DNA from: an uncultured Verrucomicrobiae bacterium
Lineage (GTDB): Bacteria; Verrucomicrobiota; Verrucomicrobiia; Chthoniobacterales; UBA10450
Length of the DNA: 64,000 nucleotides
Assembly: GCA_963801815.1 (NCBI GenBank)
Contig: CAWDGJ010000006.1
Coordinates: 52,283-116,282 of the forward strand
Reading direction: 5' to 3'
Part shown: piece after piece, positions 1 through 64,000 of the stretch
Layout: each line of letters starts with the position of its first letter
How positions within the stretch are numbered: the first letter of the stretch is position 1
Translations under genes and position numbers: made by a program
The notes under the pieces: generated by a model
What the model saw: only the letters and a program-made list of their open reading frames with translations
What the model was told of the DNA's origin: nothing
Databases searched by the model: none

Positions 1-18
1 GGCCTGTGGCCGGTCGCT

Positions 19-44
19 CACGGCGCATAGCGCCGTGGCTACAA
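19..44 (-). repeat. REP-like unit (TTGTAG followed by a hairpin with 8-bp stem and 3-nt loop)
   Basis: Minus strand reads ttGTAGc-cacggcgc-tat-gcgccgtg. The same GTAG+hairpin design recurs at 12051, 16007, 25312, 54622 and 55693. Confidence 0.6.
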
Positions 45-45
45 C

Positions 46-780
46 TCAGCGAGTAAAAATTAATTTTATCCCGGCGATCGTGAGCACGGTTGCGAGAAAG
101 ATCGCAATGCCTCGCACCGGAAGCCGCCGGCTTCCCAAGTACGATCCGATCGATCCTCCAAGGATCGCGGGAATCGCTAGATAGATTCCCAATGCTGGAA
201 CCGAATGTTTGGCCGAAAAATATCCGACGAGGCCACCAATTGAATTTACCAAAATAAACAATGCAGAAATCGCCGCGGCCTGTTTGATCTTCGCCCATCG
301 ACAGAAGAGCACCAACGGCGTCAGGAATATTCCGCCGCCCGTTCCAGTGAGACCGGACAGAAATCCAAGACCCGCACCGACGCTAATAGCGAGTGGTTTT
401 CCAGGAGGGTTCGTTTGGGGCGGATCGCTTCGACGAAAAATCAATCTGGCAGCCGAGAAAAGGAGCACGACGCCAATCAGAATTCTGAGCGCACCGGCAG
501 AAGGTTGAAGATAACCGCCGGCGTAGGCCGCGGGGACCGACAGGAGCGCGAACGGCCAAAATAATTTCCATGAGAAATATCCTGCTCGCCAAAATTGAAA
601 CGAGCCGATAATCGCGACCAAAATGTTCAACACCAGCGCAGTCGGGCGAATCACGGTTGGCGCCAGGCCAAATAAGGTCATGGTGGCGATGTAACCTGAG
701 GCTCCGGCATGCCCGACCGACGAGTACAGGAACGCGATCAACGCGATGGCAAGACAAAGGAGAGCGAGTTCGGTATTCAC
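46..780 (-). CDS. TSUP (TauE/SafE) family anion exporter, integral membrane protein
   Basis: 244-aa ORF, hydrophobic throughout. Two Gly-rich halves (SVGHAGASGY, LTGTGGGIFLTP) are typical of the family. Confidence 0.8.
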   Translation of the reverse strand: MNTELALLCLAIALIAFLYSSVGHAGASGYIATMTLFGLAPTVIRPTALVLNILVAIIGSFQFWRAGYFSWKLFWPFALLSVPAAYAGGYLQPSAGALRILIGVVLLFSAARLIFRRSDPPQTNPPGKPLAISVGAGLGFLSGLTGTGGGIFLTPLVLFCRWAKIKQAAAISALFILVNSIGGLVGYFSAKHSVPALGIYLAIPAILGGSIGSYLGSRRLPVRGIAIFLATVLTIAGIKLIFTR

Positions 781-850
781 GCTGAATTTGAATTCTGACC
801 CGCGAGTGCGGCGTCAGGATCGATTCCTGTTGTAACGGACAGAGCCAGCA

Positions 851-1177
851 ATGAGAACCATCATTTTACTTACTATTTCCAACACGTTCATGAATCTGGC
901 CTGGTATGGTCACTTGAAATTTAAAGATCAACCGCTTTGGATCGTTATTTTAGCGAGCTGGATAATCGCTTTCTTCGAGTACGCTTTTCAAGTTCCGGCG
1001 AACCGCATCGGATCGAATGAGTGGACGATCCCGCAATTGAAGATTTTGCAGGAGTGTATCACGCTGATTGTCTTTACCTTGATCGCGTTCGTGCTTTTTC
1101 GCTCGCCGGTGAAGTGGAATTATCTCGTCTCCTACGGTCTCATCGTCAGCGCGGTCTATTTCGCCTTTAAGTTTTGA
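851..1177 (+). CDS. small DMT-superfamily membrane protein (DUF486-like)
   Basis: 108-aa ORF with about 4 hydrophobic helices. The N-terminus NTFMNLAWYGHLKF resembles DUF486. Divergent from the TSUP gene. Confidence 0.6.
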   Translation: MRTIILLTISNTFMNLAWYGHLKFKDQPLWIVILASWIIAFFEYAFQVPANRIGSNEWTIPQLKILQECITLIVFTLIAFVLFRSPVKWNYLVSYGLIVSAVYFAFKF

Positions 1178-1356
1178 CGGCAGGGCTCATCGCCGGCAAG
1201 CGTCTACTTATTAAAGTCGGTGCTTGGGAACAATCATGCCGCTCCGCGGCAAACTACAAGAGGGTCATATAGATGCACTAGCGGGAGCGTAGATACCGCT
1301 ACAACTGCTTCCGCTTTTGCTTTCCCACGCTACCGTGTTCGGTGATTCCGATTGTT

Positions 1357-3546
1357 ATGGCGGCGGAAATTCAACCAGCAAATCCAGCGCACACGAACCG
1401 GCTCGCGCACGAAAAGTCGCCTTATCTTCTTCAGCACGCCCATAACCCGGTCGATTGGTATCCGTGGGGCGATGAAGCGTTTGAAAAGGCACGCCGCGAA
1501 AACAAACCAATCTTCCTCTCGATCGGATACTCGACTTGTCATTGGTGTCATGTGATGGCGCACGAGTCCTTCGAGGACGAAGAAATCGCGGCGATCATGA
1601 ATCGCGAATTTGTGAACATTAAAGTGGATCGCGAAGAACGGCCGGATGTTGATCGCGTTTATATGACGTTCCTACAGGCGACCACCGGAGGCGGGGGTTG
1701 GCCGATGAGCGTTTGGCTCACACCTGATCTAAAACCGTTCGTGGGCGGAACATATTTTCCGTCGGAAGACCGTTACGGTCAGCCCGCTTTTCGGAAAGTT
1801 TTGGAACGAATCGCAACCGCGTGGAAACAAGACCACGAGAAAATCATCGAGAACGGGACGAAGATTGTTGATGCGCTGCGCGAGTCGCAGTCGTCCGCGG
1901 CAGATACGTCTGTCAAGCTCGACAGCAGCATACTCGAAAAAGCGTACCAGCAACTCGATCGGAGTTACGATCCGCGCGAAGGCGGATTCAGTCCGGCGCC
2001 AAAATTTCCACGACCCGTGGCGCTGAATTTTTTGACTCATTTCTACGCGCGCGATCCAAACAGTGAATCGGGCAAGCACGCGTTGGAGATGGATTTGTTT
2101 ACTTTGCGCAAAATGGCGGCCGGCGGAATTCACGATCATGTCGGTGGCGGATTTCATCGTTACTCGGTTGATCGTTACTGGCACGTGCCGCATTTCGAGA
2201 AAATGCTTTACGATCAGGCGCAGCTTGCAATTGCCTACGTCGACGCGTTTCAAATCACCCAAGATCGACAATACGCAGACGTGGCGCGCGACATTTTGGA
2301 TTACGTCGCGCGGGACATGACTTCAAAAGACGGCGGGTTCTTTTCCGCAGAGGATGCCGATAGTGCAGAGGTAGGGTCATCGCGCGGCGATGACCACGGT
2401 CGGCGCAGTGCGGCGACGCTACCAAAGAAAGAAGGCGCGTTCTATGTTTGGACGGAGAAGGAGATCGACGACGCGCTTGGCGCCGATTCGGCAGTTTTCA
2501 AATATCGTTACGGCGTCCAGCCGCACGGCAACGCGCCAGAAGGCAGTGATCCGCAGGATGAATTTCGGGGCAAAAATATTTTGATTCAGCGGCACACAAT
2601 CGCTGAAACGGCCAACCATTCCAAAAAGAGTGAGGACGACGTTCGACAATTGCTTGCCCGAAGCTGCGCGAAATTATTCGCAATCCGCAACCAGCGGCCA
2701 CGTCCGCATTTGGATGACAAAATCATTTCGGCGTGGAACGGCTTGATGATTTCCGCCTACTCACGTGCCGCACAGGTTTTGGATGAGCCGCGTTATCTCG
2801 AGGCTGCGAACCGCTCGGCAGAATTTCTGCGCGCGAACCTTTACGGTGACAAACTTCTTTTCCGTAATTTTCGCGAAGGCCGCGGAACGGTTGAAGGTTT
2901 CGCCGATGATTACGCGTTCGTCATTCAAGGACTGCTGGATCTCTACGAAGCGTCATTCGATGTCGAATGGTTGAAGTTCGCTATCGCGTTGCAAGCAACT
3001 CAGGACCGTCTGTTCTTCGACGAAAATCGCGGCGGCTATTTCAGCACCAGTGGCAAAGACAAGAGCGTTGTATTGCGAATGAAAGACGACAATGACAGCG
3101 CTGAGCCGGCCGCGAGTTCGGTCGCGGCGTTGAACTTGCTGCGATTGGCGCAATTTCGCGGCGACAAGAATTTCCAAGACCGTGCGCGGAAGACGCTCGA
3201 AGCCTTTACGCCGGCGGTGAATCATTTTGCCAGCGCCATGCCGCAATTGTTGGTGGCATTTGAGTTTAGTTCGAGCAAACCGCTCCAGATCGTGATCGCC
3301 GGCAAGATTAACGACGAACAAACAAGAGCGCTCCTCAACGAAGTGCATCGCCATTTCTCGCCAAACCAAGCCCTAATTCTCGCCGATGGCGGCGAAGGTC
3401 AGAAGTTCCTCGGCGAAAAGAACGAAGCGATCCGCGCCATGTCACCGGTTGATGGCAAACCCGCCGCTTATGTCTGTGAGAATTTCACCTGCAAAACGCC
3501 AGTGACTGATATCAAGGCTTTGAACGCGCTGCTATCGCGTGAATAA
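1357..3546 (+). CDS. thioredoxin-domain protein, DUF255/YyaL (SPATA20-like) family
   Basis: About 730-aa ORF. N-terminal [13 protein letters not shown]...[11 protein letters not shown] thioredoxin-like motif, followed by a long alpha-helical (six-hairpin-like) region. ATG at 1357; an in-frame GTG at 1342 is also possible. Confidence 0.85.
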
Positions 3547-3555
3547 TAGCGCGCT

Positions 3556-4293
3556 GTGAGTAGCAACCGCGCTATCGTTTTTTTCGCATGGGGCTCAGAC
3601 TGGATGAAGCGCGCGGCGGCGTGCATTCGCGAAAGCCAGCTTCCGGGCTATCCAATTTTCGTAGTAACCGATTCGGAAACCAACATCAACGAGCTGCCGA
3701 AAAACGTAGAAGTTATTCGACTGGTTTTTCAGTTGTCAGGCAAAGCAAGAAAGGCCGAATTTTTCGTGCGGACGCCGGAGAAGATTGGTACCGCGTTGTT
3801 TCTCGACGCCGACACACGCGTGATCGACGACGTGTCGCTCGGCTTTGAGAAAGCAGAAGAGCACGGGATGGCGATCGCGCCCGCGCCGCACTATTCGCTC
3901 GCGGACTTCCGCGATTTTGGTCAGGTCATGACGAAGGAGGGCATCAATCCGCTCGGACAGATGATTTACAATACGGGCGTGATCTTCGCCACGCCGCATC
4001 GGCCGGATGTTCACGCTGTGTTCCAGCGAACGTTGGAACTCGCGCAAAAATATCGGGACAAACCGTGGAACGAGCAGCCGTATTTCACGCTGGCGATGGA
4101 GCTCTTGCACTTCAATCCGTACACCTTGTCGCCCAGCTTCAATCATCGGGGGTTCGGCGAGTTGATCAGCGGCTCGATCCGCATCTGGCATTCGTATGAC
4201 CCGTTGCCGCGCAATGCTGCGTCCCTGGAGAAAGGCTATCTTCATCGCCACGAGAAGGGGAAACTGGTCAAGGCGGTGAAAGTTCCTTTGTGA
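3556..4293 (+). CDS. putative GT-A fold nucleotide-sugar glycosyltransferase (GT8-like)
   Basis: 245-aa ORF with a GTG start 9 nt after the upstream stop. IVFFAWG N-terminal strand and LFLDADT (DxD-like) motif. Its stop overlaps the next start (TGATG). Confidence 0.45.
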   Translation: MSSNRAIVFFAWGSDWMKRAAACIRESQLPGYPIFVVTDSETNINELPKNVEVIRLVFQLSGKARKAEFFVRTPEKIGTALFLDADTRVIDDVSLGFEKAEEHGMAIAPAPHYSLADFRDFGQVMTKEGINPLGQMIYNTGVIFATPHRPDVHAVFQRTLELAQKYRDKPWNEQPYFTLAMELLHFNPYTLSPSFNHRGFGELISGSIRIWHSYDPLPRNAASLEKGYLHRHEKGKLVKAVKVPL

Positions 4294-5360
4294 TGGCGAA
4301 CAATTCGTCGCGGATTGTTCTTCACATCGGCGCTCCCAAGACGGCGTCGACTTATTTGCAGCGCCGGCTGCGCGCGAACGCGGCGACATTGCGCAAGCAC
4401 AGCATTTACATTCCGGTTCTTCCTGCCGTTGCGGCAATGGCAGGCAACGCAAAACTCTTGGCGACAACGCTGAGCCGGCGCCCGTCGTTGACCTTTCAAC
4501 GCGGGTTCCCGGAAATCGACGTTGCGAAACTCGATCCGGGGCAAATTGTCGCCGAACTGCTGTCAGATTGGAAAACAGGGTCGGAATCGATTGTTCTTTC
4601 CGCCGAGAATTTTCGGCCGAATCACGCCCAGCGACTGCGGGAACTGGTTCCAAGCTCAACGCCATGCGTGATTGTCCTGCTCGTGCGGCGGCAGGATCGC
4701 TGGATTGATTCCTATTACAATCAGATGGTGAAGACGAACGAAACCGCCGAAGAGATTGGCGCATTTGTCGCCCGACTATGTGATACCGATGGCGAAAGAT
4801 TGTGCCGGCCGGATTGGTTTGCTCATTATGAAACCTGGCGGAGCGCCTTTGGAAATTGTCGCGTCTTGTTCTATGACGAAGTTGCCAGTGACGTGTTTGG
4901 CGCGTTCATGAATGCGGCTGGTTTTCTGTCGGTGCCAGATTTGATCGATGTCGATCGCGCACAAGTCTCTTTAAACACGTATGAAGTCGCTTACCTCCTC
5001 GAGCAAACGCAGCCATTGGAATTCTCTGACTTTCTTCGGCGCAAGGGCGCCAGCGAAAAAGCATCTCGTCGGCTCGGCCTGGAAAAAACACAAAGCTTTC
5101 TTTCCGATGTCGATCTCAAGCGATTGCACGAGCGATTTGATGAGTCTAACCGGCGATTGATCGCTACTTTAGATCGAGAAAAAAATCCGCCGCCGCTGGA
5201 AATCGATGCCGCTGCCAATTCAGATTATTACTGCGACCTCCGGCAGCTCGTCATCTCCGAATCGTATGCAAAATATCGCAAGCTCGCTGACGCGATTTAT
5301 TCACGGCGAAAGCGTGAGAGTTGGTTTTCATTTGGCCGGTCCGTTAATCGATGCGTGTGA
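4293..5360 (+). CDS. putative sulfotransferase
   Basis: N-terminal IVLHIGAPKTASTYLQ resembles the 5'-PSB P-loop of PAPS-dependent sulfotransferases. Start and stop overlap both neighbouring genes. Confidence 0.5.
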   Translation: MANNSSRIVLHIGAPKTASTYLQRRLRANAATLRKHSIYIPVLPAVAAMAGNAKLLATTLSRRPSLTFQRGFPEIDVAKLDPGQIVAELLSDWKTGSESIVLSAENFRPNHAQRLRELVPSSTPCVIVLLVRRQDRWIDSYYNQMVKTNETAEEIGAFVARLCDTDGERLCRPDWFAHYETWRSAFGNCRVLFYDEVASDVFGAFMNAAGFLSVPDLIDVDRAQVSLNTYEVAYLLEQTQPLEFSDFLRRKGASEKASRRLGLEKTQSFLSDVDLKRLHERFDESNRRLIATLDREKNPPPLEIDAAANSDYYCDLRQLVISESYAKYRKLADAIYSRRKRESWFSFGRSVNRCV

Positions 5361-6733
5361 TGAAGTCCAATATTCTTCTGATCATGTGCGACCAACTTCG
5401 AGCCGACGCACTCGGTTGCACCGGCGGTTGGGTGAAAACTCCAAACATCGATCGAATCGCGCGCGAAGGGATGCGGTTCACAAATTGCGTGACGAATGCG
5501 CCGGTTTGTTTGCCAGCGCGTATCTCGATGGCCACCGGACGTTATCCGCACAACACCGGGGTCTGGGATAATTGCCCGTACGAGTTGCCCGAGGGCACGC
5601 CAACCTGGATGTCGGCGATCCGCAACGCCGGTTATCGAACGAGCGTGTTTGGAAAAACCGCGCTTCACCGCGGCGGCCCCGATCTGCGCAAATTTGAATA
5701 CAAACTACATTCCTACGGTTTGGACGATGTCGATGAAATCCGCGGGCCGCACGCGACGGTCGATATCGTCTGTAATATGACCGAACGCTGGAGAAGTCTC
5801 GGTTTGCTCGAAGCGTTTCAGAAAGACATGAAGGAGCGGGGCGGAAAAAATCGGACACTGGCAAGACCATCGACGCTTCCGTTGTCCGAGTACTACGATG
5901 TGTATGTCGGTCAGCGAGCTAAAGATTATCTCCGCAGCTACAAACGATCGCTGCCATGGTTTTGCTGGGTCAGTTTTGCCGGACCGCACGAGCCGTGGGA
6001 CACACCCGAGCCGTTCGCCAGCCTGTATCGGGCGGAAGATATGCCAGAACCGTTCAAGCGCCCGCCAGACAGAAAGCGCGGGCCGACCGGTGAATTGGAT
6101 CGCCGATTTGCCGAAGCGTCACGGGATGGAATTCCGAACGCGAAAGAATTGCGGGCGAGTTATGCGGGAAAGGTTTCACTGATCGACGATCAGGTTGGTC
6201 AGATTCTCAGCGAAATCGAAAGCCGTGAAGAATTGGATCGCACTGTCATACTTTTTACTTCCGACCACGGTGAAATGAATGGCGACTACGATTTGATTCA
6301 TAAATCGAACTTCCTCAACCCCGCGGTGCGTGTTCCGTTCATTATCAGCACGCCGGAGATCAAAAAGTCCTCTCACGCAGGAACGCCCAACGATGCACTG
6401 ATTGAATGGTTCGATGCGGGTCCGACGTTGGCGGACGTTGCCGGCGCGACGCTCAACTATACGCAATTCGCGCGCTCTCTGACTCCAACTCTTGAAAATC
6501 CGAACACTGAGCATCGCAGTTTCGCGATTTCAGAATTACTGAATGAGATCATGTATCTCGATCGGGATTGGAAGCTGATGCTGAATCGGAGACGCGAACC
6601 ATATCGATTGTTCGATGTCAAAAACGATCCACAGGAGATGGAAGATCTGGTTGGCCGGCGCGAGCACGAGTCCCTCGTAAATGAATTGAAGCGCCGAATT
6701 GCCGATCGCTTGAAGGAAACTGGAGGCGCGTGA
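5360..6733 (+). CDS. type I (formylglycine-type) sulfatase without signal peptide
   Basis: CLPARISMATGR matches the signature C-x-P-x-R-x4-T-G-R (Cys codon at 5507). Also has LLIMCDQLRAD near the N-terminus and SDHGE. ATG 5360 overlaps the upstream TGA; ATG 5351 is also possible. Confidence 0.85.
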   Translation: MKSNILLIMCDQLRADALGCTGGWVKTPNIDRIAREGMRFTNCVTNAPVCLPARISMATGRYPHNTGVWDNCPYELPEGTPTWMSAIRNAGYRTSVFGKTALHRGGPDLRKFEYKLHSYGLDDVDEIRGPHATVDIVCNMTERWRSLGLLEAFQKDMKERGGKNRTLARPSTLPLSEYYDVYVGQRAKDYLRSYKRSLPWFCWVSFAGPHEPWDTPEPFASLYRAEDMPEPFKRPPDRKRGPTGELDRRFAEASRDGIPNAKELRASYAGKVSLIDDQVGQILSEIESREELDRTVILFTSDHGEMNGDYDLIHKSNFLNPAVRVPFIISTPEIKKSSHAGTPNDALIEWFDAGPTLADVAGATLNYTQFARSLTPTLENPNTEHRSFAISELLNEIMYLDRDWKLMLNRRREPYRLFDVKNDPQEMEDLVGRREHESLVNELKRRIADRLKETGGA

Positions 6734-6737
6734 TTTC

Positions 6738-7598
6738 ATGGACATGGGCGAGAAGCGCAATGTTCTCATCACCGGGATCCCACGCTCGGGAACAACGCTG
6801 GTTTGTTCGCTGCTTAACAAGTTGCCCGACATCGTGGCGTTACACGAGCCAATGGACGTTTGGGATTTTGTGAACTGTCGAGATGGCAATGAAATCGCAG
6901 ACTTAATCGGAAAATTTTGCGCGGAGTCGAGGGAATCGTTGCAACAACAAGGTTTCGCGATTTCCAAACACGTTGGCGGCGAAATTCGCGACAACGCCGC
7001 CGGCAATCAGGTTGATAGCGCGGGGAAGCGAGTGCGTCGCACTGAGCACGGTAAAATCCTAATTGATAAGCCACTGTCGCAGAATTTTACGCTCGTGATC
7101 AAACATCCGCTGGCGTTTACGGCGCTACTCGACCCTTTGTCGCAGAAGTTCGAGTGTTACGCGATGGTCCGAAATCCCCTGGCCACGCTCGCGTCCTGGA
7201 ACAGTCTTGATTGGCTCAAAGTCAAACAGGGGCATGCGCCAATCGCGGAAAAATTGGATGCCGATCTTGGGCGAAAGCTCGGCAATGCATCCGACGCGAT
7301 CGAACGCCAGATTCAGATTTTGGAATGGTCGCACGATCGGTTTCACCGTTTTCTGCCGGAGCAGGCCGTCATCAGGTACGAAGATTTGATCGCCAGTCGC
7401 GCTCGTGAGTTGGCGAAAATTTTTCCGGCGGCAGCGGGGTTTGACGAAAACCTGGTTTCGAGAAACCTGAACAAATTTTACGATCGCGACCTGATGGTGG
7501 AGCTGGGACAGCGGCTAATGCGCCGCGATGGGCCGCTCTGGAATTTTTACTGCAGGCGCGACGTCGAGAATTTGATCAGCGACGCGGCGCCGCATTGA
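6738..7598 (+). CDS. sulfotransferase family protein
   Basis: 286-aa ORF with a [13 protein letters not shown] 5'-PSB-type motif. Starts 4 nt after the sulfatase stop. Confidence 0.6.
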
Positions 7599-7608
7599 GA
7601 GCGCCGCT

Positions 7609-7896
7609 CTAAATTCCTTCGATAACGAGCATGTTCGTTTTCGCGGTGCGATGGCGCATTTTGCGCGGCTCGCGGTATTCCTCGCAATTGAGCCACTCTT
7701 TGGCGCGGGCCACGGTCGGGAATTCAAGAATCACGATCCGTTTCGGTTTCCAATTGCCTTCGAGGATTTCGGCCTTTCCGCCGCGAACGATGTATTTGCC
7801 GCCGTACTGGTGAACGGTCGCCGCCGCTTGCTTTTTGTATTCCTCGTAGCCGACCGGATCGGTGATTTCGATTTCGACAATGACGTAAGCAGCCAT
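7609..7896 (-). CDS. DUF1330 domain protein
   Basis: 95 aa starting at [14 protein letters not shown] (internal ATG of the 125-aa ORF). Paralog of the adjacent gene. Confidence 0.8.
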
Positions 7897-7898
7897 AG

Positions 7899-8186
7899 CT
7901 AGACTCCTTGGACTAAGATCATCTTTGTGTTTGCCGTTTGCTTCCGGATCAGGCATGGCTGGCGATATTCTTCGCAATCGTGCCATTCTGTTGCGCGATC
8001 CATAGAGGGAAACTCAATCACCACGATGCGTTTGGGGCGCCAATCGCCTTCCAGCGTTTCTACGCGGTCACTGACAGCAATGTATTTGCCGTCATATTTT
8101 TCAACGAGCGGGACGACGGCCTTGCGGTATTCTGCAAATCCGGCCGGATCGAATACGTCGATATCAATAATCATATAGGCGGGCAT
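7899..8186 (-). CDS. DUF1330 domain protein
   Basis: 95 aa, [14 protein letters not shown]... Collinear with the downstream paralog at roughly half identity. Only 2 nt of intergenic gap. Confidence 0.8.
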
Positions 8187-8206
8187 AAAAAAAGCTGGTC
8201 ACCTTG

Positions 8207-8950
8207 TCACTTGGATGAGACGGAACCGTTGCCTTTGCCGCGATCTTTAGCGGCCAGCTCAGGGATTCTTTTGCGCCGCCGCAAGCGCATCCAGTTATTC
8301 CACGTTTTTCGAAGACTGTCTCGAGGCGTGAGATACTGCTGATTGAGCTCGTTGCTCTTGAGAATCTGGGCAAGGACGCCTTTCACTGAGAAATCGTCAG
8401 TGTTCAAAATCGTGTAGGCGGTGCCGACTGCCGCCGCGTGATGCGCGTCGCTGGCAGCAACCATGGGCAAGCCACGAACCTGCGCGTACTTGAACGCATA
8501 CCGATTGTAACGGCGCAGCGTCGTGGCGGCGTTGAAAACTTCGATCGCATCGACCGGCAGGGTTTCCAGCACCGAAAAACGAATCCCGGCGCGGAACAAA
8601 TCGTAAGGGTGTGGCGGAATGGCCAGGCCGCCGCGCCTATGGATGATCTCACAAACTTCACGAGCTGGCTTTCCCTTCAAGTATGGCAGCTCGGCGCCGA
8701 TGCACAGCAGATGACCATCAGCGGTCGTGACTTCGACGCCCGGCAAAACGAGAAAACCATCGACCGGCTGACCGTCGAGCCGCATCAAACCTTTCTCGAG
8801 CATATAGGTGACCGCATCGCACGTGTTGTGATCGGTCATTGCAATGCCGTGCAAACCTTTGGCCTTGGCGGCGGCGATCAAATCTTCCGGACTCGAAACG
8901 CCGTCTCCGGAAAAAAAAGAATGAGTATGAAGGTCGAAATTAAGCGGCAT
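8207..8950 (-). CDS. PHP-domain metal-dependent phosphoesterase
   Basis: N-terminal FDLHTHSFFSGDG and MTDHNT His motifs are typical of the PHP (TrpH/YciV-like) family. Confidence 0.8.
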   Translation of the reverse strand: MPLNFDLHTHSFFSGDGVSSPEDLIAAAKAKGLHGIAMTDHNTCDAVTYMLEKGLMRLDGQPVDGFLVLPGVEVTTADGHLLCIGAELPYLKGKPAREVCEIIHRRGGLAIPPHPYDLFRAGIRFSVLETLPVDAIEVFNAATTLRRYNRYAFKYAQVRGLPMVAASDAHHAAAVGTAYTILNTDDFSVKGVLAQILKSNELNQQYLTPRDSLRKTWNNWMRLRRRKRIPELAAKDRGKGNGSVSSK

Positions 8951-8967
8951 GTCAGCTCGACGTTCTA

Positions 8968-10851
8968 CTACACTAATTCTTCGGCCAGCACGTCCGGCTC
9001 GGATGCCGTTTCCGACTCTGGCGTCGTTTGGTGGAACTGCAAATCGTAGAGGCGACGATAATACCCGGACTTCTCGATCAACTCGGAGTGCGAGCCTATT
9101 TCCTTTATTTGGCCCTGATCCAGCACCACGATTTGATCGGCCGACAAAATTGTCGACAGACGGTGAGCAATGGCGATGACAGTTCGACCGGCTGCGAGTT
9201 TTTCGAGCGCCTTTTGAATTTGCTTCTCGGACTCGGTGTCGAGAGATGACGTCGCTTCGTCGAGCAACAGGATCGGTGCATTCTTCAAAAGCGCCCGGGC
9301 AATGGCCAATCGTTGCTGCTGGCCACCGGACAACAGGCAGCCCTTATCTCCAATAACCGTGTCGTACCCATCCGGCTGCGCGATGATGAAATCGTGGGCG
9401 TAGGCAGTTCGGGCAGCGGCATAAACTTCTTCCGGTGTTGCGCCCATCCGGCCGAATTGGATATTTTTGAAAATCGTGTCGTGAAACAGAAACGTCTCCT
9501 GGGTGACAAGGCCCATTTGCGCGCGCAGCGATTTTTGGGTCAACGATCGCAGATCGTAACCGTCGATCTTGATCTTGCCGGAAGTTGGATCGTAGAGGCG
9601 CAGGATGAGCGATAGAATTGTCGACTTGCCGGCGCCGCTGGCGCCGACCAGCGCGTAAGTTTTTCCTGGCTCAATTCGCAAATCGATGTCACGAACCGCA
9701 TCACTGACTCCCGTTGAGTATCGAAACGTGACGTTTTCGAAATCGATCTGGCCGCGCGCCGCCGGAAGCTGGACCGCATTCGGGGTATCTTCGACGGTTG
9801 GTCTGGAATCGAGGATTGCGAAAATGGCTGTGGTAGCACCCAGCGATCGCTGCATGACGATGTGAAGTTTGCTTAACGTCTTGATCGGGTCGTAGATGAT
9901 GAAGATTCCTGCGATCAATCCGAAGAATCTGCCCGCGCTGAGATTGGTCGCGTAGACATACCAAAGGGCCAGACCGACGCCGATCGAAGCAATGATTTCG
10001 ACCAGCGGTCCGACGGCTTCGGTTGCTTTCACCGTGCGCATGGTATGAGAGAACGATTGTTGCGAGCCGCGCCGAAACGCCTTTTCCTGCTGGTCTTCTC
10101 GCGCGAACGATTTGATCACGCGAATACCGGCGAAACTCTCCTGCATCGTGATTGACATCAGGACGCCGCCTTTCTGTTCACGCTGGGTGGCCTGGCGCGC
10201 GCGTTTTCCGAAAATGCGAATCGGAATGATGCAGGTCGGAAATAGAACCAGACTAACGATGGTGAATTTCCAATCCATCCAAAGCAACACCCCCACCGCG
10301 CCAATGATTGTGATCGGTTGCTTGAAAACGTCGCTGCTAACGCTGGTCAGGGCCTGCTGCAAACTGCGGGTGTCGCTGGTGATTCGCGACATTAAGTAGC
10401 CGGCCTGCATCCGATTGAAAAAATCCATCGAATGATGCATGACTTTAGTAAACAGCTGATTGCGGACGTCGTTCACCACTCTATTGCTCACCCAATTCAT
10501 GTAGTAAGCGTTGCCGTAGGCACACAGGCTGCGCACCGTCATCACGAACGGAATTGCCAGACAAACCCAAACCACTGAGCCCAATTTCGGGCCCGTATTT
10601 AGCATTTCGGGATGGCTATAGAACGACTTCGGATTAGGTGCGGCGCCATGAAACACAAAATTCGCAACCCAATAAACCGTGGCTGGCAGAGCTGATGTCA
10701 GCAAGCCGGCGGCAGTTCCTAAAGCGAGGCCAAGGAGGAATCGAAATTTGTATGGACCGGCGTAACTGTACAGCCGCTTGTACGGCTTCCATGCGGTTCG
10801 CATGGTTTCCCAGAACGAGAGCTTTACTTTGGCGCCTTCTGCCTTGCTCAT
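8968..10851 (-). CDS. msbA: ABC exporter, fused permease/ATPase, MsbA-like lipid flippase
   Basis: 627 aa with a six-TM N-domain. Walker A GASGAGKST, signature LSGGQQQR, Walker B ILLLDEATS. Overlaps the upstream GT9 gene by 4 nt. Confidence 0.85.
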   Translation of the reverse strand: MSKAEGAKVKLSFWETMRTAWKPYKRLYSYAGPYKFRFLLGLALGTAAGLLTSALPATVYWVANFVFHGAAPNPKSFYSHPEMLNTGPKLGSVVWVCLAIPFVMTVRSLCAYGNAYYMNWVSNRVVNDVRNQLFTKVMHHSMDFFNRMQAGYLMSRITSDTRSLQQALTSVSSDVFKQPITIIGAVGVLLWMDWKFTIVSLVLFPTCIIPIRIFGKRARQATQREQKGGVLMSITMQESFAGIRVIKSFAREDQQEKAFRRGSQQSFSHTMRTVKATEAVGPLVEIIASIGVGLALWYVYATNLSAGRFFGLIAGIFIIYDPIKTLSKLHIVMQRSLGATTAIFAILDSRPTVEDTPNAVQLPAARGQIDFENVTFRYSTGVSDAVRDIDLRIEPGKTYALVGASGAGKSTILSLILRLYDPTSGKIKIDGYDLRSLTQKSLRAQMGLVTQETFLFHDTIFKNIQFGRMGATPEEVYAAARTAYAHDFIIAQPDGYDTVIGDKGCLLSGGQQQRLAIARALLKNAPILLLDEATSSLDTESEKQIQKALEKLAAGRTVIAIAHRLSTILSADQIVVLDQGQIKEIGSHSELIEKSGYYRRLYDLQFHQTTPESETASEPDVLAEELV

Positions 10852-11870
10852 AACGATGGCTGCGCTGCCGGACTCGACAGCAGCGTCTCCATAGCATCGA
10901 TCACCGCTTCCGTCGAGATTTGGTTCATAGGCAAACGCGGCTGCTTTGGCACGAATTCCATGACCGGCGATGACGATGTTCCCTGCAAGATCAATGCCGG
11001 ACTTTCGCGCGGTCGCCAGTGGAACGGGTTCGTCGGCCCAAACAGGATCACTTGCGGTGTCCGCGTTCCCGCCGCGAGATGCATCGGCGCCGAGTCGACT
11101 GTGATTAACAGTCGGGCGCGAGAAATCAACGCCGCGAGCGTAAGCAAATCAGTCTTGCCGGAGAGGTCGACTATTTCCCGGCGAACGTTCGATTTGATAT
11201 CGCCGATGTGCGTTCGTTCGAGAAGAGACGTTCCGCCGGTCAAGACAAGATCGAAGTCGTGGACGCCACCGGCGCGGTTGATCACCTCCGCCCATCTCTG
11301 TGCGTCCCAGAACTTTTCGGCCCTCGCGGATCCAGGATGGAAGATGATGAAAGGGCCGCGAATGTTTTGCGACTCCATCAATCGGACCACGGCTGCGCGA
11401 CAGTCTTCCGGCAACCGCAACTGGATCGCACCCGGGGCATTCATGATTCCCATGGGCTGTAACAGGGCGAGATGATAATCGACCGTGTGCATGTCGCGCA
11501 TGCGATGGGCGACAAACTCGTTATAAAATCGCGTTCGAAATTTCGAGCGCGCTTTGATCCGAAATGAAACGATCCTTTTTTTTGCACGCGAGAGCAGCGC
11601 CAGGAACGCGGAACGATCGTTCCGGGTAAAATCGACGCAATAATCGAATCCGCCGCGGGCGACTGCAGCGAGCGCTCCGAACCCCGCGAATCCGCGGCGC
11701 ACCGCCAGAATCCGGTTTACGCCTGCAATCGCCGGTTCGAGGGCCTTGCATTCGTCCGAGATCACAAGGGTCACGTGTGCGTCGGGAAATTTTTGCCGCA
11801 CCGCCACGATCGCCGGCGTGGTGAGAATCAAGTCCCCGATACGCTTGAGTTGAATCAGTAGGATCTTCAA
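10848..11870 (-). CDS. glycosyltransferase family 9 (LPS heptosyltransferase-like)
   Basis: A TTG start gives MKILLIQLKRIGDLILTTP, the canonical GT9 N-terminus. The ORF is open upstream to ATG 11975, but that extension is low-complexity. Confidence 0.75.
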   Translation of the reverse strand: MKILLIQLKRIGDLILTTPAIVAVRQKFPDAHVTLVISDECKALEPAIAGVNRILAVRRGFAGFGALAAVARGGFDYCVDFTRNDRSAFLALLSRAKKRIVSFRIKARSKFRTRFYNEFVAHRMRDMHTVDYHLALLQPMGIMNAPGAIQLRLPEDCRAAVVRLMESQNIRGPFIIFHPGSARAEKFWDAQRWAEVINRAGGVHDFDLVLTGGTSLLERTHIGDIKSNVRREIVDLSGKTDLLTLAALISRARLLITVDSAPMHLAAGTRTPQVILFGPTNPFHWRPRESPALILQGTSSSPVMEFVPKQPRLPMNQISTEAVIDAMETLLSSPAAQPSL

Positions 11871-12050
11871 TAGTTTGTAGCTGCGGCGCTCTATGACTGT
11901 CGCATTATTGTCAGGTTCTGCTTTGCTCGATCTCCAGATCGAAAATTTCACCGATGAACGGGCCAATCCCTCCATTTCTGTAAAAAAATCGGAAGGGTTG
12001 CGAACGTTTCATCGAGTCTACGAAGTCGGTCGGGCATGGAATCCATCATG

Positions 12051-12075
12051 CGGCGGTCATAGACCGCCGCTACAG
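12051..12075 (-). repeat. REP-like unit (CTGTAG + cggcggtc-tat-gaccgccg hairpin) overlapping the GT4 stop codon
   Basis: 8-bp stem with a TAT loop, as at 19-44. It encodes the last 6 codons (LCSGGL) and the TGA of the GT4 gene. Confidence 0.6.
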
Positions 12076-13268
12076 AGTTGGATGGCGCGTTCGTAAGCGC
12101 CTAACAAACGCATCCGGTAATGGTCCCACGTGAAATTCTCTACCACCCGCTGCCGCGCGGCTGCCCCCATGCTCGCGGCAATCTCGGGATGTCGATACAG
12201 GTGCTCGAGTGCCGTCGAGATGGCATCGACATCTCCAGGTTGAATGATGATTCCTTCCACGCCGTCGCGCACGACGTCGCCCGCTTCCCGCGTCGTGATC
12301 ATCGGCAATCCGCACGCCGCCGATTCATAAATCGTTTTCGCGCTGCCCTCGAGTCGCGATGGAAAAACATAGACCGATCCCTGGTTCAGATAATTCTCGA
12401 GATCGCGCTTGAAACCGAGAACGCGAATATTGTCGCGCCAAAATTTCTTCAGGTATGGTTTGGCTTCGTCATGGACGCTGCCAAGCAGCCAGAGCTCCGC
12501 ATCGCGCAGGTTCAATCTGTGCCAGGCTTCGAGCAAATGATGAATTCCTTTGCGCTCAATCAACGCGCCGGAAAAAATGGCGCGAAAAATTGGCGGCCGC
12601 GCGCCGGGCTGAAATCTTTCGGTATCAACACCGCGCGGTAGATAGAAGAGTTTTTCATCCGGAAAGTTTGCGGCACGAAACGATTCGGCGGCCTTTTCTG
12701 AAAGAACGACCACCAGGGTTGCGAGATCGTATTCTTCCAGAAACCTTTCCCGCTCCAGCAACAAGCGCGATTTCCACCTTCCTCTGACCTGTGACCTGTG
12801 ACCTGTGATCTCTGATGTTTGTCCTCTGACCTCTGTCCTCTGGCTTCCTCGATGCCAGGTGGGGATTTCGATCAGCGATGGGATGTTCCTCCTTTTTGCG
12901 ACTCGCAGCGTTTTCAGGCAATCTCCTGACCAACTGTGAAAAAAGTCATAGCGACCGGTTTCCAGGTGACGGGACGCAATCCAGTCGAGGTATTTTTTCT
13001 TCGCTCCATAATAATAAGGGCGTCCGACAAACGAGATCAGCCGGACCGGATGCCAGCGAAGCGATTGGATGAATTGCGCTGGGATTTCTTTCTGGCGATT
13101 GTCGTAGGCGACGGCTTTTCCGAGAAACTTTCCACGATAAGACGCGCGCAAAGCTTCAAAGGAATCGGTATCAAGCCCGTGGCCGCCGATTCGCGCGAAA
13201 ATCGAGTAGAGCAAACTCTTTGGCAAGATACGGGGTGTGCCGACGGTGCCTGGTTGTTTTTGTGTCAT
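12057..13268 (-). CDS. glycosyltransferase family 4
   Basis: C-terminal GT-B motifs (VFPSRLEGSAKTIYESAACGLPMITT). Preferred start is ATG 13268 (MTQKQPG); the upstream extension to 13322 lies inside a repeat element. Confidence 0.75.
   Translation of the reverse strand: MTQKQPGTVGTPRILPKSLLYSIFARIGGHGLDTDSFEALRASYRGKFLGKAVAYDNRQKEIPAQFIQSLRWHPVRLISFVGRPYYYGAKKKYLDWIASRHLETGRYDFFHSWSGDCLKTLRVAKRRNIPSLIEIPTWHRGSQRTEVRGQTSEITGHRSQVRGRWKSRLLLERERFLEEYDLATLVVVLSEKAAESFRAANFPDEKLFYLPRGVDTERFQPGARPPIFRAIFSGALIERKGIHHLLEAWHRLNLRDAELWLLGSVHDEAKPYLKKFWRDNIRVLGFKRDLENYLNQGSVYVFPSRLEGSAKTIYESAACGLPMITTREAGDVVRDGVEGIIIQPGDVDAISTALEHLYRHPEIAASMGAAARQRVVENFTWDHYRMRLLGAYERAIQLCSGGL
12779..12850. repeat. heptamer word-repeat tract inside the GT4 CDS
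   Basis: cctctgac ctgtgac ctgtgac ctgtgat ctctgat...cctctgacctctgtcctctgg. Translated in frame as SQRTEVRGQTSEITGHRSQVRGR. Confidence 0.7.
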
Positions 13269-13373
13269 GTCGAGCGGAGTCGAGACATCTCTCATTATTT
13301 CTGAATCCTGAGTCATTTTCACCCCGATTTGGTCTGAAATATTCAGAGATTCCTCGACTTCGCTCGGAATGAC
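13264..13373. mobile_element. MITE/REP-like element: 29-nt imperfect inverted repeats about 52 nt apart
   Basis: Left arm is gtcatgtcgagcggagtcgagacatctct. The reverse complement of the right arm is gtcattccgagcgaagtcgaggaatctct (24/29 match). Lies in the divergent GT4/GT4 intergenic region. Confidence 0.65.
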
Positions 13374-13390
13374 AAGAATGGTTAGAATTC

Positions 13391-14547
13391 ATGTCGAACG
13401 GCAAACTCAGGATCGCTTTCGCGCGTCGTGGCTATTCGCCGACCGGCGGTGCGGAGGCTTATTTGAAGCGGCTTGGCCAGGGGATTGCCGATCTTGGACA
13501 CGAGGCGCAGCTAATCGTTACGAACGGGTGGCCGGCCAGCGAATGGACATTCGGCCCAATTTATCGCGTTCGCGCCGAATCGCCAATCTCGTTCGCCAAT
13601 GAGCTCGAGGAACGTCGATCACAAATCGAGTGGGATGTTCTAATGAGCCTCGAGCGCGTCTGGCGTTGCGATGTTTATCGCGCCGGTGACGGTGTGCATA
13701 AGGCCTGGCTCAATCGCCGCCAAAAATTCGAGATGCCGCTCCAACGATTCATTCGTGGAATAAACCGCAAACATCAGGACATTCTGAAGCTCGAGGCATC
13801 GCTTTTCGGGAAATCAGGCGCCGATCGCGTGATCGCCAATTCTGAAATGGTGAAACGCGAGATCGTCGACCTTTACGGTTATTCCGCGGATAAGATCGAT
13901 ATCGTTCGTAATGGTGTGCCGTCTGAAAGATTCCGGTTTGACCCCGCGCTGCGAGAGAAGTCCCGGTCGGAGTTGAGTATCAAATCCGATGAAATCGTGC
14001 TGCTCTTCGCTGGCTCGGGTTGGGAACGCAAAGGTCTTCGTTTTGCCATCGAAGCATTCGAGCTCTCTCAGGACCGCGGCTTGCGAATGCTCGTCGCCGG
14101 CCGGGGGGATGTGCGCGGTTACAGGCCGAAACGGTTTTTCACAAAGGAACCGGTGCGTTTTCTCGGAGAGGTAGCCGACCTTCGCCCGATCTACGCCGCG
14201 GCTGATATTTTCATTTTGCCGAGCATTTACGATCCGTTTTCAAACGCGTGTCTTGAAGCTCTCGCGTCTGGATTGCCGGTAATCACCACTCGCGATAACG
14301 GTTTTAGCGAGGTTATTGAAAACGACGTTCACGGTTCGGTTGTCGATCTTTCCGAGCAACGTCATTGCACTCCGCAATGCGATCCGGTTCTGGGCCGACG
14401 AACTCTCGTCGCTCGGCCGCGAGAGCGACAACCGCTGAGCGGGCAGGGCAGTTCGACATTTCAACGAATGTTTCCGCGACCCTAGGAATTCTGGTTCAGT
14501 CCGCAGCCAACAGGCCGTCGTCACGCGGATCGATGACGAACACCTGA
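13391..14547 (+). pseudogene. glycosyltransferase family 4 (WaaG-like), 3' end frame-disrupted as sequenced
   Basis: N-terminal RIAFARRGYSPTGGAE and the GT-B core are intact to about 14355. The plausible C-terminus continues in two other frames (NVIALRNAIRFWADE, then AERAGQFDISTNVSATLGIL). This implies +1 shifts near 14360 and 14400. Confidence 0.7.
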
Positions 14548-14816
14548 TCGAGTCGCGCCATTCTGAAAATCGATCGAACGTCGTCGGTGATGCCGCTAAG
14601 GAGTAGCCGGCCACCGTATTCCTGGACGTTTTGCAGGGCGTGAATCAGGACGGCTAAGCCGGAACTATCGATGAATGTGACTCCGGAAAGATCGACCACC
14701 ACTTGCTTCGGACGTTTGGCGATTAGCGAAGTCAGTAATTGCTCTACATCCGGCGAAACGTGAAGATCAATCTCGCCGTTAAGCGAGAGCACGTTCGCCG
14801 AATCGAACAACGCCAT
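14496..14816 (-). CDS. STAS-domain protein (anti-sigma-factor antagonist-like)
   Basis: 106 aa from MALFDSANVLSLNGEIDL. Contains VTFIDSSGLAVLI with the conserved DSSG serine. Confidence 0.75.
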   Translation of the reverse strand: MALFDSANVLSLNGEIDLHVSPDVEQLLTSLIAKRPKQVVVDLSGVTFIDSSGLAVLIHALQNVQEYGGRLLLSGITDDVRSIFRMARLDQVFVIDPRDDGLLAAD

Positions 14817-14883
14817 TCGATCCCAATTTGCAGCACAATTTGTTCCGAAACAGGACCTTAATGTTGCCGAACGTGACTTTAAT

Positions 14884-15243
14884 TTACTTCGCGGCCAGCG
14901 CCGTATCGACGTCCGGATAAATCTCGAACACCTGATCGAGTCGCGCAATGTCGAATACGTGTTTCACGTCTTCCCGAACGCCGGCCAGGCCGAACCTGCC
15001 GCCGTATTGCTGAACATTTTGCATTCCTTCGATCAGCACGGCGAGACCGGAGCTGTCGACGTATGTCACTTTCGTGAAATCGACGATTATCTGTTTGGTT
15101 TTTTTCGCGATCAACGCGCGCAATGATTCCGCAACTGCAGGCGAAACGTGGAGGTCGATCTCGCCAGTGAGCGGCAATACATTTGGTGGTTGTTTTCGTG
15201 GCATAGATTCAGAAAGTAGAGTAACTCGCATTGTTTTCCCCAA
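14884..15243 (-). CDS. STAS-domain protein (anti-sigma-factor antagonist-like)
   Basis: Paralog of the adjacent gene (VTYVDSSGLAVLIEGMQNVQQYGGRF). An internal start at 15204 is possible. Confidence 0.75.
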   Translation of the reverse strand: MGKTMRVTLLSESMPRKQPPNVLPLTGEIDLHVSPAVAESLRALIAKKTKQIIVDFTKVTYVDSSGLAVLIEGMQNVQQYGGRFGLAGVREDVKHVFDIARLDQVFEIYPDVDTALAAK

Positions 15244-15256
15244 GATCGCCGGCCGA

Positions 15257-15980
15257 TCACCAGCCGAGCGTATTTATTAGACGGTCAACGTCGGAAAAAT
15301 CATCAATCAAAATGTCGGGATGATGTTCTGAGAGTTTTTCACGACTCCAACTGCCCGTCGCCACGGCGATCGTGCGCGCGCCGAGCGCTTTCCCGCAGGC
15401 GATATCGCGGGGCGTGTCGCCGATGACGTCAATCTCATCCGCGGAAAATTCGCGGCCATGCTTCTCCTTTGCTCGTGCGCGGGCGAAGGGCCCGAGCTGG
15501 TTGCGGTCGTGATGATCGTCAGCGAACGCACCGAACTCGAAGAAATGCCAGACTCCGTAATGACCAAGCTTTAACCGTGCACCGCGGGAGACGTTGCCGG
15601 TCAACAACGCCAGCACGACGTGTTTTCGCGTTTTCAATTTCTCGAGCAGCTCAAGAACGCCTGGAAGTAAATTGCCTTTGCGCCGCGGCAGTTCGAGGGA
15701 AAGAAAGTGCACGTAGCTGTCGAGGAACGCCGCGATGTTCTCCGCGGTTGTCGGAATTTGGTGCTTCTTCAAAATGCTGGTGACGATGCCTGAATCGGTC
15801 ATGCCAGCGATCTCGATGTCGTCGGAGATCGTCATCGATTTTGAAACGCTCCTTCAAGGCGCGCTTGAGCGCCTCGACTCCGGCGCCGCCGGAATGAATC
15901 AGCGTGCCGTCGATGTCGAAAAGAAGTAGACGCTTCGTAATTGCGGATTGCCGATTGCGGATTGCGGATTTATTGACCAC
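15257..15980 (-). pseudogene. HAD-superfamily hydrolase (phosphoglycolate-phosphatase-like), frame-disrupted near 15838
   Basis: The N-terminal LLLFDIDGTL (motif I) is in one frame. The rest (TGNVSRGARLK..., VIGDTPRDI) is in the -1 frame. A single extra base joins the two. Confidence 0.8.
15940..15970. repeat. tandem heptamer (ATTGCGG/ATTGCCG) x4.5
   Basis: attgcgg attgccg attgcgg attgcgg att. Overlaps the 5' codons of the HAD ORF. Confidence 0.8.
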
Positions 15981-16006
15981 GACTCGCGCAGATTAATGCG
16001 GATTAG

Positions 16007-16031
16007 TTGTAGGGCAACCGCTCCGGTTGCC
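16007..16031 (+). repeat. REP-like unit (TTGTAG + ggcaaccg-ctc-cggttgcc)
   Basis: 8-bp stem and 3-nt loop directly after TTGTAG. Lies in the divergent HAD/lepA intergenic region. Confidence 0.6.
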
Positions 16032-16186
16032 GTGTTTCAGGTTCACCATCGATCGTGTCTACCTCTACTTCCACCTCTCACGCTTAGCCTGGAAAGATGG
16101 ACGAAGATGAACAGTAGGCGGAGAGGAACATTGCCTGCGTGCGGTCGTTGACCGCCTTGCCACCGCACCAGCATAGTGCGGCTTTC

Positions 16187-17984
16187 ATGGCAATCGAACT
16201 GACGCGCAACTTCTGCATCATCGCGCACATCGATCACGGCAAAACGACGTTGTCGGATCGATTGCTCGAGAGCACGGGCACGATCCACGAGCGGGACAAG
16301 ACAGGACCAGCTGCTCGATTCAATGGACTTGGAACGCGAGCGCGGGATCACGATCAAGGCGCATCCGGTCGCGATGAAATATCGCGCGAAGGATGGACAG
16401 ACATATCGATTGAACCTTCTGGACACGCCGGGCCACGTCGATTTTGCCTACGAAGTTTCACGATCACTGGCCGCGTGTGAAGGCGCTCTGTTGATTGTCG
16501 ATGCAGCACAAGGCGTCGAAGCGCAAACCGTCGCGAATGTGCATCTCGCGCACAAGCAAGGGCTTACCATCGTACCGGTGATCAATAAGATCGATTTGCC
16601 CAACGCCGATGTCCCATCAGTGCACCGGCAACTGGAAGAGATTCTCGCAATCCCGTCAGAGGAAGCGATCCACGCCAGCGCAAAAATGGGGACCGGCATC
16701 GATGAAATTTTGGAAGCGATCGTGCACCGGATTCCGCCGCCGAAAACGCCGACAGACGAAACGTTGCGTGCGCTGGTGTTCGATTCCGTGTTCGACGTTT
16801 ATCGCGGTGTCGTTGGCTACGTGCGCGTCGTGTCCGGAACGATGGAAGCGAATCACGCGATCAAAATGATGAGCAACGACGCGCGGTACGAAATCAAGGA
16901 AGTGGGTGTGTTCACGCCGAAGATGTTCGTCCAACCGGGGCTGAGCGCGGGGGACGTCGGTTATTTCATTGCCAACATCAAGACCACCGCCGACATGAAA
17001 ATCGGCGACACGATCACCGATCAACGAAATCCAGCGAAGGTTCCGCTCCCAGGGTTCCAGGAAATTCATCCGATGGTGTTTAGCGGCATCTATCCGATCA
17101 ATACCGGCGACTTCGAACACTTGAAAACAGCAATCGGGAAGCTGCGGTTGAACGACTCGGCGTTTATTTACACGCCGGAAAGCTCGGTCGCGCTTGGATT
17201 TGGATTTCGCTGCGGATTTCTAGGACTGCTGCACATGGAAATCATCCAGGAGCGATTGCGCCGTGAATACAACATGGACATCATTGCGACGAGCCCGAGC
17301 GTGGTCTACGAGGTTGTGACAACGCGAGGTGAAACGCTGCTTATCGATAATCCCGCGCACTTGCCCGATCCGAGTCTAGTCAAAGAGATTCGCGAACCAA
17401 TCGTGAAGGCGTATGTGCTTTGTCCGAACGAAAACATCGGCGACATCCTGCAATTGATTTTGGAAAAGCGCGGAGCGATGGACCACACTGAGACGCTCGA
17501 TTCACGTCGTGTGATGCTTCACTGCGAGCTGCCGCTTAACGAGATCCTCGTCGATTTTAACGACAAGATTAAATCGATCACCCGCGGTTATGGTTCGATG
17601 GATTATGAACACGCTGGCTATCGGGCGGCGAAACTGGTGAAGCTCGATTTACTGGTCAACGGCGAACCGGTCGATGCGTTTTCGATGATTGTGCACAAGG
17701 ATCGCGCGGAGGCGAGGGGACGCCAGCTCGCGGCGAAATTAAAGGAAGTCATTCCCCGGCAACTTTACCAGGTGGCGATCCAGGCGGCGATTGGCGGAAA
17801 AGTAATTGCGCGAGAGAACGTTTCGGCCTTGCGAAAAAACGTAACCGCGAAATGCTACGGCGGCGACATCACCCGCAAACGAAAGTTGTTGGAAAAACAA
17901 AAAGAAGGAAAGAAGCGAATGAAGAGCATCGGCAAGATCAACATTCCGCAGGAAGCCTTTATTGAGGTACTCAAAGCTCAGTGA
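16187..17984 (+). pseudogene. lepA: elongation factor 4 (LepA), frame-disrupted near 16300
   Basis: [27 protein letters not shown] (G1 motif) is in frame 2. The sequence from [17 protein letters not shown] onward is intact in frame 0 (553 aa). One extra base lies around 16295-16305. Confidence 0.9.
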
Positions 17985-17989
17985 CCTGA

Positions 17990-18126
17990 GCTTTGAAATG
18001 TCGAAATCCGAATGACGAATGACAAAGGAAATCTCGAATGACTAAATCGGTAAGAAAAGTGCAACAAAGTTTTTCATTTTCGCTATTCGTGCTTGTTTCG
18101 ACATTCGAAATTCGACATTCGTGCTT
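17990..18126. repeat. intergenic palindromic word-repeat element (TTCGAAT/CGAATG words), family shared with 27090-27232
   Basis: The 3' core attcgtgcttgtttcgacattcgaaattcgacattcg (18085-18122) matches 27179-27218 at about 34/38. The 5' half carries the complementary words. Confidence 0.7.
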
Positions 18127-18139
18127 AGGCATTTAGCTC

Positions 18140-19345
18140 ATGTTCACTTCGCGCTACGTCAAACACAGCAAGCTATTGATGCGTCATGCCCAGAAATATC
18201 TGCGCTACAAACGTGATACCCTGGACTCGGCGAACTACGACGAAGTCGGCGGCATGATCAGGCGGCTGCATGCGGCGTTGAAACAGCGCGATCGAAAACA
18301 GATCGAAGCCTGCGCTGAAGAGCTCGATGCCAAACTGCACCAGCTGACACCGGTGACGTGGGAATCCCACTGGCGCGAGAACGTCGAAGTCATCCTCGTC
18401 GCCATCGTGGTCGCAGTCGGGATCCGTTCCTATTTTCTACAGCCGTTCAAAATTCCAACCGGCTCGATGCAGCCGACGCTTAACGGAATTATCGGACGCC
18501 CAATGGCTGCGCCGCCACCAAATATGTTGCGGCAAGTGGCGGAGTTCATCCTTCGCGGTCGAAATTACATCAACGTCGTCTCGCAGCAGGACGACCAGGT
18601 GCTGCAAATCGAGCAGAAGAAGTTTTTCTTTTTCTTCACCTGGTCGCGAATTATCTGCGAGCGTCAGCGTTTTCTGGTCTACTGTCCGCCGGATCAGCTC
18701 CGTGCGGATTTCAAAGTTGCCCCGGGCATTCAATATCGACGCGGCGAAGTGATTGCGCGCGGCGCGGTCGACACTGGTGACCAGGTTTTTGTCGACAAGT
18801 TCAGCTACAATTTCGTGAAGCCACATCGCGGTGACGTCATCGTTTTTCGGACGAAAAATATTCCCATGATTCCCGAAGATCCCGAGACGGGTGCTCCGTT
18901 TTACATTAAGCGATTGGCCGGATTGCCTGGCGACACACTGCGGATCCAGCCGCCGATGCTCTATGCGAACGATCAAGTCGCGCCAGGCTATGGATTCGGT
19001 CGGGTGATGAGCGCGAAGAATGGCTACCGCGGTTATTCCGATGGTCCACTCAACGTGAATATTTTAGAGCAACAGTTCCAGGAGGTTGTTCGAAACAAGG
19101 AGCGGGCGCTAAGAAGCGGATCGGATGCATCCCGGTTTCTGAAAGAGGAGCAGGATGTTCGCGCAAAGTTGGAATTTGCCGAGGGAAAGCGTCCGATCCC
19201 GCAAGGATCTTATTTCGCAATGGGCGACAACAGCTACAACAGCTTTGACAGCCGTTATTGGGGACCGGTGCCGGAAAAAAACCTCGTGGGGCGCGGACTG
19301 TTTGTTTATTGGCCATTCATTCCGCACTGGGGACTCATTCGTTGA
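18140..19345 (+). CDS. lepB: signal peptidase I
   Basis: GSMQPTL (catalytic Ser box), KRLAGLPGD (Lys box) and GDNSYNSFDSRYWG. Long N-terminal extension. Follows lepA, the classical arrangement. Confidence 0.9.
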   Translation: MFTSRYVKHSKLLMRHAQKYLRYKRDTLDSANYDEVGGMIRRLHAALKQRDRKQIEACAEELDAKLHQLTPVTWESHWRENVEVILVAIVVAVGIRSYFLQPFKIPTGSMQPTLNGIIGRPMAAPPPNMLRQVAEFILRGRNYINVVSQQDDQVLQIEQKKFFFFFTWSRIICERQRFLVYCPPDQLRADFKVAPGIQYRRGEVIARGAVDTGDQVFVDKFSYNFVKPHRGDVIVFRTKNIPMIPEDPETGAPFYIKRLAGLPGDTLRIQPPMLYANDQVAPGYGFGRVMSAKNGYRGYSDGPLNVNILEQQFQEVVRNKERALRSGSDASRFLKEEQDVRAKLEFAEGKRPIPQGSYFAMGDNSYNSFDSRYWGPVPEKNLVGRGLFVYWPFIPHWGLIR

Positions 19346-19363
19346 ATGAAAGGCGCCAATTTC

Positions 19364-19482
19364 AAAATCCCAAATCCCAAGCTCCAATCAAATCCCAAAG
19401 TTCGATTACCTAAAGCAACGCGATTGCTCCTTTGAAGTTTGATGATTGGAGTTTGCCTGGGGTTTGGTTATTGGGGTTTGGT
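19364..19482. repeat. imperfect long hairpin built from AAATCCC / GGGTTTGG words
   Basis: The left arm caaaatcccaaatcccaagctccaatcaaatcccaaag faces ctttgaagtttgatgattggagtttgcctggggtttggttattggggtttgg. The right arm overlaps the first codons of the next ORF. Confidence 0.6.
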
Positions 19483-20695
19483 GCTTTTGCTGCCGCCGGT
19501 ATTCGCGCTTGCTGAAATCGGACACGACCTGTCGCGATGGTATCCGCTCGTCGGCTTTTTAGGCGGCTATATCATCGTTCTACTTTTTAATCCTATTCGC
19601 CTCGCGTTACGCGACGGATTCCGGTGCATCCTTCGCTACAAACGGATTTGGGCTACCTTCGTCTTGCTCGGATTTGCCTATTCCGTTTTCCAGTTTTGGA
19701 CGTTCACTCCGCTTGGAAGCCTGGCCGAAGTGGATCTCACGCAGATCTTCTCACTTGCGAACTGGCATTGGCCGACGTTCCTGGAGATTTGGCAGGAAGC
19801 ACCGTTACCGGCATTGGAAGGTGTCGCTGGAATTTTCGATAACGCGACAACGACCTATCCGCTTTCGGCAATCGCGGCGGTCTTGATGTTACTGAACTGG
19901 CGCGGCTTGCACGGCGCGCTGGTGCGAGCGTTGCATAAGCGTTTTCGCGTTTTCGGTTATCTCCTCTATTTGATTTTGCTTTTCAGCGCGATCGCCGCCT
20001 TGCTCAAGCCGGTCATCTATTGGGCGCTGCCATTATGGGGCGGACTCCTGCCGGCGGCGGAGTTATTACAAACGTCCGCCGGCATCGACGCGTTGGCATT
20101 TATCTTTGAATATCTCTTCGGCGTTTACATTCAGGTTTATCTGATTGCGGTCTGCTTCGCCTGGATCCGTGGATTAAGTTTCGAAGAAGGAGAACTGTTT
20201 CGCTTTGCGATGCGGCGGTTCAGTTATGTTTTGGAATGGGCAGGCATTGTCGTCCTAATCAGCACGTTGATCGTGCGTTTGCCCCTGCTGCTCGCCTATT
20301 TCATGAACATTCCCGATGTGCTGGATTATCTTCCGATCGAACGTGTGGTCATGTGCGCCTTGATCATCGCTTTTAGCTCAGTCCAGATCTCGCTCGCATT
20401 GCATAATGAGACGCTGCGCGAAGCAATCCGCGCCCATCGCGATTTCATTAAGAATAATTTTGGTCGCTTCAGCTGGTTCCTCCTCATTTGCGGCATCCAC
20501 TTTTTCATTTTGACGGTGGCGGACGCGATCGTGCGCGGCGCCATTGCCGATCGCGTCGTTGCAATGATCATCTGGAAATCGCTATTTGTTTTTGGGCGCG
20601 GCTTTGTGACCGGCTGGTTGCTGGCTTCCTGGGTCTGCCTGTTCCGGCGCGGTGAAACCGGTCACGTCTATCAACAAACCTGGATTGAATATTAG
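19442..20695 (+). CDS. multi-pass membrane protein, unknown function
   Basis: About 417-aa ORF with 10 or more hydrophobic segments. I recognised no motif. Confidence 0.65.
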   Translation: MIGVCLGFGYWGLVLLLPPVFALAEIGHDLSRWYPLVGFLGGYIIVLLFNPIRLALRDGFRCILRYKRIWATFVLLGFAYSVFQFWTFTPLGSLAEVDLTQIFSLANWHWPTFLEIWQEAPLPALEGVAGIFDNATTTYPLSAIAAVLMLLNWRGLHGALVRALHKRFRVFGYLLYLILLFSAIAALLKPVIYWALPLWGGLLPAAELLQTSAGIDALAFIFEYLFGVYIQVYLIAVCFAWIRGLSFEEGELFRFAMRRFSYVLEWAGIVVLISTLIVRLPLLLAYFMNIPDVLDYLPIERVVMCALIIAFSSVQISLALHNETLREAIRAHRDFIKNNFGRFSWFLLICGIHFFILTVADAIVRGAIADRVVAMIIWKSLFVFGRGFVTGWLLASWVCLFRRGETGHVYQQTWIEY

Positions 20696-20714
20696 CTGGG
20701 GCGAATCTTAAATC

Positions 20715-21563
20715 GTGAACGCGACGAAAATTACTCAAGCGAGCAAATCCAACCTCGCACTCGCGTTCATTTCTCTCGGCCGCGAGCGCCGGCGCGACAT
20801 AACCATCTTTTATGCTTTTTGCCGGGTGATCGACGATATCGCCGACGACGTCGATCTCCCTGTTGAGGAAAAGAAGCGGCGCTTGATTGAATGGAGACAA
20901 TGGCTGCGCGGGACCGGCCCTGACGAGTCGTCGTTGGCCGCGGAAGTACGGGGTTTGATGAAGAAGTACTCGCTCGGTCCGGAGATGTTTGAGGAAATTA
21001 TCGCCGGCGTGGAAATGGATCTTGCCATCCAGCGTTATCAAACCTTCGACGAACTGCGGGTTTACTGTTATCGGGTGGCCAGCGCCGTAGGTTTGGTCAG
21101 CATCGAGATTTTCGGTTACCGCAATGTGGCGTGTAAGGAGTATGCCATTCAGCTCGGCCTCGCTTTGCAAACGACGAATATTATTCGCGACGTGGCAAAG
21201 GATTTGCGCGCCGGGCGTGTTTACCTGCCACTGGAGGATCTCACGCGCTTCAATTATTCTGAAAAGAACCTGCAAGATCGACAATATGACGATCGTTTTG
21301 TGCGCCTGATGCAATTTGAAGCGGACCGGGCCCGGCAGTTCTTCGCTGGCGCCTCCGGGATTTTACCGCCGGAAGACCGCCGCTCGATGGTCGCGGCCGA
21401 AATAATGGCGTCCATTTACCGCGGCTTGTTGCGGAGAATGGAGCTGGACAAATTTCGAGTATTTGAAAAAGAATACGCCCTGAACAAATTGGAAAAGGCC
21501 GGACGGATCACGGGGCAGCTACTCAAGCTTTTTTTAAATGAGCGGAATGCGCCATCCGTCTGA
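20715..21563 (+). CDS. squalene/phytoene synthase family protein (HpnD-like)
   Basis: YAFCRVIDDIADD (first Asp-rich motif) and NIIRDVAKDL (second motif). GTG start. Confidence 0.8.
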   Translation: MNATKITQASKSNLALAFISLGRERRRDITIFYAFCRVIDDIADDVDLPVEEKKRRLIEWRQWLRGTGPDESSLAAEVRGLMKKYSLGPEMFEEIIAGVEMDLAIQRYQTFDELRVYCYRVASAVGLVSIEIFGYRNVACKEYAIQLGLALQTTNIIRDVAKDLRAGRVYLPLEDLTRFNYSEKNLQDRQYDDRFVRLMQFEADRARQFFAGASGILPPEDRRSMVAAEIMASIYRGLLRRMELDKFRVFEKEYALNKLEKAGRITGQLLKLFLNERNAPSV

Positions 21564-21587
21564 GTCACCGAAACCGTAACTATTAAT

Positions 21588-21893
21588 ATGAAGAAATATT
21601 TAGCGCTCGTTTCAGCATTGTTGGTCACATCTTTAACGCTTGCCCCCCTCACTAAAGTCTACGCCCTGGGTGAGGCCGAGAAAGCCGTCGTAGTGTCGCC
21701 AGAAGACGCCGCGAAGAAATATCCGTTGCCAAAAGGGAAGGATTATCCAATGGGCAATTATGAGGCGTTTGCCAGTAGCACGGGTGGTTTTGTGCGAAGT
21801 CCGTATTCCAGCCGCGTCTACGACTGCCGAAAAGTTGGACACGGAGCGCTGATCCTGGATGAAGGCGCGAAGAAGCTTTTCCGCGCCCCGTAA
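21588..21893 (+). CDS. small secreted protein, shares a C-terminal motif with the next gene
   Basis: Signal peptide MKKYLALVSALLVTSLTLAP. The C-terminus is GGFVRSPYSSRVYDCRKV...KKLFRAP. Confidence 0.65.
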   Translation: MKKYLALVSALLVTSLTLAPLTKVYALGEAEKAVVVSPEDAAKKYPLPKGKDYPMGNYEAFASSTGGFVRSPYSSRVYDCRKVGHGALILDEGAKKLFRAP

Positions 21894-21976
21894 TCCTGCG
21901 GTAAGTCGTCAAAATTGTTGGTGCGGCGAAACATTATTTCGCTGGCACGGTTCAATGGGCTGACGAAGGAACATCT

Positions 21977-22366
21977 ATGAACAAGAAATTTTTCACCATT
22001 ATTTGCGGCGGAGCACTCGCTGCGTTCGCCCTTGATTCGTGCGATACGCCTACCGGCCAGGGGGCGGCGGCCGGCGCTGGCGCTGGCGCAATTATTGGTG
22101 GTTTGGCCGGTGGCGGCCCACGAAGCGCGGCCATCGGAGCGGCGATTGGCGCCGCCAGCGGCGCGCTGATTGGGCATGCCATTCAGGAAGACCGCGCGCG
22201 CCAGTACGGGCCGCCGCCTGAGGGTGGTTATCCGTATGCCAGACCGGCGAATGGACCGGGAATGTTCCGCAGTCCCTACACCGGACGCGTTTACGATTTA
22301 CGCGGCGTGCCCCCGGGTGGATTGACCCGCGACGTTGATACCGGGCAATTGTTCCGGCGACCGTAA
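21977..22366 (+). CDS. lipoprotein with glycine-zipper segment and the shared C-terminal motif
   Basis: Lipobox ALDSC and a Gly/Ala zipper GAGAGAIIGGLAGGG...IGAAIGAASGALIG. The C-terminus is GMFRSPYTGRVYDLRGV...GQLFRRP. Confidence 0.7.
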   Translation: MNKKFFTIICGGALAAFALDSCDTPTGQGAAAGAGAGAIIGGLAGGGPRSAAIGAAIGAASGALIGHAIQEDRARQYGPPPEGGYPYARPANGPGMFRSPYTGRVYDLRGVPPGGLTRDVDTGQLFRRP

Positions 22367-22387
22367 TTCGAAAATCGATTATCTAAT

Positions 22388-22429
22388 ACGCGTTGGTCCT
22401 GCGCTCGCGGGATCAACGCGTTTTCTTTT
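22388..22429 (+). terminator. rho-independent terminator
   Basis: acgcgttg...caacgcgt outer stem with a GC-rich interior, followed by ttttctttt. Confidence 0.7.
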
Positions 22430-22591
22430 GTCGATACTATGGCGAGTCCCGGTCACGGCCCGGGCTGAGTGTGGACGCCGGTGTGCTCTTTAGCATGGTT
22501 TAAATCGCAAAACAGCTTTTAGGCTTGCTCTCGCTGGGACTCGTCGCTAAAACGTTGCCGACGAAATGAATTCGGGAGAGCCGGTTCGGGC

Positions 22592-22783
22592 ATGAAGGCA
22601 CAAATCCCAAACATCAATGTAGTCCGGTCCGCTTGGCACCGAGTCAAGAAAGAGATAAAGGACGCCATAATTCGTGACCTGAAGCCAGTAAAAGACATCA
22701 AAGGTGGTGGCGCTACTGCGGGTAAATCCAAATCCACCACAGGCGGCACTGGCACCACAGGTACTCCTGGTAGCCACAAATAG
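22592..22783 (+). CDS. candidate small peptide with a GG-leader-like motif (DLKPVKDIKGGG) and Gly/Thr/Lys-rich tail
   Basis: 63-aa ORF in an otherwise empty 460-nt gap. GGGAGAG sits 12 nt upstream of the ATG. A/T-rich third positions are unlike the neighbouring genes. I cannot verify any homolog. Confidence 0.3.
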   Translation: MKAQIPNINVVRSAWHRVKKEIKDAIIRDLKPVKDIKGGGATAGKSKSTTGGTGTTGTPGSHK

Positions 22784-22830
22784 GGTTTACCAAATTCTTC
22801 AGCCGCTCGCCGCTGCGCGGCAAAGCATCG

Positions 22831-24342
22831 TCAGCCAATTTTCTTTTGCAGCTCATCGACCAGCGCCTTCGCTTCGTCGGTCATCTTGAGCAGTTCGGGC
22901 CATTGCCGGTGGTAATTTTCGCCCGGTAATTTTCGGGTTGCGTCAAAGCCCATGTGGGAACCGATGTTTTGCTCGGTCGGCGCGTGATCGAGCGAATCGC
23001 TTGGATTCCTGATAACGCTTGTGTCCCGAGCGGGATCGGTGTTGGCGCAAAGGCGAAAGAGAACTTCGCTGGTGTTATGGACATCGCAGTCCTCGTCCAC
23101 CACCACGATGTATTTGCTGAACATCATTTGCCCCATGCCCCACAAACCGTGCATCACCTTGAACGCTTGATACGGATACTGCTTCCGAATGCTCACGAAC
23201 ACGAGATTGTGAAACACCCCTTCCGCCGGCAGCGTCATGTCGACCAACTCGGGGAAATTCATTTTGAACACCGGAAGAAAAATCCGTACGCTGGCATCAC
23301 CCATGTAGAAATCTTCCATCGGTGGGATGCCGACGATTGTCGTCGGATAAACGGCCTCTTTGCGATGCGTGATCGCCGTGACGTGAAAAACCGGATAATC
23401 CTCGACCGCCGTATAGTAGCCGGTGTGATCGCCAAACGGTCCTTCGGGCCGCATCTCGCCGGGTTGCACGTACCCTTCCAAAACAAAATCGACGTCCGCC
23501 GGAACTTCGAGGTCAACTGTTTTGCATTTCACCATCTCGATTGATTTGCGCCGCAAAAATCCGGCGAAAAGAATTTCGTCCAGCCCATCCGGCAGCGGCG
23601 CGGTGGCCGCGAAGGAGAGCGCCGGGTCTCCGCCGAGGGTGGCCGCAACCGGCATTCGCTCATTGCGCTGGTAATAAACCTTCCCATGGCGCGCGCCCAC
23701 TTTGTGGACCTGCCAGTGCATCGCTGTTGTTCGCTCATCGAAAATCTGCATTCGATAACAACCGACGTTGCGCTCGCCGGTTTCGGGATCGCGAGTGTGC
23801 ACGTTCGGAAGGGTGATGAAACGCCCGCCGTCTTTGGGCCAGCACTTCAAAATCGGCATGTCGCGGAGCGACATTGCCGGAGTTGAGAGTTGGTCCGAGC
23901 CGGACTGGCGTTTGTTGAGAGTTGAGCCCTCGAGCATATGGACTATCTCCTGGCAAGCGGCGTCGCGAACGGTTTTCGGTCGCGCGTGCAGGAGGTGAAT
24001 TCCTTGTTTCAATAGCGCGAAACCCTCGCGCAGATCGGTCGGCGGTTTGGCTTTGAGGATCAGTTGAACTTCCTGCGCGATTTCGTCGACGCTTTCGCGG
24101 CCAAGCGCCATCGCCATCCGTTTGCGCGACCCCATGGTATTGATCGCGACCGGGAATTTGGAAACTTGTCCGTCGACGACGGGTTGCTCGAAGAGTAATG
24201 CCTTTCCGCCCCCAGGCGATTTCATCTCGCGGTCGGCCCATTCGCTAATAAGCAAGTCGGTATCGACCGGAACGGAGACGCGCTTCAGCTCGCCGGCTTT
24301 GTCGAGTGCGTCGAGAAATTCCAGAAATGAGCGGTAGGCCAT
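22831..24342 (-). CDS. UbiD-family (prenyl-FMN dependent) decarboxylase
   Basis: 503 aa with CWPKDGGRFITLP, GCYRMQ and GPFGDHTGYY motifs characteristic of the UbiD family. Confidence 0.9.
   Translation of the reverse strand: MAYRSFLEFLDALDKAGELKRVSVPVDTDLLISEWADREMKSPGGGKALLFEQPVVDGQVSKFPVAINTMGSRKRMAMALGRESVDEIAQEVQLILKAKPPTDLREGFALLKQGIHLLHARPKTVRDAACQEIVHMLEGSTLNKRQSGSDQLSTPAMSLRDMPILKCWPKDGGRFITLPNVHTRDPETGERNVGCYRMQIFDERTTAMHWQVHKVGARHGKVYYQRNERMPVAATLGGDPALSFAATAPLPDGLDEILFAGFLRRKSIEMVKCKTVDLEVPADVDFVLEGYVQPGEMRPEGPFGDHTGYYTAVEDYPVFHVTAITHRKEAVYPTTIVGIPPMEDFYMGDASVRIFLPVFKMNFPELVDMTLPAEGVFHNLVFVSIRKQYPYQAFKVMHGLWGMGQMMFSKYIVVVDEDCDVHNTSEVLFRLCANTDPARDTSVIRNPSDSLDHAPTEQNIGSHMGFDATRKLPGENYHRQWPELLKMTDEAKALVDELQKKIG
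23879..23933. repeat. GTTGAGAGTTGAG word repeat pair inside the UbiD-family CDS
   Basis: gagttgagagttgg-tccgagccggac-tggcgtttgttgagagttgagcc. The same word occurs at 29069-29128. Translated in frame as STLNKRQSGSDQLSTP. Confidence 0.7.
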
Positions 24343-24392
24343 CGCTCAAGTTTACACGTGTTCTCGGCTAAAGACGCGCCGAAAAGGAACTC

Positions 24393-24912
24393 TTACCGAT
24401 TAATGAAATATTGAAACGACATTACCCGTCCGTCGGAAAACGTGACCGTCTTGTACGGATAGTAGATCGTCGGCGGAATGTAAGAGTAGTAAAACGGGTC
24501 GTAGAAGGGATCGCCAAAGAACCGGAACCGGCCACCATGATGAAAACGGACAACTCCGACGCCGAATCCACCGTAACCCCACGGGCCCGGGCCGTAGCCG
24601 TAGCCATAAGGTTCGTAGCCGTAGCCGTAGCCGTAGGCGGTGGTGCCGGCGAGATAAATCCAGGTCTCGGTCTGGTGTCCGCGCATTTCGCCGGCCACTT
24701 TCTGCTCAGGCGAACCCCACGCCAGCCAGACTGCGTTCGTCGACATGCCCGAACGGACCTGTCCCTGACGCACCAATGCTTGATCGCGAGCTGACAGAGA
24801 ATTGAACATGTCGGGGTTTTCGGGAAATTCGATTCTCCAGCGTCTCGCAGCTCGTTAGGCAGAGTCCGACAGCAGCCAAACCTAACCACAACGTCTTGGA
24901 AATTGTCTTCAT
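24393..24912 (-). pseudogene. lipoprotein (SmpA/OmlA-like segment plus Tyr/Gly-rich region), frame-disrupted near 24825
   Basis: The signal/lipobox MKTISKTLWLGLAAVGLCLTSC is in one frame. ENPDMFNSLSARDQALVRQGQVRSGMSTNAVWLAWGSPE is in the next. An extra C in a C-run joins them. Confidence 0.65.
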
Positions 24913-24997
24913 AAAAAAGGATACAACCGGCGCACGGTCAGTCAATTGTCCCGGCTTGTTGATTGAACACGGCATCGCCGATAACGTTGCGATTGAA

Positions 24998-26044
24998 ATG
25001 GAAGATCGTTACGGCCATCGCATCTCCTATCTGCGCGTCTCGATTACGGACCGTTGCAATGAGCGCTGCAACTATTGCATGCCGCGCGAACTTCAGGAAT
25101 GGTTGCCGCGCGAGGAAATTCTCAGCTACGAGGAGACTCTGCGCCTCATTCGGATCGCGGCCGATCTCGGAGTCACCAAAATCCGCGTGACCGGTGGCGA
25201 ACCTCTGACTCGCCGTGACGTTGTCGATTTCATTCGTGAGATTCCAAAGATTCCAAAGATCTCGAGTCTCGGAATCTCCACGAACGGAACTTTGCTTGCG
25301 CACAAAGTGGATTGTAGCCCGCGGCCTGCGGGCGACGCGCGCGCTTCGCGCAGCAAAGCGGCTGCTACGATGGCAGCCGCGCTCCGCGAGGCCGGCGTCC
25401 AATCGGTGAACATCTCACTCGATACTTTGGATCCGCATCTTTACGCGCAAATCACAGGACGCGATTTTCACTCGCAAGTCTTGGAAGGCATCGATGCTGC
25501 GATTACGGCCGGATTCGATCAAATTAAACTGAACTCGGTGCTGATGCGTGGGCGAAACGACGATCAGCTTATTCCGCTCATTGAGTTTGCGGCGGAGCGC
25601 AATTTGATTCTGCGTTTCATCGAGTTGATGCCGGTGAGCACTACCGAGGTCTTGAACGACGAAAATTTTTTGCCAGTTGCCGAGGCCAAACGCGCGATCG
25701 AATCGCGTTACGGCCCGTTGATTCCCGAGCAGTCTTTTCGAACAAATGGTCCCGCGACGTATTACCAAATCCCGGGACGCAATCAGCGCGTCGGATTTAT
25801 CGGTGCGATGACGAACCTGCATTTTTGCGAGAGCTGCAACAAACTGCGACTCACCTGCGACGGAAAACTCCGTCCCTGTCTCGGCAGCTACCTCGAGTTC
25901 GACATCATGAAGCCACTTCGTGCTGGCGCGAGTGATGATGAGCTGCGGCAGTTCTTTAGTGACGTTGTCGATCGCAAGCCCGAGCAGCACGATTTTCGCA
26001 ACAATTATCAGCCGGACCGCAAGATGATCGCCATCGGCGGATGA
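24998..26044 (+). CDS. moaA: GTP 3',8-cyclase MoaA (radical SAM)
   Basis: CNERCNYC (CxxxCxxC), GGEPL, TNG and the C-terminal CxxC...C cluster. Start at MEDRYGHRISYLRVS. Confidence 0.9.
   Translation: MEDRYGHRISYLRVSITDRCNERCNYCMPRELQEWLPREEILSYEETLRLIRIAADLGVTKIRVTGGEPLTRRDVVDFIREIPKIPKISSLGISTNGTLLAHKVDCSPRPAGDARASRSKAAATMAAALREAGVQSVNISLDTLDPHLYAQITGRDFHSQVLEGIDAAITAGFDQIKLNSVLMRGRNDDQLIPLIEFAAERNLILRFIELMPVSTTEVLNDENFLPVAEAKRAIESRYGPLIPEQSFRTNGPATYYQIPGRNQRVGFIGAMTNLHFCESCNKLRLTCDGKLRPCLGSYLEFDIMKPLRAGASDDELRQFFSDVVDRKPEQHDFRNNYQPDRKMIAIGG
25312..25370. repeat. REPIN-like inverted pair of GTAG-hairpin units inside the moaA CDS
   Basis: ttGTAGcccgc-ggcct-gcgggc ... gcagc-aaagcg-gctgCTACga. 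Translated in frame as DCSPRPAGDARASRSKAAAT. Confidence 0.65.
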
Positions 26045-26050
26045 AGGAAA

Positions 26051-26075
26051 GTGACAAGTGGCGGGTGACAAGTGA
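26051..26075. repeat. GTGACAAGTG direct word repeat (moaA-moaC spacer)
   Basis: gtgacaagtg gcgg gtgacaagtga. Related GTGAC-core heptamers occur at 12790 and 51290. Confidence 0.6.
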
Positions 26076-26081
26076 GAGGCA

Positions 26082-26537
26082 ATGAAGCGACTAACTCATC
26101 TCGATGACGAGGGCAGGGCGCAAATGGTCGATGTATCGGCGAAGCCGATGAGTGCGCGGACTGCCATCGCCAAAGGCAAGATCAGACTTCAACGCAAGAC
26201 GCTTGATCTGATTTCGAAAGATCAAATCGCGAAAGGAAATGTGTTTGCAACCGCGCGTCTCGCCGGAATTCAGGCCGCCAAACAAACGGCGAACCTCATT
26301 CCGCTTTGTCACACGCTGCCACTGGGCGACGTGAAGATCGACATCATCGCCGCACGGGACTGCGCTGAGGTGACGTGCACGACGCGGACAATCGCCCAGA
26401 CCGGCGTCGAGATGGAGGCGCTAACCGGAGTCTCGCTCGCGTTGCTGACGATTTACGACATGTGCAAAGCCGTCGACAAAAAAATGAAGATCGCCGATGT
26501 GCGGCTAATTAAGAAGACGAAGACTCGGAATCGCTGA
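26082..26537 (+). CDS. moaC: cyclic pyranopterin monophosphate synthase MoaC
   Basis: 151 aa. LTHLDDEGRAQMVDVS, LIPLCH and a size typical of MoaC. Follows moaA. Confidence 0.9.
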   Translation: MKRLTHLDDEGRAQMVDVSAKPMSARTAIAKGKIRLQRKTLDLISKDQIAKGNVFATARLAGIQAAKQTANLIPLCHTLPLGDVKIDIIAARDCAEVTCTTRTIAQTGVEMEALTGVSLALLTIYDMCKAVDKKMKIADVRLIKKTKTRNR

Positions 26538-26607
26538 TGAAAATCAAGAACGCAGGAAATTTATGAATCTTTTCCTGTTTTCCTGTGTTCGTTAGGTATT
26601 TTTCGAT

Positions 26608-27090
26608 ATGCAGATCGTTGTTGGAATCATCACGGTTTCAGATCGCGCGAGTGCCGGTGATTATAAAGATCTCGGCGGGCCGGCGCTCAAGGAAGTTGCG
26701 CAGAAAAGCGGCTGGCAAGTTTTATGTGAGGCCGTGATTCCAGACGATGCCACACGAATCCAAGAAACAATCCGCTCGTTTTCAAAACAAGGCTGCGGAT
26801 TAATTCTGACGACAGGCGGAACGGGCATTGGCCCACGCGATGTTACTCCGGAAGCGGTTCGCGCGGTCATGCGGGTCGAGCTGCCAGGATTCGGCGAAGT
26901 AATGCGCGCGGAATCGATGAAAATCACGCCGAACGCGATTCTCTCTCGCAATCTCGCCGCAGTGGTCGACGATTCGCTGGTTATCGCGCTCCCCGGCAAG
27001 CCAAGCGGTGCAGTGGAATGTCTCGACTTTATCGCCGGTGCAATTCCGCATGGTGTCGCTGTTGCTCAGAAAAAACCAACTTCATGTTAG
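26608..27090 (+). CDS. moaB: molybdenum cofactor biosynthesis protein MoaB/MogA family
   Basis: 160 aa with the LILTTGGTGIGPRDVTPEA motif. Confidence 0.85.
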   Translation: MQIVVGIITVSDRASAGDYKDLGGPALKEVAQKSGWQVLCEAVIPDDATRIQETIRSFSKQGCGLILTTGGTGIGPRDVTPEAVRAVMRVELPGFGEVMRAESMKITPNAILSRNLAAVVDDSLVIALPGKPSGAVECLDFIAGAIPHGVAVAQKKPTSC

Positions 27091-27232
27091 AAATTCGAAA
27101 AACTCGAATTTCGAAGTCCGAAACAATTTCAAAAATCGAAGATTCGAATTGAAGTTGTTCGCCTTTTTGATTTTCCAGATTCGTGCTTGTTTCGAGTTTC
27201 GATATTCGACATTCGAATTTGAGAATCAATCG
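27090..27232. repeat. intergenic palindromic word-repeat element, same family as 17990-18126
   Basis: gaaattcgaaaaactcgaatttcgaag... faces attcgtgcttgtttcgagtttcgatattcgacattcgaat. Sits between two convergent genes. Confidence 0.7.
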
Positions 27233-27238
27233 CCTCTA

Positions 27239-28270
27239 CTAGTCCGGCCAAATTAGCAGGCGCATCATTTGCGTTCCGAAACCGGTGAGATGCGCGTGAC
27301 TCGCTGGACCGGTGGCAACGCCGTTGGTCAGATGCGAAGCATTTAATGAACTCGGTTTCACGTAAATGACTTCCGGTTGTTTCACTTTCCGATCGCTCGG
27401 CTCAATTCGAAGCGGTAAACCGCCGCGCGCGAATGAAACCACCCACGAGCGCGGCTCCGCATTGGCATTTCCGTTTACCATCCACGGATAAAGCTTGGGC
27501 AATTCGAAATGCCGCGATCGGGGAAAGGCGACTTTGTAGAAAACTTCCTCGTGGCTGAAAAACTGCGGAATCGTGAGCGAAGGATTTTCGTGGAGTTGAA
27601 CGAGGAACTTCTGGATGTCCAGCCCGGTGAGATTGATTCCGTTGTAAATGCCGTGGTGGTTCGGATCGTTCGTATGGGTGGCGTTGTACCAGCCTTCGAA
27701 CTTGTGATTCAGGATCAGGTTCAACTCCAAATGCAAATGCGCGCGCTCACGATTGATTCCGACGCCAGTGTAACCCATCACCGCAATGTGCTGTCCGCGC
27801 TGCACACTTTCGCCCGCGCGGACGTCGATCTTGCTCAGGTGTCCATACAAGCTGTAATAGGGCGAGCCGTCGAACGTGTGTTCGATCACGATGTACTTTC
27901 CGTAGTTCGAATAACCGGCGACCAGGCTCGTGTAGACCACCTTTCCGTCAGCGATGGCACGCACTTCGTCGAGCGGCTCGTTGTTTTCATCACGATGGAC
28001 CGGCTTGATATCGATGCCTTCGTGAAAGCGCGTATAAACAACTCCGGAACTGGTCTGCTCCGGATCGCGTACGAATCCATATTGACCGCCCTCCCACGGT
28101 GTCGATTTCTCGCCGCCATAATCGCGTTCGATGTATTGAAAGAACGCCGCGCCTCCGCCGTCAAAAATCGCGTCGTTGTCGGTTGGCAATGCGATGTCGA
28201 TAGCGCGGACACTCTCGACAACGCCGAAAACTGTGATGATGGCCAGCGCAGCGACGAGTGAGCGCTTCAT
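27239..28270 (-). CDS. M23-family metallopeptidase, secreted
   Basis: HEGIDI (HxxxD) and HLHLEL (HxH) motifs. Signal peptide from MKRSLVAALAIITVFG (start 28270). Confidence 0.85.
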   Translation of the reverse strand: MKRSLVAALAIITVFGVVESVRAIDIALPTDNDAIFDGGGAAFFQYIERDYGGEKSTPWEGGQYGFVRDPEQTSSGVVYTRFHEGIDIKPVHRDENNEPLDEVRAIADGKVVYTSLVAGYSNYGKYIVIEHTFDGSPYYSLYGHLSKIDVRAGESVQRGQHIAVMGYTGVGINRERAHLHLELNLILNHKFEGWYNATHTNDPNHHGIYNGINLTGLDIQKFLVQLHENPSLTIPQFFSHEEVFYKVAFPRSRHFELPKLYPWMVNGNANAEPRSWVVSFARGGLPLRIEPSDRKVKQPEVIYVKPSSLNASHLTNGVATGPASHAHLTGFGTQMMRLLIWPD

Positions 28271-28439
28271 CGTTTTCTCTTTTCTCCCATTAGCCGCCAG
28301 CTTGGCATTGGTTTTCACATGCACCCGGAAAAACGCAATGTCGATCTTTTCCCGAGACGGAAACGGCGATCAATGCCACAATCAGGCTCGCGAAAATGGA
28401 TTTCATGACCGATTGATACGTTCCGTGTTTAACCCGTCA

Positions 28440-29060
28440 ATGATTCGTCCTGCTATTCTTTTCTATAGTTTGCTATTGGCCGCCGCCCCTCTTCGCGCGC
28501 AGCTCGGCTCGTTCGGGACCTCGCCAACGCCCACTCCGACACCGGTGCCTGACACGGGATTGTCCTCGCCGGCTCCCGGTGGCTCGCAACCACCGATTAC
28601 GACGACGACGATAAAGAAGCGCGGTTTTCTCGGCCGCATGATGCACCCATTTTCATCGTCCGAAGTTTTGCCAAAATATCAGAACCCTAAACTGCGCGGC
28701 CTCATTCTGAGTCTACAGGTCGCGCCGCAGCCTCTCCGGCTTTCCGAGGTTCGACAAATGGAGGTCAGGGTACTTGTAACGAACCGCGGCACCCACGTGG
28801 TCACCCTCGATTTTCCAACGGATCAACGGATCGAGGTGCAACTGCTGAACTCGGCCGACGTCGTTCTGACGAAATGGTCCGAGAACCACGCGATCAAGGA
28901 AACTCCCGCCACTGTCCTGATCAATCCCGACGAGCATATTGAATATAAGGAAATGATCGCGACTCGTGACCTAACGCCCGGAAAAGTTTTTACGGCTGAA
29001 GTTCTTTTTCCAAAGTATCCCGAGCTCCGAATCCGGCAGAAGTTCATGACCGAGCCGTGA
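28440..29060 (+). CDS. secreted protein with PT linker and a BsuPI-like (protease-inhibitor fold) C-domain, tentative
   Basis: Start MIRPAILFYSLLLAAAPLRA (signal peptide) and TSPTPTPTPVP linker. The pattern VTNRGTHVVTLDFPTDQRIEVQLLNSADVVLTKWS resembles BsuPI-type domains. Confidence 0.5.
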   Translation: MIRPAILFYSLLLAAAPLRAQLGSFGTSPTPTPTPVPDTGLSSPAPGGSQPPITTTTIKKRGFLGRMMHPFSSSEVLPKYQNPKLRGLILSLQVAPQPLRLSEVRQMEVRVLVTNRGTHVVTLDFPTDQRIEVQLLNSADVVLTKWSENHAIKETPATVLINPDEHIEYKEMIATRDLTPGKVFTAEVLFPKYPELRIRQKFMTEP

Positions 29061-29068
29061 TGCGGGAA

Positions 29069-29128
29069 GTTGAGAGTTGAGAAGGATCTGAATGTCCAGC
29101 TCTCAACCCTCAACTCTCAACCCTCAAC
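29069..29128. repeat. inverted word repeat GTTGAGAGTTGAG / CTCAACTCTCAAC
   Basis: gttgagagttgagaagg ...14 nt... ctctcaaccctcaactctcaaccctcaac. The right arm encodes the first 12 codons of the next gene. Confidence 0.75.
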
Positions 29129-29913
29129 TTTTTAGTGACTACCACAGTCATCCCCAGGGGCATCGAGTTCAGCCGTATTCCCAAAATCTTCTGCAGCCGT
29201 GGATCGATAGCGCGCGTGCAAAAGGCTTGAACGACATCGCGTTCACCGATCACGACCGTTATTATGCCGGCGTCAACTTCGATGAGCTCGATAAACTTCG
29301 CGCTGCAAATCCGGACGTAAAAATTCGCGCGGGAATCGAACTCGACAACGATCCGCAAACCTCAGCCGCGGGCCGAAAGTGGGTCGAGAAGAATTGGGAC
29401 CAACTCGATTTCGTTCTCGGCTCCGTCCATTACCTCGACGATCCAAACCAGATGTTCGACAGCGTTCCTGACGGCGCGGAACAGTTTGTCGGCCGGGACA
29501 TCAACGAAATCTACGAAGATTACTTTCGCCGCGTTCGGGAAATCGCCGCGACGGGGCTGGTCGATTGTTTGTCGCACCTCGATCTTATCAAGATCCATGG
29601 GCACCGGCCGTGCGGCGATGTGCGATCTGTCGTGAACGAGACGCTCGATTTCATTCGGTCACGCAATCTGGCGATCGAACTTTCAACTGCCGGTTGGCGC
29701 AAACCGGTCGACGAACTTTACCCGAGCGACGAAATCATCAAGCTCGCAATCAAAAAGGCAATTCCGTTCACAACCGCGTCCGACGCGCATTCCCACGCGC
29801 AGCTTGCCGAAAATTACGATCGCCTTGCCGAAAAGATGTCGGCGTTCGGGATTCGCGAGGTTTGCGTTTACGAACACCACAAACGCCAACCGCGTGCTTT
29901 GGCTCAGCCGTAA
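29092..29913 (+). CDS. PHP-family histidinol-phosphatase-like hydrolase
   Basis: DYHSHPQGH, FTDHDRY, GSVHYL, SHLDLIK and SDAHS His/Asp motifs of the HisJ/PHP family. Confidence 0.8.
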   Translation: MSSSQPSTLNPQLFSDYHSHPQGHRVQPYSQNLLQPWIDSARAKGLNDIAFTDHDRYYAGVNFDELDKLRAANPDVKIRAGIELDNDPQTSAAGRKWVEKNWDQLDFVLGSVHYLDDPNQMFDSVPDGAEQFVGRDINEIYEDYFRRVREIAATGLVDCLSHLDLIKIHGHRPCGDVRSVVNETLDFIRSRNLAIELSTAGWRKPVDELYPSDEIIKLAIKKAIPFTTASDAHSHAQLAENYDRLAEKMSAFGIREVCVYEHHKRQPRALAQP

Positions 29914-30219
29914 TTACAGTCCCGGCATTCCCAGGCCGCCGGTGATCTTTTTCATTTCGGATTGAGCGATCTCTTTGCCTTGATCAATCGCTTGCTGCAC
30001 GCCGCTGAGAACCGCTTCTTCCAAAAATTCGACATCGTTTGGATCGACGATCTGCTGGTCAATCTTGATCGAAAGGATTTCGCCCGCGCCGTTCGCGGTA
30101 ACTTTCACTTTTCCGCCGGCGGCAGTTACTTCCACGGTCTTCTCTTCGAGCTCGGCCTGCGTTTTGGCCATTTGTGCCTGCATCTGCTGCGCCTGTTTCA
30201 TCAATTTGTTCAAATTCAT
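29914..30219 (-). CDS. ybaB: nucleoid-associated protein YbaB/EbfC
   Basis: 101 aa, MNLNKLMKQAQQMQAQMAKTQAELEE... Typical sequence, and the typical position downstream of dnaX. Confidence 0.9.
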   Translation of the reverse strand: MNLNKLMKQAQQMQAQMAKTQAELEEKTVEVTAAGGKVKVTANGAGEILSIKIDQQIVDPNDVEFLEEAVLSGVQQAIDQGKEIAQSEMKKITGGLGMPGL

Positions 30220-30278
30220 GGGCTTGGCTTAAGTCGTTAAATCGTCCCCGGCGATTGGCTCACCACTCGACACGTTAT

Positions 30279-31958
30279 TCATTTTCTGATTTCTCCCTTA
30301 AAAATTTCTAGGGCTTCGCGGATCAGCGGATTGTCCGCGTAATCCTCGGTTGGTTTTTCTGTGCTCGGCGGCAGATCGTTTTGCACGGTCAACTTCAGCG
30401 TCCAGTCTTTGCCGCTTACTTCCTGAAGTAACGACTCAATCAGTTTGCGGTTGGTCGCCGTTCCCAGGATGTCCATCGGCGATTTCTGATCCGGCGAAAA
30501 TCCGAGCACGAAGTAACGGCCTTCGCTTGGCAGAACATGCGCGACTGCGGCCGAGTTTCGGACGAATGCCTTTGTATTCGGAATCTTCGCGAAGGCGGTC
30601 TCCCAGATCTTGTTCAGGTCGGTTTCGCCGTTAGCGATTTCAGCGACGCGCAGTGTAGAGGCGGCCGGGCCTGCCACGTCGAAGCCAGGCGAAGGCGGGT
30701 CGGCCGTTCTTTTTTCCGATGCAGACGAGACAGTGTCAGGGCGGCTCGCGTCTGCCTCCACCAAACGATTCTTGGCGTCAGGCGCCGCGCTTAGCGTTTT
30801 TTTTTCCGCGGTTGTAGATCTTCCGTCGCGCAGTTCGCCGAGCTTCTCGATCACTTCATCGAGTGTCGCTTGACCCAAACTCTGGACTGCTTTGATAATC
30901 GCGACCTCAAAATGCAATTTCTTATTAGGCGCCCATTTCATCCTGCCTTCCGCCTGCGCGAACTGGTCGATCAACTCCAGCAATCGCTCGTTCTCGATTA
31001 AGTCAGCCTGGACCGCGAGCGCTTTTTGCAATTCAGGATCGGCATCCTCCTTGAGCGCGTCCGGTTTGGCTTTGAACACGAGCAGATCGCGCAAATAAGA
31101 AATCAGATCCGACATCAGCCGCATCATGTCTTTGCCGGCTTCGGATTGTTCGTAAAGCACATCAAGGGCAGCCGCGGTTTCGCCGCGGAAAATTTTTCCA
31201 GTCAGATCGACCACGCTCTGCTCGCTGGTGAACCCGAAAACGTTGAGCACGTCCTGCTCGGAAATTTTCTCGCCACAGAACGCAACAAGCTGATCCAGCA
31301 TCGACTCCGCATCGCGCATTCCGCCTTCCGCGCCGCGGGCGATCGCATGCGCTGCCGCCGGCTCGAGCGTGATTTTTTCTTTCTTGGCGATGAATTGGAG
31401 ATGGTCCGCAATCAGTTTCGCCGGAATGCGGTGAAGATCGAAACGCTGACAGCGGCTCACGATGGTTGGCAAAACTTTTTGCGGCTCGGTCGTCGCGAAA
31501 ATGAATTTCACATGCGGCGGCGGTTCCTCGAGCGTCTTGAGCAGCGCATTGAACGCCGCCGTGGTCAGCATGTGGACTTCGTCGATGATGTAGATCTTGA
31601 AGCGAGATTTCGACGGCGCGTAGCGGACGTTTTCGCGTAATTCGCGGACCTGTTCGACGCCGTTATTGCTGGCTCCGTCGATTTCCAGGACGTCGAGCGA
31701 ATTGCCGGCGGCAATCTCTTTGCAGTTATCACAGGTATTGTCCGGAGTAACGGTCGGCCCTTTCACGCAATTCAATGCTTTTGCCAGAATTCGCGCCGTC
31801 GAAGTTTTCCCAATCCCGCGCGGGCCCACAAAGAGGTAGGCGTGTGCCAGCCGGTTTTGGGTCACCGCATTCTTGAGCGTGCGCGAAACGTGAGCCTGGC
31901 CGACGAGATCATCAAACGTCTGGGGGCGATATTTGCGGGCGAAAACCTGGTAGGTCAC
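30279..31958 (-). CDS. dnaX: DNA polymerase III subunit tau/gamma
   Basis: GPRGIGKTSTARILAK (Walker A), CDNCKEI zinc module, IIDEVHMLT and the SRC motif (VSRCQRF). There is an A9 run at codons 385-388. Confidence 0.9.
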   Translation of the reverse strand: MTYQVFARKYRPQTFDDLVGQAHVSRTLKNAVTQNRLAHAYLFVGPRGIGKTSTARILAKALNCVKGPTVTPDNTCDNCKEIAAGNSLDVLEIDGASNNGVEQVRELRENVRYAPSKSRFKIYIIDEVHMLTTAAFNALLKTLEEPPPHVKFIFATTEPQKVLPTIVSRCQRFDLHRIPAKLIADHLQFIAKKEKITLEPAAAHAIARGAEGGMRDAESMLDQLVAFCGEKISEQDVLNVFGFTSEQSVVDLTGKIFRGETAAALDVLYEQSEAGKDMMRLMSDLISYLRDLLVFKAKPDALKEDADPELQKALAVQADLIENERLLELIDQFAQAEGRMKWAPNKKLHFEVAIIKAVQSLGQATLDEVIEKLGELRDGRSTTAEKKTLSAAPDAKNRLVEADASRPDTVSSASEKRTADPPSPGFDVAGPAASTLRVAEIANGETDLNKIWETAFAKIPNTKAFVRNSAAVAHVLPSEGRYFVLGFSPDQKSPMDILGTATNRKLIESLLQEVSGKDWTLKLTVQNDLPPSTEKPTEDYADNPLIREALEIFKGEIRK

Positions 31959-32073
31959 GTGCTCAATCTAAATGCGTTGATCGGGCTGCGAAAACACAAA
32001 ATCGAGAATTCAGACAGGATTAACAGGATTTGTTTGATTGTAATCCTCTGAATCCCGTAAATCCTGTCTAGTT

Positions 32074-32583
32074 ATGACTTATCGCCTTTTCTGCGGAAGC
32101 CTGTTCTTGCTTGCGCTTGCCGTCGCGCAAGCCCAGGCGCCTCCGCCATCCGAACTAAGAGATCCGTTTCTCGACAATTTCGTCGGTGACTGGCAGGTCG
32201 AGCGAAAAATGGGCAATGGAGAAACCACGCAAACGACGGTGCGCTGCGAATGGGTCCTGAAACATCATTACATCGAGCTCCATTACGGTGCCGGTGAAAG
32301 CGATCCGCAATACGAGGCGATGGTCTTCATTGGTTTTGTCGCCGCAGACAAAACTTATGTCTGCCACTGGCTGGATGTTTATGGCGCGGGTTACGACGCC
32401 CCTGGTCGTGGCAAGATCGACGATAAGCTGCTCGGTATCGAATTTCGCTGGGAATCGAAAGAAGGTGCGCTGACCAACAAGTTCACGTTCGATCCGCAAA
32501 CGAAAACCTGGAATTCGCTCATTCGCCAGACCGAAAAGGGCGAGTGGAAAACTTTCGCTGAAGAAAAATGGGCAAAAAAATGA
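32074..32583 (+). CDS. secreted hypothetical protein (DUF1579/lipocalin-like, tentative)
   Basis: Signal peptide ending ...LALAVAQAQA. 169 aa. FVGDWQVE-type motif. Confidence 0.6.
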   Translation: MTYRLFCGSLFLLALAVAQAQAPPPSELRDPFLDNFVGDWQVERKMGNGETTQTTVRCEWVLKHHYIELHYGAGESDPQYEAMVFIGFVAADKTYVCHWLDVYGAGYDAPGRGKIDDKLLGIEFRWESKEGALTNKFTFDPQTKTWNSLIRQTEKGEWKTFAEEKWAKK

Positions 32584-33782
32584 ACCGTTTCGCCCTTTTA
32601 CTAACAGTCATGCTCGTGGTCGACGCATCTGCGCGTCAACCAGTGCCGTTACCCTCGAGATCAACCATTGCGCAGAAAAAGGTTCGCGCACGTGATCTCG
32701 GCGTTCCGTTCGACGGCACGCCTGGTCCATTGAATGCAATCACCGACGTTGCTGGCGTTGAAGTTGGCTATACGACGCTGATCAACGGGGAAGGCAAACT
32801 GGTTGTCGGCAAAGGGCCGGTGCGCACTGGCGTCACGGCGATCATTCCACGTGGACACGATTCATTAAACGATCCGGTTTATGCCGGCTTGTTCAGCTTA
32901 AATGGCAACGGCGAAATGACCGGCACAAATTGGATCGAGGAAAGCGGTTTTCTCGAGGGCCCGGTTGTAATTACGAACACGCACAGCGTCGGTGTCGCGC
33001 GTGACGCCGTAATCGGGTGGCGAATCAAACATGGCGCTGCGGACGCGAGCGGATATTGGTGGAGCCTGCCGGTGGTCGCCGAGACGTGGGACGGCTGGCT
33101 AAACGACACCAACGGATTCCATGTGAAGCCCGAAGACGTTTTTCATGCGCTCGATTCCGCACACGGTGGCGCGATCGAGGAGGGAAGCGTTGGCGGCGGA
33201 ACCGGAATGATTTGTTACGAATTCAAAGGCGGCAGCGGAACTGCATCGCGTAAGATCGAGATCAAGGTCGGAAAAGATAAGCCCGCGCAGAGCTTCACTG
33301 TTGGCGTCTTTCTTCAGGCGAACTTTGGGCGGCGCGCTCTGCTGACAATCGCAGGCGTTCCGGTTGGAAAAGAAATTCCCGGCACAGTTTACGGTGAAGA
33401 CACCGGTTCGTGCATTGCAGTTGTCGCGACGGATGCGCCGTTGTTGCCAAACCAATTGAAACGGCTCGCACGGCGCGTTTCGCTTGGGCTAGCGCGGACG
33501 GGAACGATTTCCGGAAACGGTTCGGGGGATTTGTTCATCGCGTTTTCTACCGCGAACAAGGATTCATGGGCGCCGGACCAGGTCACGCATTCGGTCCAAA
33601 CGATCCCGAACGATTTAATGGACCCGATTTTCACGGGTGTCGTGCAAGCGACGGAAGAGGCGGTCGTCAACGCGTTGGTGGATAACCAAACCATGATCGG
33701 TGCAAACAATCATCGGGTGGAAGCGTTGCCGCATGATCGATTGCGCGAACTCTTGCAAAAATACAGTCGCATCACGCAGTGA
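32580..33782 (+). CDS. S58/DmpA-family aminopeptidase (P1 family), secreted
   Basis: ITDVAGVEVGYTT, RTGVTAIIP, GGGTGM and TGSCIAVVATDAP are consistent with the DmpA/BapA Ntn-hydrolase family. The ATG overlaps the upstream TGA. Confidence 0.8.
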   Translation: MNRFALLLTVMLVVDASARQPVPLPSRSTIAQKKVRARDLGVPFDGTPGPLNAITDVAGVEVGYTTLINGEGKLVVGKGPVRTGVTAIIPRGHDSLNDPVYAGLFSLNGNGEMTGTNWIEESGFLEGPVVITNTHSVGVARDAVIGWRIKHGAADASGYWWSLPVVAETWDGWLNDTNGFHVKPEDVFHALDSAHGGAIEEGSVGGGTGMICYEFKGGSGTASRKIEIKVGKDKPAQSFTVGVFLQANFGRRALLTIAGVPVGKEIPGTVYGEDTGSCIAVVATDAPLLPNQLKRLARRVSLGLARTGTISGNGSGDLFIAFSTANKDSWAPDQVTHSVQTIPNDLMDPIFTGVVQATEEAVVNALVDNQTMIGANNHRVEALPHDRLRELLQKYSRITQ

Positions 33783-34150
33783 TAAGTTTCGAAGCGAACG
33801 TTCCGAAGAAACTACTCGAGATCCGTTACGGCGGCGTGGTCAGGGGCGAGGACTGCGAAAAAGGTCTGGAACAACTGCGCGCCGCCCTCGACCAGCTTGA
33901 AACCGGTTTTCGCGTTCTGGTCGATCTGACCGGGCTCGAGTTGATGGATGTGAAATGCGCGCCGTTTATCGAGAGGGCAATGGATCTCTGCAACGAACAT
34001 GGCGCGTCGACAGTTGTAAGAGTCGTTCCCGACCCGCATCGCGATATCGGGATGACGATCATGTCGATCTTTCACTATCGCGGCGACGTGAGGATCGTCA
34101 CCTGTCAGAGCATGGCTGAGGCGGACAAGATTCTTTCCGCGGAGACCTAG
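33779..34150 (+). CDS. hypothetical protein, STAS/SpoIIAA-like topology (tentative)
   Basis: 123 aa with a GTGA start/stop overlap with the peptidase gene. The VLVDLTGLELMD pattern is reminiscent of STAS-like domains. Confidence 0.5.
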   Translation: MISFEANVPKKLLEIRYGGVVRGEDCEKGLEQLRAALDQLETGFRVLVDLTGLELMDVKCAPFIERAMDLCNEHGASTVVRVVPDPHRDIGMTIMSIFHYRGDVRIVTCQSMAEADKILSAET

Positions 34151-34380
34151 CATGACCCGGCATGGTCGTGACAGCGGAACTTAATACGATCAAACGCCGC
34201 GAATGAGCGCGCATTTTTGGTGCGAATTCTGCTATTAAATTCGCCGTGGCGCTTGCGATTTCCCCGCTCAAATCAGCGCCCGGACTTCTCCTGACTGGCG
34301 AAGCAACCGCGCCCTAAGAAACCTTGTAACCTGTGAGGAAATTGTTCGGTCATACCTCCGATGATTTGTCGGGCGCACTC

Positions 34381-36915
34381 ATGAAAAGGTCGAGGAGAAA
34401 CCTTGGTCGATTAGGCGCCTTCGTTGTGATTGCGCTTGTTGTGATCGCTTCTCCCAGCCACCCGACCTTCGCGAAAAAAAACAAACCAACTCCGACCCCT
34501 ACTCCCACGGCCACGCCGACACCAACTCCAATCGTATCGCCGACGCCCACTCCAAGTCCCAGTCCAGGCTCGGCGGTGATCGTAACTCCTGCACCGGGAT
34601 CAACCTTTTCTAGTTCAACCGTTACTTTCCAATGGACGGCTGGCAGCGCCACCGCTTACATATTAACACTCGGTAGCAACATAAGAGGCATCGACATTTA
34701 CTCCTCGAATGTCGTGCAAGTCACCTCAGTCACGGTCGGCAATATTCCCACCGACGGCCGGACGGTATATGCGACGCTTTACTCCCAGGTGAACAATACC
34801 TGGGTAAGTAACACCTACACCTACACGGCTTCGAACGGGTCTTCGTCACCAACCCCAACTCCTACGTCGACCCCAAGTCCGACAGTAACCCCGACTCCAA
34901 CCGCAACACCAACCCCTACGTCGACTCCAACTCCAACAGTCACCCCCACGGCCACTCCGATTCCGACAGCCACTCCTACGGCGACGCCCACTCCAAGTTC
35001 CACTCCGAACTCGGCAGTGATCCTAGTTCCTGCACCGGGCTCAACCTTTTCTGGTTCAACCGTGACGTTTCAGTGGACCGCCGGTGGCGCCACCGCTTAC
35101 ATATTAACGCTCGGTAGCACCTTGAGAGGCATCGACATTTACTCCTCGAACGTGGTGCAAGTCACGTCAGTCACGGTTGGCAATATTCCTACCGACGGTC
35201 GGACGATATACGCGTCGCTTTACTCTCAGGTGAACAATTCCTGGGTAAGTAACACTTACACATACACGGCTTCAAAGGGGTCTTCGTCACCAACCCCAAC
35301 TCCTACTTCGACTCCAAGTCCGACAGTAACCCCCACACCGACACCAACGGCGACTCCCACGGTGACGCCGTCTCCAACGCCGACCGGCACCCCCAGCTCT
35401 GGTGACGCTGCCCGTTTGCTGACTCAATCAACGTTCGGGCCCACGTCTCCGTTGATCACCCAGGTTCAACAGATTGGTTTCACTAATTTTCTCAATTCGC
35501 AATTTTCCATGCCCGCGACGCGGACTGGACCGCGGGTCGACGCTGCGATCGCGGCATTGTCGACCGGGACTGACCCATCCTATTCGCTTTTTCAAGAAGC
35601 TTGGTGGTACACCGTGGTGAAGGCGCCCGATCAATTGCGGCAGCGCGTAGCCCTGGCGCTGAGCGAGATCATGGTGATCTCTGCCAACGGCAACGACATG
35701 TATCAGTACCCCGAGGCGTTGGCGACGTACTGGGACGTCTTAACGCAGGACGCATTTGGAAATTTCCGCCAGCTTCTCGAAGACGTGACGCTGAATCCGG
35801 GGATGGGCGATTTCCTCGACATGGTCCATAACGACAAACCGAATTCGTACCGCAACACCGAGCCCAACGAAAACTACGCGCGCGAGATCATGCAGCTGTT
35901 CACGATCGGTCTTTACAAGTTGAACCAGGACGGGTCGCAGCAGCTCGATGGAAGCGGCCAACCGATCCCCACTTACGATCAGGATGTCGTGGAAGGTTAC
36001 GCCCACATTTTTACCGGCTGGTATTGGTATCAAACTGGCACGCCGACGTGGTCGTACGTGTCGCCGGAATATCGCCATCCGATGATGGCGTTTGCAAGCC
36101 ATCACGATACCGGCGCAAAACTAGTTTTGAATGGCGTGACGTTGCCCGCCGGCCAAACGCAAGCACAAGATCTGCAAATGGGCCTCGATGCAATCTTCAA
36201 TCATCCAAATGTCGGCCCGTTTATCGCGCAACGCTTGATTCAGCGTCTGGTCACCAGCAATCCGTCTCCCGGTTACATTTCGCGTGTTGCCGGAGTGTTC
36301 GCGAACAATGGCAAGGGCGTTCGGGGTGACATGAAAGCAGTCGTGCAAGCGATCCTCCTTGATCCGGAAGCTCGCACGTCGACGGCCAGCAATAGTTATG
36401 GGCACGAACGAGAGCCGCTGGTTCGCCTGGCAAATGTTTACCGGGCGTTCAATGCGTCCGCTTCGAGTGGAAAGTTTGTGGTAAACAACGTGGACTTTAG
36501 TTTCGGCCAGGCGCCACTCTATGCGCCTAGCGTTTTCAATTTCTTTTCGCCGTTCTATTCGCAAGTCGGAGCGATCGAGAATGGAGGACTGGTTGCTCCT
36601 GAATTTCAAATAACCACCGACAGCTCGGTCATTACTTCTGCGAATAAAGCGCGGAGCGAAGTTTATCGGCAACCAAATCCGAGCAATCCAGACACGATCG
36701 TTCTCGACCTTTCGGCGCAGATCGCCCTTGCCTCGAACCCGGCGTCCCTGGTCGATTCGCTCAATGTTCTGCTGATGAGCGGACAGATGTCCTCGAATAT
36801 GCGCTCGATTGTGATTAACGCTGTGAGTCAAATTTCGTCCGCGAACACGCTGGAACGCGCACAAACCGCAGTTCATTTAATCGTCACTTCACCGGAGTTC
36901 GTCATCGAAAAATAG
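34381..36915 (+). CDS. DUF1800-domain secreted protein with duplicated N-terminal beta-domain and PT linkers
   Basis: Signal anchor MKRSRRNLGRLGAFVVIALVVIA. Two modules of about 147 aa separated by (PT)n linkers. The C-terminal region of about 500 aa has DUF1800-like motifs (WWY..., MLxFLD-like FLDMVHN). Confidence 0.8.
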   Translation: MKRSRRNLGRLGAFVVIALVVIASPSHPTFAKKNKPTPTPTPTATPTPTPIVSPTPTPSPSPGSAVIVTPAPGSTFSSSTVTFQWTAGSATAYILTLGSNIRGIDIYSSNVVQVTSVTVGNIPTDGRTVYATLYSQVNNTWVSNTYTYTASNGSSSPTPTPTSTPSPTVTPTPTATPTPTSTPTPTVTPTATPIPTATPTATPTPSSTPNSAVILVPAPGSTFSGSTVTFQWTAGGATAYILTLGSTLRGIDIYSSNVVQVTSVTVGNIPTDGRTIYASLYSQVNNSWVSNTYTYTASKGSSSPTPTPTSTPSPTVTPTPTPTATPTVTPSPTPTGTPSSGDAARLLTQSTFGPTSPLITQVQQIGFTNFLNSQFSMPATRTGPRVDAAIAALSTGTDPSYSLFQEAWWYTVVKAPDQLRQRVALALSEIMVISANGNDMYQYPEALATYWDVLTQDAFGNFRQLLEDVTLNPGMGDFLDMVHNDKPNSYRNTEPNENYAREIMQLFTIGLYKLNQDGSQQLDGSGQPIPTYDQDVVEGYAHIFTGWYWYQTGTPTWSYVSPEYRHPMMAFASHHDTGAKLVLNGVTLPAGQTQAQDLQMGLDAIFNHPNVGPFIAQRLIQRLVTSNPSPGYISRVAGVFANNGKGVRGDMKAVVQAILLDPEARTSTASNSYGHEREPLVRLANVYRAFNASASSGKFVVNNVDFSFGQAPLYAPSVFNFFSPFYSQVGAIENGGLVAPEFQITTDSSVITSANKARSEVYRQPNPSNPDTIVLDLSAQIALASNPASLVDSLNVLLMSGQMSSNMRSIVINAVSQISSANTLERAQTAVHLIVTSPEFVIEK
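34547..35345 (+). repeat. tandem 441-nt duplication inside the DUF1800 gene (about 90% nt identity)
   Basis: The copy offset is exactly 441 nt (34569 aligns with 35010). Both copies encode PAPGSTFS.STVTFQWTAG.ATAYILTLGS..RGIDIYSSNVVQVTSVTVGNIPTDGRT. Confidence 0.9.
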
Positions 36916-36917
36916 CC

Positions 36918-38321
36918 ATGGAAATTTCACGACGCCGATTTATTCGCCAGGCGGCTTGTGCCGCTCTCGGCACCAGTTCAATTGCATCGACGGTTTGGAA
37001 TTTGCGTGCGATCAATGCCGCAACCGCGCAGGCCATCAGTTCGACAGCCTCCGGCCCCGAGTTTCGCGCGCTAGTGTGTCTTTTCCTTTACGGCGGAAAC
37101 GACGCCAACAACATGGTCGTCCCCATCGACGATGCGACCTACAACGTCTACGCGAATGCGCGCGGACCGATCGCCCTCGCCCAAAGCTCGTTGTTGCCGC
37201 TCAATCTGGTCACGCCGGACCCGCAAGGGCGCAGTTTCGGAATCCATCCCAACATGCCGGAGTTGCAGTCGCTCTTTAATACAGATCGCAAACTGGCGAT
37301 CATGGCCAACGTTGGCACGTTGGTGGAGCCGACGACCGCCGCGCAGTACTTGAGCGGCTCCGCTAAGCTTCCGACCCAGCTCTTTTCGCACGCCGATCAA
37401 CAAGTCGAATGGCAAACTGGCTGGGCGGACGGCCCACGAGCGACCGGCTGGGGTGGGCGGCTCGCCGACCTCCTGACTTCGTTCAACAACCTCGACACCA
37501 TTTCGATGTCGATCTCGCTCTCAGGCTCGAACACGTTCCAGGTCGGCAATCAGGTCAGCGAATATCAGGTTTCGAATCAGGGACCTATCGGTCTTACCGG
37601 CTTTGGAAGTAAGGACGGGCAGATCCGTTACCAGGCGGTGCAGGATTTGTTGAACCTGCCGCACCAAAATCTTTTCGAAGCCGAGTTTGCCAGGATTACC
37701 AACCGGGCGATCACCAACAACGCGCTCCTCACAACCGCGCTAACAGGCGTGACGTTGAATACGCCGTTTCCCGCGAGTTCGGATTTGAGTGATCAATTAC
37801 AAATGATCGCGAAGATCATTGCCGTTCGTGACGCGCTCGGCATGCGCCGCCAAATTTATTTCTGCTCCGTCGGCGGCTACGACACTCACAATGACGAGCT
37901 CGCGACTCAAAACAATCTTCTCACTGAGCTGAGCCAGTGCATGAACGCATTTTATCAGGCGACCAAGGAGCTTGGCATTGCCGATCGCGTCACGCTGTTC
38001 ACCGCTTCCGATTTCAGCCGCACGTTTCAGTCAAACGGCGGCGGCTCGGATCACGCCTGGGGGAGCCACGCATTGATTCTCGGCGATTCGGTGAAGGGCG
38101 GCGATATTTACGGTGCCTACCCGACAGTCGCAATCGATGGACCGGACGATATCGGCGAAGGTCGCTGGGTGCCGACGACCTCAGTCGATGAATATTCATC
38201 CACGCTCGCGAAGTGGTACGGCGTCTCGAGTCCGACCGATCTCGCCACCGTGCTGCCGAACATTGGTCGCTTCGCGAATCCAGATATCGGGTTCATGAAT
38301 CAGCTTCCGCCACCAAGCTAG
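36918..38321 (+). CDS. DUF1501-domain protein (sulfatase-like fold) with twin-arginine signal
   Basis: MEISRRRFIRQAACAALG Tat motif. FLYGGNDANNMVVP and GGYDTHND motifs. Starts 2 nt after the DUF1800 stop. Confidence 0.85.
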   Translation: MEISRRRFIRQAACAALGTSSIASTVWNLRAINAATAQAISSTASGPEFRALVCLFLYGGNDANNMVVPIDDATYNVYANARGPIALAQSSLLPLNLVTPDPQGRSFGIHPNMPELQSLFNTDRKLAIMANVGTLVEPTTAAQYLSGSAKLPTQLFSHADQQVEWQTGWADGPRATGWGGRLADLLTSFNNLDTISMSISLSGSNTFQVGNQVSEYQVSNQGPIGLTGFGSKDGQIRYQAVQDLLNLPHQNLFEAEFARITNRAITNNALLTTALTGVTLNTPFPASSDLSDQLQMIAKIIAVRDALGMRRQIYFCSVGGYDTHNDELATQNNLLTELSQCMNAFYQATKELGIADRVTLFTASDFSRTFQSNGGGSDHAWGSHALILGDSVKGGDIYGAYPTVAIDGPDDIGEGRWVPTTSVDEYSSTLAKWYGVSSPTDLATVLPNIGRFANPDIGFMNQLPPPS

Positions 38322-38336
38322 TTTGATCTGGGGAGC

Positions 38337-38376
38337 GCACGCGCCTCGCGTGCTGTTCGCGGCGCCTCGCCGCGAA
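38337..38376. terminator. two tandem GC-rich hairpins between convergent genes
   Basis: gcacgcg-cct-cgcgtgc and ttcgcggcg-cct-cgccgcgaa. No clear T-tract, so this may be a REP-type element acting as a bidirectional terminator. Confidence 0.5.
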
Positions 38377-38380
38377 TGAC

Positions 38381-39286
38381 TTACTTCTCCGCCGCCCGAT
38401 ATACCAGGAATGCGGCAGCGATGTCTTCGACTGCCATGCCTAACGACTTGAAGACCGTCGTGTCGTTCGCACGCGAGGGAACTTTTCCGGCCAACGCTTC
38501 GCCGAGTTCGGCGTAGATCTTCCCGCCGGAAAGGATCACGTCGCCGGATTCCTTCATTGCTGCTTCGCGCGAATCGACAAAGAGAACGCTGTTTCGGATC
38601 GCGTCGTCATCGAGTTCGCGCCAATCGTGCCGGCAGGCACCGACCGCGTTCACGTGACAGCCATGTTTTAGCCATGCGCCGCGCAAGACCGGCGTCTTCG
38701 AACTTGTGACCGTGACGATGACGTCGGCTCCGCGCACCGCATCTTCCGCTGATGTTACTTTCGCGCCAATCTCATCGGAAAAGGTTTCTGCATTCGATTT
38801 CGTCTGGCTCCAAACGCGGACCTCTCTGAAATTCCTGACGAGCCGCAATGCTTCAAAATGACTGCGCGCCTGAACGCCGCTGCCAAGAATTGCCAGCACC
38901 GCGGCGTCTTTCGGCGCGAGCAGTTTCGTCGCCGCCGCGGAGACTGCCGCAGTTCGCATCTCTGTGATCAATCGCCCATCCATTACTGCTAGGGGCGCGC
39001 CGGTCCGCGGATCGTTGAGAATGATTAACGCCATGTGGGTGGGAATTCCTTTGGCGGCGTTCGGCGGATAGAACGTGACAATTTTCTGCCCGAGGCCGTC
39101 CGGCGTCAGAGCCGGCATGATTCCATAAAATCCGCCGGGCGGATCGACGGAAATCACTTGCCGGACCGGCTGCGTCACTTTTCCGGCCGAGAAATCGATC
39201 AGCGCTTTCTCCATCACTGGAATCAAATCCGCCATGCGCAAGTGTCGTCGGACCTGGTCCTCGTCGAGAAAGATCGGCGGATTCAT
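38381..39286 (-). CDS. ornithine cyclodeaminase / mu-crystallin family protein
   Basis: Start MNPPIFLDEDQVRRHL. The Rossmann motif ILGSGVQARSH and overall length are typical of the family. Confidence 0.8.
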   Translation of the reverse strand: MNPPIFLDEDQVRRHLRMADLIPVMEKALIDFSAGKVTQPVRQVISVDPPGGFYGIMPALTPDGLGQKIVTFYPPNAAKGIPTHMALIILNDPRTGAPLAVMDGRLITEMRTAAVSAAATKLLAPKDAAVLAILGSGVQARSHFEALRLVRNFREVRVWSQTKSNAETFSDEIGAKVTSAEDAVRGADVIVTVTSSKTPVLRGAWLKHGCHVNAVGACRHDWRELDDDAIRNSVLFVDSREAAMKESGDVILSGGKIYAELGEALAGKVPSRANDTTVFKSLGMAVEDIAAAFLVYRAAEK

Positions 39287-39379
39287 CAGGAATATGGGGT
39301 TTGATCGGGAATTTGAATCTAACCGGGCGCGGGGAACAAGATTAGCTTTACCCGGAGCCAATTTAGAGGAATTCTTCTC

Positions 39380-39793
39380 ATGAATATGTTTTCAACTCGC
39401 AAGTCTGAACCGCCCCCTTTAACGCCGTCGCCTCAACCGGCGCGGTCGAACGGAGCATCGTCTCCAACAACCGCGGCGGGGGGATTGCTCTCACGCGGAG
39501 TTTCCATCAAGGGCACGGTCAAATTCACGAACGAGCTCCTGATCGATGGTGAAGTCGAAGGCACGATCGACTCGACCGGATCGCTGACCATCGGCGAGCA
39601 CGCGTCGATTAAAGGCGAAATCAAATCGAAATCGGTGAAAGTGCGCGGAACGGTCCAGGGCGACATCTTTGCCACCGAACGCTGCGAGCTTCAGGCCGGT
39701 TGCACTTTGCAGGGCGACATCGAAGCGCCGCGATTGGTCGTTGATGAGAACGCCACGTTCCTCGGGAGCGCCAAGGTTACGCCGAAAAGCTGA
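39380..39793 (+). CDS. bactofilin (polymer-forming cytoskeletal protein)
   Basis: Repetitive beta-helix pattern IKGTVKFTNELLIDGEVEGTIDSTGSLTIGEHASIKGEIKS..VKVRGTVQGDI after a Pro-rich N-terminus. Confidence 0.85.
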   Translation: MNMFSTRKSEPPPLTPSPQPARSNGASSPTTAAGGLLSRGVSIKGTVKFTNELLIDGEVEGTIDSTGSLTIGEHASIKGEIKSKSVKVRGTVQGDIFATERCELQAGCTLQGDIEAPRLVVDENATFLGSAKVTPKS

Positions 39794-39898
39794 GGCTACT
39801 TTTCTCTGAATCGCGAATTACGCGGATACCCGTAAGAAGTTCGCCCAAACCGATAGTCTGACGTTGGTCTTATTTTTCCCGGATTCCTGCTTTCCTGA

Positions 39899-40108
39899 TT
39901 AATCGGACTCTTGCTCCAATTCGTCGCGCAATTTTCGGTTTAATTCCTGCCGAGCCGCCTTCTTGATCGCGCGCCGCTCGTCCGTTACTGCCTGCTTCTC
40001 GCGTTGGCGATCTTTGCGCGACCGCTGATCAACGTCCGCCGGCAAATGCGAAAGCTTCGGCCGATTCGCGCCGACTTTCCGCTCGTTCGGTTTTGCGTAA
40101 GGGTCCAT
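39899..40108 (-). CDS. small highly charged hypothetical protein
   Basis: 69-aa Lys/Arg/Glu-rich ORF filling the gap. I recognised no homolog. Confidence 0.4.
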   Translation of the reverse strand: MDPYAKPNERKVGANRPKLSHLPADVDQRSRKDRQREKQAVTDERRAIKKAARQELNRKLRDELEQESD

Positions 40109-40184
40109 CTCTTCCTCTTGATCAGTCTGACGGCCGGAACAATTTATTCGGCAAGCGGGGCGCTTATTCTACAATAACAAGCAC

Positions 40185-41132
40185 ATGTCACTCGATTTCG
40201 GTCAAATTCGCGCGGCTCATGAGCGGATCCGGCAGTACATTCATCGGACGCCGGTCCTGACCAGTTCACGTTTGGATGAGGCGAGCCGGGCGAAGTTATT
40301 TTTCAAGTGCGAAAACTTTCAAAAGATCGGCGCGTTTAAGGCCCGTGGCGCGACCAACGCGGTCTTTTCGCTCGATGATGCGACGGCGAAGCGGGGAGTG
40401 GCGACCCATTCGTCGGGAAATCATGGAACCGCACTGGCCCGGGCGGCGAAGCTTCGCGGGATTCCGGCGCACATCGTGATGCCGAAGAATTCGGCGAAAG
40501 TGAAAGTGCGCGCGGTCGAACGTTACGGCGCGCACGTCATTTTCTGCGAACCGAACGACGCGGCCCGCGAAGCCGCGTGTGCGGACGTGATCGCGAAGAC
40601 AGGCGCGACGCTGATTCACTCGTTTGAAAACCAGCACGTGATGGCGGGACAGGGGACCGCGGCGATTGAATTACTCGAAGACGCTGATGTCGATCTGGTG
40701 GTGTGTCCGGTTGGCGGCGGCGGGTTGTTATCCGGAACCGCGGTCGCGGCGAAATCGATGCGACCGAACATCAAAGTGGTCGCCGTCGAACCCGCGAATG
40801 CCGACGACACGGCGCAATCTTTTCGCGCCCATAAACGAATTGTTACGGAAAAGAAGTTCACGATCGCCGACGGCCTGCGGACAAATGTCGGCGAACAAAC
40901 GTTTCCGATTATCCAACGTTACGTCGACGATGTCGTCACTGTGAGTGAAGAAGCGATTGTCTCCGCGATGCGCACAATTTGGGAGACAATGAAGATCATC
41001 ATCGAACCGTCGGCGGCCGTTCCCTACGCGGCGATTGCCGAACACAAGATCGACATCGCGGGCAAGCGCGCCGGAATAATTTTCACCGGTGGCAACGTCG
41101 ATCTCGACGCACTGCCGTGGGCGGCAAAGTAA
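40185..41132 (+). CDS. PLP-dependent serine/threonine dehydratase family (fold type II)
   Basis: KCENFQKIGAFKARGA (PLP-binding Lys) and HSSGNHG motifs. 315 aa. Confidence 0.85.
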   Translation: MSLDFGQIRAAHERIRQYIHRTPVLTSSRLDEASRAKLFFKCENFQKIGAFKARGATNAVFSLDDATAKRGVATHSSGNHGTALARAAKLRGIPAHIVMPKNSAKVKVRAVERYGAHVIFCEPNDAAREAACADVIAKTGATLIHSFENQHVMAGQGTAAIELLEDADVDLVVCPVGGGGLLSGTAVAAKSMRPNIKVVAVEPANADDTAQSFRAHKRIVTEKKFTIADGLRTNVGEQTFPIIQRYVDDVVTVSEEAIVSAMRTIWETMKIIIEPSAAVPYAAIAEHKIDIAGKRAGIIFTGGNVDLDALPWAAK

Positions 41133-41134
41133 AA

Positions 41135-41166
41135 ATTAAGAAGTAAGAATTAAGAAGTTACTTAAG
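41135..41166. repeat. AAGAAGTAAGAAT word repeat between convergent genes
   Basis: attaagaagtaagaattaagaagttacttaag. The same 13-mer occurs in reverse orientation at 45172-45207. Confidence 0.7.
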
Positions 41167-41595
41167 CGTAATCTCGCGCATCGTTTTGGTGCCGAGAATT
41201 TCGCGGATGTCGAGACGCTTCACGGCCATGTCCTTTCGCTGGTCGGCCGAACCCATCACCTTCTCTTGGATTGGGTCCATTTTGTCCCGAAAATGATCGA
41301 ACGCCGCCATGTTCGGATATTCAACCAGAATGAGAATATTGAAGTCATGGGGATCGGACGCTTCGCCGGTCAGAATTTTGTAATCGAGGACGAGCTTTTG
41401 CTTTTTCAATTCCTCGTAGACTGGTTTTACTGTGCCGCTGATCTGTTTGAAGTATTCATCTGCGAGTCCCGTCTTGGTTTTGATCATGGACAAGACCCAA
41501 ACTGGTCCTTCGTTGTAAGGTGCGTTGCTTTGCGCGACGCAAAGACCGGACAAACCGAAGGTTAATGCAATAGTGGCGAGGATTGATATTTTCAT
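41158..41595 (-). CDS. secreted hypothetical protein
   Basis: Signal peptide MKISILATIALTFGLSGLCVAQ. 145 aa. Confidence 0.6.
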   Translation of the reverse strand: MKISILATIALTFGLSGLCVAQSNAPYNEGPVWVLSMIKTKTGLADEYFKQISGTVKPVYEELKKQKLVLDYKILTGEASDPHDFNILILVEYPNMAAFDHFRDKMDPIQEKVMGSADQRKDMAVKRLDIREILGTKTMREITLK

Positions 41596-41665
41596 GGGGC
41601 GACAGCTTGAGGGGTTGTCGGTTGCGTTGAACAGGATTTAATTCAGTTTCAGGAGCCTATTTATT

Positions 41666-42688
41666 ATGAAGAACAAAGTTTTGCTCGCACTTGGAGTAAT
41701 CACAGTCGCATTCGGCATCGCGGAGGCGCAAGCGAACCCGGCGATGATGAAGGCCGTCGTCGTGAACGAATTCGGCGGCCCGGAAGTTTTGAAATATCAA
41801 GACGCGCCGAAGCCGGAACCAAAGAGTGACGAAATTCTGGTTCGGGTGATGGCTGCAGCGGTGAATCCGGTCGACACCTACGTACGGCAAGGAAAGTTAT
41901 CCAGGGGCGGCGGCATTGGCGGCCCTATGATCATTGGCTACGACATCGCCGGCATCGTCGAGAAAACCGGTGCAGACGCGAAGAAGTTCAAAGCTGGCGA
42001 TCAGGTTTACTGTTATCTCTCAGTCATGCGCGGCGGCGGTTACGCCGAATACGCTGTTGCGAAAGAATCCGAGACCGCGCTCAAACCTAAGAACATCAAT
42101 TTCGTCGAAGCGGCCGCCGTTCCGTTGGCTGCAACAACCGCGTGGCAGGCGCTTATTGACACAGCGAAGATCGACAAGGGGCAAACGGTCCTGATTCACG
42201 GTGGCTCGGGCGGCGTCGGTAGTTTCGCGATCCAAATTGCGAAGGCACGCGGCACGAAGGTGATTGCGACGGCCTCAACGGCGCACCAGGAGTTGCTTAA
42301 GCAGCTGGGAGTCGATCAGGCGATCGATTACACGACCACGAAATTCGAGGACGTGGTGAAAGATGTGGATGTTGTTCTCAATTGCGTTCGCGCCGATGCG
42401 CTTGGTCGTTCCTATGGCGTGGTGAAAAAAGGCGGCATCATTGTCTCGATCACGGATGAGCCTGATCAAAATGAATGTACCAAACATGGAATCCGCGGCA
42501 CTCGAATGGGCGCACATCCGGATTCGAAGGTCCTCAACGAGCTCACGACACTGATCGAGGCGGGAAAGATGAAATCGATCGTTTCACAGACTTTCCCTTT
42601 AGCCGACGCCAGCAAAGCTCACCAGCAAGTCGAGACCCATCACACGCTCGGCAAAGTTGTTTTGAAGGTCGCGGATGAAAATAAATAG
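41666..42688 (+). CDS. MDR-family NAD(P)H:quinone oxidoreductase-like protein with N-terminal signal-like extension
   Basis: GGPEVLKYQD and the cofactor motif HGGSGGVGSFAIQIAK. The canonical MKAVVV start is preceded by MKNKVLLALGVITVAFGIAEAQA. Confidence 0.8.
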   Translation: MKNKVLLALGVITVAFGIAEAQANPAMMKAVVVNEFGGPEVLKYQDAPKPEPKSDEILVRVMAAAVNPVDTYVRQGKLSRGGGIGGPMIIGYDIAGIVEKTGADAKKFKAGDQVYCYLSVMRGGGYAEYAVAKESETALKPKNINFVEAAAVPLAATTAWQALIDTAKIDKGQTVLIHGGSGGVGSFAIQIAKARGTKVIATASTAHQELLKQLGVDQAIDYTTTKFEDVVKDVDVVLNCVRADALGRSYGVVKKGGIIVSITDEPDQNECTKHGIRGTRMGAHPDSKVLNELTTLIEAGKMKSIVSQTFPLADASKAHQQVETHHTLGKVVLKVADENK

Positions 42689-42700
42689 CCGAACTAAATT

Positions 42701-43714
42701 ATGAATCCAAGAATTGCTCTTGTTTCTGCGATGGTGGCATTTGCCACCACGTTTGCTGACTCGGCAACGATGAAAGCGATCGTCGCTCACGAATATGGTG
42801 GTCCTGAGGTCTTAAAACTTGAAGACATGCCGGTCCCGACGCCGAAAGAGGACGAGATGCTGGTCAAAGTCTTTGCCGCGGGTGTGAATTCGTTCGATGG
42901 AGTAATGCGGTCGGGTAAGTACGCAAAGCCCAACGGCACGCAACTGCCGTGGCATCCCGGCTACGACATCGCCGGTGTGATCGAAAAAGTCGGCGCCAAA
43001 GTTACTAAGTTTAAAGTGGGCGACCCTGTTTACGCTTTCATCGCCATTCTGAAAGGCGGCGGCTACGCGGAATATGCGCTGGCCAAAGAAACTGACGCGG
43101 CCTTAAAGCCGTCGACGATTAGCTTTGTAGAGGCGGCCGGCGCGCCAAGTGTCGCATTGACTGCCTGGCAGGCGATCGTTGATAAGGCGAACCTTCAACC
43201 CGGCCAGACGGTGCTGATTCACGGAGCCTCCGGCGGCGTGGGATTGTTCGCGATTCCGATTGCAAAAGTTCGGGGCGCTAAAGTTTTCGCAACTGCTTCG
43301 ACCGCCAATCAGGACTTTCTAAAGGAACTCGGAGCGGACGTTGCCATCGATTACAAGACACAGAAATTCGAGGACATTGCCAAGGATGTCGATGTCGTGA
43401 TCGATGGCGTTGGCGGTGAAACGCTGGCGCGGTCGTATCCGATCGTGAAAAAAGGCGGAATCATTGTCTCGCTGACTGACCGCGTCGATCAGGCGCAGCT
43501 GAACAAGTATGGAATTCGCGGCGCGTCTCTGGAGGTCCAGAACAACGGCGATGAGCTTGCCCAGATCGGGAAGCTAATCGATGAAAAGAAAATCAAGGTC
43601 ATCGTTTCCGAAACTTTTCCGCTCGCGGACGCAAACAAAGCGGAGACGAAAGCGGATACGGGTCATGCTCGCGGGAAAATCGTTTTGAAAATCGCTGACG
43701 AACCAAAATCCTGA
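42701..43714 (+). CDS. MDR-family NAD(P)H:quinone oxidoreductase-like protein, tandem paralog, signal-like extension
   Basis: GGPEVLKLED and HGASGGVGLFAIPIAK. The N-terminus is MNPRIALVSAMVAFATTFADSA before MKAIVA. Confidence 0.8.
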   Translation: MNPRIALVSAMVAFATTFADSATMKAIVAHEYGGPEVLKLEDMPVPTPKEDEMLVKVFAAGVNSFDGVMRSGKYAKPNGTQLPWHPGYDIAGVIEKVGAKVTKFKVGDPVYAFIAILKGGGYAEYALAKETDAALKPSTISFVEAAGAPSVALTAWQAIVDKANLQPGQTVLIHGASGGVGLFAIPIAKVRGAKVFATASTANQDFLKELGADVAIDYKTQKFEDIAKDVDVVIDGVGGETLARSYPIVKKGGIIVSLTDRVDQAQLNKYGIRGASLEVQNNGDELAQIGKLIDEKKIKVIVSETFPLADANKAETKADTGHARGKIVLKIADEPKS

Positions 43715-43720
43715 GCCCAC

Positions 43721-44230
43721 ATGAATTGGGAAGCGATCAACGCCATTGCGCAGCTCGTGAGTTCGTTCGCGGTGGTCGCTTCTTTCTGGTATCTCGCGGT
43801 TCAAGTACATCGCAGCACGCGGATCGCCAGACTCTCCGCGCAAGACGCGGCGACGACGGCGTTACGGGACGTCACGCGTCCGTTTGCCGAAAATGCTGAG
43901 AACAATCGAATCTGGGTCACGGGCCTGGAAAATCTCGACACGCTCTCTGCGGAAGATAAGGCGCGCTTCTTTCATTTCGCCTTCCAATTTTTGAAGGCCA
44001 TGGAAACGATCCACTTTCACTACATTTACGGATTGATGGATGAATCAATCTGGCGTGGGTGGGCCAATCTTTACCAACATTATCTCGCCACTCCCGGATT
44101 GGGATTTTACTGGAGCGTGCGGCAGAATCTTTTTTCAGAGCGTTTTCAGGAATTTGTGGCCGGATTCACTCGACCTGAAAGGCGACTGACCGTCGCGAAC
44201 GTGCTCGGTCACGAAAAGATCGACAAATAG
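43721..44230 (+). CDS. hypothetical membrane-anchored protein
   Basis: 169 aa with one N-terminal TM segment (AQLVSSFAVVASFWYLAV). Starts 6 nt after the upstream stop. Confidence 0.55.
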   Translation: MNWEAINAIAQLVSSFAVVASFWYLAVQVHRSTRIARLSAQDAATTALRDVTRPFAENAENNRIWVTGLENLDTLSAEDKARFFHFAFQFLKAMETIHFHYIYGLMDESIWRGWANLYQHYLATPGLGFYWSVRQNLFSERFQEFVAGFTRPERRLTVANVLGHEKIDK

Positions 44231-44260
44231 CTGCGACCGCGGGCCGTGAAGTAACCGGTG

Positions 44261-44548
44261 CTAGTGCGCGAAGCGTCGCACCGAACCCTTGGCTTCGGAT
44301 TTCGAAGAGGGCTTCCGGCGCGACTTGAGAAAACCGGAGGTGCGGGTCGCGGTCGACGCACTCGTCTGAACCCGGACAGTGACACAGGCGTCGGCTGGAT
44401 CGCCGCCGAACAAGCGCTCCCAATCGGCGCGGGCGGCCTGGCAAATTTGCCGGTAACGCAGGTCAAGCGCCTGACGTAAGCCGGCGACGATTTCTGCCTT
44501 CTCGCTCGCGCGGGTGAACACAGACTGTGCCTGCTGTTCGATGCTCAT
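44261..44548 (-). CDS. hypothetical protein
   Basis: The only plausible ORF in the 44.23-44.77 kb gap. Helical-looking N-half and a basic tail. Weak support. Confidence 0.3.
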   Translation of the reverse strand: MSIEQQAQSVFTRASEKAEIVAGLRQALDLRYRQICQAARADWERLFGGDPADACVTVRVQTSASTATRTSGFLKSRRKPSSKSEAKGSVRRFAH

Positions 44549-44768
44549 TACCTGGTCTTGAGCAGGAAACACGCCCGGTTCAGAAGTCAGCGGTTCGCAG
44601 CGAGCGAGCTTTACGGCGGGACGCCGTGAGCTCTTTGCGAATCCGCCTAGGGAATCACGCCGCTCTGCGGCAAACTAAATCCAGGGAACAAAAAGATGAA
44701 CTGGCGGGAGCGTAAGCCGGCGACTCGGTTTCGGTGGAAACCGAGCGGTCAGAGGCAGAGTTCAGGCG

Positions 44769-45170
44769 TCAGAAACCGCGTTCTGCGGGAACATCCTCGC
44801 CGACAAAGCGATATCGGGCGCGCGAGAGATTGCCGACATGCGTAATCGTCCCGGCGCGATAGACGTAACCGCGCAACTTTTGCGGGTCTCGTTTGCTGAC
44901 AAAAATTCCGCCATCGCGCCAGGCATAGCTTTCCCGGATTTTACGCGGCGCTCGGTAGTAATAACCAATTTTATCGACCGCGTTTAGAGTGTAGACACCC
45001 GCTGGAAAATGCAGCGTCGCGATCTGCTTCTCGGAATAAAGTTCGAGATAACGCCTGGTTGGCGGTCCTTCACTAGGACTTATCAGTTGCGGGTGACTGC
45101 TGCCGGCGCACGCGGAAAGGAAGAGGGATGAAGTAAAAATTAAGAAAAGCTGAACGGAGCGCGGCGGCAT
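44769..45170 (-). CDS. lipoprotein, unknown function
   Basis: Signal/lipobox LFLIFTSSLFLSAC. 133 aa. Confidence 0.6.
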   Translation of the reverse strand: MPPRSVQLFLIFTSSLFLSACAGSSHPQLISPSEGPPTRRYLELYSEKQIATLHFPAGVYTLNAVDKIGYYYRAPRKIRESYAWRDGGIFVSKRDPQKLRGYVYRAGTITHVGNLSRARYRFVGEDVPAERGF

Positions 45171-45171
45171 A

Positions 45172-45207
45172 CTTCTTACTTTTTGATTCTTACTTCTTAC
45201 TTTCTTC
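45172..45207. repeat. AAGAAGTAAGAAT word repeat (reverse orientation) at a gene junction
   Basis: cttcttactttttgattcttacttcttactttcttc. Encodes the EESKK-stop of the DUF885 gene. Confidence 0.7.
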
Positions 45208-46989
45208 AGTCGCTTTCTTAATTGAAGAATCGTCGTTCAATAAAATCCATTCGATGATCGAAAGCGGCAGACTGCCGTTCTTGATCAGATCGTCGTGAAA
45301 TTGTCCGAGCCGGAAATTGTCACCTTGTTTATCTTTGTATTTGCCGAGCAAATTCATGATCTGCCATTTGCCTATGATGTAGCTGATTTTCTGGTGGGGA
45401 CTCGCGGCTGCGCCGGCGGCTTCGCCTTCTGCTGCTTCGTGATCAAGCCCACCCGCGTCCATAAAATATTTTACCGCTTGCTCGAATGTCCATTTGCCGG
45501 TGTGCAGGTTCACGTCAACGCCAATGCGCGCACCGCGATAACGTGACAATCGGAGAATTTGTCCCTGCGCCGCTGAATTGTCGGGATACAAACCTGTGCG
45601 CATCAACATTTCTTCGCCGTAAAGCGCCCAGCCTTCTATAAACACGCCGTCTTCATGCTGCCGGCGAATCTCATCGCTTAAATGGTTCGCGATCGAGAGT
45701 TGCATGAAGTGACCGGGAATTCCTTCGTGGCCCAGAATCGGACGCGGGTCTTCGATCGCCGCCCGAATGTAGAAATTTTTCGATTCGGGATTGTAGGTCG
45801 GAATAAAAAAGAATCCGGTAGGATCCTTGTCATAAACGCCGGGCGGATTCATGAAACCGCCGGGGCTTGTTGGTTTGAACGCCTCCGGGAGCTGTCGAAT
45901 TTCAAAACGGCCGAGGTAATCGGGTATCGTCACGAGATTGTGTTCCTTCAGGAAATTGATCATTTCTGTCTCGCGACTTTCGTAGGCCTTCAAGAACGAC
46001 GCCTGGTCAGCTGGAATATTCGCGGCGCGTTTTGGATCGGGATCGGCCAGTTTCGGGTCAGGCAGCAACGCTTCGAGCGCGCGATAACGCGCATTCTCAA
46101 CCCGGCCGACTGTTTCCACTTCGCGCGCGTCGAGCGGCAAAAGCAAAACGTGTTTGAGATAGTAGTTGTAGTTCGCTTCGCCCATTGGCGCGAAATCCAC
46201 CATCTTCGGCGCCCGTTTTTCGAGCTCGTCCGCGTAACCGTGGATCGCGGCCAGCGCGGCATCGCGAGCTTTAACGAGCTCCTCGTGCTCGTTTGGCGCA
46301 AGATCGACATCGAGCGCCATCAAACTCTGATTGAAAAGCGGATCGATCGATCGCGCGGATTGAATCGCAAGGTGGGCGTAGAGCTTCACCGGGTTCTGCA
46401 GGTTCGCGAGTCCCTGGTTCAGTATTGCCGGCATTGCCTTGAGTCTTGCGGTCGCCGAAACCGCGCGTTTGCGCGGCGCGTCGTATTCTTTTTTCAACAG
46501 TGAAAAAATCGCGTTCGCGCATTCGTCCGCGTAGGTCTGTGGATTCGTGAATTCGAATTTCAGAACGCGATTCTGGAAATCAACGTTCTCCAGCTGCGCG
46601 CGGAAAAGAATCGCGTCGATCTGCTCGTCCTTCGGCCAGGTGTCGATCTTCATCGCGCGCACCTTTTCGAGAAGGCCGTGCACATGCTGCGCGCGCTCGG
46701 CGATTTTGGCCGGCGAATAATCCGCCAGCTTGTCGTCCCAGGTGTGCAAGCCGCGATCGCTGCTCGATACCGGGTTGTTTTCGTTTCTCCATCGGTAATA
46801 ATCGTCCGCTAGTTTGTGCAAAGCCGCCGCGCCCATTACGTGGTCCTGGTTTGCATTCGTGAGCAAGGCTTTGTTGGAGATGTCAGGCTGTCGGCTCGGG
46901 GAGGGCTGTGCCTGGATTGCCGTTGAAACGCAAAGGACAATGACGCCGATAAAAAAGGTCTTCGATCTCACGATGTCGATCTTAACCAC
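45190..46989 (-). CDS. DUF885-family protein (metallopeptidase-like), secreted
   Basis: 599 aa with a signal peptide and the HEGIPGHFMQ motif typical of DUF885. Confidence 0.8.
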   Translation of the reverse strand: MVKIDIVRSKTFFIGVIVLCVSTAIQAQPSPSRQPDISNKALLTNANQDHVMGAAALHKLADDYYRWRNENNPVSSSDRGLHTWDDKLADYSPAKIAERAQHVHGLLEKVRAMKIDTWPKDEQIDAILFRAQLENVDFQNRVLKFEFTNPQTYADECANAIFSLLKKEYDAPRKRAVSATARLKAMPAILNQGLANLQNPVKLYAHLAIQSARSIDPLFNQSLMALDVDLAPNEHEELVKARDAALAAIHGYADELEKRAPKMVDFAPMGEANYNYYLKHVLLLPLDAREVETVGRVENARYRALEALLPDPKLADPDPKRAANIPADQASFLKAYESRETEMINFLKEHNLVTIPDYLGRFEIRQLPEAFKPTSPGGFMNPPGVYDKDPTGFFFIPTYNPESKNFYIRAAIEDPRPILGHEGIPGHFMQLSIANHLSDEIRRQHEDGVFIEGWALYGEEMLMRTGLYPDNSAAQGQILRLSRYRGARIGVDVNLHTGKWTFEQAVKYFMDAGGLDHEAAEGEAAGAAASPHQKISYIIGKWQIMNLLGKYKDKQGDNFRLGQFHDDLIKNGSLPLSIIEWILLNDDSSIKKATEESKK

Positions 46990-47090
46990 TTCAAATTAAC
47001 GCGGAAGCGGAATTTATCTTAAGTAGTGCGTCGTCTGGTTCCGATTGAAAGCGTTGTTGCTTTTTAGTGCATTCACGCTCATCGAAAGTC

Positions 47091-47798
47091 ATGAACGCGA
47101 TCGATCAATCCAGTCGCAGACTGTTTCTCAAGAAAACCGGACTCATTCTCGCGGCGTCTGGCTTTGGCGCGCTTGATCCTTCCTTCGCCAAAGAAAAAGC
47201 GAAAGGGGAAAAGAATGAAGACGTTTCGCCGCCGGAAGATTTGATGCGCGAGCACGGTGTTCTTAAGCGGATCCTGCTCGTGTACGGCGAAGCGTTACGC
47301 CGGATGGATGCCAACGAAGATCTGCCACCGGAGCCGCTCGCCGACTCAGCCAGGATTATTCGCGAATTTGTCGAGGACTATCACGAGAAGCTGGAAGAGA
47401 ATTTTCTTTTCCCGAGGTTCAGAAAAGCCAACAACCTTGTCGATCTCGTTGACGTTCTTTTACAACAACATCAAGCCGGCCGGCGGTTGACCGACATCAC
47501 CCTGCGGCTGGCGACGAATCAATCGCTCAAGAACTCTGACGATCGTCGCGCGCTGGCCGATTCGATGCGTCAATTCATTCGCATGTATAGCCCGCATGAA
47601 GCGCGAGAGGATACGGTGTTGTTTCCAGCTTTTCGCGGGATCGTCAGTGGCCACGAGTTCGATTCGCTCGGCGAAGATTTCGAGAAAAAAGAAGATGAGC
47701 TTTTTGGCGAGGACGGCTTTTTCAAGGTTGTCGATCGAGTGGCCGAGATTGAAAAGAAACTCGGCATTTACGATCTCGCGCAGTTCACACCGCGATAA
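47091..47798 (+). CDS. hemerythrin-like domain protein with Tat signal
   Basis: SRRLFLKKTGLILAASG twin-arginine motif. His/Glu motifs MREHGV, YHEKLEE, HEAREDT. Confidence 0.7.
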   Translation: MNAIDQSSRRLFLKKTGLILAASGFGALDPSFAKEKAKGEKNEDVSPPEDLMREHGVLKRILLVYGEALRRMDANEDLPPEPLADSARIIREFVEDYHEKLEENFLFPRFRKANNLVDLVDVLLQQHQAGRRLTDITLRLATNQSLKNSDDRRALADSMRQFIRMYSPHEAREDTVLFPAFRGIVSGHEFDSLGEDFEKKEDELFGEDGFFKVVDRVAEIEKKLGIYDLAQFTPR

Positions 47799-47868
47799 AC
47801 TTTTGCTCACCGCTAAAGTAGCTCTGGACTGCGAATGATTTTCGCAAAGGTTGAGCTTCACTTCTAAA

Positions 47869-49050
47869 ATGAATGGCCGGGCCGCGACCACAACTCTTCC
47901 AGGATCGGCCGCCTTTCGGTTCGTCTTAATCCTTGGCATCGCGAATCTCTTCGCGGACATGACCTACGAGGGCGCGCGGAGCGTCACCGGACCATTCCTT
48001 GAAACGCTCGGGGCGAGTGCGGCCGTGGTCGGCATTACCGCGGGCCTTGGCGAGCTTCTCGGCTACGCCCTGCGATCAGTCTCCGGCGTCATCAGCGATC
48101 GAACCGGTAAGTACTGGATCGTCACGATCGTCGGTTACATCATCAACATGCTGGCGGTTCCGGCGCTTGCGCTATCGGGTAACTGGCCACTCGCTGCGGG
48201 ACTCATTGTGTCGGAGCGCACCGGTCGCGCGATCCGAAAACCGGCCACCGAAGCGATGCTTTCTTTTGCCGGCAAACAGATCGGACGCGGCTGGGTTTTC
48301 GGTTTGAACGAAGCGCTTGATCAGGCAGGTGCGACTATTGGCCCGCTTGTTGTTTCGTTCTCACTATTCGAACAACGTGGCTACCGGACGGCGTTTTCCT
48401 ATCTTCTCGTGCCGGCGCTGTTGACCATCGCGATTATTTTTCTGGCACGTTATTTCTTCCCGAGACCGCACGATCTTGAAGTAGCCGAAGAAATTCACAC
48501 CGAACATTTTCAGCCGGCTTACTGGATTTACATGGTCGCAGCCGCGTGTTTCGCGGCCGGATTCGCGGATTTTGCGTTGATCGCGTATCACTTTCAGAAA
48601 AGCGGGGTAATCGCCGCGGATGTCATTCCTATCTATTATGCCGTGGCAATGGCGATGGGCGCGGTAGCAGGATTGCTTTTAGGCAAGCTATTCGATCGCT
48701 TCGGGATCGCGATGCTGTTCATTGGGTTTTTGCTTTCGGCTTTTGCGCCGCCGTTGTTGTTTTTGGGCGGCGCAAGATTGGCGCTCGCTGGTATGATCCT
48801 CTGGGGGATTGGCATGGGTGCACAGGGCTCCCTGCTTAACGCGATCATCTCCGAATTGGTTCCATCGAATAAGCGCAGTACCGCGTTCGGTTTCTTCGAC
48901 GCCGCATTTGGAATCGCTTGGTTTATCGGCAGCGCATCGATGGGAATTCTCTACGACAGATCAATTATCGCAGTGGTGACCGTTTCGGTGGTTCTCCAAT
49001 TGGGTTCACTCCCGATCTTCTTCTTTGTAAACAAGGCGCGAGCAAACTGA
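47869..49050 (+). CDS. MFS transporter
   Basis: About 12 hydrophobic helices. The loop motif SDRTGKYW between TM2 and TM3 is typical of the MFS. Confidence 0.8.
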   Translation: MNGRAATTTLPGSAAFRFVLILGIANLFADMTYEGARSVTGPFLETLGASAAVVGITAGLGELLGYALRSVSGVISDRTGKYWIVTIVGYIINMLAVPALALSGNWPLAAGLIVSERTGRAIRKPATEAMLSFAGKQIGRGWVFGLNEALDQAGATIGPLVVSFSLFEQRGYRTAFSYLLVPALLTIAIIFLARYFFPRPHDLEVAEEIHTEHFQPAYWIYMVAAACFAAGFADFALIAYHFQKSGVIAADVIPIYYAVAMAMGAVAGLLLGKLFDRFGIAMLFIGFLLSAFAPPLLFLGGARLALAGMILWGIGMGAQGSLLNAIISELVPSNKRSTAFGFFDAAFGIAWFIGSASMGILYDRSIIAVVTVSVVLQLGSLPIFFFVNKARAN

Positions 49051-49746
49051 ATGAAGACGCTCGGCATGATCGGCGGCATCGGACCCGAGAGCACGATCGA
49101 CTACTACAAGAATCTCATTGCGATATATCGCGAACGAAAACCGGACGGTCATTATCCGCAATTCGTGATTAACAGCATCGACCTTCAGAAGGGGATCGAT
49201 TTCCTGGAAGCGAACAATCTGCCGGGCATGGCAGATTTTCTTCTCGAAGAAATTGCGAAACTGCCACCCGCCGGCGCCGACTTTGGAATTATCGCCGCTA
49301 ACACTCCGCACATCGTGTTCGACGAAGTGAAAGCAAAATCGCCAATTCCGTTCATCAGTATCGTCGAAGCAACTTGCGATTATGCAAAAGCGCGCAATTT
49401 GAAAAGGCTCGCGCTTTTCGGGACGCGTTACACCATGCAGGCCGATTTTTATCAAAGGGTTTTCCGGCACGCAGGAATCGAACTCGTCGTGCCCTATCCG
49501 AAAGATCAGGATTACATCCACGAGAAATATTTCGCCGAGCTCGTCCCCGGAATCTTTTTGCCTGAAACGCGCGCCGGGTTGCTTGCGATCGTCGATCGAA
49601 TGAAATCCGAGGCGGACATTGAGGGAGTTACGCTCGCGGGAACCGAGCTAGCGCTCATCCTTCGCGGCGAAAGCCACAACGGCGTCGCTTTGCTCGACAC
49701 CGGCAAGATTCATTGTCAGGCTGCGGTGATCGAAATGCTCAAATGA
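49051..49746 (+). CDS. Asp/Glu/hydantoin racemase-family protein (both canonical Cys positions appear substituted)
   Basis: The MKTLGMIGGIGPESTIDYY N-terminus is typical. The expected C-N-T-x-H motif reads AANTPH and the expected G-C-T-E motif reads AGTE. Confidence 0.75.
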   Translation: MKTLGMIGGIGPESTIDYYKNLIAIYRERKPDGHYPQFVINSIDLQKGIDFLEANNLPGMADFLLEEIAKLPPAGADFGIIAANTPHIVFDEVKAKSPIPFISIVEATCDYAKARNLKRLALFGTRYTMQADFYQRVFRHAGIELVVPYPKDQDYIHEKYFAELVPGIFLPETRAGLLAIVDRMKSEADIEGVTLAGTELALILRGESHNGVALLDTGKIHCQAAVIEMLK

Positions 49747-50132
49747 AACGCGTCATCGGCATTGGCGGAATTTTCTTCAAGGCGAACGATCCCAAGAAAC
49801 TTGCGGCCTGGTATAAAGAGCATCTCGGACTTGCTGTCGAAGATTGGGGCGGCGCCAGTTTTCAGGAAGGCGCTGGCGCCGATCTCAAACCAAAACGCCA
49901 ATCGCACCTCGTCTGGTCGCCGTTCGAAGCGAACACCGATTATTTCAAGCCGAGCGACAAGCAGTTCATGATCAACTATCGCGTTCACGATCTCGACGCC
50001 GTTCTCGCCCAGCTCCGGAGCGAAGGTGTAGCGGTCGATCCCAAAACTGAAAAGTCCGAGTTCGGCTACTTTGGCTGGATCATGGATCCAGAAGGCAACC
50101 GTATTGAATTATGGGAGCCGCCTCAACAATGA
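49743..50132 (+). CDS. VOC (glyoxalase/bleomycin-resistance) family protein
   Basis: 129 aa. IGGIFFKANDPKKLAAWY...GNRIELWEP pattern. ATGA overlap with the racemase gene. Confidence 0.75.
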   Translation: MKRVIGIGGIFFKANDPKKLAAWYKEHLGLAVEDWGGASFQEGAGADLKPKRQSHLVWSPFEANTDYFKPSDKQFMINYRVHDLDAVLAQLRSEGVAVDPKTEKSEFGYFGWIMDPEGNRIELWEPPQQ

Positions 50133-50797
50133 TAAGAGTTGTTTGTTGGCTTCTGGTTTTTTGTTCGATCGCAATGGCCCAACCTAAGACAGAGAAAATT
50201 CGTTACGCTGTAATCGGCGATTCGTATTCGTGCGGCGAAGGTGCGAAGCCTAGCGAGTCGTGGCCATCGTTGCTTACTCAGCATCTGAAAGCGCAAGGAC
50301 TGGATATCGACCTGGTCTCTAACCCGTCAGTCACCGGTTGGACAACGAAGGACGCGATCGATAAGGAGTTGCCGAAGTTCGTAAGTTCCAATCCTAACTT
50401 CGCGACATTGCTCATCGGCGTGAATGACTGGGTCCAAGGCGTGGATGATTTGGGTTTTCATAATCGGTTCAGTTATCTCGTCGATTCAATGCTGGCTGTG
50501 CTGCCGAACAAGAAGCGATTACTGGTGGTCACGATTCCAGACTTCGGAGTAACTCCAACCGGTCCCAAGTATTCGCACGGCCGGAACATTCACGAAGGAA
50601 TCATGCAGTTTAACAAAATCGTGACCGAAGAAGCGCACAAACGCGGGCTGGAGGTCGTCGATATTTTTCCGCTGAGCAAAAGAATGGGCGAAGACAAATC
50701 GCTTATTGCGAAGGACGGCCTTCATCCAACCGCCAAAGCCTACGCCGAATGGGAAAAACTTATTTTCCCGGCTGCCCTGGCGTTGCTGAAGCAGTAG
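50129..50797 (+). CDS. SGNH/GDSL hydrolase, secreted
   Basis: Signal peptide, GDSYSCGEG (block I) and DGLHPT (block V). ATGA overlap with the upstream gene. Confidence 0.8.
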   Translation: MIRVVCWLLVFCSIAMAQPKTEKIRYAVIGDSYSCGEGAKPSESWPSLLTQHLKAQGLDIDLVSNPSVTGWTTKDAIDKELPKFVSSNPNFATLLIGVNDWVQGVDDLGFHNRFSYLVDSMLAVLPNKKRLLVVTIPDFGVTPTGPKYSHGRNIHEGIMQFNKIVTEEAHKRGLEVVDIFPLSKRMGEDKSLIAKDGLHPTAKAYAEWEKLIFPAALALLKQ

Positions 50798-50803
50798 CTG
50801 ATT

Positions 50804-51053
50804 TCAGAGACGCTTTTTTAGGAAGGCAGCGGCCAGAGGCAGATTTTAAGTAACGTTCGAAATTTCTACCCTGCGCTCCGTTCGAAAACGCAATATAGGT
50901 TTTCAGGCGCCACGGCCTCCATTTGGCGGTGTGTAGCACTTCGCCATTATTGTGACGAGCTAGTCTCTTCCGGAGATCGAGTGTAGAATCTGTGCGGAAC
51001 CGTCTCGGGTCGGTCTCGCTTTGTAAGACGTAAACATATGTAAAAATTTTCAT
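50804..51053 (-). pseudogene. GIY-YIG nuclease-family small protein, 3' end frame-shifted in a T6/A6 run (50814-50819)
   Basis: FTYVYVLQS...RLARHNNG...YLKSASGR. Removing one A restores the typical ...PKKRL-stop ending at 50804. Confidence 0.7.
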
Positions 51054-51108
51054 TTCTGATGGCATGCCGAGTCGAAGCTCGCCGCGGCGATGTTGCAAGA
51101 TGAAAAGC

Positions 51109-51137
51109 CCGCCTACGCCAACGCTACGGCGCGACAG
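51109..51137. repeat. left copy of a 29-nt direct repeat flanking tRNA-Val
   Basis: ccgcctacgccaacgctacggcgcgacag compared with ccgccttcgccaaggctacggcgtgacaag at 51257-51286. Confidence 0.7.
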
Positions 51138-51170
51138 TGTACGCTCGTTGCTGACGCTGCGAGCGTAGAC

Positions 51171-51242
51171 TGGGCGGTGAGGGTTTCGAACCCCCGACCT
51201 CCTCGGTGTAAACGAGATGCTCTACCGCTGAGCTAACCGCCC
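51171..51242 (-). tRNA. tRNA-Val (anticodon TAC)
   Basis: Folded by hand: acceptor GGGCGGT/ACCGCCC, D-arm GCTC-AGCGGTA-GAGC, anticodon arm TCTCG-TTTACAC-CGAGG, T-arm GGGGG-TTCGAAA-CCCTC. No encoded CCA. Confidence 0.9.
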
Positions 51243-51256
51243 CTCGAGAATGTGAT

Positions 51257-51286
51257 CCGCCTTCGCCAAGGCTACGGCGTGACAAG
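51257..51286. repeat. right copy of the direct repeat flanking tRNA-Val, followed by (CAGTGAC)n words to 51312
   Basis: See the left copy. Downstream is gtgacgagtgaccagtgaccagtc. Confidence 0.7.
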
Positions 51287-51381
51287 TAAGTGACGAGTGA
51301 CCAGTGACCAGTCAAGGCAAAGCCCGCTATTTTCTTTGATCTCGTCTAAAAGATCGGTGATGAATGCGGCGCGGAGTCTGC

Positions 51382-51829
51382 ATGAAAGAACGCTACTATG
51401 AAGATTTGAAGGTTGGCGACCGATTTAAATCGGAAACCTACAAGGTCAGCGAAGAACAGATCATCGCGTTTGCGCGCGAGTTCGATCCGCAACCGTTTCA
51501 TCTTGATCGCGCATTCGCGGACAAAACGATGTTTGAGGGGTTGATCACGAGCGGCTGGCATACCGCCGCGATTACAATGCGTTTGTTTGTGAAGACGTTG
51601 AACTTTGCCGGAGGCACAATCGGCCTCGGCGTCGATGAATTACGCTGGCCGAATGCAGTCAAGCCGGGCGATGAATTGCAGGTCGAGGTAGAGATTGTCC
51701 ATCTTCGAGTGTCACGATCGAAGCCAACCCACGGAGTGGTGCGGCTCCATTATGTTACGACGAACCAGCGCGAGCGAGATTGTGCAGACCATGTTCGCGT
51801 CGGTGTTGATTTCACGCCGCAGCGACTAG
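51382..51829 (+). pseudogene. MaoC-like (R)-hydratase hotdog-fold protein, frame-disrupted near 51772
   Basis: FAREFDPQPFHLD and the hotdog core are intact. After ...TTNQR the plausible ending EIVQTMFASVLISRRSD-stop is in the +1 frame. Confidence 0.75.
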
Positions 51830-51925
51830 GATCAGACTATAATGGCACTACTCCGAGTTTTTGCGCAAACTACTCCGTAAGTATCTCTTGCATTAGCTAG
51901 AACTGTAGTCTACGAAGAACGTCTT

Positions 51926-52267
51926 ATGGACTTATCAACGCGAAACTTGGAACAAGCTTTATCGATTCGTCGCCAGATTGATGCATTGGAGAGACGATTC
52001 AGGGGACTGGTTGGGGGAATGGGCGGCGGCGCTTCGACGGCCGCGCCGCGTCGCGGAGGGAAGCGTCAAATGTCAGCAGCGGCCCGAGCGAAGATTGCGG
52101 CGGCAGCACGTGCACGCTGGGCGCGATTCCGGGCCGGTCGTGGCGGCGCCAAGGCGGCGAAGAAAGGCGGCAAACGCAAAGGCGGAATTACTGCTGCCGG
52201 TCGCAGACGTCTTTCGCAATTAATGAAGGCGCGTTGGGCAGCTAGAAGAAAAGCCAAGCGCAGATAG
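51926..52267 (+). CDS. small basic protein with an internally repeated ...ARWA... motif
   Basis: 113 aa. MSAAARAKIAAAARARWARFRAGRGG and ITAAGRRRLSQLMKARWAARRKAKRR. Confidence 0.55.
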   Translation: MDLSTRNLEQALSIRRQIDALERRFRGLVGGMGGGASTAAPRRGGKRQMSAAARAKIAAAARARWARFRAGRGGAKAAKKGGKRKGGITAAGRRRLSQLMKARWAARRKAKRR

Positions 52268-52358
52268 GTTGCTAGCGGCGATTACGCACCCTGCTAGAGC
52301 GCCAATAGGTACCCGCTTCTAGGTTGCCGCACAGCGGCATGGCTGAGGTCAATCGCCC

Positions 52359-53353
52359 CTACCTGGACTTACTCAGTAGCTTCATCATCGTTTCCGGATA
52401 ACGCGAGCCGGAGAAAGCGTCCCGCGGCGCGACTTCGTCGATTCGTTCGAGATCTTGTTTGGTGAGAGCGACATCGAGCGCGCCGACGTTCTCCTGTAAA
52501 TATTTTCGGCGTTTTGTTCCGGGGATTGGCACGATGTCCGGGCCCTGGGCGAGGACCCAGGCCAGCGCGAGCTGGGCCGGTGTGCATCGCTTTTCGCGCG
52601 CAATTTCTTCGACCCGCTTCACGATCTCGAGGTTGCGCTGAAAATTTTCGCCCTGAAAGCGCGGCGTGGTTCGCCGGTAATCGTCTTGAGGGATATCCTC
52701 CGGTTTTTGAATCTTGCCGGTCAGGAAACCGCGGCCCAGCGGACTGTAAGGCACGAAACCAATGCCAAGTTCGCGACACGTTGGTAGAATTTCCGGTTCG
52801 GGATCGCGCGTCCAAAGCGAATACTCCGATTGCAAAGCCGTGATCGGATGAACGGCGTGCGCGCGTCGAATTGCATCGGCGCTTGCTTCAGACAGTCCGA
52901 GAAATCGCACTTTGCCCTGTCGCACCAGTTCGGCCATCGCACCGATTGTCTCTTCGATCGGCGTGTCCGGATCGACGCGATGCTGGTAATAGAGATCGAT
53001 GCACTCGATCCCGAGGCGGCGCAGACTTCCTTCACATGATTGCTTCACGTAATCGGGTTTGCCGCTGATGCCGCGGAACTCCGCCTTCTCCGGATCGCGC
53101 AGGATTCCGAACTTGGTCGCAATGACAACCCGTTCGCGGTGGCCCTTGAGCGCGCGGCCAACGAATTCTTCGTTGGTGTGTGGCCCGTAAACGTCGGCCG
53201 TGTCGAAGAAAGTGATTCCGAGTTCGAGCGCGCGATGAATCGTTGCCAGCGATTCCTCGTCGTTGCGATCGCCGTAGAAATCGGACATGCCCATGCAACC
53301 GAGGCCGATTGCTGAGACACAGGACCGCCTCGACCGAGCTTACGTTGTTTCAT
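52359..53353 (-). pseudogene. aldo/keto reductase, frame-disrupted near 53318
   Basis: [11 protein letters not shown] is in one frame and [16 protein letters not shown]... (311 aa, intact) is in another. Consistent with a 1-nt deletion. Confidence 0.85.
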
Positions 53354-53384
53354 AGGACGACTTTAGGAAAGGTCTCAGAAGTCT

Positions 53385-53680
53385 CCAAATCCCAAATCCC
53401 AAATCCCAAATCCCAAATCCCAAATCCCAAATCCCAAGCAGGCTCCAAAGCTTCAAACCTTAAACGAAGCTCCAAATCTTAAATCTGGAAAACAAAACCC
53501 AAGATCTAAAACCCGAATCCCAAACAAGGTTCAAAGCTGCAAACATCAAATGAATTTTTAAATCTTGGACCACATGTTCTCGATGATTCCGAATTCACCC
53601 TTTCGTTTGGTTTTTGCAGGTTTCCGTTTCCGATTTTTGATATTCCTTGGGTTTTGGAATTTGGAACTTGGGATTTCCGA
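53385..53680. repeat. (CCCAAAT)x7 tandem array, degenerate copies, and a complementary TTTGG/TTGGGA-rich arm
   Basis: Perfect heptamers span 53391-53432. Degenerate words run to about 53550. The opposing arm at 53600-53680 could pair with them. Confidence 0.8.
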
Positions 53681-53703
53681 CGGCCGACTCCCGTCGGCGT
53701 CGG

Positions 53704-54605
53704 TTATATTTGTCCAATCCAGGTCCGGGGCGCGCATTCTTCCCACCGCTCGCGGATCGCCTCGAATTCCGTCTTCGTTCAACGGACCCGCTTCAAGTAA
53801 TCGCGCGTTTTCTCGCCAGCGGGCCGGCTTTTTTGTGCCAACGATTGCTGTGTGAACGCCCGGCACGCTCAACGTGAACCGTAACGCGGTCGAAATGCTC
53901 TTGTTCATGTCCCCGCGCAGAAAATTGTAATTCAGTTTCCGTAATCGTTCCCAATATTCGTGGTGATAGGAATCGATCGGGCGGTGACCGGTTTTCCAGG
54001 CAGCGTTGGCGATTGGTCGCTTGGCGATCACGCCCATCTGTTTCTCGCGGGCCAGCGGCAAGGTGAGATCGATCGCTTCCTGATCGGCGATGTTGATGGA
54101 AGATTGGAGCGTGTCGAATGCGCCGCATTCCACCGCAAAATGCGCGGCGTGACTGTCGCCGCTGTAACCGATGTAACGAGTGTAGCCTTTGTCGCGAGCG
54201 GTTTGGAGCGCGTCGATGACTTCACCCTTGCGTCAATTCTGCTTCCGAGCAGCTGTGTAATTGCAACAAATCGAGCCTATCGGTCTTCAATCGCTTCAAA
54301 CTGCGCTCAGCGCTTTCCAGAATGGAACCCTTCGACCAGTTCGCGCCGCTTTCCATTCCATGCGGATGACCGCATTTGGTGAAAAGGTAAAAATCTTTGC
54401 GTCGATTACTGACCGCCTGGCCGATCAATTCCTCGCTGTTGTAATAACATTCGGCGGTATCGATCACATTCAGACCGGCATCGAGTGCGCTGTTCAACAA
54501 CTCAGCAACGGTTTCCGCCGATGCACGCTCGTAACCAATCTCGGAGCCGCCGAAGCCGAGAACGGAAACTTCCATGTCGGTTTTACCAAGGCGCCGTTTT
54601 TCCAT
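53704..54605 (-). pseudogene. aldo/keto reductase, two frame disruptions (about 54226 and 53770)
   Basis: MEKRRLGKTDMEVSVLGFGG... then [25 protein letters not shown]... then [21 protein letters not shown]-stop, in three successive frames. Both junctions fit single extra G/C bases. Confidence 0.85.
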
Positions 54606-54621
54606 CTTCTTTGACGCTTTG

Positions 54622-54687
54622 TTGTAGGGGCGTTTGTGTCAAACGCCCAATTAAATAAACAGGCGCTTGGCACAAGCGCCTCTACAA
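54622..54687. repeat. REPIN-like doublet: two inverted GTAG + 9-bp-stem hairpin units
   Basis: ttGTAG-gggcgtttg-tgt-caaacgccc ...12 nt... aggcgcttg-gca-caagcgcct-CTACaa. Confidence 0.8.
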
Positions 54688-54689
54688 CT

Positions 54690-55689
54690 TCAAAAAATCA
54701 GGCGCGTTTTCCCGCTGCCACGTTCGATTCGGCCGATCCTTTTCGCGCGCAAAATCGAAATTGCCCATTTCGCGTCGCGTTCGGCGACGATTACGACCAT
54801 GCCGATGCCCATGTTGAACACCTGAAACATTTCGGCGCGATCGATCTTTCCGTTCTGCTGCAGTACCTGGAAGATGCGCGGGAACACGCCACGATTTCGT
54901 TTCGATTCTGGCGTCGCAATTTTTCGGCAGGACACGCGGCAAGTTGTCGATCAAACCGCCGCCAGTGATGTGGGCAAGACCCTTGATCATTCCGCCGGGT
55001 GCTTTCGCGAGCAGCGGCTGATAATTTTTGTGCACGCGCAACAGTTCTTTCCCGATCTTACGCGGACTCAATCGCATCTTTTCGAACAGAATTTTTCGCG
55101 CGAGCGAATAGCCGTTGGTGTGCAGGCCATTCGAGGGAAGGCCGAGAATTACGTCGCCGGGTTTGATTCTGCGGCCGTCGATCATCTTCGAACGATCGAC
55201 CACGCCGACGATGCAACCGGCGAGATCGTATTCGCCTTTGCGATACATTCCTGGCATTTGCGCGGTTTCGCCGCCGATCAACGCGCATTTCGCCGCGCGG
55301 CAGGCGCTTGAGAATCCGCGAAGCAGTTGGTCGAACACGCGCGGCTCGAGTTTTTCGCAACCGATGTAATCGAGAAAAAACAGCGGCCGCGCGCCGAGAA
55401 CGGCGATGTCGTTGACGCAATGATTCACCAGATCTGCGCCGACGGTGTCGTGTTTGTTCAGCGCGAACGCGATTTTCAATTTCGTGCCGACGCCGTCGAT
55501 GCTTGCGACCAGGACCGGATCACGCATTCCGGGGAAATTTGCGCGAAACAAACCGCCGAACCCGCCGATCTTGCCGAGCACTTGCGGCCCGTGCGTTCGT
55601 TTGACGAGCGACTGGATGCGGCGCTTGAGCCGATTGCCGAGATCGACATCGACGCCGGCGCGGGCGTAAGCTTTTTTCCGTTTTGTCAT
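54690..55689 (-). pseudogene. purM: phosphoribosylformylglycinamidine cyclo-ligase PurM, frame-disrupted near 54880
   Basis: MTKRKKAYARAGVDVD, GGFGGLF, DGVGTK and GGETA. The C-terminus IFQVLQQNGKIDRAEMFQVFNMGIGM is in the next frame. The length of 1000 nt fits one extra base. Confidence 0.9.
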
Positions 55690-55692
55690 TTG

Positions 55693-55728
55693 CTGTAGGG
55701 CGAAGCTGTCAGCTTCCCGATCGGGAAG
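55693..55728 (+). repeat. GTAG + overlapping palindromes in the purF-purM spacer
   Basis: ctGTAGggc-gaagct-gtc-agcttc and cttcccgatcgggaag. Confidence 0.5.
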
Positions 55729-55765
55729 GTCAGATCGCCTTCTCTCCTTGACATTCGTTTTCATT

Positions 55766-57261
55766 TCAGATCCGCGAACAACGATCGGATGGCGCTCCTG
55801 CTCGACGAGCGCTTTGGCGCGGTGCTTCGCGTTTTTCCATGATGAACTTGTCGAGCGCGGGATCGACCGGGAGCGGATAATCGCCGGTGAAACAGGCGAG
55901 ACAGAATTCGATTCATCGGCCGGCCGGTCGCGCGCACCATTCCTTCCACGCTGAGATAGCCGAGGCTGTCGACGCCCAGATATTTCCGGATTTCTTCCAT
56001 CGACATCTGGTTCGCGATCAACTTTTGCGGATCGGGAAAATCGATGCCGTAATGACAGGCGAACCGGTGCGGCGGACAACTCACGCGCATGTGCACTTCT
56101 TTCGCGCCGGCTTCGCGCAGATTCACTACTCGCGCGCGCGCGGTCGTGCCGCGCACGATCGAATCATCGACGACGACGACGCGCTTTCCTGCGACCATCT
56201 CCTTGATCAAATTCAGTTTCACTCGCACGTCGAAATCGCGGATGAGCTGGCTTGGCTGCAAAAACGTTCGACCGATGTAGTGATTGCGGACAAAGGCATG
56301 CTCGAACGGAATCTTGAGTTCCTCGGCGAAGCCGAGCGCGGCGTAGTTGCCCGAGTCCGGCACCGGCACGACGATGTCGGCTTCGACGGGAAATTGGCGC
56401 GCCAGCTCGCGACCCATTTCGGTCCGGACTTTGCCGACGGTTACGCCGCCGATTTTGCTGTCCGGCCGCGCGAAATAAACATATTCGAACATGCAAAACG
56501 CCGGCTGCTGCGGTTGGAACGGAAACTCCGAGCGAATCCCGTGTTCATCGATGATCAGAACTTCGCCCGGCTGCACGTCGCGGACGAATTCGGCGTGAAT
56601 GAGGTCGAAGCGCGCAGGTTTCCGAAGCGAGAATGTAAGCGCCGTCGAGTTTGCCGAGCGAGAGCGGGCGCCAGCCGAACGGATCGCGCACCGCGATCAG
56701 CTCGCGCTCGGTCATGATCAAGAGCGAAAAGGCGCCCTGGATTCGCCGCAACGGCGCCAGCGCGCTGCTGCCGTTGTCCATGCGGTTGCGCGAGCAGATG
56801 CAAAATGATTTCGCGTGTCGGCGGTGGTTTGAAAAATCGAACCTTTGCGCTCGAGTTCGTCGCGCAGGACATCGGCATTGATCAGGTTGCCGTTATGCGC
56901 GATTGCCATTTGGCCGCGCACGCAATCGACCACCAACGGTTGCGCGTTCTTGATCGTGCTGGTGCCGGTGGTCGAATAGCGGGTGTGTCCGATCGCCCGC
57001 CTGCCCTTCAGTTGCTCCAGCTCGGCTTGACCGAACACCTGCGAGACCAGTCCCATCCCTTTGTGAATCAGAAACGATGTGCCCGGCCCGTTGCTGGTGA
57101 CGATGCCCGCGCTTTCCTGACCGCGATGTTGGAGCGCGAACAGTCCGTAGTAGGTCAGCACCGCCGCGTTTGGATGGCCGAAACACGCCGAACAGACCGC
57201 ACTCGTGCTGCGGGTAAATCTCTCTCTCTTGGAGATAGGCGTCTTGTTCTGGAGAAATCAC
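55766..57261 (-). pseudogene. purF: amidophosphoribosyltransferase PurF, five frame disruptions as sequenced
   Basis: Fragments in six successive frames: CGLFGVF / HPNAAVLTYYGLFALQHRGQESAG... / EIILHLLAQ / [15 protein letters not shown]...ASETCAL / [15 protein letters not shown]...DDSIVRGTT... / EFCLACFTGDYP. Shifts lie near 57181, 56813, 56782, 56607 and 55910. A possible GTG start at 57261 would give a propeptide before Cys. Confidence 0.9.
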
Positions 57262-57380
57262 ACGAAAACTTCCATGAAATGACGGCCGAATCAACCGGCC
57301 GTCGTCCCGGGCCCTTCGATTTTGCTCAGGACAGGCTCCGCTCAGCGGGGTCGATGGGTCTTGCTTTGCGGACATTCGGA

Positions 57381-58193
57381 TTACGCTTTCATCGCCTGCC
57401 ACACAATTGCCCGCATGGTGCTTTCTAGCGGCTCCGCGCCGAAGCGCCCAGAAAGCTTTTTTGCCACTGCATCGATCAGCCGGTTGGGATCGACCCCGCG
57501 CTCGGCGGCTTCGGTGCCCACGGGATTTCCGCGCACGAGTCCGTTCGCGAATTCTTTGGCCGAATTCACCCGACAGGATTTCGTTTCCTCGAACGACTCG
57601 ACCTTGTCGAAGCCGGCATTTTGCAAAAGTTCGCGGATCACTTTGGAATCGTGAAGGCTGAACGGGATTTCGTAAAACCTTGGCGGATCGTGATCGAAGA
57701 ACGACGCGATTGTGGTGTGGGTAATTTGTGCAAACGGATTCGCGTCGAACGAGTCCCAAACATTGAATAAAAACGTGCCGCCGGATTTTAAAACGCGATG
57801 GGCTTCGCGCATCGCGGCCGCTTTATCTGGAACGAACATGTAACCGAACTGGCAGACGACCGCGCCGAATGAATCATCCGGAAACGGCAGGGCCGATGCG
57901 TCGGCTTGCTGCCAGCGAACATTTTCGCCGGTCCGGAATTTCCGCCGGGCAAATTCGAACATGTCGGGATTCAAATCGGTCGCGACAATCTCCACTTCCG
58001 CGGGCAACGCGTCGCGAAATCGGCGCGTTACAATTCCAGTGCCGCAGGCAATTTCGAGAACGCGGTAGGGTTTCCTGGTATTCAGCCGTGAAGCCAGATC
58101 CTCGGCGTAGGGTTCGAAGATAACCGGTCCGAGGTAGCGATCGTAATTTTCCGGGATGTCTCCCGCGAACACGACATTGCGATCCCGCTCCAT
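57381..58193 (-). CDS. class I SAM-dependent methyltransferase
   Basis: VLEIACGTGIVT motif I. 270 aa. Its start abuts the purL stop. Confidence 0.8.
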   Translation of the reverse strand: MERDRNVVFAGDIPENYDRYLGPVIFEPYAEDLASRLNTRKPYRVLEIACGTGIVTRRFRDALPAEVEIVATDLNPDMFEFARRKFRTGENVRWQQADASALPFPDDSFGAVVCQFGYMFVPDKAAAMREAHRVLKSGGTFLFNVWDSFDANPFAQITHTTIASFFDHDPPRFYEIPFSLHDSKVIRELLQNAGFDKVESFEETKSCRVNSAKEFANGLVRGNPVGTEAAERGVDPNRLIDAVAKKLSGRFGAEPLESTMRAIVWQAMKA

Positions 58194-60554
58194 TTACAAA
58201 CTCGGAATACCTTCCGCGCAGGAGTCGCTTTCGACGAGGCGGCGGATCGAGTTCCACCAATCGTCGTAAAGATCGGCAATCGGCCATGCAAATTTTTGTT
58301 CCCCGACTTCGATGCGCAGTTGGTCGCCGCCGACTTCACCGAGTCGCTGAAACGGAACGCCCGCGTTTTCCAACATCGAGATCGCCTTTTCGAAATTGTC
58401 CGGTGCCACCGAAATCACGATTCGTGACTGCGATTCGTTGAAGAATGTTGTAGCCACGTCGCTATGCGACGTTTGTTCAGGACGGCCCACAGGGCCGTGG
58501 CTACACTCGATGTCAGCCCCGAGCGGGCCGGCGGGATTGAAACACGATTCCGCGATCGCCACCGCGAGTCCTCCTTCGCTGCAATCGTGTGCGCTCTTTG
58601 TGAAACCAGCGCGAATCAGGTCGCGCACCGCGGTTTGGACCTTAATTTCGTGATCAAGATCGACGCGCGGCGACGGGCCGAGTTTCTTGCCGTGGCAAAC
58701 TTTTAGAAACCGCGAGCCCCCGAGTTCGTCGCCGATTTTGCCGACAAGAATGATTTCGTCGCCGGCATTTTTGAACCATTGCGTCGTGATGTGCGCTTCT
58801 TTCTGGATCAGTCCAACCATGCCGATGGTCGGGGTAGGGTCGACCACGCCGGCGGGGCTCTCATTATATAGAGAGACGTTTCCCCCGGTCACCGGTGTCT
58901 CGAACGCCCGACAGGCCTCGGCCGCGCCTTCGACCGCTTCGCGCAGCTGCCAGAAGTTTTCCGGCTTGTAGGGATTGCCGAAGTTCAGGTTGTCGGTCAC
59001 AGCGAGTGGTATTGCGCCGGAACAGATGAGATTTCGCGCCGCTTCCGCGACTGCGATCTTCGCGCCTTCGCGCGGATCCAGCGCGCAGTAGAGCGAATTG
59101 CAATCGCTCGTCGCCGCCAAAATCTTGTTGGCGTATTTCACGTGAAACACAGCGGCGTCGGAGCCCGGCTTCACCACAGTGCCGGTGCGAACGGTGTGAT
59201 CGTACTGCCGATAAACCCAGTTCTTCGACGCGATGTTCGGATCACGGAGAAGTTGTCGCATCGCTTCCTGATTGTCGATCTTCGGCAACGTTACCGGATC
59301 GACAATGTCTCGACGTGAAGGTGGTTCGACTTCGCGCGAATAGAGTGGCGCTTCGTCCGCCAGCGGTTTCGCCGGAATTTCCGCGGCCACGCTCCCATTG
59401 TTGCGCACGCGCATCATGCCGTCATCGGTCACGCGACCGATCTCCGCCCATGGCACGTCCCATTTGTCGAAAATTTCGCGAACGATTTTTTCTTTTCCGC
59501 GCTTGGCGATGATCAACATCCGCTCCTGCGATTCGCTGAGCAGAATCTCGTACGGCGTCATGCCCGGTTCGCGTTTCGGAACTTTCGCGAGATCGATTTC
59601 GATTCCGCTGCCGCCACGGCTCGCCGTTTCACAGGTTGAGCAGGTCAGACCGGCCGCGCCCATGTCTTGAATTCCGGCAACTGCGTCGCTGGCCAGGAGT
59701 TCGAGGCACGCTTCGAGCAAAAGCTTTTCCTTGAACGGATCGCCTACTTGGACCGCGGGCCGATCTTCCTTCGATTCCTCGGTCAGCTCTCGCGACGCGA
59801 ATGCCGCGCCGGCGAGACCGTCGCGACCGGTTTCCGCGCCGACGTAGAAAACGGGATTGCCCACTCCGCGGGCAGCGCCGCGTGCGAGTTGATCGTGTCG
59901 CAGCACCCCGAGACAGAAAACATTCACCAGAGGATTGCCCTCAAAACTTTCATCGAAATAGATTTCGCCACCGATCGTCGGAATGCCGATGCAGTTTCCG
60001 TAATGGGCGATGCCCGAAACGACGCCCGCGAAAAGGCGCCTGTTGGCGGCGATTTGTTTTTGTCGATCTTCTGTGGCGGCAGGCGTCTCGCCTGCGCAGC
60101 CGGGACGGCTGCCTCCACAGTCTTCTGCTATCAGTCCAAACCGTAGCGAGTTGAGACAAAACTCGGGGCGCGCGCCCATTGTGAAAATGTCGCGAATGAT
60201 TCCGCCGACTCCGGTCGCCGCCCCTTGGAAGGGTTCGATCGCGCTCGGGTGATTGTGGCTTTCCATCTTGAACGCGATCGCCCAGCCATCACCAATATCG
60301 ACCACGCCGGCGTTTTCCTCGCCGGCTTTCACCAGAATGTTCGGCCCGGTAGTTGGAAATTTTTTCAGCTCCAGCCGTGAATTTTTGTAGGAGCAATGCT
60401 CACTCCACATCACCGAGAAAATTCCCAACTCAGTGAAATTCGGCTCCCGGCCCAGGATTTTCTTGATCCGCTCGAATTCTTCCGGCGTCAGGCCGTGTTT
60501 CGCCACCAGCTCCGGGGTTATTTTAGGATCGGTGGTCGGTGTGGCCTTGGTCAT
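58194..60554 (-). CDS. purL: phosphoribosylformylglycinamidine synthase subunit PurL
   Basis: 786 aa. SEHCSYK, ESHNHPS and GGNVSLYNE motifs. Intact frame. Confidence 0.9.
60071..60120. repeat. palindromic two-hairpin element inside the purL CDS, flanked by TCTTCTG
   Basis: ctgtggcg-gcaggcg-tct-cgcctgc-gcagccg-gga-cggctgc-ctccacag. TCTTCTG occurs at 60067-60073 and 60121-60127. Confidence 0.7.
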
Positions 60555-60600
60555 CGACCCCGCACGTTAACTGAACGGGCGTGCCGCACAACTGGTTCAC

Positions 60601-60673
60601 TCTTCCTTTTCCGCTTCGTCTTCGTCTGCTTTCGAGAACGAGACGAAGATTAAGACGACAGAGGTAGAGGAAG
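60601..60673. repeat. imperfect hairpin of CGTCTTCG / CGAAGACG words in the divergent spacer
   Basis: cttcctttt ccgcttcgtcttcgtctg ...gagacgaagattaagacg...aggaag. Confidence 0.5.
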
Positions 60674-60733
60674 ATTTAATCGAATACCGTGCCGCGGATC
60701 GAAGTCTAATTATATAAAGAGAAGGGAGTGAAT

Positions 60734-60922
60734 ATGAAACGCTATCTTGCAATTTTAGTCACGAGTGCCGTCGTGACATTGTTCTGCGTTCCGAATGTCG
60801 CCGCGTTTCCAGGCGAGCGAATGCCTTACCGCGCGGCGCATTTCGCCGGCAGAGTCGTTCAGAAAGTCGACAACCACGTGATTCATCCGGTGACGCACGG
60901 AATCGCGCGTCGTCTACGATAA
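60734..60922 (+). CDS. small secreted hypothetical protein
   Basis: GAAGGGAG lies 6 nt upstream of the ATG. Signal peptide MKRYLAILVTSAVVTLFCVPNVAA. Confidence 0.5.
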   Translation: MKRYLAILVTSAVVTLFCVPNVAAFPGERMPYRAAHFAGRVVQKVDNHVIHPVTHGIARRLR

Positions 60923-61037
60923 ATCCTTAGGACCACTCGCTGTCGATACGGCTGGTTAACTGCCAGTCCGGCATCGGACTCGAATAATTTCCGCGCAACA
61001 TCGGTCGAAGAAACGATAAACAAGACGGAGGGAATAC

Positions 61038-61394
61038 ATGAAAAAAGTAATTATTGGATTGGTTTGCGCCTTGGTGGCGCCGCTAGCGTTCGCTCAGACG
61101 GGCATCACCGACAAGCGGACAACGACAACAACGACGGAGGTACCGGCAACAACGACGACAACCAGTACGACATACACGACTGGCGCTGTTACAACGTATG
61201 AGCCGGGTAAAACGATCGTAGTCAGGGACGAGCACGAAGGACCAGTTTCATTCGCGCTTCATGCGCCCGTGCGAATCGTTGATCACGCCGGACACGCGAT
61301 CAGCCGAGCGCTGACGCCGAAGGATCACGTCCGGGTCTATTACACCGGCACCGGTGAAACCCGGGTGGTTGATCACGTCGAAGTGGAAGATTGA
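61038..61394 (+). CDS. secreted Thr-rich hypothetical protein
   Basis: GGAGGGA RBS and signal peptide MKKVIIGLVCALVAPLAFA. Poly-Thr tract, then a beta-rich C-terminal domain. Confidence 0.65.
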   Translation: MKKVIIGLVCALVAPLAFAQTGITDKRTTTTTTEVPATTTTTSTTYTTGAVTTYEPGKTIVVRDEHEGPVSFALHAPVRIVDHAGHAISRALTPKDHVRVYYTGTGETRVVDHVEVED

Positions 61395-61448
61395 TGTGGG
61401 AGGGATTTAGCGTCCCGATCGCGGCACTGAGGCCGCTCCCACTTTCAA

Positions 61449-61488
61449 AGAGCCGCGGAATCCAGGTATTCCGCGGCTCTTTTGTTTG
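61449..61488 (+). terminator. rho-independent terminator
   Basis: agagccgcggaat-ccaggt-attccgcggctct (13-bp stem) followed by tttgtttg. Confidence 0.85.
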
Positions 61489-61514
61489 ATGAAACGCGTC
61501 CTCCGAATGCGCTC

Positions 61515-61608
61515 GCGTAGGTGGATCGAGCGCTCCGCCGCTCGATGTTAAAAAAATGTCGGCGTAGCCGAGTAACATTAACATCGCCCGCGGAGCGGCC
61601 GATCCACC
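61515..61608. repeat. left nested-palindrome repeat flanking the RAYT gene
   Basis: gcGTAGgtggatcgagcgctccgccgctcgatgttaaaaaaatgtcggcgtagccgagtaacattaacatcgcccgcggag...cgatccacc. About 90% identical to 62097-62175. Confidence 0.85.
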
Positions 61609-62102
61609 TTGCCGCGCGCTGATGATTACTTCACAGTCGTTGCAGTGCTGTATCGCGGGTTCCCCTCTAAGCTTTACCACGAAGTGCCCAGTTGGGTGGA
61701 CGATGGGGCACTGTTCCATATTCGGATCGCGCTTGATCGAAATCTTGAGCAAGAACAGCTAACTGAACCGGCGGTTGGAAAACCAATTCTCGAGTCGGCG
61801 ATATTCTATCACCGAAACGAGCGATGGTTTATTACGCTATTCCTGTTAATGCCAGATCACTTGCACGCGCTCCTGTCATTCAGCAAGGATCGAGACATGA
61901 GCCGATCGGCGATTGGAAACATTTTCAAACGCATGAGAACGGAGTGCAGTGGCAGGAAGGATATTTCGATCATCGGCTGCGCGACGACGAAAGAGGCGAG
62001 CAGTTTTCCATGAAGATGGACTACATTCGTGCTAATCCCGTTGCAGCCGGTTTATGTGCTAATTCCGAAGACTGGCCGTGGGTAATCGAGTCGCTTGCGT
62101 AG
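61609..62102 (+). pseudogene. REP-associated tyrosine transposase (RAYT, IS200/IS605-like Y1 HUH), frame-disrupted near 61905
   Basis: Frame 1 holds ...WFITLFLLMPDHLHALLSF (HUH = HLH). Frame 3 holds IGDWKHF...WQEGYFDHRLRDDE...DYIRANPVAAGL (Tyr motif). Confidence 0.8.
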
Positions 62103-62206
62103 GTGGATCGAGCGCTCCGCCGCTCGATGGTGAAAATGTCGGCGTAGCCGAGTAACATTAACATCGCCCGCGGAGGTGCGAGCCGCACTGGCAGTTCCGA
62201 TCCACC
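62097..62206. repeat. right nested-palindrome repeat flanking the RAYT gene
   Basis: Same sequence as the left copy with a 17-nt longer tail before cgatccacc. Its GTAG supplies the RAYT stop codon. Confidence 0.85.
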
Positions 62207-62237
62207 AGTTGCGCGGCAACTATAAATCGCGGACATT

Positions 62238-63664
62238 TTGCGCCTCATGGGCTTCGATTTGAAAGAGATCATCGCCGCGCGTTTGGGCGAGAATTACCAG
62301 CTGCACGAGAAGCACTTGAATCGCACTCTGGTGCAGGCGCAGCGCGTCATCGGTTTCGACAAGGTCTACGCCCGCGCCGAGGGCGCTTATCTCTACGACA
62401 TGGATAACACGCCGTATCTCGATTTCCTGAGCGGCTATAGCGTCTTCAACATTGGTCGCAATCATCCGCTGGTAAAGAAAGCGATTCGTGACGTTCTCGA
62501 TCTCGATTTGCCGAACATGGTGCAGATGGATTGCTCGCTGCTGAGCGGTTTGCTTGCCGAAGCGATTACCAAACGCACGCCGCCGCATCTCGACGCGGTT
62601 TTCTTTTGTAACTCCGGCACCGAAGCGATGGAAGGCGCGATCAAGTTTGCCCGCGCCGCGACCGGACGGAAACGGATGATCTCATTGGCCAGCGCGTTCC
62701 ACGGTTTGAGCGTCGGATCGCTCTCGTTGATGGGCTGCGAAAGTTTCACCGAAGGCTTCGGACCGTTGATGGAAGGATTCGATGCCCGCGTGCCGCTCGA
62801 CGATGTCGATGAACTGGAACGGCAACTGCGTTCGCGCGATGTCGCGGCGTTTGTGATCGAAACCGTTCAAGGCAAGGGCTGCCAGACGACGCAAGACCGA
62901 TTTCTTTCCGCGCGCTCAGGAGCTTTGCCGGAAATACGGCACGCTGTTGATTTCCGATGAAGTCCAGACCGGACTCGGGCGCACCGGAAAAATGTTCGGG
63001 TTCCAGCATTGGAATCTTGGAACCGGACATCATCACCCTCGCGAAAACATTGAGCGGCGGTTACGTCCCGTGCGGCGCGATCGTTACCCGGCGCGACATT
63101 TACCAGAAGACATTTTCGCGGATGGATCGATGCGTTGTTCATTCGACGACGTTCGGCCGCAACAATCTGGCGATGGCCTGCGGTTTAGCTTCGCTGGAAG
63201 TGATCGACAACGAAAACTTGGTCGAGCGTTCGGCGAAAATGGGCGCGTTGTTGATGGAGAAAGTCGAAGCGCTGAAGTCGAAGCATTCGTTCATCAAAGA
63301 GGTTCGCGGCAAAGGCTTGATGATCGGGATCGAGTTTCATGAGCCGAGCGAGTTCAAACTGAAGATGGCCTGGAAACTTTTGCACAAGATCGACAAGGTG
63401 CTGTTCGCGCAAATGATCGTGACCCAGATGTTGAGCAAGCATCGCATTCTGACGCAGGTCGCGGGTCACGCGATGGACGTGATGAAAATTCTGCCGCCGT
63501 TGATCATCGGTGAGAAAGAAGTCGACATGTTCGTCAACGCGCTCGATGACGTTTTATCAGAATGCCGCAAATTCCCCGGCCCGATGTGGGAGCTCGGCAA
63601 CAACTTCGTCCGCGCCGCTCTCGGCTCTCGCAAATCCGCCGAGCCCAAGCCCGTCTCGGCGTAA
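62238..63664 (+). pseudogene. class-III (omega) aminotransferase, two frame disruptions (about 62895 and 63019)
   Basis: NSGTEAMEGAIKFAR / DFFPRAQELCRKYGTLLISDEVQTGLGRTGKMFGFQHWNL / EPDIITLAKTLSGGYVP... lie in three successive frames. Confidence 0.9.
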
Positions 63665-63752
63665 AATTTATGGAAATCCCCCCGAACCGGATTAGGTCCA
63701 AAATTCACGCCTTTAAAGGCGCAATTTTTGGATCTACTTCTCGTTAGACCTC

Positions 63753-64000
63753 ATGCGCTCACTGTTTGTTAAAGGTCTCATGTCTGCGACGCTGTTTAGG
63801 CTCGGCGTCGGTTCCATTCGCGGCCTGATGAGTGGTTCACCTGACGGCTGGCCCGAACTAATCTTTAGCCTCGCCTGCGTGCTCGCGTTGCCACTCGCGT
63901 TCCTGTTGTTCACAGACAGCCGGGTAGTGGCACGCATCGCTCTGATCGTGCTCGCTGCCGCAGCTGTGCTCCAAGTTGCGACGGTGCTCCTAGCCTTGGC
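63753..64000 (+). CDS. 5' part of a membrane protein ORF running off the window
   Basis: Open frame from ATG 63753 to the window edge with no stop. Hydrophobic: ...LIFSLACVLALPLAFLLF...IALIVLAAAAVLQVATVLLAL. Confidence 0.4.
   Translation, partial: MRSLFVKGLMSATLFRLGVGSIRGLMSGSPDGWPELIFSLACVLALPLAFLLFTDSRVVARIALIVLAAAAVLQVATVLLAL

Follow-up and report, generated by a model that had tools for sequence, protein, structure and literature searches.

The closest precedent for the element analyzed here comes from Opitutus terrae, in which intragenic GTAG REP dimers are most numerous according to Di Nocera, De Gregorio & Rocco 2013 (BMC Genomics 14:522; PMC3733652). In O. terrae the dimers encode 20-30 amino acids and purL carries two of them, and a GTGG form of GTAG-20 is known; the short elements RPE-4 and RPE-6 are placed in the same paper among the intragenic repeats of R. 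conorii that have CGTC, not GTAG (PMC3733652). Another point of comparison is the REPIN-RAYT systems of Pseudomonas and Enterobacteria (Bertels & Rainey 2011, PMC3116915), among them E. coli TnpA_REP (Messing et al. 2012, PMC3479197). Two further classes of repeats bear on the comparison. The Rickettsia palindromic elements (RPEs), reportedly described by Ogata and colleagues in Science in 2000, include RPE-1 of about 100-150 bp. Bacterial MITEs are bounded by terminal inverted repeats of 15-30 bp that stem from IS elements of the DDE type, and they duplicate their target site.

The element described here lies within moaA of an uncultured Verrucomicrobiae bacterium, in a 64,000-nucleotide stretch of DNA to which we refer as the window, and it adds one more case to the known intragenic GTAG REP dimers. 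We put at roughly four in five the probability that positions 25313-25369 hold a REP doublet (REPIN) of the GTAG type, a copy from a dispersed, non-autonomous family that landed in a loop of moaA and has since decayed. The element family belongs to soil Chthoniobacterales. The preliminary description had proposed a palindromic doublet in frame inside moaA at 25306-25371; the doublet is confirmed, with its extent now set at 25313-25369, and the interpretation of it as a REP/REPIN element inside an essential-cofactor gene is supported by the orthologs, the dispersed copies, the loop site and the presence of genes for REP-associated tyrosine transposases (RAYTs) beside GTAG repeats. The case is less novel than that description implied, because intragenic GTAG REP dimers have already been reported in O. 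terrae (PMC3733652). The host gene and the parts of the insert are as follows.

24998 to 26044, plus strand: moaA (GTP 3',8-cyclase), host gene of the insert, with Pfam Radical_SAM and Mob_synth_C
25313 to 25369, plus strand: inserted REP doublet (REPIN-like) of 57 nt, a decayed copy of the 54-nt canonical element, absent from 76 of 78 related genomes and 47/54 identical to the canonical form
25313 to 25336, plus strand: left REP, TGTAGCC plus CGCGGCC-tgc-GGGCGAC, from sequence comparison with family copies
25337 to 25342, plus strand: central spacer GCGCGC, as in the short 54-nt form, from comparison with family copies
25343 to 25369, minus strand: right REP, inverted, GCTTCGC-gca-GCAAAGC plus GGC(TGC)TACG, from comparison with family copies

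The canonical 54-nt element reads TGTAGCC-GTCGCCC-tgy-GGGCGAC-GCGCGC-GCTTCGC-aca-GCGAAGC-GGCTACA, with two hairpins, each of a 7-bp stem and a 3-nt loop, on either side of GCGCGC and the whole bounded by TGTAGCC and GGCTACA; the arm motif of the family is TGTAGCCGTCGCCC. The moaA insert differs from the canonical form by seven mismatches (87% identity over the 54 positions) and by a GCT insertion. The left arm still has its GTAG (TGTAGCC at 25313-25319) and the right arm its CTAC (GCTAC at 25364-25368), and the stems between them have decayed. In the left REP the 5' arm of the family stem GTCGCCC/GGGCGAC is mutated, with an alternative pairing of GTAGCCCGC and GCGGGCGAC still possible, and the right REP has one stem mismatch, the 3-nt insertion and a terminal A changed to G. 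The 3' hairpin had originally been drawn as gcagc-aaagcg-gctgc; the family hairpin is instead GCTTCGC-gca-GCAAAGC, which spans 25343-25359 and includes the one mismatch. The local fold of the insert is weakly better than that of shuffled sequences (z -2.3), a modest score because the copy has decayed. Two inverted REPs separated by a short spacer make up a doublet, as seen here. REPs are expected to be extragenic, and this copy is inside moaA and read in frame; such a site is compatible with membership among the REPs, because intragenic exceptions among GTAG REPs are documented in PMC3733652. An Rfam scan of 24800-26100 at E values up to 1 returned no RNA family match. An intein, an intron, a CRISPR and a tandem-repeat expansion were considered and rejected on account of the 57-nt length, the REP ends and the match to a dispersed family.

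The moaA product has the radical-SAM CxxxCxxC motif, the C-terminal three-cysteine cluster, the Mob_synth_C domain and the terminal GG, and C20, C24, C27, C277, C280, C294 and G347-G348 are invariant in the ortholog alignment. These residues and the Pfam domains agree with the original claim that the frame is kept and that the radical-SAM and C-terminal cluster motifs are intact. In syntenic loci moaA is followed downstream by moaC and a MoCF_biosynth gene. The dN/dS ratio between the filled moaA of the window and the empty ortholog L084 is 0.06, and purifying selection still acts on the insert-bearing gene.

Comparison with empty alleles defines the insertion. The segment of MoaA from STNG to N(I/V)SLD is 49 amino acids long in the window versus 33-34 amino acids in 76 of 78 readable related Chthoniobacterales loci, and the insert-free segment of 33-34 amino acids is found in 112 of the 120 best MoaA protein clusters. 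The closest ortholog, L084, is empty, with 92.5% nucleotide identity on both flanks of the insert site, and the gap that had been suggested as a check on related orthologs is present and clean in the close ones. Relative to these, moaA has a net gain of 45-48 nt. Thus, the insertion is real but the initial figure of about 22 extra codons shrinks to 15-16, the remaining 6-7 residues above the length of S. aureus and E. coli MoaA being a clade-wide feature.

The insert falls in the connection between beta3 and alpha3 of the MoaA barrel, after the TNG-bearing strand beta3, and this connection has 27 residues here versus 5 in S. aureus MoaA. Placing the insert on a MoaA crystal structure had been proposed earlier; S. 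aureus MoaA 1TV7 is the best PDB match of the product, and the AF2 model compares with 1TV7_A at TM 0.73/0.78. In the model, residues 103-122 are without secondary structure and pLDDT is below 50 at 110-119, and the insert is thereby predicted to add a disordered loop of 15-16 residues. The in-frame reading of the insert is D-CSPRPAGDARASRSKAAAT-M, and the predicted MoaA peptide stretches over it are ...VDCSPRPAGDAR... and ...SKAAATMAAALR.... From the known architecture of MoaA, the site is expected at the C-terminal, catalytic rim of the barrel. We infer that the insert is translated and that the loop is neutral, neutrality being an assumption given the catalytic-rim site.

The family to which the insert belongs is widely dispersed. 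At least 120 soil-metagenome stretches match the 26-nt left arm (23 specified bases), at intergenic as well as intragenic positions, and this number of dispersed, near-identical copies bears out the expectation that a scan would find relatives of the element. Within the 64-kb window itself there are no sibling copies of the moaA-insert subfamily at up to 3 mismatches, a point against the reading preferred here. Among the matches listed there are 94 distinct copies in many contexts, and 28 of 123 copies lie in open frames of at least 150 amino acids, an intragenic count that comes from a crude open-frame test. Family members have two length modes, 53-55 nt and 78-84 nt, the long forms having 24-30 additional bases at the central spacer. 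Of the 94 copies among the matches listed, 54 have a length divisible by three, and four of the six reading frames are open in the canonical element. Copies occur in moaA (L081 and L082) and in purL (L086 and L087), and the L082 moaA copy is about 93% identical to the L086 purL copy over 72 nt including the spacer, with a compensatory stem change between them (GCTTCGC/GCGAAGC versus GCGTCGC/GCGACGC). Copies are read in frame in several genes, among them purL and asd as well as genes for an Lhr-type helicase and a DNA methylase; Pfam confirms the Lhr-type helicase, Asd, DUF2064, N6_N4 methylase and DR2241/Fer4_23 hosts, with domain envelopes that cross the insert.

The window contains further doublets and single REPs.

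2371 to 2422, plus strand: in-frame doublet in a thioredoxin-domain (DUF255/YyaL-like) ORF (1342-3546), giving a 17-residue peptide, from alignment with PDB 7TKV
12050 to 12074, minus strand: single REP at the end of ORF 12057-13322, GCGGCGGTC-ata-GACCGCCGCTACA, same subtype in L039, L066 and L002
16008 to 16033, plus strand: single extragenic REP, TGTAGGGCAACCG-ctc-CGGTTGCC, same subtype in L006
54622 to 54687, no strand assigned: extragenic doublet of a different stem subfamily, between purM and a minus-strand gene, z -5.5
55694 to 55718, plus strand: single REP, TGTAGGGCGAAGCT-gtc-AGCTTCCC, just upstream of the purM start codon in the minus-strand reading
58449 to 58505, minus strand: in-frame doublet in purL (58194-60554, minus strand), giving a 19-residue peptide, with the same C-S...A-T reading frame as in moaA
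60071 to 60120, minus strand: in-frame doublet in purL with ends TGTGG...CCACA (GTAG changed to GTGG), giving a 16-residue peptide, from ortholog comparison

Four of the five full doublets in the window are intragenic. The alignment with PDB 7TKV has a 19-residue gap exactly at the 2371-2422 doublet, the purL site at 58449-58505 is variable among orthologs, and the doublet at 60071-60120 is missing in many purL orthologs and replaced by different doublet peptides in others. The doublet at 54622-54687, to which the moaA insert had been likened, is a real doublet but belongs to another stem subfamily. The minus-strand gene downstream of it is putatively aldo/keto-reductase-like, as read from its N-terminus. 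The doublet was also considered as the source of a TAG stop for purM and was rejected in that role, since the ORF is a frameshifted reading and the true stop is a TGA, at about 54692-54694, which precedes the doublet by a few bases.

One might ask if the palindromes are incidental to an ordinary loop expansion (by slippage or duplication) or to misassembly. Both purM and the RAYT gene of the window do look frameshifted in the assembly, whether truly so or through assembly errors, and the z-score of the local fold in moaA is modest. The insert, however, is 87% identical to a dispersed element, is in frame with canonical TGTAGCC and GCTAC ends, and has homologs in moaA such that three independent assemblies carry it. 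The window has four GTAG...CTAC two-hairpin doublets versus none in 200 dinucleotide-preserving shuffles, and the two tetramers with the strongest enrichment 5' of its hairpins are TGTA and GTAG (3.4-3.9x, p ~6e-6). We regard this explanation as refuted, with practically no probability left to it.

Set beside the described systems, the moaA insert and its relatives most resemble the O. terrae dimers. Both are found in the phylum Verrucomicrobiota and have a terminal GTAG beside a stem of 6-9 bp, both form head-to-head or tail-to-tail dimers that are read in frame as peptides of about 16-30 residues in known proteins, with two dimers in purL, and both have the GTAG to GTGG variant and RAYT or RAYT-like genes flanked by GTAG repeats (PMC3733652). 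The elements analyzed here differ in belonging to the order Chthoniobacterales (Udaeobacter-like soil MAGs), in their stem sequences and in their peptides, which read CSRRPVGDARASHSEAAT here versus VAGVADPGTGL... and VGPALAAG... in O. terrae (PMC3733652). moaA was not found among the hosts in the supplementary table of that paper. They resemble the REPIN-RAYT systems of Pseudomonas and Enterobacteria (PMC3116915, PMC3479197) in having two inverted REPs around a short spacer, GTAG 5' of each hairpin, CT at the element ends, no target-site duplication and a putative transposase gene flanked by repeats. Those REPINs are overwhelmingly extragenic, unlike the doublets of the window, and here many stem subfamilies coexist.

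The analogy with RPEs drawn in the preliminary description is fair as an analogy, although the closer precedent is that of O. terrae (PMC3733652). RPEs are likewise palindromic selfish DNA that resides in frame in housekeeping genes and is tolerated where the fold allows. The moaA insert has a GTAG tag, is 54-57 nt long and comes from Verrucomicrobiota, whereas RPEs are longer and come from obligate intracellular Alphaproteobacteria; they are not known to be related to the insert in sequence or to be linked to a RAYT, and the likeness appears to be one of behavior only. Bacterial MITEs (Correia/NEMIS, RUP, ERIC) are similarly short, non-autonomous, dispersed and sometimes translated, but the ends of the moaA-insert family are GTAG-plus-hairpin units, not terminal inverted repeats of 15-30 bp, and they are not accompanied by a target-site duplication.

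The window also has a probable RAYT gene with its own flanking repeats.

61510 to 61595, plus strand: left RAYT-flanking repeat, cGTAGGTGGATCGAGCG-ctccgc-CGCTCGAT and gGTAGCCGAG, recognized from direct repeats and an inverted repeat
61609 to 62102, plus strand: probable RAYT gene split over two frames, NCBIfam NF047646, HUH motif MPDHLHALL, tyrosine motif MDYIRANP
62092 to 62175, plus strand: right RAYT-flanking repeat, 93-100% identical to the left repeat

An apparent deletion of 1 nt (or 4 nt) near 61905-61910 splits the gene. The fused frames score 68.1 bits against NF047646, for which the cut-off is 80, and cover positions 9-145 of 146; a Pfam search with the two separate half-ORFs gave no match. 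Intact homologs are 60-80% identical and are named RayT or have PF01797. The GTAG repeats that flank this gene have a stem type unlike that of the moaA insert. A possible link to the insert's own family comes from the metagenome contig L098. There a RAYT-like gene is preceded on the 5' side by a doublet of the moaA-insert family, and its stop codon is directly followed by the other arm of the family and then by a decayed partner. Two frame shifts are needed to read through the L098 gene, and no intact RAYT is therefore tied directly to the family.

By analogy with E. coli TnpA_REP, the family was probably mobilized as single-stranded DNA by a RAYT (a Y1 HUH enzyme), which would recognize the 5' GTAG and hairpin and cut at C^T. 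The flanks of the element take the form C|TGTAGCC...GGCTACA|G, and of the 93 distinct copies listed 68% have C at -1 and 83% have G at +1, an arrangement that places CT beside GTAG on both strands. The same 93 copies are not accompanied by a target-site duplication; at their flanks, direct repeats of 2-5 nt are about as frequent as expected by chance. These ends and the lack of duplication agree with what is described for TnpA_REP, in which GTAG guides cleavage at C^T (PMC3479197), so far as the analogy extends.

The clean comparisons of filled and empty alleles complicate this mechanism. In the window, 9-12 nt of the original moaA loop were replaced by the 57 nt, and between L083 and L085 14 nt of target were exchanged for 83 nt. 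Both comparisons thus show a loss of target bases, which counts against our preferred reading in that simple insertion of the IS200/IS605 type does not predict it. An alternative mechanism is that a REP strand was captured during break repair, as filler DNA or by a template switch at a stalled fork, with some target bases lost; both exchanges and the missing target-site duplication would fit. We consider it improbable, since random capture would leave ragged ends and the sharp ends found in 68-83% of the 93 contexts listed argue instead for precise cleavage at CT, as for TnpA_REP. Moreover, the replaced bases may reflect a later in-frame adjustment or earlier variation in loop length, and the moaA loop can also shrink (P0052 in the ortholog alignment).

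Another question is why the same loops are occupied again and again. The same 20-30 nt of moaA are occupied by doublets of at least three unrelated sequences, namely type A (window, L081, L082), type B (L083) and type C (L045), and the 5' junction of types B and C is identical. The type-A carriers are separated by a dS of 1.4-1.6, yet their junction is identical, and the inserts of the window and L081 differ at only seven aligned positions plus a 3-nt indel. A single ancient neutral insertion is hard to reconcile with this combination of deep divergence, shared junction and few differences between inserts. The 150-nt flanks of the three carriers are not more identical than the rest of the gene, which gives no indication of short-patch recombination among them at the resolution of the comparison (patches of at least 100 nt). 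In addition, two hot spots in purL have at least five peptide families each, with the same families at both.

One possibility, which we think unlikely though it deserves serious attention, is that the element or its transposase aims at particular sequences or structures, in which case the loop in moaA and both sites in purL would be hit repeatedly as targets and not only as places that tolerate insertions; in a variant of the same standing, a resident REP draws its later replacement by REPs of other types. The recurrent doublets in moaA, the shared junctions and the families common to both purL hot spots all point in this direction, and REPs are known as insertion targets of IS elements, as the title of PMC1525189 states. 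On the other hand, the 93 distinct copies listed have no wider target motif beyond C at -1 and G at +1, the host genes are diverse, and the hot spots fall in loops or linkers, at which insertions of any kind could escape removal by selection.

The reading that we prefer is that a REP doublet landed in the loop after strand beta3 (TNG motif) of the MoaA radical-SAM barrel, where it would have replaced about 6-12 nt of the original loop. The copy would then have survived because its length is a multiple of three, its reading frame is open and a disordered loop of 15-16 residues is tolerated at that place, and today it may be regarded as selfish DNA fossilized as a peptide loop. It has been considered too if the loop or the hairpins have become useful, in MoaA activity, partner binding, translation or transcription pausing, or mRNA stability. 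Homologous inserts with a preserved frame have been kept in three lineages, the lengths and open frames of the family (54 of the 94 copies listed; four of six frames) would suit such a role, and effects of REPs on termination and on the stability of mRNA are reported in PMC3479197 and PMC3733652. Nevertheless, a useful role is very improbable: the nearest relative is empty, the hairpins in the window are decaying (z -2.3; seven mismatches and an indel), the predicted peptide varies freely among carriers and is modeled as disordered, and wholly different sequences occupy the same site in other lineages.

Selfish palindromic DNA can reside in an essential-cofactor gene without destroying it, and intragenic palindromic DNA now extends past Opitutus terrae and Rickettsia to uncultured, dominant soil bacteria. 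Udaeobacter-like bacteria are among the most abundant in soil, and a limited literature search found no paper on palindromic repeats in Udaeobacter. For annotation, low-complexity loops of 15-30 residues in Chthoniobacterales MoaA, PurL, Asd and helicases are to be treated as repeat-derived and not as functional motifs or alignment signal. For protein evolution, moaA provides a clean gain of a loop by repeat insertion with the ancestral state retained in a sister lineage, and the filled and empty alleles form a natural data set on RAYT-type insertion, target choice and decay inside genes.

The part worth pursuing is the recurrent occupation of the same loops by different doublets. Different element types have repeatedly colonized the beta3-alpha3 loop of moaA, the two purL sites and the dnaX linker across lineages, and likewise a single site in a DNA methylase and another in a DR2241-type protein; the accessible text of PMC3733652 makes no mention of different elements recurring at one loop across lineages. 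It is tempting to suggest, although we hold the idea only tentatively and consider it rather unlikely, that the REPIN families of soil Chthoniobacterales are specialized residents of coding sequence. Such specialization fits the canonical lengths of 54 and 81 nt (multiples of three), the four of six open frames and the recurrent loops. If true, it would point to target-directed insertion or element-for-element replacement at landing pads, and the core enzymes of these bacteria would continually gain new disordered peptide loops, to a greater extent than with the Rickettsia RPEs.

The segment that sets the moaA gene of the window apart from its close orthologs is most likely a REP doublet, which would have been mobilised by a RAYT (REP-associated tyrosine transposase) and have become lodged, in frame, in a permissive loop. 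We place the probability of this identity and history at about 0.8 and are less confident of the enzymology. The gene and the ends of the insert are as follows.

24998 (ATG)-26044, plus strand: moaA open reading frame, Pfam Radical_SAM and Mob_synth_C
25313-25319, plus strand: TGTAGCC, left end of the insert, by sequence reading
25364-25368, plus strand: GCTAC, right end of the insert, by sequence reading

Between the STNG and N-I-S-L-D motifs the DNA reads GAT TGTAGCC CGCGGCC TGC GGGCGAC GCGCGC GCTTCGC GCA GCAAAGC GGCTGCTAC G ATG, and the insert is open in the moaA frame, translating as D-CSPRPAGDARASRSKAAAT-M, in agreement with the in-frame insertion proposed in the preliminary description. 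Of the 120 top-ranking MoaA clusters, which come from Chthoniobacterales and share 82-100% identity with the query, 112 have an STNG...NISLD segment of 33-34 residues, as do 76 of 78 species-representative genomes; these lack the insert, whereas the window segment has 49 residues, a net gain of 45-48 nt. The closest ortholog, P0003 (locus L084), is empty; outside the loop it shares 93% protein identity and, on both sides, 92.5% DNA identity with the window gene. In two other assemblies a homologous insert has the same junction as that of the window; it is 54 nt long in L081 and 72 nt in L082. The original estimate of about 22 extra codons holds against MoaA of the S. aureus or E. coli type but not against close orthologs. 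S. aureus MoaA (1TV7) has five residues opposite query residues 102-128, and about 6-7 of the residues extra to it are common to the whole clade. The observation is confirmed and its interpretation supported.

The local fold of the insert is modestly better than that of shuffles (z -2.3), and much weaker than that of the intergenic doublet at 54622-54687 (z -5.5). Despite this modest score, the doublet architecture in moaA is not due to chance. The window contains 13 GTAG...CTAC pairs; four of these each form two adjacent hairpins, and such two-hairpin doublets occurred in none of 200 dinucleotide-preserving shuffles. TGTA and GTAG are the two most enriched tetramers 5' of hairpins in the window, and the count of TGTAGSS is 16, where 8.05 would be expected.

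The insert also belongs to a dispersed family. The search of PurL orthologs found the peptide CSRRPVGDANATPARSASHSDAAT in purL of another organism, with 23 of 24 residues matching the MoaA insert of L082; at the DNA level this purL copy (L086) shares about 93% identity with the L082 copy across 72 nt, spacer included, and the right stem differs between the two by a compensatory pair. When metagenome contigs were scanned with the 26-nt left arm (23 specified bases), at least 120 stretches matched, those listed all being from soil-type samples. The preliminary reading had been made to depend on related copies elsewhere, and such copies exist. The canonical 54-nt form, TGTAGCC-GTCGCCC-tgy-GGGCGAC-GCGCGC-GCTTCGC-aca-GCGAAGC-GGCTACA, encodes CSRRP(A/V)GDARASHSEAAT, and four of its six frames are open; the window copy is identical to it at 47 of 54 positions and has an added GCT. 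A second length mode lies at 78-84 nt, with variable spacers. Among the matches listed (L088-L207), 54 of 94 distinct copies have a length divisible by three (modes 54 and 81 nt), as have 34 of 66 copies outside long open frames; these counts are descriptive only, because the copies are non-independent. By a crude open-frame test, 28 of 123 family copies among the matches listed lie inside frames of at least 150 aa. Hosts confirmed by Pfam are an Lhr-type helicase, Asd, DUF2064, an N6_N4 DNA methylase and a DR2241/Fer4_23 protein, and their domain envelopes run across the insert. One site in the methylase holds elements of different lengths (81 nt in L162, 54 nt in L202), as does one site in the DR2241/Fer4_23 protein (L126, L158, L179, L194 and L196).

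The moaA loop has been used repeatedly. In locus L083 (5579-5746) the loop holds a 79-nt doublet that is unrelated in sequence and read in a different codon phase (ACT GTA GCC...GCT ACA), and L045 (824-961) carries a third type, GCCGAGGTC-ggg-GACCTCGG ... CCGCGGTC-agc-GACCGCGG, in a phase unlike that of the window; the 5' junction is identical in these two. The cleanest filled/empty pair is L083 and its nearest relative, L085 (96.9% protein identity, dS 0.19), in which 83 nt stand in place of a 14-nt target, and this loss of target bases is not predicted by simple IS200/IS605-type insertion. Protein clusters P0011, P0014 and P0036 (L016 7280-7408) have a conserved insert of 9-10 residues, GI[DG][IT]LPMG.AL.AHA, in the same loop without GTAG ends, which may be a fully decayed element, and P0052 has an 11-residue deletion there.

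The family of the window insert occupies one junction in three moaA genes. The three carriers (window, L081 and L082) are separated by pairwise dS values of 1.4-1.6, yet the window and L081 inserts are about 87% identical (seven aligned positions and a 3-nt indel differ). These values and the shared junction do not agree with one old insertion that then evolved neutrally. Three options are left: independent gains at one junction, toward which we lean, spread of the element by recombination patches too short to detect, and constraint acting on the insert itself. The window copy is about 13% off the consensus, which fits neutral decay over roughly half of the dS of 0.31 that separates the window lineage from its empty sister. 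Recurrence at this loop may reflect either targeting or tolerance alone.

The invariance of all cluster cysteines and the terminal GG in the MoaA alignment (A1) bears out the earlier statement that the motifs are intact, and dN/dS between filled and empty alleles is 0.06. An AlphaFold model of the window protein built from A1 (29 sequences; mean pLDDT 73) matches S. aureus MoaA with TM scores of 0.73/0.78, and at syntenic loci moaA is followed by moaC and a MoCF_biosynth gene. From the fold match, motifs, dN/dS and synteny, moaA looks functional. In the model, residues 103-122 have no secondary structure and pLDDT falls below 50 at 110-119, so the insert seems to form a disordered loop that the protein tolerates. 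Its site is the connection after beta3, which by the known architecture of MoaA would lie at the C-terminal rim of the barrel, and the insert may affect catalysis.

Four of the five full doublets in the window lie inside genes, and further doublets and single units occur in the clade.

2371-2422, plus strand: in-frame doublet with GTAG...CTAC ends, DUF255/thioredoxin-domain protein (ORF 1342-3546)
58449-58505, minus strand: in-frame doublet, purL (58194-60554), by sequence reading
60071-60120, minus strand: in-frame doublet, purL, TGTGG...CCACA ends (GTGG for GTAG)
L070 15904-15978 and L080 5989-6060, minus strand: in-frame doublets of the CCGCGGTC-agc-GACCGCGG subtype, linker of dnaX (DNA polymerase III gamma/tau)
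19-43, 12050-12074, 16008-16033 and 55694-55718: single REP units of several stem subtypes, recurring in L002, L006, L039, L059 and L066

The first of these doublets coincides exactly with a gap of 19 residues in the PDB homolog 7TKV. The 120 PurL orthologs compared (756-818 aa) have two insertion hot spots at the positions of the window doublets, each filled in about half of the clusters, with at least five different doublet-type peptide families, the same families at both. The two dnaX doublets occupy the same position and share a hairpin at opposite ends. The window edge truncates the single unit at 19-43, and the unit at 55694-55718 stops 3 nt short of the purM start codon, on its upstream side. 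An A+T-rich 40-nt inverted repeat (27104-27209; 70% complementary, 26 nt apart) lies close behind the MoCF_biosynth gene, on its downstream side, and does not resemble GTAG units.

The ends of the family and the nearby transposase genes bear on mobilisation.

L098 1156-1734, minus strand: RAYT-like gene, HUH motif MPDHVHLFV, WQRGFFDH...NYVRENPVRAGF
61609-62102, plus strand: window RAYT gene in two frames, both half-ORFs matching NCBIfam NF047646
61510-61595 and 62092-62175, plus strand: direct repeats of about 85 nt flanking the window RAYT gene, 93-100% identical

In 93 distinct copies among the matches listed, TGTAGCC is preceded by C in 68% and by T in 29%, GGCTACA is followed by G in 83%, and no target-site duplication was found at the flanks. 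CT thus adjoins GTAG on both strands, which matches E. coli TnpA_REP, where GTAG is bound base-specifically at the hairpin foot and A3 and G4 direct the cut between C and T (PMC3479197). On the 5' side of the L098 gene is a doublet of the moaA-insert family. The stop codon of the gene is followed at once by TGTAGCCGCTTCGC-tgt-GCGAAGC, which is the other arm of the family, and then by a decayed partner; reading through the gene requires two -1 frame shifts. This is the best link found between the family and a transposase. When the window RAYT half-ORFs are fused, their match to NF047646 covers positions 9-145 of 146 and reaches 68.1 bits, short of the curated cut-off of 80. The best 120 of more than 1000 homologs are single ORFs of 150-238 aa with 60-80% identity; many are named RayT or have PF01797, and one is from Chthoniobacterales. 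Relative to homolog P0241 there is a 1- or 4-nt deletion at ~61905-61910. The flanking repeats contain GTAG-hairpin units of a stem type other than that of the moaA insert, and the left one is also part of a 30-nt inverted repeat (61509-61538 / 61590-61619). Either the gene is a pseudogene or its sequence carries an assembly indel error, and the same two readings apply to purM (~55691 to 54692, minus strand), which has an apparent +1 frameshift at ~54,880, between ...KSWRVP and ...RIFQVLQQNGKIDRAEMFQVFNMGIGMV, and a true stop, TGA at ~54692-54694, a few bases before the intergenic doublet. The apparent frameshift in purM is relevant to how that of the RAYT gene is read.

Intragenic REP doublets as a phenomenon are already documented. 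Di Nocera, De Gregorio and Rocco (2013, PMC3733652) defined GTAG-tagged REP families and described two REP dimers in O. terrae purL, a change of GTAG to GTGG in one family, neighbouring ORFs that often receive a TAG stop from GTAG ends, and RAYT genes with GTAG repeats on their flanks. Nearly all of these features recur here in a different order of the same phylum, where the stem sequences and the host gene differ from theirs. The comparison with Rickettsia palindromic elements is valid as a functional analogy but not as one of family; PMC3733652 counts the short RPE-4 and RPE-6 among the intragenic CGTC repeats of R. conorii. Among the papers searched, none links Udaeobacter with palindromic repeats. 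What is new is the density of intragenic copies, with four of five full doublets in the window, the element lengths in multiples of three, and the way in which the same loops of core enzymes have been colonised repeatedly in a lineage that is dominant in soil. In-gene density, multiple-of-three lengths and loop recolonisation are worth a dedicated survey.

Follow-up and report, generated by a model that had tools for sequence, protein, structure and literature searches.

A palindrome inside purL of an uncultured Verrucomicrobiae bacterium is probably a REPIN translated in frame

The purL gene of an uncultured Verrucomicrobiae bacterium contains a 50-nt palindrome, which is most probably (at roughly 80%) a REPIN carried as a passenger and translated in frame within a tolerant loop of the PurL protein. 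The window, as the term is used here, is the whole stretch of DNA that was analysed (64,000 nucleotides). The sequence-only reading of this stretch had proposed an in-frame MITE or REPIN insertion flanked by a 7-nt target-site duplication. An in-frame, dispersed palindromic element of the REPIN kind was recovered, while a MITE with a 7-nt duplication was not; of the two names, the evidence supports REPIN. The features concerned are the following.

58194..60554, minus strand: purL (FGAM synthase subunit II), 786 aa, intact host gene, from the open reading frame and its translation
60071..60120, minus strand: probable REPIN of two REP units, inverted and directly adjacent (spacer 0 nt), aligning with family copies from other loci
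60071..60095, plus strand: REP unit 1, GCAGGCG-type, with CT at 60071-60072, GTGG tag at 60073-60076 and loop TCT
60096..60120, minus strand: REP unit 2, inverted, GCAGCCG-type, with the GTGG tag as the complement of 60115-60118 and loop GGA
60071-60076 and 60115-60120, plus strand: outer stem, CTGTGG and CCACAG
60079-60085 and 60089-60095, plus strand: hairpin GCAGGCG/CGCCTGC
60096-60102 and 60106-60112, plus strand: hairpin GCAGCCG/CGGCTGC
60067..60073, plus strand: left TCTTCTG, on the coding strand CAG-AAGA, composed of the last CAG of the palindrome and AAGA (GAA GAT, Glu-Asp)
60121..60127, plus strand: right TCTTCTG, on the coding strand CAGAAGA, within GCA GAA GAC (Ala-Glu-Asp)
58449..58505, minus strand: second, unrelated REPIN, GTAG-tagged, at purL site 2 just before FFNESQSR, encoding 20 residues

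On the coding (minus) strand the element reads CTGTGG-AG-GCAGCCGtccCGGCTGC/GCAGGCGagaCGCCTGC-CG-CCACAG, the slash marking the point at which two 7-bp hairpins abut inside an outer 6-bp stem. The palindrome, its hairpins and the terminal CTGTGG and CCACAG lie exactly where they had been described from the letters. Each unit carries a GT[AG]G tag, here GTGG, at the 5' foot of a short hairpin, with 2 nt between the tag and a perfect 7-bp stem closed by a 3-nt loop, and the two units are inverted to form one larger palindrome (arms 60071-60095 and 60096-60120, 84% complementary). This palindrome is the top-ranked inverted repeat of the whole window, with a DNA fold of -22.7 kcal/mol (z = -4.75, equalled by none of 200 shuffles) and an RNA fold of the mRNA strand of -34.2 kcal/mol (z = -3.85). 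The pattern GCAGNCG-N(2-6)-CGNCTGC is found in the window at the two hairpins only, with 0.03 occurrences expected.

The window also has about ten GT[AG]G-tagged hairpins that belong to other families (56 scan matches compared to 5.1 in shuffles). The second REPIN within purL, on the coding strand TGTAGCCAC[GGCCCtgtGGGCC]gtcctgaacaaa[CGTCGCataGCGACG]TGGCTACA, has a DNA fold of -19.5 kcal/mol (z = -4.48); its peptide type is found at the same site in many relatives, Thermus PurL has a 12-residue gap there, and a related copy lies at positions 1-45 of the window. In an Rfam scan of positions 58000-60800 (E <= 1) neither REPIN was matched, and two sub-threshold chance matches were obtained elsewhere.

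The host gene is intact. PurL of the window is full length, comprising the FGAR-AT linker and two AIRS/AIRS_C repeats, is free of frameshifts and stops and shows no change in any column that is invariant in 40 relatives. P0001, which is 100% identical to it, carries the Pfam domains PF18072, PF00586 and PF02769, and its relatives are Chthoniobacterales. Positions 60072-60119 of the palindrome form 16 in-frame codons (C146-T161 of PurL), giving a 16-residue stretch rich in Cys, Gly and Pro. The AlphaFold2 model of PurL, built with 40 close relatives, had a mean pLDDT of 47 and values below 50 over residues 68-347, and the loop was placed instead by sequence alignment to the Thermus PurL structure (PDB 3VIU, E = 3e-203). 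The unusual length of the loop, claimed earlier, was borne out, with 27 residues compared to 3 in Thermus PurL and a distance from LRFG to NRRLF of 30 residues compared to 11 in the shortest clade relatives. Across relatives the loop block of the alignment is 2 to 26 residues long, and judging from this variation the loop evidently tolerates changes in length; it is probably exposed on the surface.

Dispersed copies were found outside the window rather than inside it. A single scan of metagenome data with a 24-nt left-unit pattern, representing the GCAGCCG-type unit (REP unit 2 of the window), placed the GT[AG]G-tagged hairpin unit at at least 120 unrelated loci, whereas no further copy of the element was found within the 64 kb, either with up to 3 mismatches or with the hairpin pattern. 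Among the 123 units listed, 101 are tagged GTAG and 22 GTGG. Their stem position 3 covaries (A-T 89, G-C 22, G.T 6, A.C 6). The GCAGGCG-type unit is the second partner in 58 listed dispersed doublets, in 49 of which seven out of seven stem positions are paired. The 56 clean doublets among the matches listed all combine the two unit types found in the window, and in the window's order, with spacers of 1-33 nt and a mode of 15. The tag and loops of the window's copy (GTGG, with GTCCC and GAGAC around the loops) also occur in L101 (17-nt spacer) and L127 (6-nt spacer). About a quarter of the listed units (33 of 123) lie in frame inside long spanning open reading frames. In seven host proteins Pfam domains on either side of the insert confirmed the host; these are an E1/E2 2-oxoacid dehydrogenase with two linker inserts, an E2 protein, FtsK, PolB, a gamma-glutamyltranspeptidase, a methylmalonyl-CoA mutase and a BadF/SIS protein. 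Soil Verrucomicrobia of the Chthoniobacterales / Udaeobacter group carry the family in abundance.

The only gene found between units of this family encodes a Y1/HUH transposase. The product of the L141 open reading frame matches NCBIfam NF047646, 'REP-associated tyrosine transposase', with 89.4 bits (cut-off 80) and Pfam Y1_Tnp with 34.1 bits (cut-off 23), and REPINs of the window's family bracket it on both sides, an arrangement shared by the gene in L084. A full-length insertion sequence with the ends of the family was not found in any locus examined. A regular-expression search for the HUH...Y motif returned no open reading frame in the window, and with neither a RAYT nor a second family copy in the 64 kb, the link to the transposase rests on other, unplaced metagenome contigs. 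The same search gave candidates in L015, L034, L061 and L077, none flanked by the window's REPIN family; those of L034 and L061 passed the cut-off of Pfam Y1_Tnp, while that of L077 had no Pfam match.

The target-site duplication was the part of the earlier claim that failed. TCTTCTG is indeed present and perfect on both sides of the palindrome, at 60067-60073 and 60121-60127, and the element together with one copy amounts to 54 nt, a multiple of three, as expected for a MITE that a DDE transposase had inserted with duplication of a 7-nt target site. One of the two copies, however, overlaps the CAG of the palindrome itself, and the same coding-strand CAG-AAGA recurs at other insertions, following the site-1 copies of purL in L081, L082, L014, L019 and L064 as well as the site-2 copies in L012, L018 and L020. 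The right-hand TCTTCTG is host flank specific to the window's lineage: in the closest orthologues with the same insert the upstream flank on the coding strand is GAAAAC and not CAGAAGAC, the orthologous copies reading GAGGAAAAC (L081), GACGAAAAC (L082) and GGAAAAC (L014) at this place. As this upstream copy is GAAAA(C) in L081, L082, L014 and L019, the perfect 7-mer is accounted for by Glu-Asp codons on both sides in one lineage. Among the matches listed, the longest direct repeat flanking any of the 56 dispersed doublets is 2 nt, and a repeat of the window's type, counted with the terminal CAG, never exceeds 3 nt; a duplication of fixed length is thus absent from the family and from the orthologous copies alike. 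Terminal repeats of a DDE-type parent insertion sequence were not found either, and the tagged-hairpin REP architecture is tied to Y1/HUH and not to DDE transposases, so that a MITE is very improbable here.

An empty site with a single TCTTCTG, by which the duplication could have been recognised, was sought among the orthologues and not found. No orthologue among the relatives compared has ..EDRQKQ.. without an element; the short allele (PITGDSPNVAT) lacks the EDRQKQIA segment too and differs over the whole loop, and the nearest relatives have other repeat families in the loop. Two flanking motifs were considered separately. Of 103 listed dispersed copies, 11 have TCTT ahead of the GCAGCCG-type unit (0.4% background), but it never lies ahead of the other unit, which is the one on the window's side, and therefore does not explain the window's flank. 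The motif AAGATCGA comes after the element at site 1, and site 3, which has no insert in the window, reads CCG followed by AAGATCGACAA there; as a target motif it was rejected, being near the element 5 times compared to about 3 expected among the listed dispersed copies. Four of these five occurrences lie on the opposite side, at -15/-16.

In related species, units of the window's family occupy three different loops of purL. Site 1 holds the unit in the window, L081, L082, L014, L019 and others, site 2 in L012, L018, L020, L025 and L050, and site 3 in L004/P0015, P0010, P0072 and P0103, where another reading frame is used and 18 residues are encoded. The site-2 copy of L012 equals the site-1 copy of the window at 49 of 50 nt, although the two genes are 80% identical. 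Three purL sites, two reading frames and near-identical non-orthologous copies are indirect evidence, drawn from sequence comparison, that the unit may be mobile. Many relatives have only the right half (GCAGGCGACACGCCTGCCACCACAG) at site 2. An insert is present in the loop of 74 of the 120 closest PurL cluster representatives, falling into at least five unrelated repeat-derived types, and the loop is empty in the other 46. P0002 and P0003, which at 5-6% amino-acid divergence are the nearest relatives, have other insert types; type (b) abuts the same AAGATCGACAAAAACAAAT flank and is also dispersed outside purL.

Nearly all purL copies are spacer-less and have (G/A)AC before and AAGA after the element, features that the dispersed copies lack. 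This shared form suggests that one purL copy may have given rise to another by recombination or copy-paste, in place of separate RAYT events. It is possible, though distinctly less probable than direct insertion of a REPIN, that the window's copy arrived by exchange of a loop cassette between purL genes of co-occurring strains or by ectopic conversion between sites 2 and 1, the REPIN family being only the ultimate source. The common GAAAAC / GAAGA flanks at sites 1 and 2 and the 49/50 match with L012 fit such an exchange, LRFGPI and a nearly invariant 20-residue flank might have served as recombination arms, and the loop types lie scattered across the clustering of PurL by similarity, with close relatives differing and distant ones agreeing; the ordering used, UPGMA on masked columns, has poor resolution, all sequences being 10-14% apart. 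Against it, the 150-nt flanks of the window and L081/L082 are 0.83-0.88 identical, barely above the gene average of 0.80-0.82, so no long recombined tract is visible, and the site-3 copies, in another frame and with other flanks, fit insertion at the DNA level.

Selection for a function in purL, either through an mRNA structure tuning translation or decay or through a Cys-containing loop of the enzyme, would account for the strong fold of the mRNA strand and for the conservation of the element well above neighbouring synonymous sites: at third codon positions the identity of the window with L081/L082 amounts to 0.60/0.61 in the 300-nt flanks, compared to 16/17 and 17/17 inside the element. Pairing is likewise kept in the purL copies (95% of pair cells in 11 copies, including one three-type compensatory pair). 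Such a function is nevertheless unlikely, considering that the loop is empty in more than a third of the relatives (46 of 120) and filled with unrelated sequences in the rest, that the palindromes have decayed in the older copies of L017, L028, L054 and L064, that GTAG-type copies (CSGGRVGR...) are without the Cys pair, that the unit also occurs in many unrelated genes and in intergenic DNA, and that no Rfam family was matched. An origin in place would need no mobile element, only hairpin-templated (quasi-palindrome) mutation or the inverted duplication of an existing half such as AGDTPATT. It could draw on the relatives having the right half alone at site 2, the full element being this half plus its reverse complement with two changes. 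It can hardly be reconciled with the identical left unit at at least 120 unrelated loci and beside RAYT genes, nor with the consistent difference between the GCAGCCG and GCAGGCG halves in dispersed and purL copies, which would not be expected from independent local duplications, and it is as improbable as the MITE.

With the palindrome taken as a REPIN passenger, the units of the family would be non-autonomous, and a single-copy Y1/HUH RAYT would recognise the tagged hairpin on single-stranded DNA, cut at CT and transfer the strand, leaving no target-site duplication, by analogy with E. coli TnpA-REP and IS200/IS605. A compact, spacer-less copy would have come to lie in the short PurL loop between LRFG and NRRLF, in the one stop-free frame that gives the 16-residue peptide; PurL would therefore stay intact and the copy persist as a passenger, for which no host function is needed. 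Since it is far better conserved than the synonymous sites of purL, the copy is presumably young or homogenised by exchange; selection on the hairpin could be another cause of the high conservation of the copies in the window, L081 and L082. In E. coli the GTAG tag is needed for binding by TnpA-REP and for cleavage at CT, and any change of the tag abolishes cleavage (PMC3479197), so the GTGG-tagged copy of the window may be immobile.

The PurL loop is a hotspot and, in this reading, a recurrent landing site, with different repeat families in closely related genomes. More speculatively, and with doubt prevailing, a few loops of PurL, an essential enzyme, might serve REPINs recurrently as landing pads in soil Chthoniobacterales/Udaeobacter, a lineage abundant worldwide. 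Turnover between several repeat families at these loops may take no more than a few percent of protein divergence, a translated REPIN module of 54-60 nt may move between loops of purL, and its copies may be far more uniform than neutral sites. If insertion is targeted, for example to pre-existing hairpins or a preferred flank, or if the hairpin or peptide is selected, REPINs would routinely generate diversity of protein loops and could no longer be regarded as strictly extragenic passengers.

The 16-residue stretch of PurL is accordingly best read as translated selfish DNA, rather than as a product of faulty assembly, a domain or a regulatory RNA. Dimers of GTAG REPs lying in frame have been known in Verrucomicrobia since 2013 (PMC3733652); with the uncultured and very abundant Chthoniobacterales of soil, the intragenic habit of GTAG REPs is here extended beyond a single cultured verrucomicrobium, and a RAYT of the window's family is identified. 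With three or more sites, five or more repeat families and hundreds of genomes, purL offers a natural data set on REPIN turnover, target choice and the tolerance of a housekeeping enzyme for random peptides. Phylogenies of these genomes should mask the indel-rich loops of the alignments, which derive from repeats.

REPIN/RAYT systems of Pseudomonas and E. coli (PMC3116915, PMC3479197, PMC3337134), in which the REPIN has been proposed as the mobile unit (PMC3116915), share with the window's family inverted REP hairpins forming a larger palindrome, a GT[AG]G tag at the hairpin foot with CT beside it, many dispersed copies without target-site duplication and a single Y1/HUH gene flanked by units. 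In contrast to the longer spacers in Pseudomonas, the window copy has a spacer of 0 nt (family mode 15), and compared to the described REPINs, which are extragenic, it is intragenic, translated, GTGG-tagged and hosted by the phylum Verrucomicrobia. The closest parallel in phylum is Opitutus terrae, also a member of the Verrucomicrobia, which has GTAG and GTGG REPs with dimers 1-2 bp apart (Di Nocera et al. 2013, PMC3733652). Its count of intragenic GTAG REPs is the highest reported there; they are mostly dimers coding for 20-30 residues and are sometimes present twice per gene (PMC3733652). Common to both are the replacement of GTAG by GTGG within one family, near-abutting dimers and an intragenic location, whereas the window belongs to another order, Chthoniobacterales, and the hairpin sequence may differ. 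The purL gene is absent from the list of host genes in PMC3733652, which does not describe recurrent use of one loop by several families in hundreds of genomes either. Rickettsia palindromic elements, as cited in PMC3733652 (Ogata et al. 2000, 2002; Claverie and Ogata 2003), are inserted in frame into housekeeping genes, translated and thought to lie in tolerant surface regions. The likeness of these in-frame palindromic insertions to the window's element is one of behaviour only, RPE-1 being approximately 100-150 bp long, AT-rich, of a different lineage and, as far as that account goes, without a known transposase. Bacterial MITEs (Correia/NEMIS, RUP, ERIC, Nezha) are likewise short, non-autonomous, palindromic and dispersed in or near genes, but have terminal inverted repeats derived from insertion sequences together with target-site duplications, whereas the window's family combines tagged hairpins and a Y1 transposase with insertion free of duplication.

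The stretch at 60067-60127 reads, on the plus strand, TCTTCTGTGG CG GCAGGCGtctCGCCTGC GCAGCCGggaCGGCTGC CT CCACAG TCTTCTG, which confirms the palindrome, the 7-mers and the location in purL described in the sequence-only reading. The element (60071-60120) lies within an ORF of 786 amino acids (58194-60554, minus strand), identified as PurL by its Pfam architecture and its match to solved PurL structures. Its two 7-bp hairpins are perfect and directly abutting, the outer stem CTGTGG/CCACAG is perfect as well, and the arms (25 nt each) are 84% complementary. TCTTCTG is found at 60067-60073 and 60121-60127. On the coding strand the sequence is GCA GAA GAC / TGT GGA GGC AGC CGT CCC GGC TGC GCA GGC GAG ACG CCT GCC GCC ACA / GAA GAT. 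The 54-nt figure given previously has a simpler reading as a translated insert of 48 nt (16 codons), comprising the palindrome without its outer C and G between the GAC and GAA codons. The palindrome cannot be put down to chance: the element ranks first among the inverted repeats of the 64-kb window, folds stably as DNA (-22.7 kcal/mol, z = -4.75) and as mRNA (-34.2 kcal/mol, z = -3.85), and its hairpin pattern has no further occurrence in the window.

On the coding strand, the left unit has the form CT-GT[AG]G-NG-GCAGCCG-NNN-CGGCTGC and its inverted partner GCAGGCG-NNN-CGCCTGC-CN-C[CT]AC-AG. Short hairpins with GTAG or GTGG at their base, arranged as two inverted units, make up the architecture of REPs and REPINs (PMC3479197, PMC3116915, PMC3733652). 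One scan of a metagenome collection with the 24-nt left unit TGTRGNGGCRGCCGTNNCGGCYGC retrieved at least 120 stretches, and purL site-1 or site-2 flanks were seen in none of the matches listed (flanking sequences read by eye). The same doublet recurs in most of the listed stretches, its two units some 15 nt apart; the spacers of the 56 clean doublets among them range from 1 to 33 nt. In two DNA loci, L101 and L127, the doublet is of the window's sub-type (GTGG as tag, loop surroundings GTCCC and GAGAC), and its spacer measures 17 and 6 nt, respectively. The stems of the family are constrained. Among the matches listed, 89 units have A-T as the variable third stem pair, 22 have G-C and only 12 a mismatch or wobble. 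In 11 purL copies 95% of the pair cells are paired, one pair occurring as three Watson-Crick types. Of 122 listed family units, 103 have CT immediately 5' of the tag. In four of the 123 dispersed copies listed (L100, L107, L119, L193), AAGATCGA(C/T) is located exactly 15-16 nt upstream of the left unit; that 8-mer also lies immediately 3' of the element in purL (site 1), and in the window it marks site 3, which is uninserted there.

Searching the fetched loci for ORFs with an HUH...Y motif gave two relevant ones (L141 and L084), both of the form ..VIMPDHVHLFV..YVRENPVRAGLV... The ORF in L141 (ATG at 511, stop TAA at 958-960; stop-to-stop span 422-956) has a complete REPIN of the element's family on each side, and the downstream one starts right after the stop codon (TAA CTGTAGAGGCAGGTGTGCCGCCTGC..). 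Its product scored 89.4 bits against NCBIfam NF047646, 'REP-associated tyrosine transposase' (RAYT; curated cut-off 80), and also passed the Pfam Y1_Tnp cut-off. This arrangement is the diagnostic REP-RAYT association, for the family rather than for the window's own genome; no ORF with the HUH...Y motif was found within the 64-kb window. The REPIN half of the sequence-only reading was right, given the tagged inverted hairpin doublet, the dispersed family and the RAYT association. Three genomes have other Y1_Tnp/RAYT-like ORFs, located no more than a few kb from purL (L034:907-1489, minus; L061:5705-6161, plus; L015:1335-1842, minus). They are flanked by other REP families, e.g. GTAGGGACATCTCTCCGAGATGTCC in L061, so the clade harbours several RAYT-REP systems side by side. 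Furthermore, a carbamoyl-phosphate synthase large-subunit ORF of 1356 amino acids (L108:7453-11521, plus; L131, minus, cut by the contig end) has an in-frame insertion of about 250 amino acids, bounded by REP-like peptides and holding a RAYT-like Y1 domain (NF047646 78.9 bits, just below the cut-off of 80; Pfam Y1_Tnp 32.7 bits). A transposase domain translated within an essential enzyme would be unusual.

Other tagged hairpins are present in the window (56 overlapping scan hits versus 5.1 in shuffles):
1-45, copy of the site-2 family (GGCCTGTGGCC..CACGGCGCATAGCGCCGTGGCTACAA; tag and hairpin GTAGCCACGG..), cut by the window start
2370-2397, GTAG-tagged hairpin GTAGGGTCATCGCGCGGCGATGACC, in frame within ORF 1282-3543 (plus strand)
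12050-12073, GT[AG]G-tagged hairpin, no spanning ORF
16008-16030, GT[AG]G-tagged hairpin GTAGGGCAACCGCTCCGGTTGCC, no spanning ORF, also in L019 and L077
54623-54685, REPIN between genes, from a further GTAG family (TTGTAGGGGCGTTTGTGTCAAACGCCC-aattaaataaac-AGGCGCTTGGCACAAGCGCCTCTACAA), adjoining a purM-like gene
55694-55715, GT[AG]G-tagged hairpin in a stop-to-stop ORF, resembling units in L013 and L016
58449-58505, minus strand, second GTAG REPIN of an unrelated family, in frame at purL site 2 (fold z = -4.48)

The hairpin at 2370-2397 is probably another translated REP, located between the two domains of a 754-amino-acid DUF255 thioredoxin-domain protein, while that at 55694-55715 probably lies upstream of the true purM start. 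The REPIN at 54623-54685 has an RNA fold of -44 kcal/mol. The peptide type of the REPIN at 58449-58505, absent from the sequence-only reading, is widespread at site 2 in relatives.

Life inside genes is common in the element's family: 33 of the 123 listed units are situated in ORFs running at least 60 codons on both sides. A check of seven such hosts showed each to be a genuine protein in which domains flank the insert on both sides; these were an E1/E2 fusion (two inserts, in lipoyl-domain linkers), an E2 acyltransferase, FtsK, a family-B DNA polymerase, a gamma-glutamyltranspeptidase, a methylmalonyl-CoA mutase and a BadF/SIS protein. In purL, the family occupies three sites:
Site 1, LRFG-NRRLF loop: the window's copy and those of about a dozen loci
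Site 2, immediately before LFNESQSR: complete copies in L012, L018, L020, L025 and L050
Site 3, in another reading frame: L004/P0015, P0010, P0072 and P0103 (P-numbers, PurL cluster representatives)

Many other loci have only the right half (AGDTPATT) at site 2. The site-2 copy of L012 differs from the site-1 copy of the window at one of 50 positions, the genes being 80% identical. Several alternative inserts of 20-30 residues, e.g. TTDYTDQTDVLKKISELSVTSVVQ and SVATGLWPVDDGRPTGPRLQ, were observed at site 3, where the window has the short form.

The closest proteins and loci all come from MAGs, the majority of soil origin, with the labels Chthoniobacterales, Udaeobacter, Spartobacteria or Verrucomicrobiota. 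In this clade the LRFG-NRRLF segment is hypervariable. Its short form, PITGDSPNVAT, occurs in 46 of 120 cluster representatives (81-100% identity), and the other 74 have longer forms of at least five unrelated types. Where DNA was available (81 loci), the majority of the long forms are hairpins or palindromes themselves, such as that of L043 with a 29-bp perfect stem (-84.5 kcal/mol). The nearest relatives P0002 and P0003 (5-6% divergence, masked columns) have loop types other than that of the window, which is found in the more distant P0007 and P0013. Thermus PurL (3VIU) aligns with 3 residues at the loop versus 27 in the window. A further repeat family, type (b) (GGTRAVVS..APTARRPP), has copies scattered over the fetched loci outside purL and at site 1 abuts the same AAGATCGACAAAAACAAAT as the element. 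Short AT-richer repeats in the window (15939-15970, 18097-18121, 27198-27221; GCGGATTGCGGATT.., ATTCGAAATTCGA..) match the 'KSEIRNPKSEI / KFEIRNS' insert type in the PurL loop of other species, and those loop types are therefore dispersed repeats too. The alignment contains further indel blocks at window residues of about 419-430, 609, 689-697 and 729; at least three more hotspots beyond sites 1 and 2 were noted in the 120 relatives (residues about 404-441, 609 and 729).

The earlier interpretation of the 7-mer as the target-site duplication of a MITE was wrong, as the family is without long flanking repeats and orthologous copies differ upstream. In the 56 dispersed doublets listed, the longest repeat abutting both ends was 2 nt, and a window-like repeat using the terminal CAG did not exceed 3 nt. 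L081 and L082 have the window's sub-type at the same purL site, with GAGGAAAAC and GACGAAAAC upstream on the coding strand versus GCAGAAGAC in the window; ..AAAAC is also upstream in L014, L019, L011 and L028. The upstream 7-mer occurs only in the window's lineage (Ala-Glu-Asp versus Glu/Asp-Glu-Asn). Downstream CAGAAGA is common to the window, L081 and L082, and CAG/AAGA also follows the site-2 copies of L012, L018 and L020; the downstream 7-mer thus consists of the last CAG of the palindrome and Glu codons. IS200/IS605 elements make no target duplication, and with a RAYT mechanism of this type none would be expected.

Third-codon identity between the window and L081/L082 is 60-61% in the 300-nt flanks and 16/17 and 17/17 inside the element; a similarity as high as that of the element is reached in only about 1.3% of the gene's 50-nt windows. 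The copy is therefore much younger than the genome split, or was homogenised against other copies, or is under selection, and decayed copies (L017, L028, L054, L064) argue against selection in general. The purL copies are nearly all spacer-less and have flanking codons in common that the dispersed copies lack. The window's copy may therefore have arrived by a RAYT event or else, through recombination, from a different purL copy or allele, a somewhat unlikely route that does not exclude the former.

The classical case of translated palindromic repeats is that of the Rickettsia RPEs. GTAG-tagged REP families are known across many phyla (Di Nocera et al. 2013, PMC3733652). In the verrucomicrobium Opitutus terrae, several of them coexist, one mostly with a GTGG tag; dimers are 1-2 bp apart, and this organism has the most intragenic GTAG REPs, chiefly dimers encoding 20-30 residues (PMC3733652). 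purL is absent from the hosts in the supplementary list of that study, and none of the papers in the collection searched links Udaeobacter with such repeats. For the window's family we infer a mechanism from the REPIN/RAYT framework (PMC3116915) and from structural work on TnpA-REP, where binding and cleavage at CT depend on the GTAG tag (PMC3479197). The element belongs to a known class and is unremarkable within it, in-frame REP dimers being already documented in the phylum. Mildly new are uncultured soil Chthoniobacterales as hosts of the REPIN family and its RAYT, a translated form without a spacer, and the repeated colonisation of the same PurL loops, with turnover, by several families.
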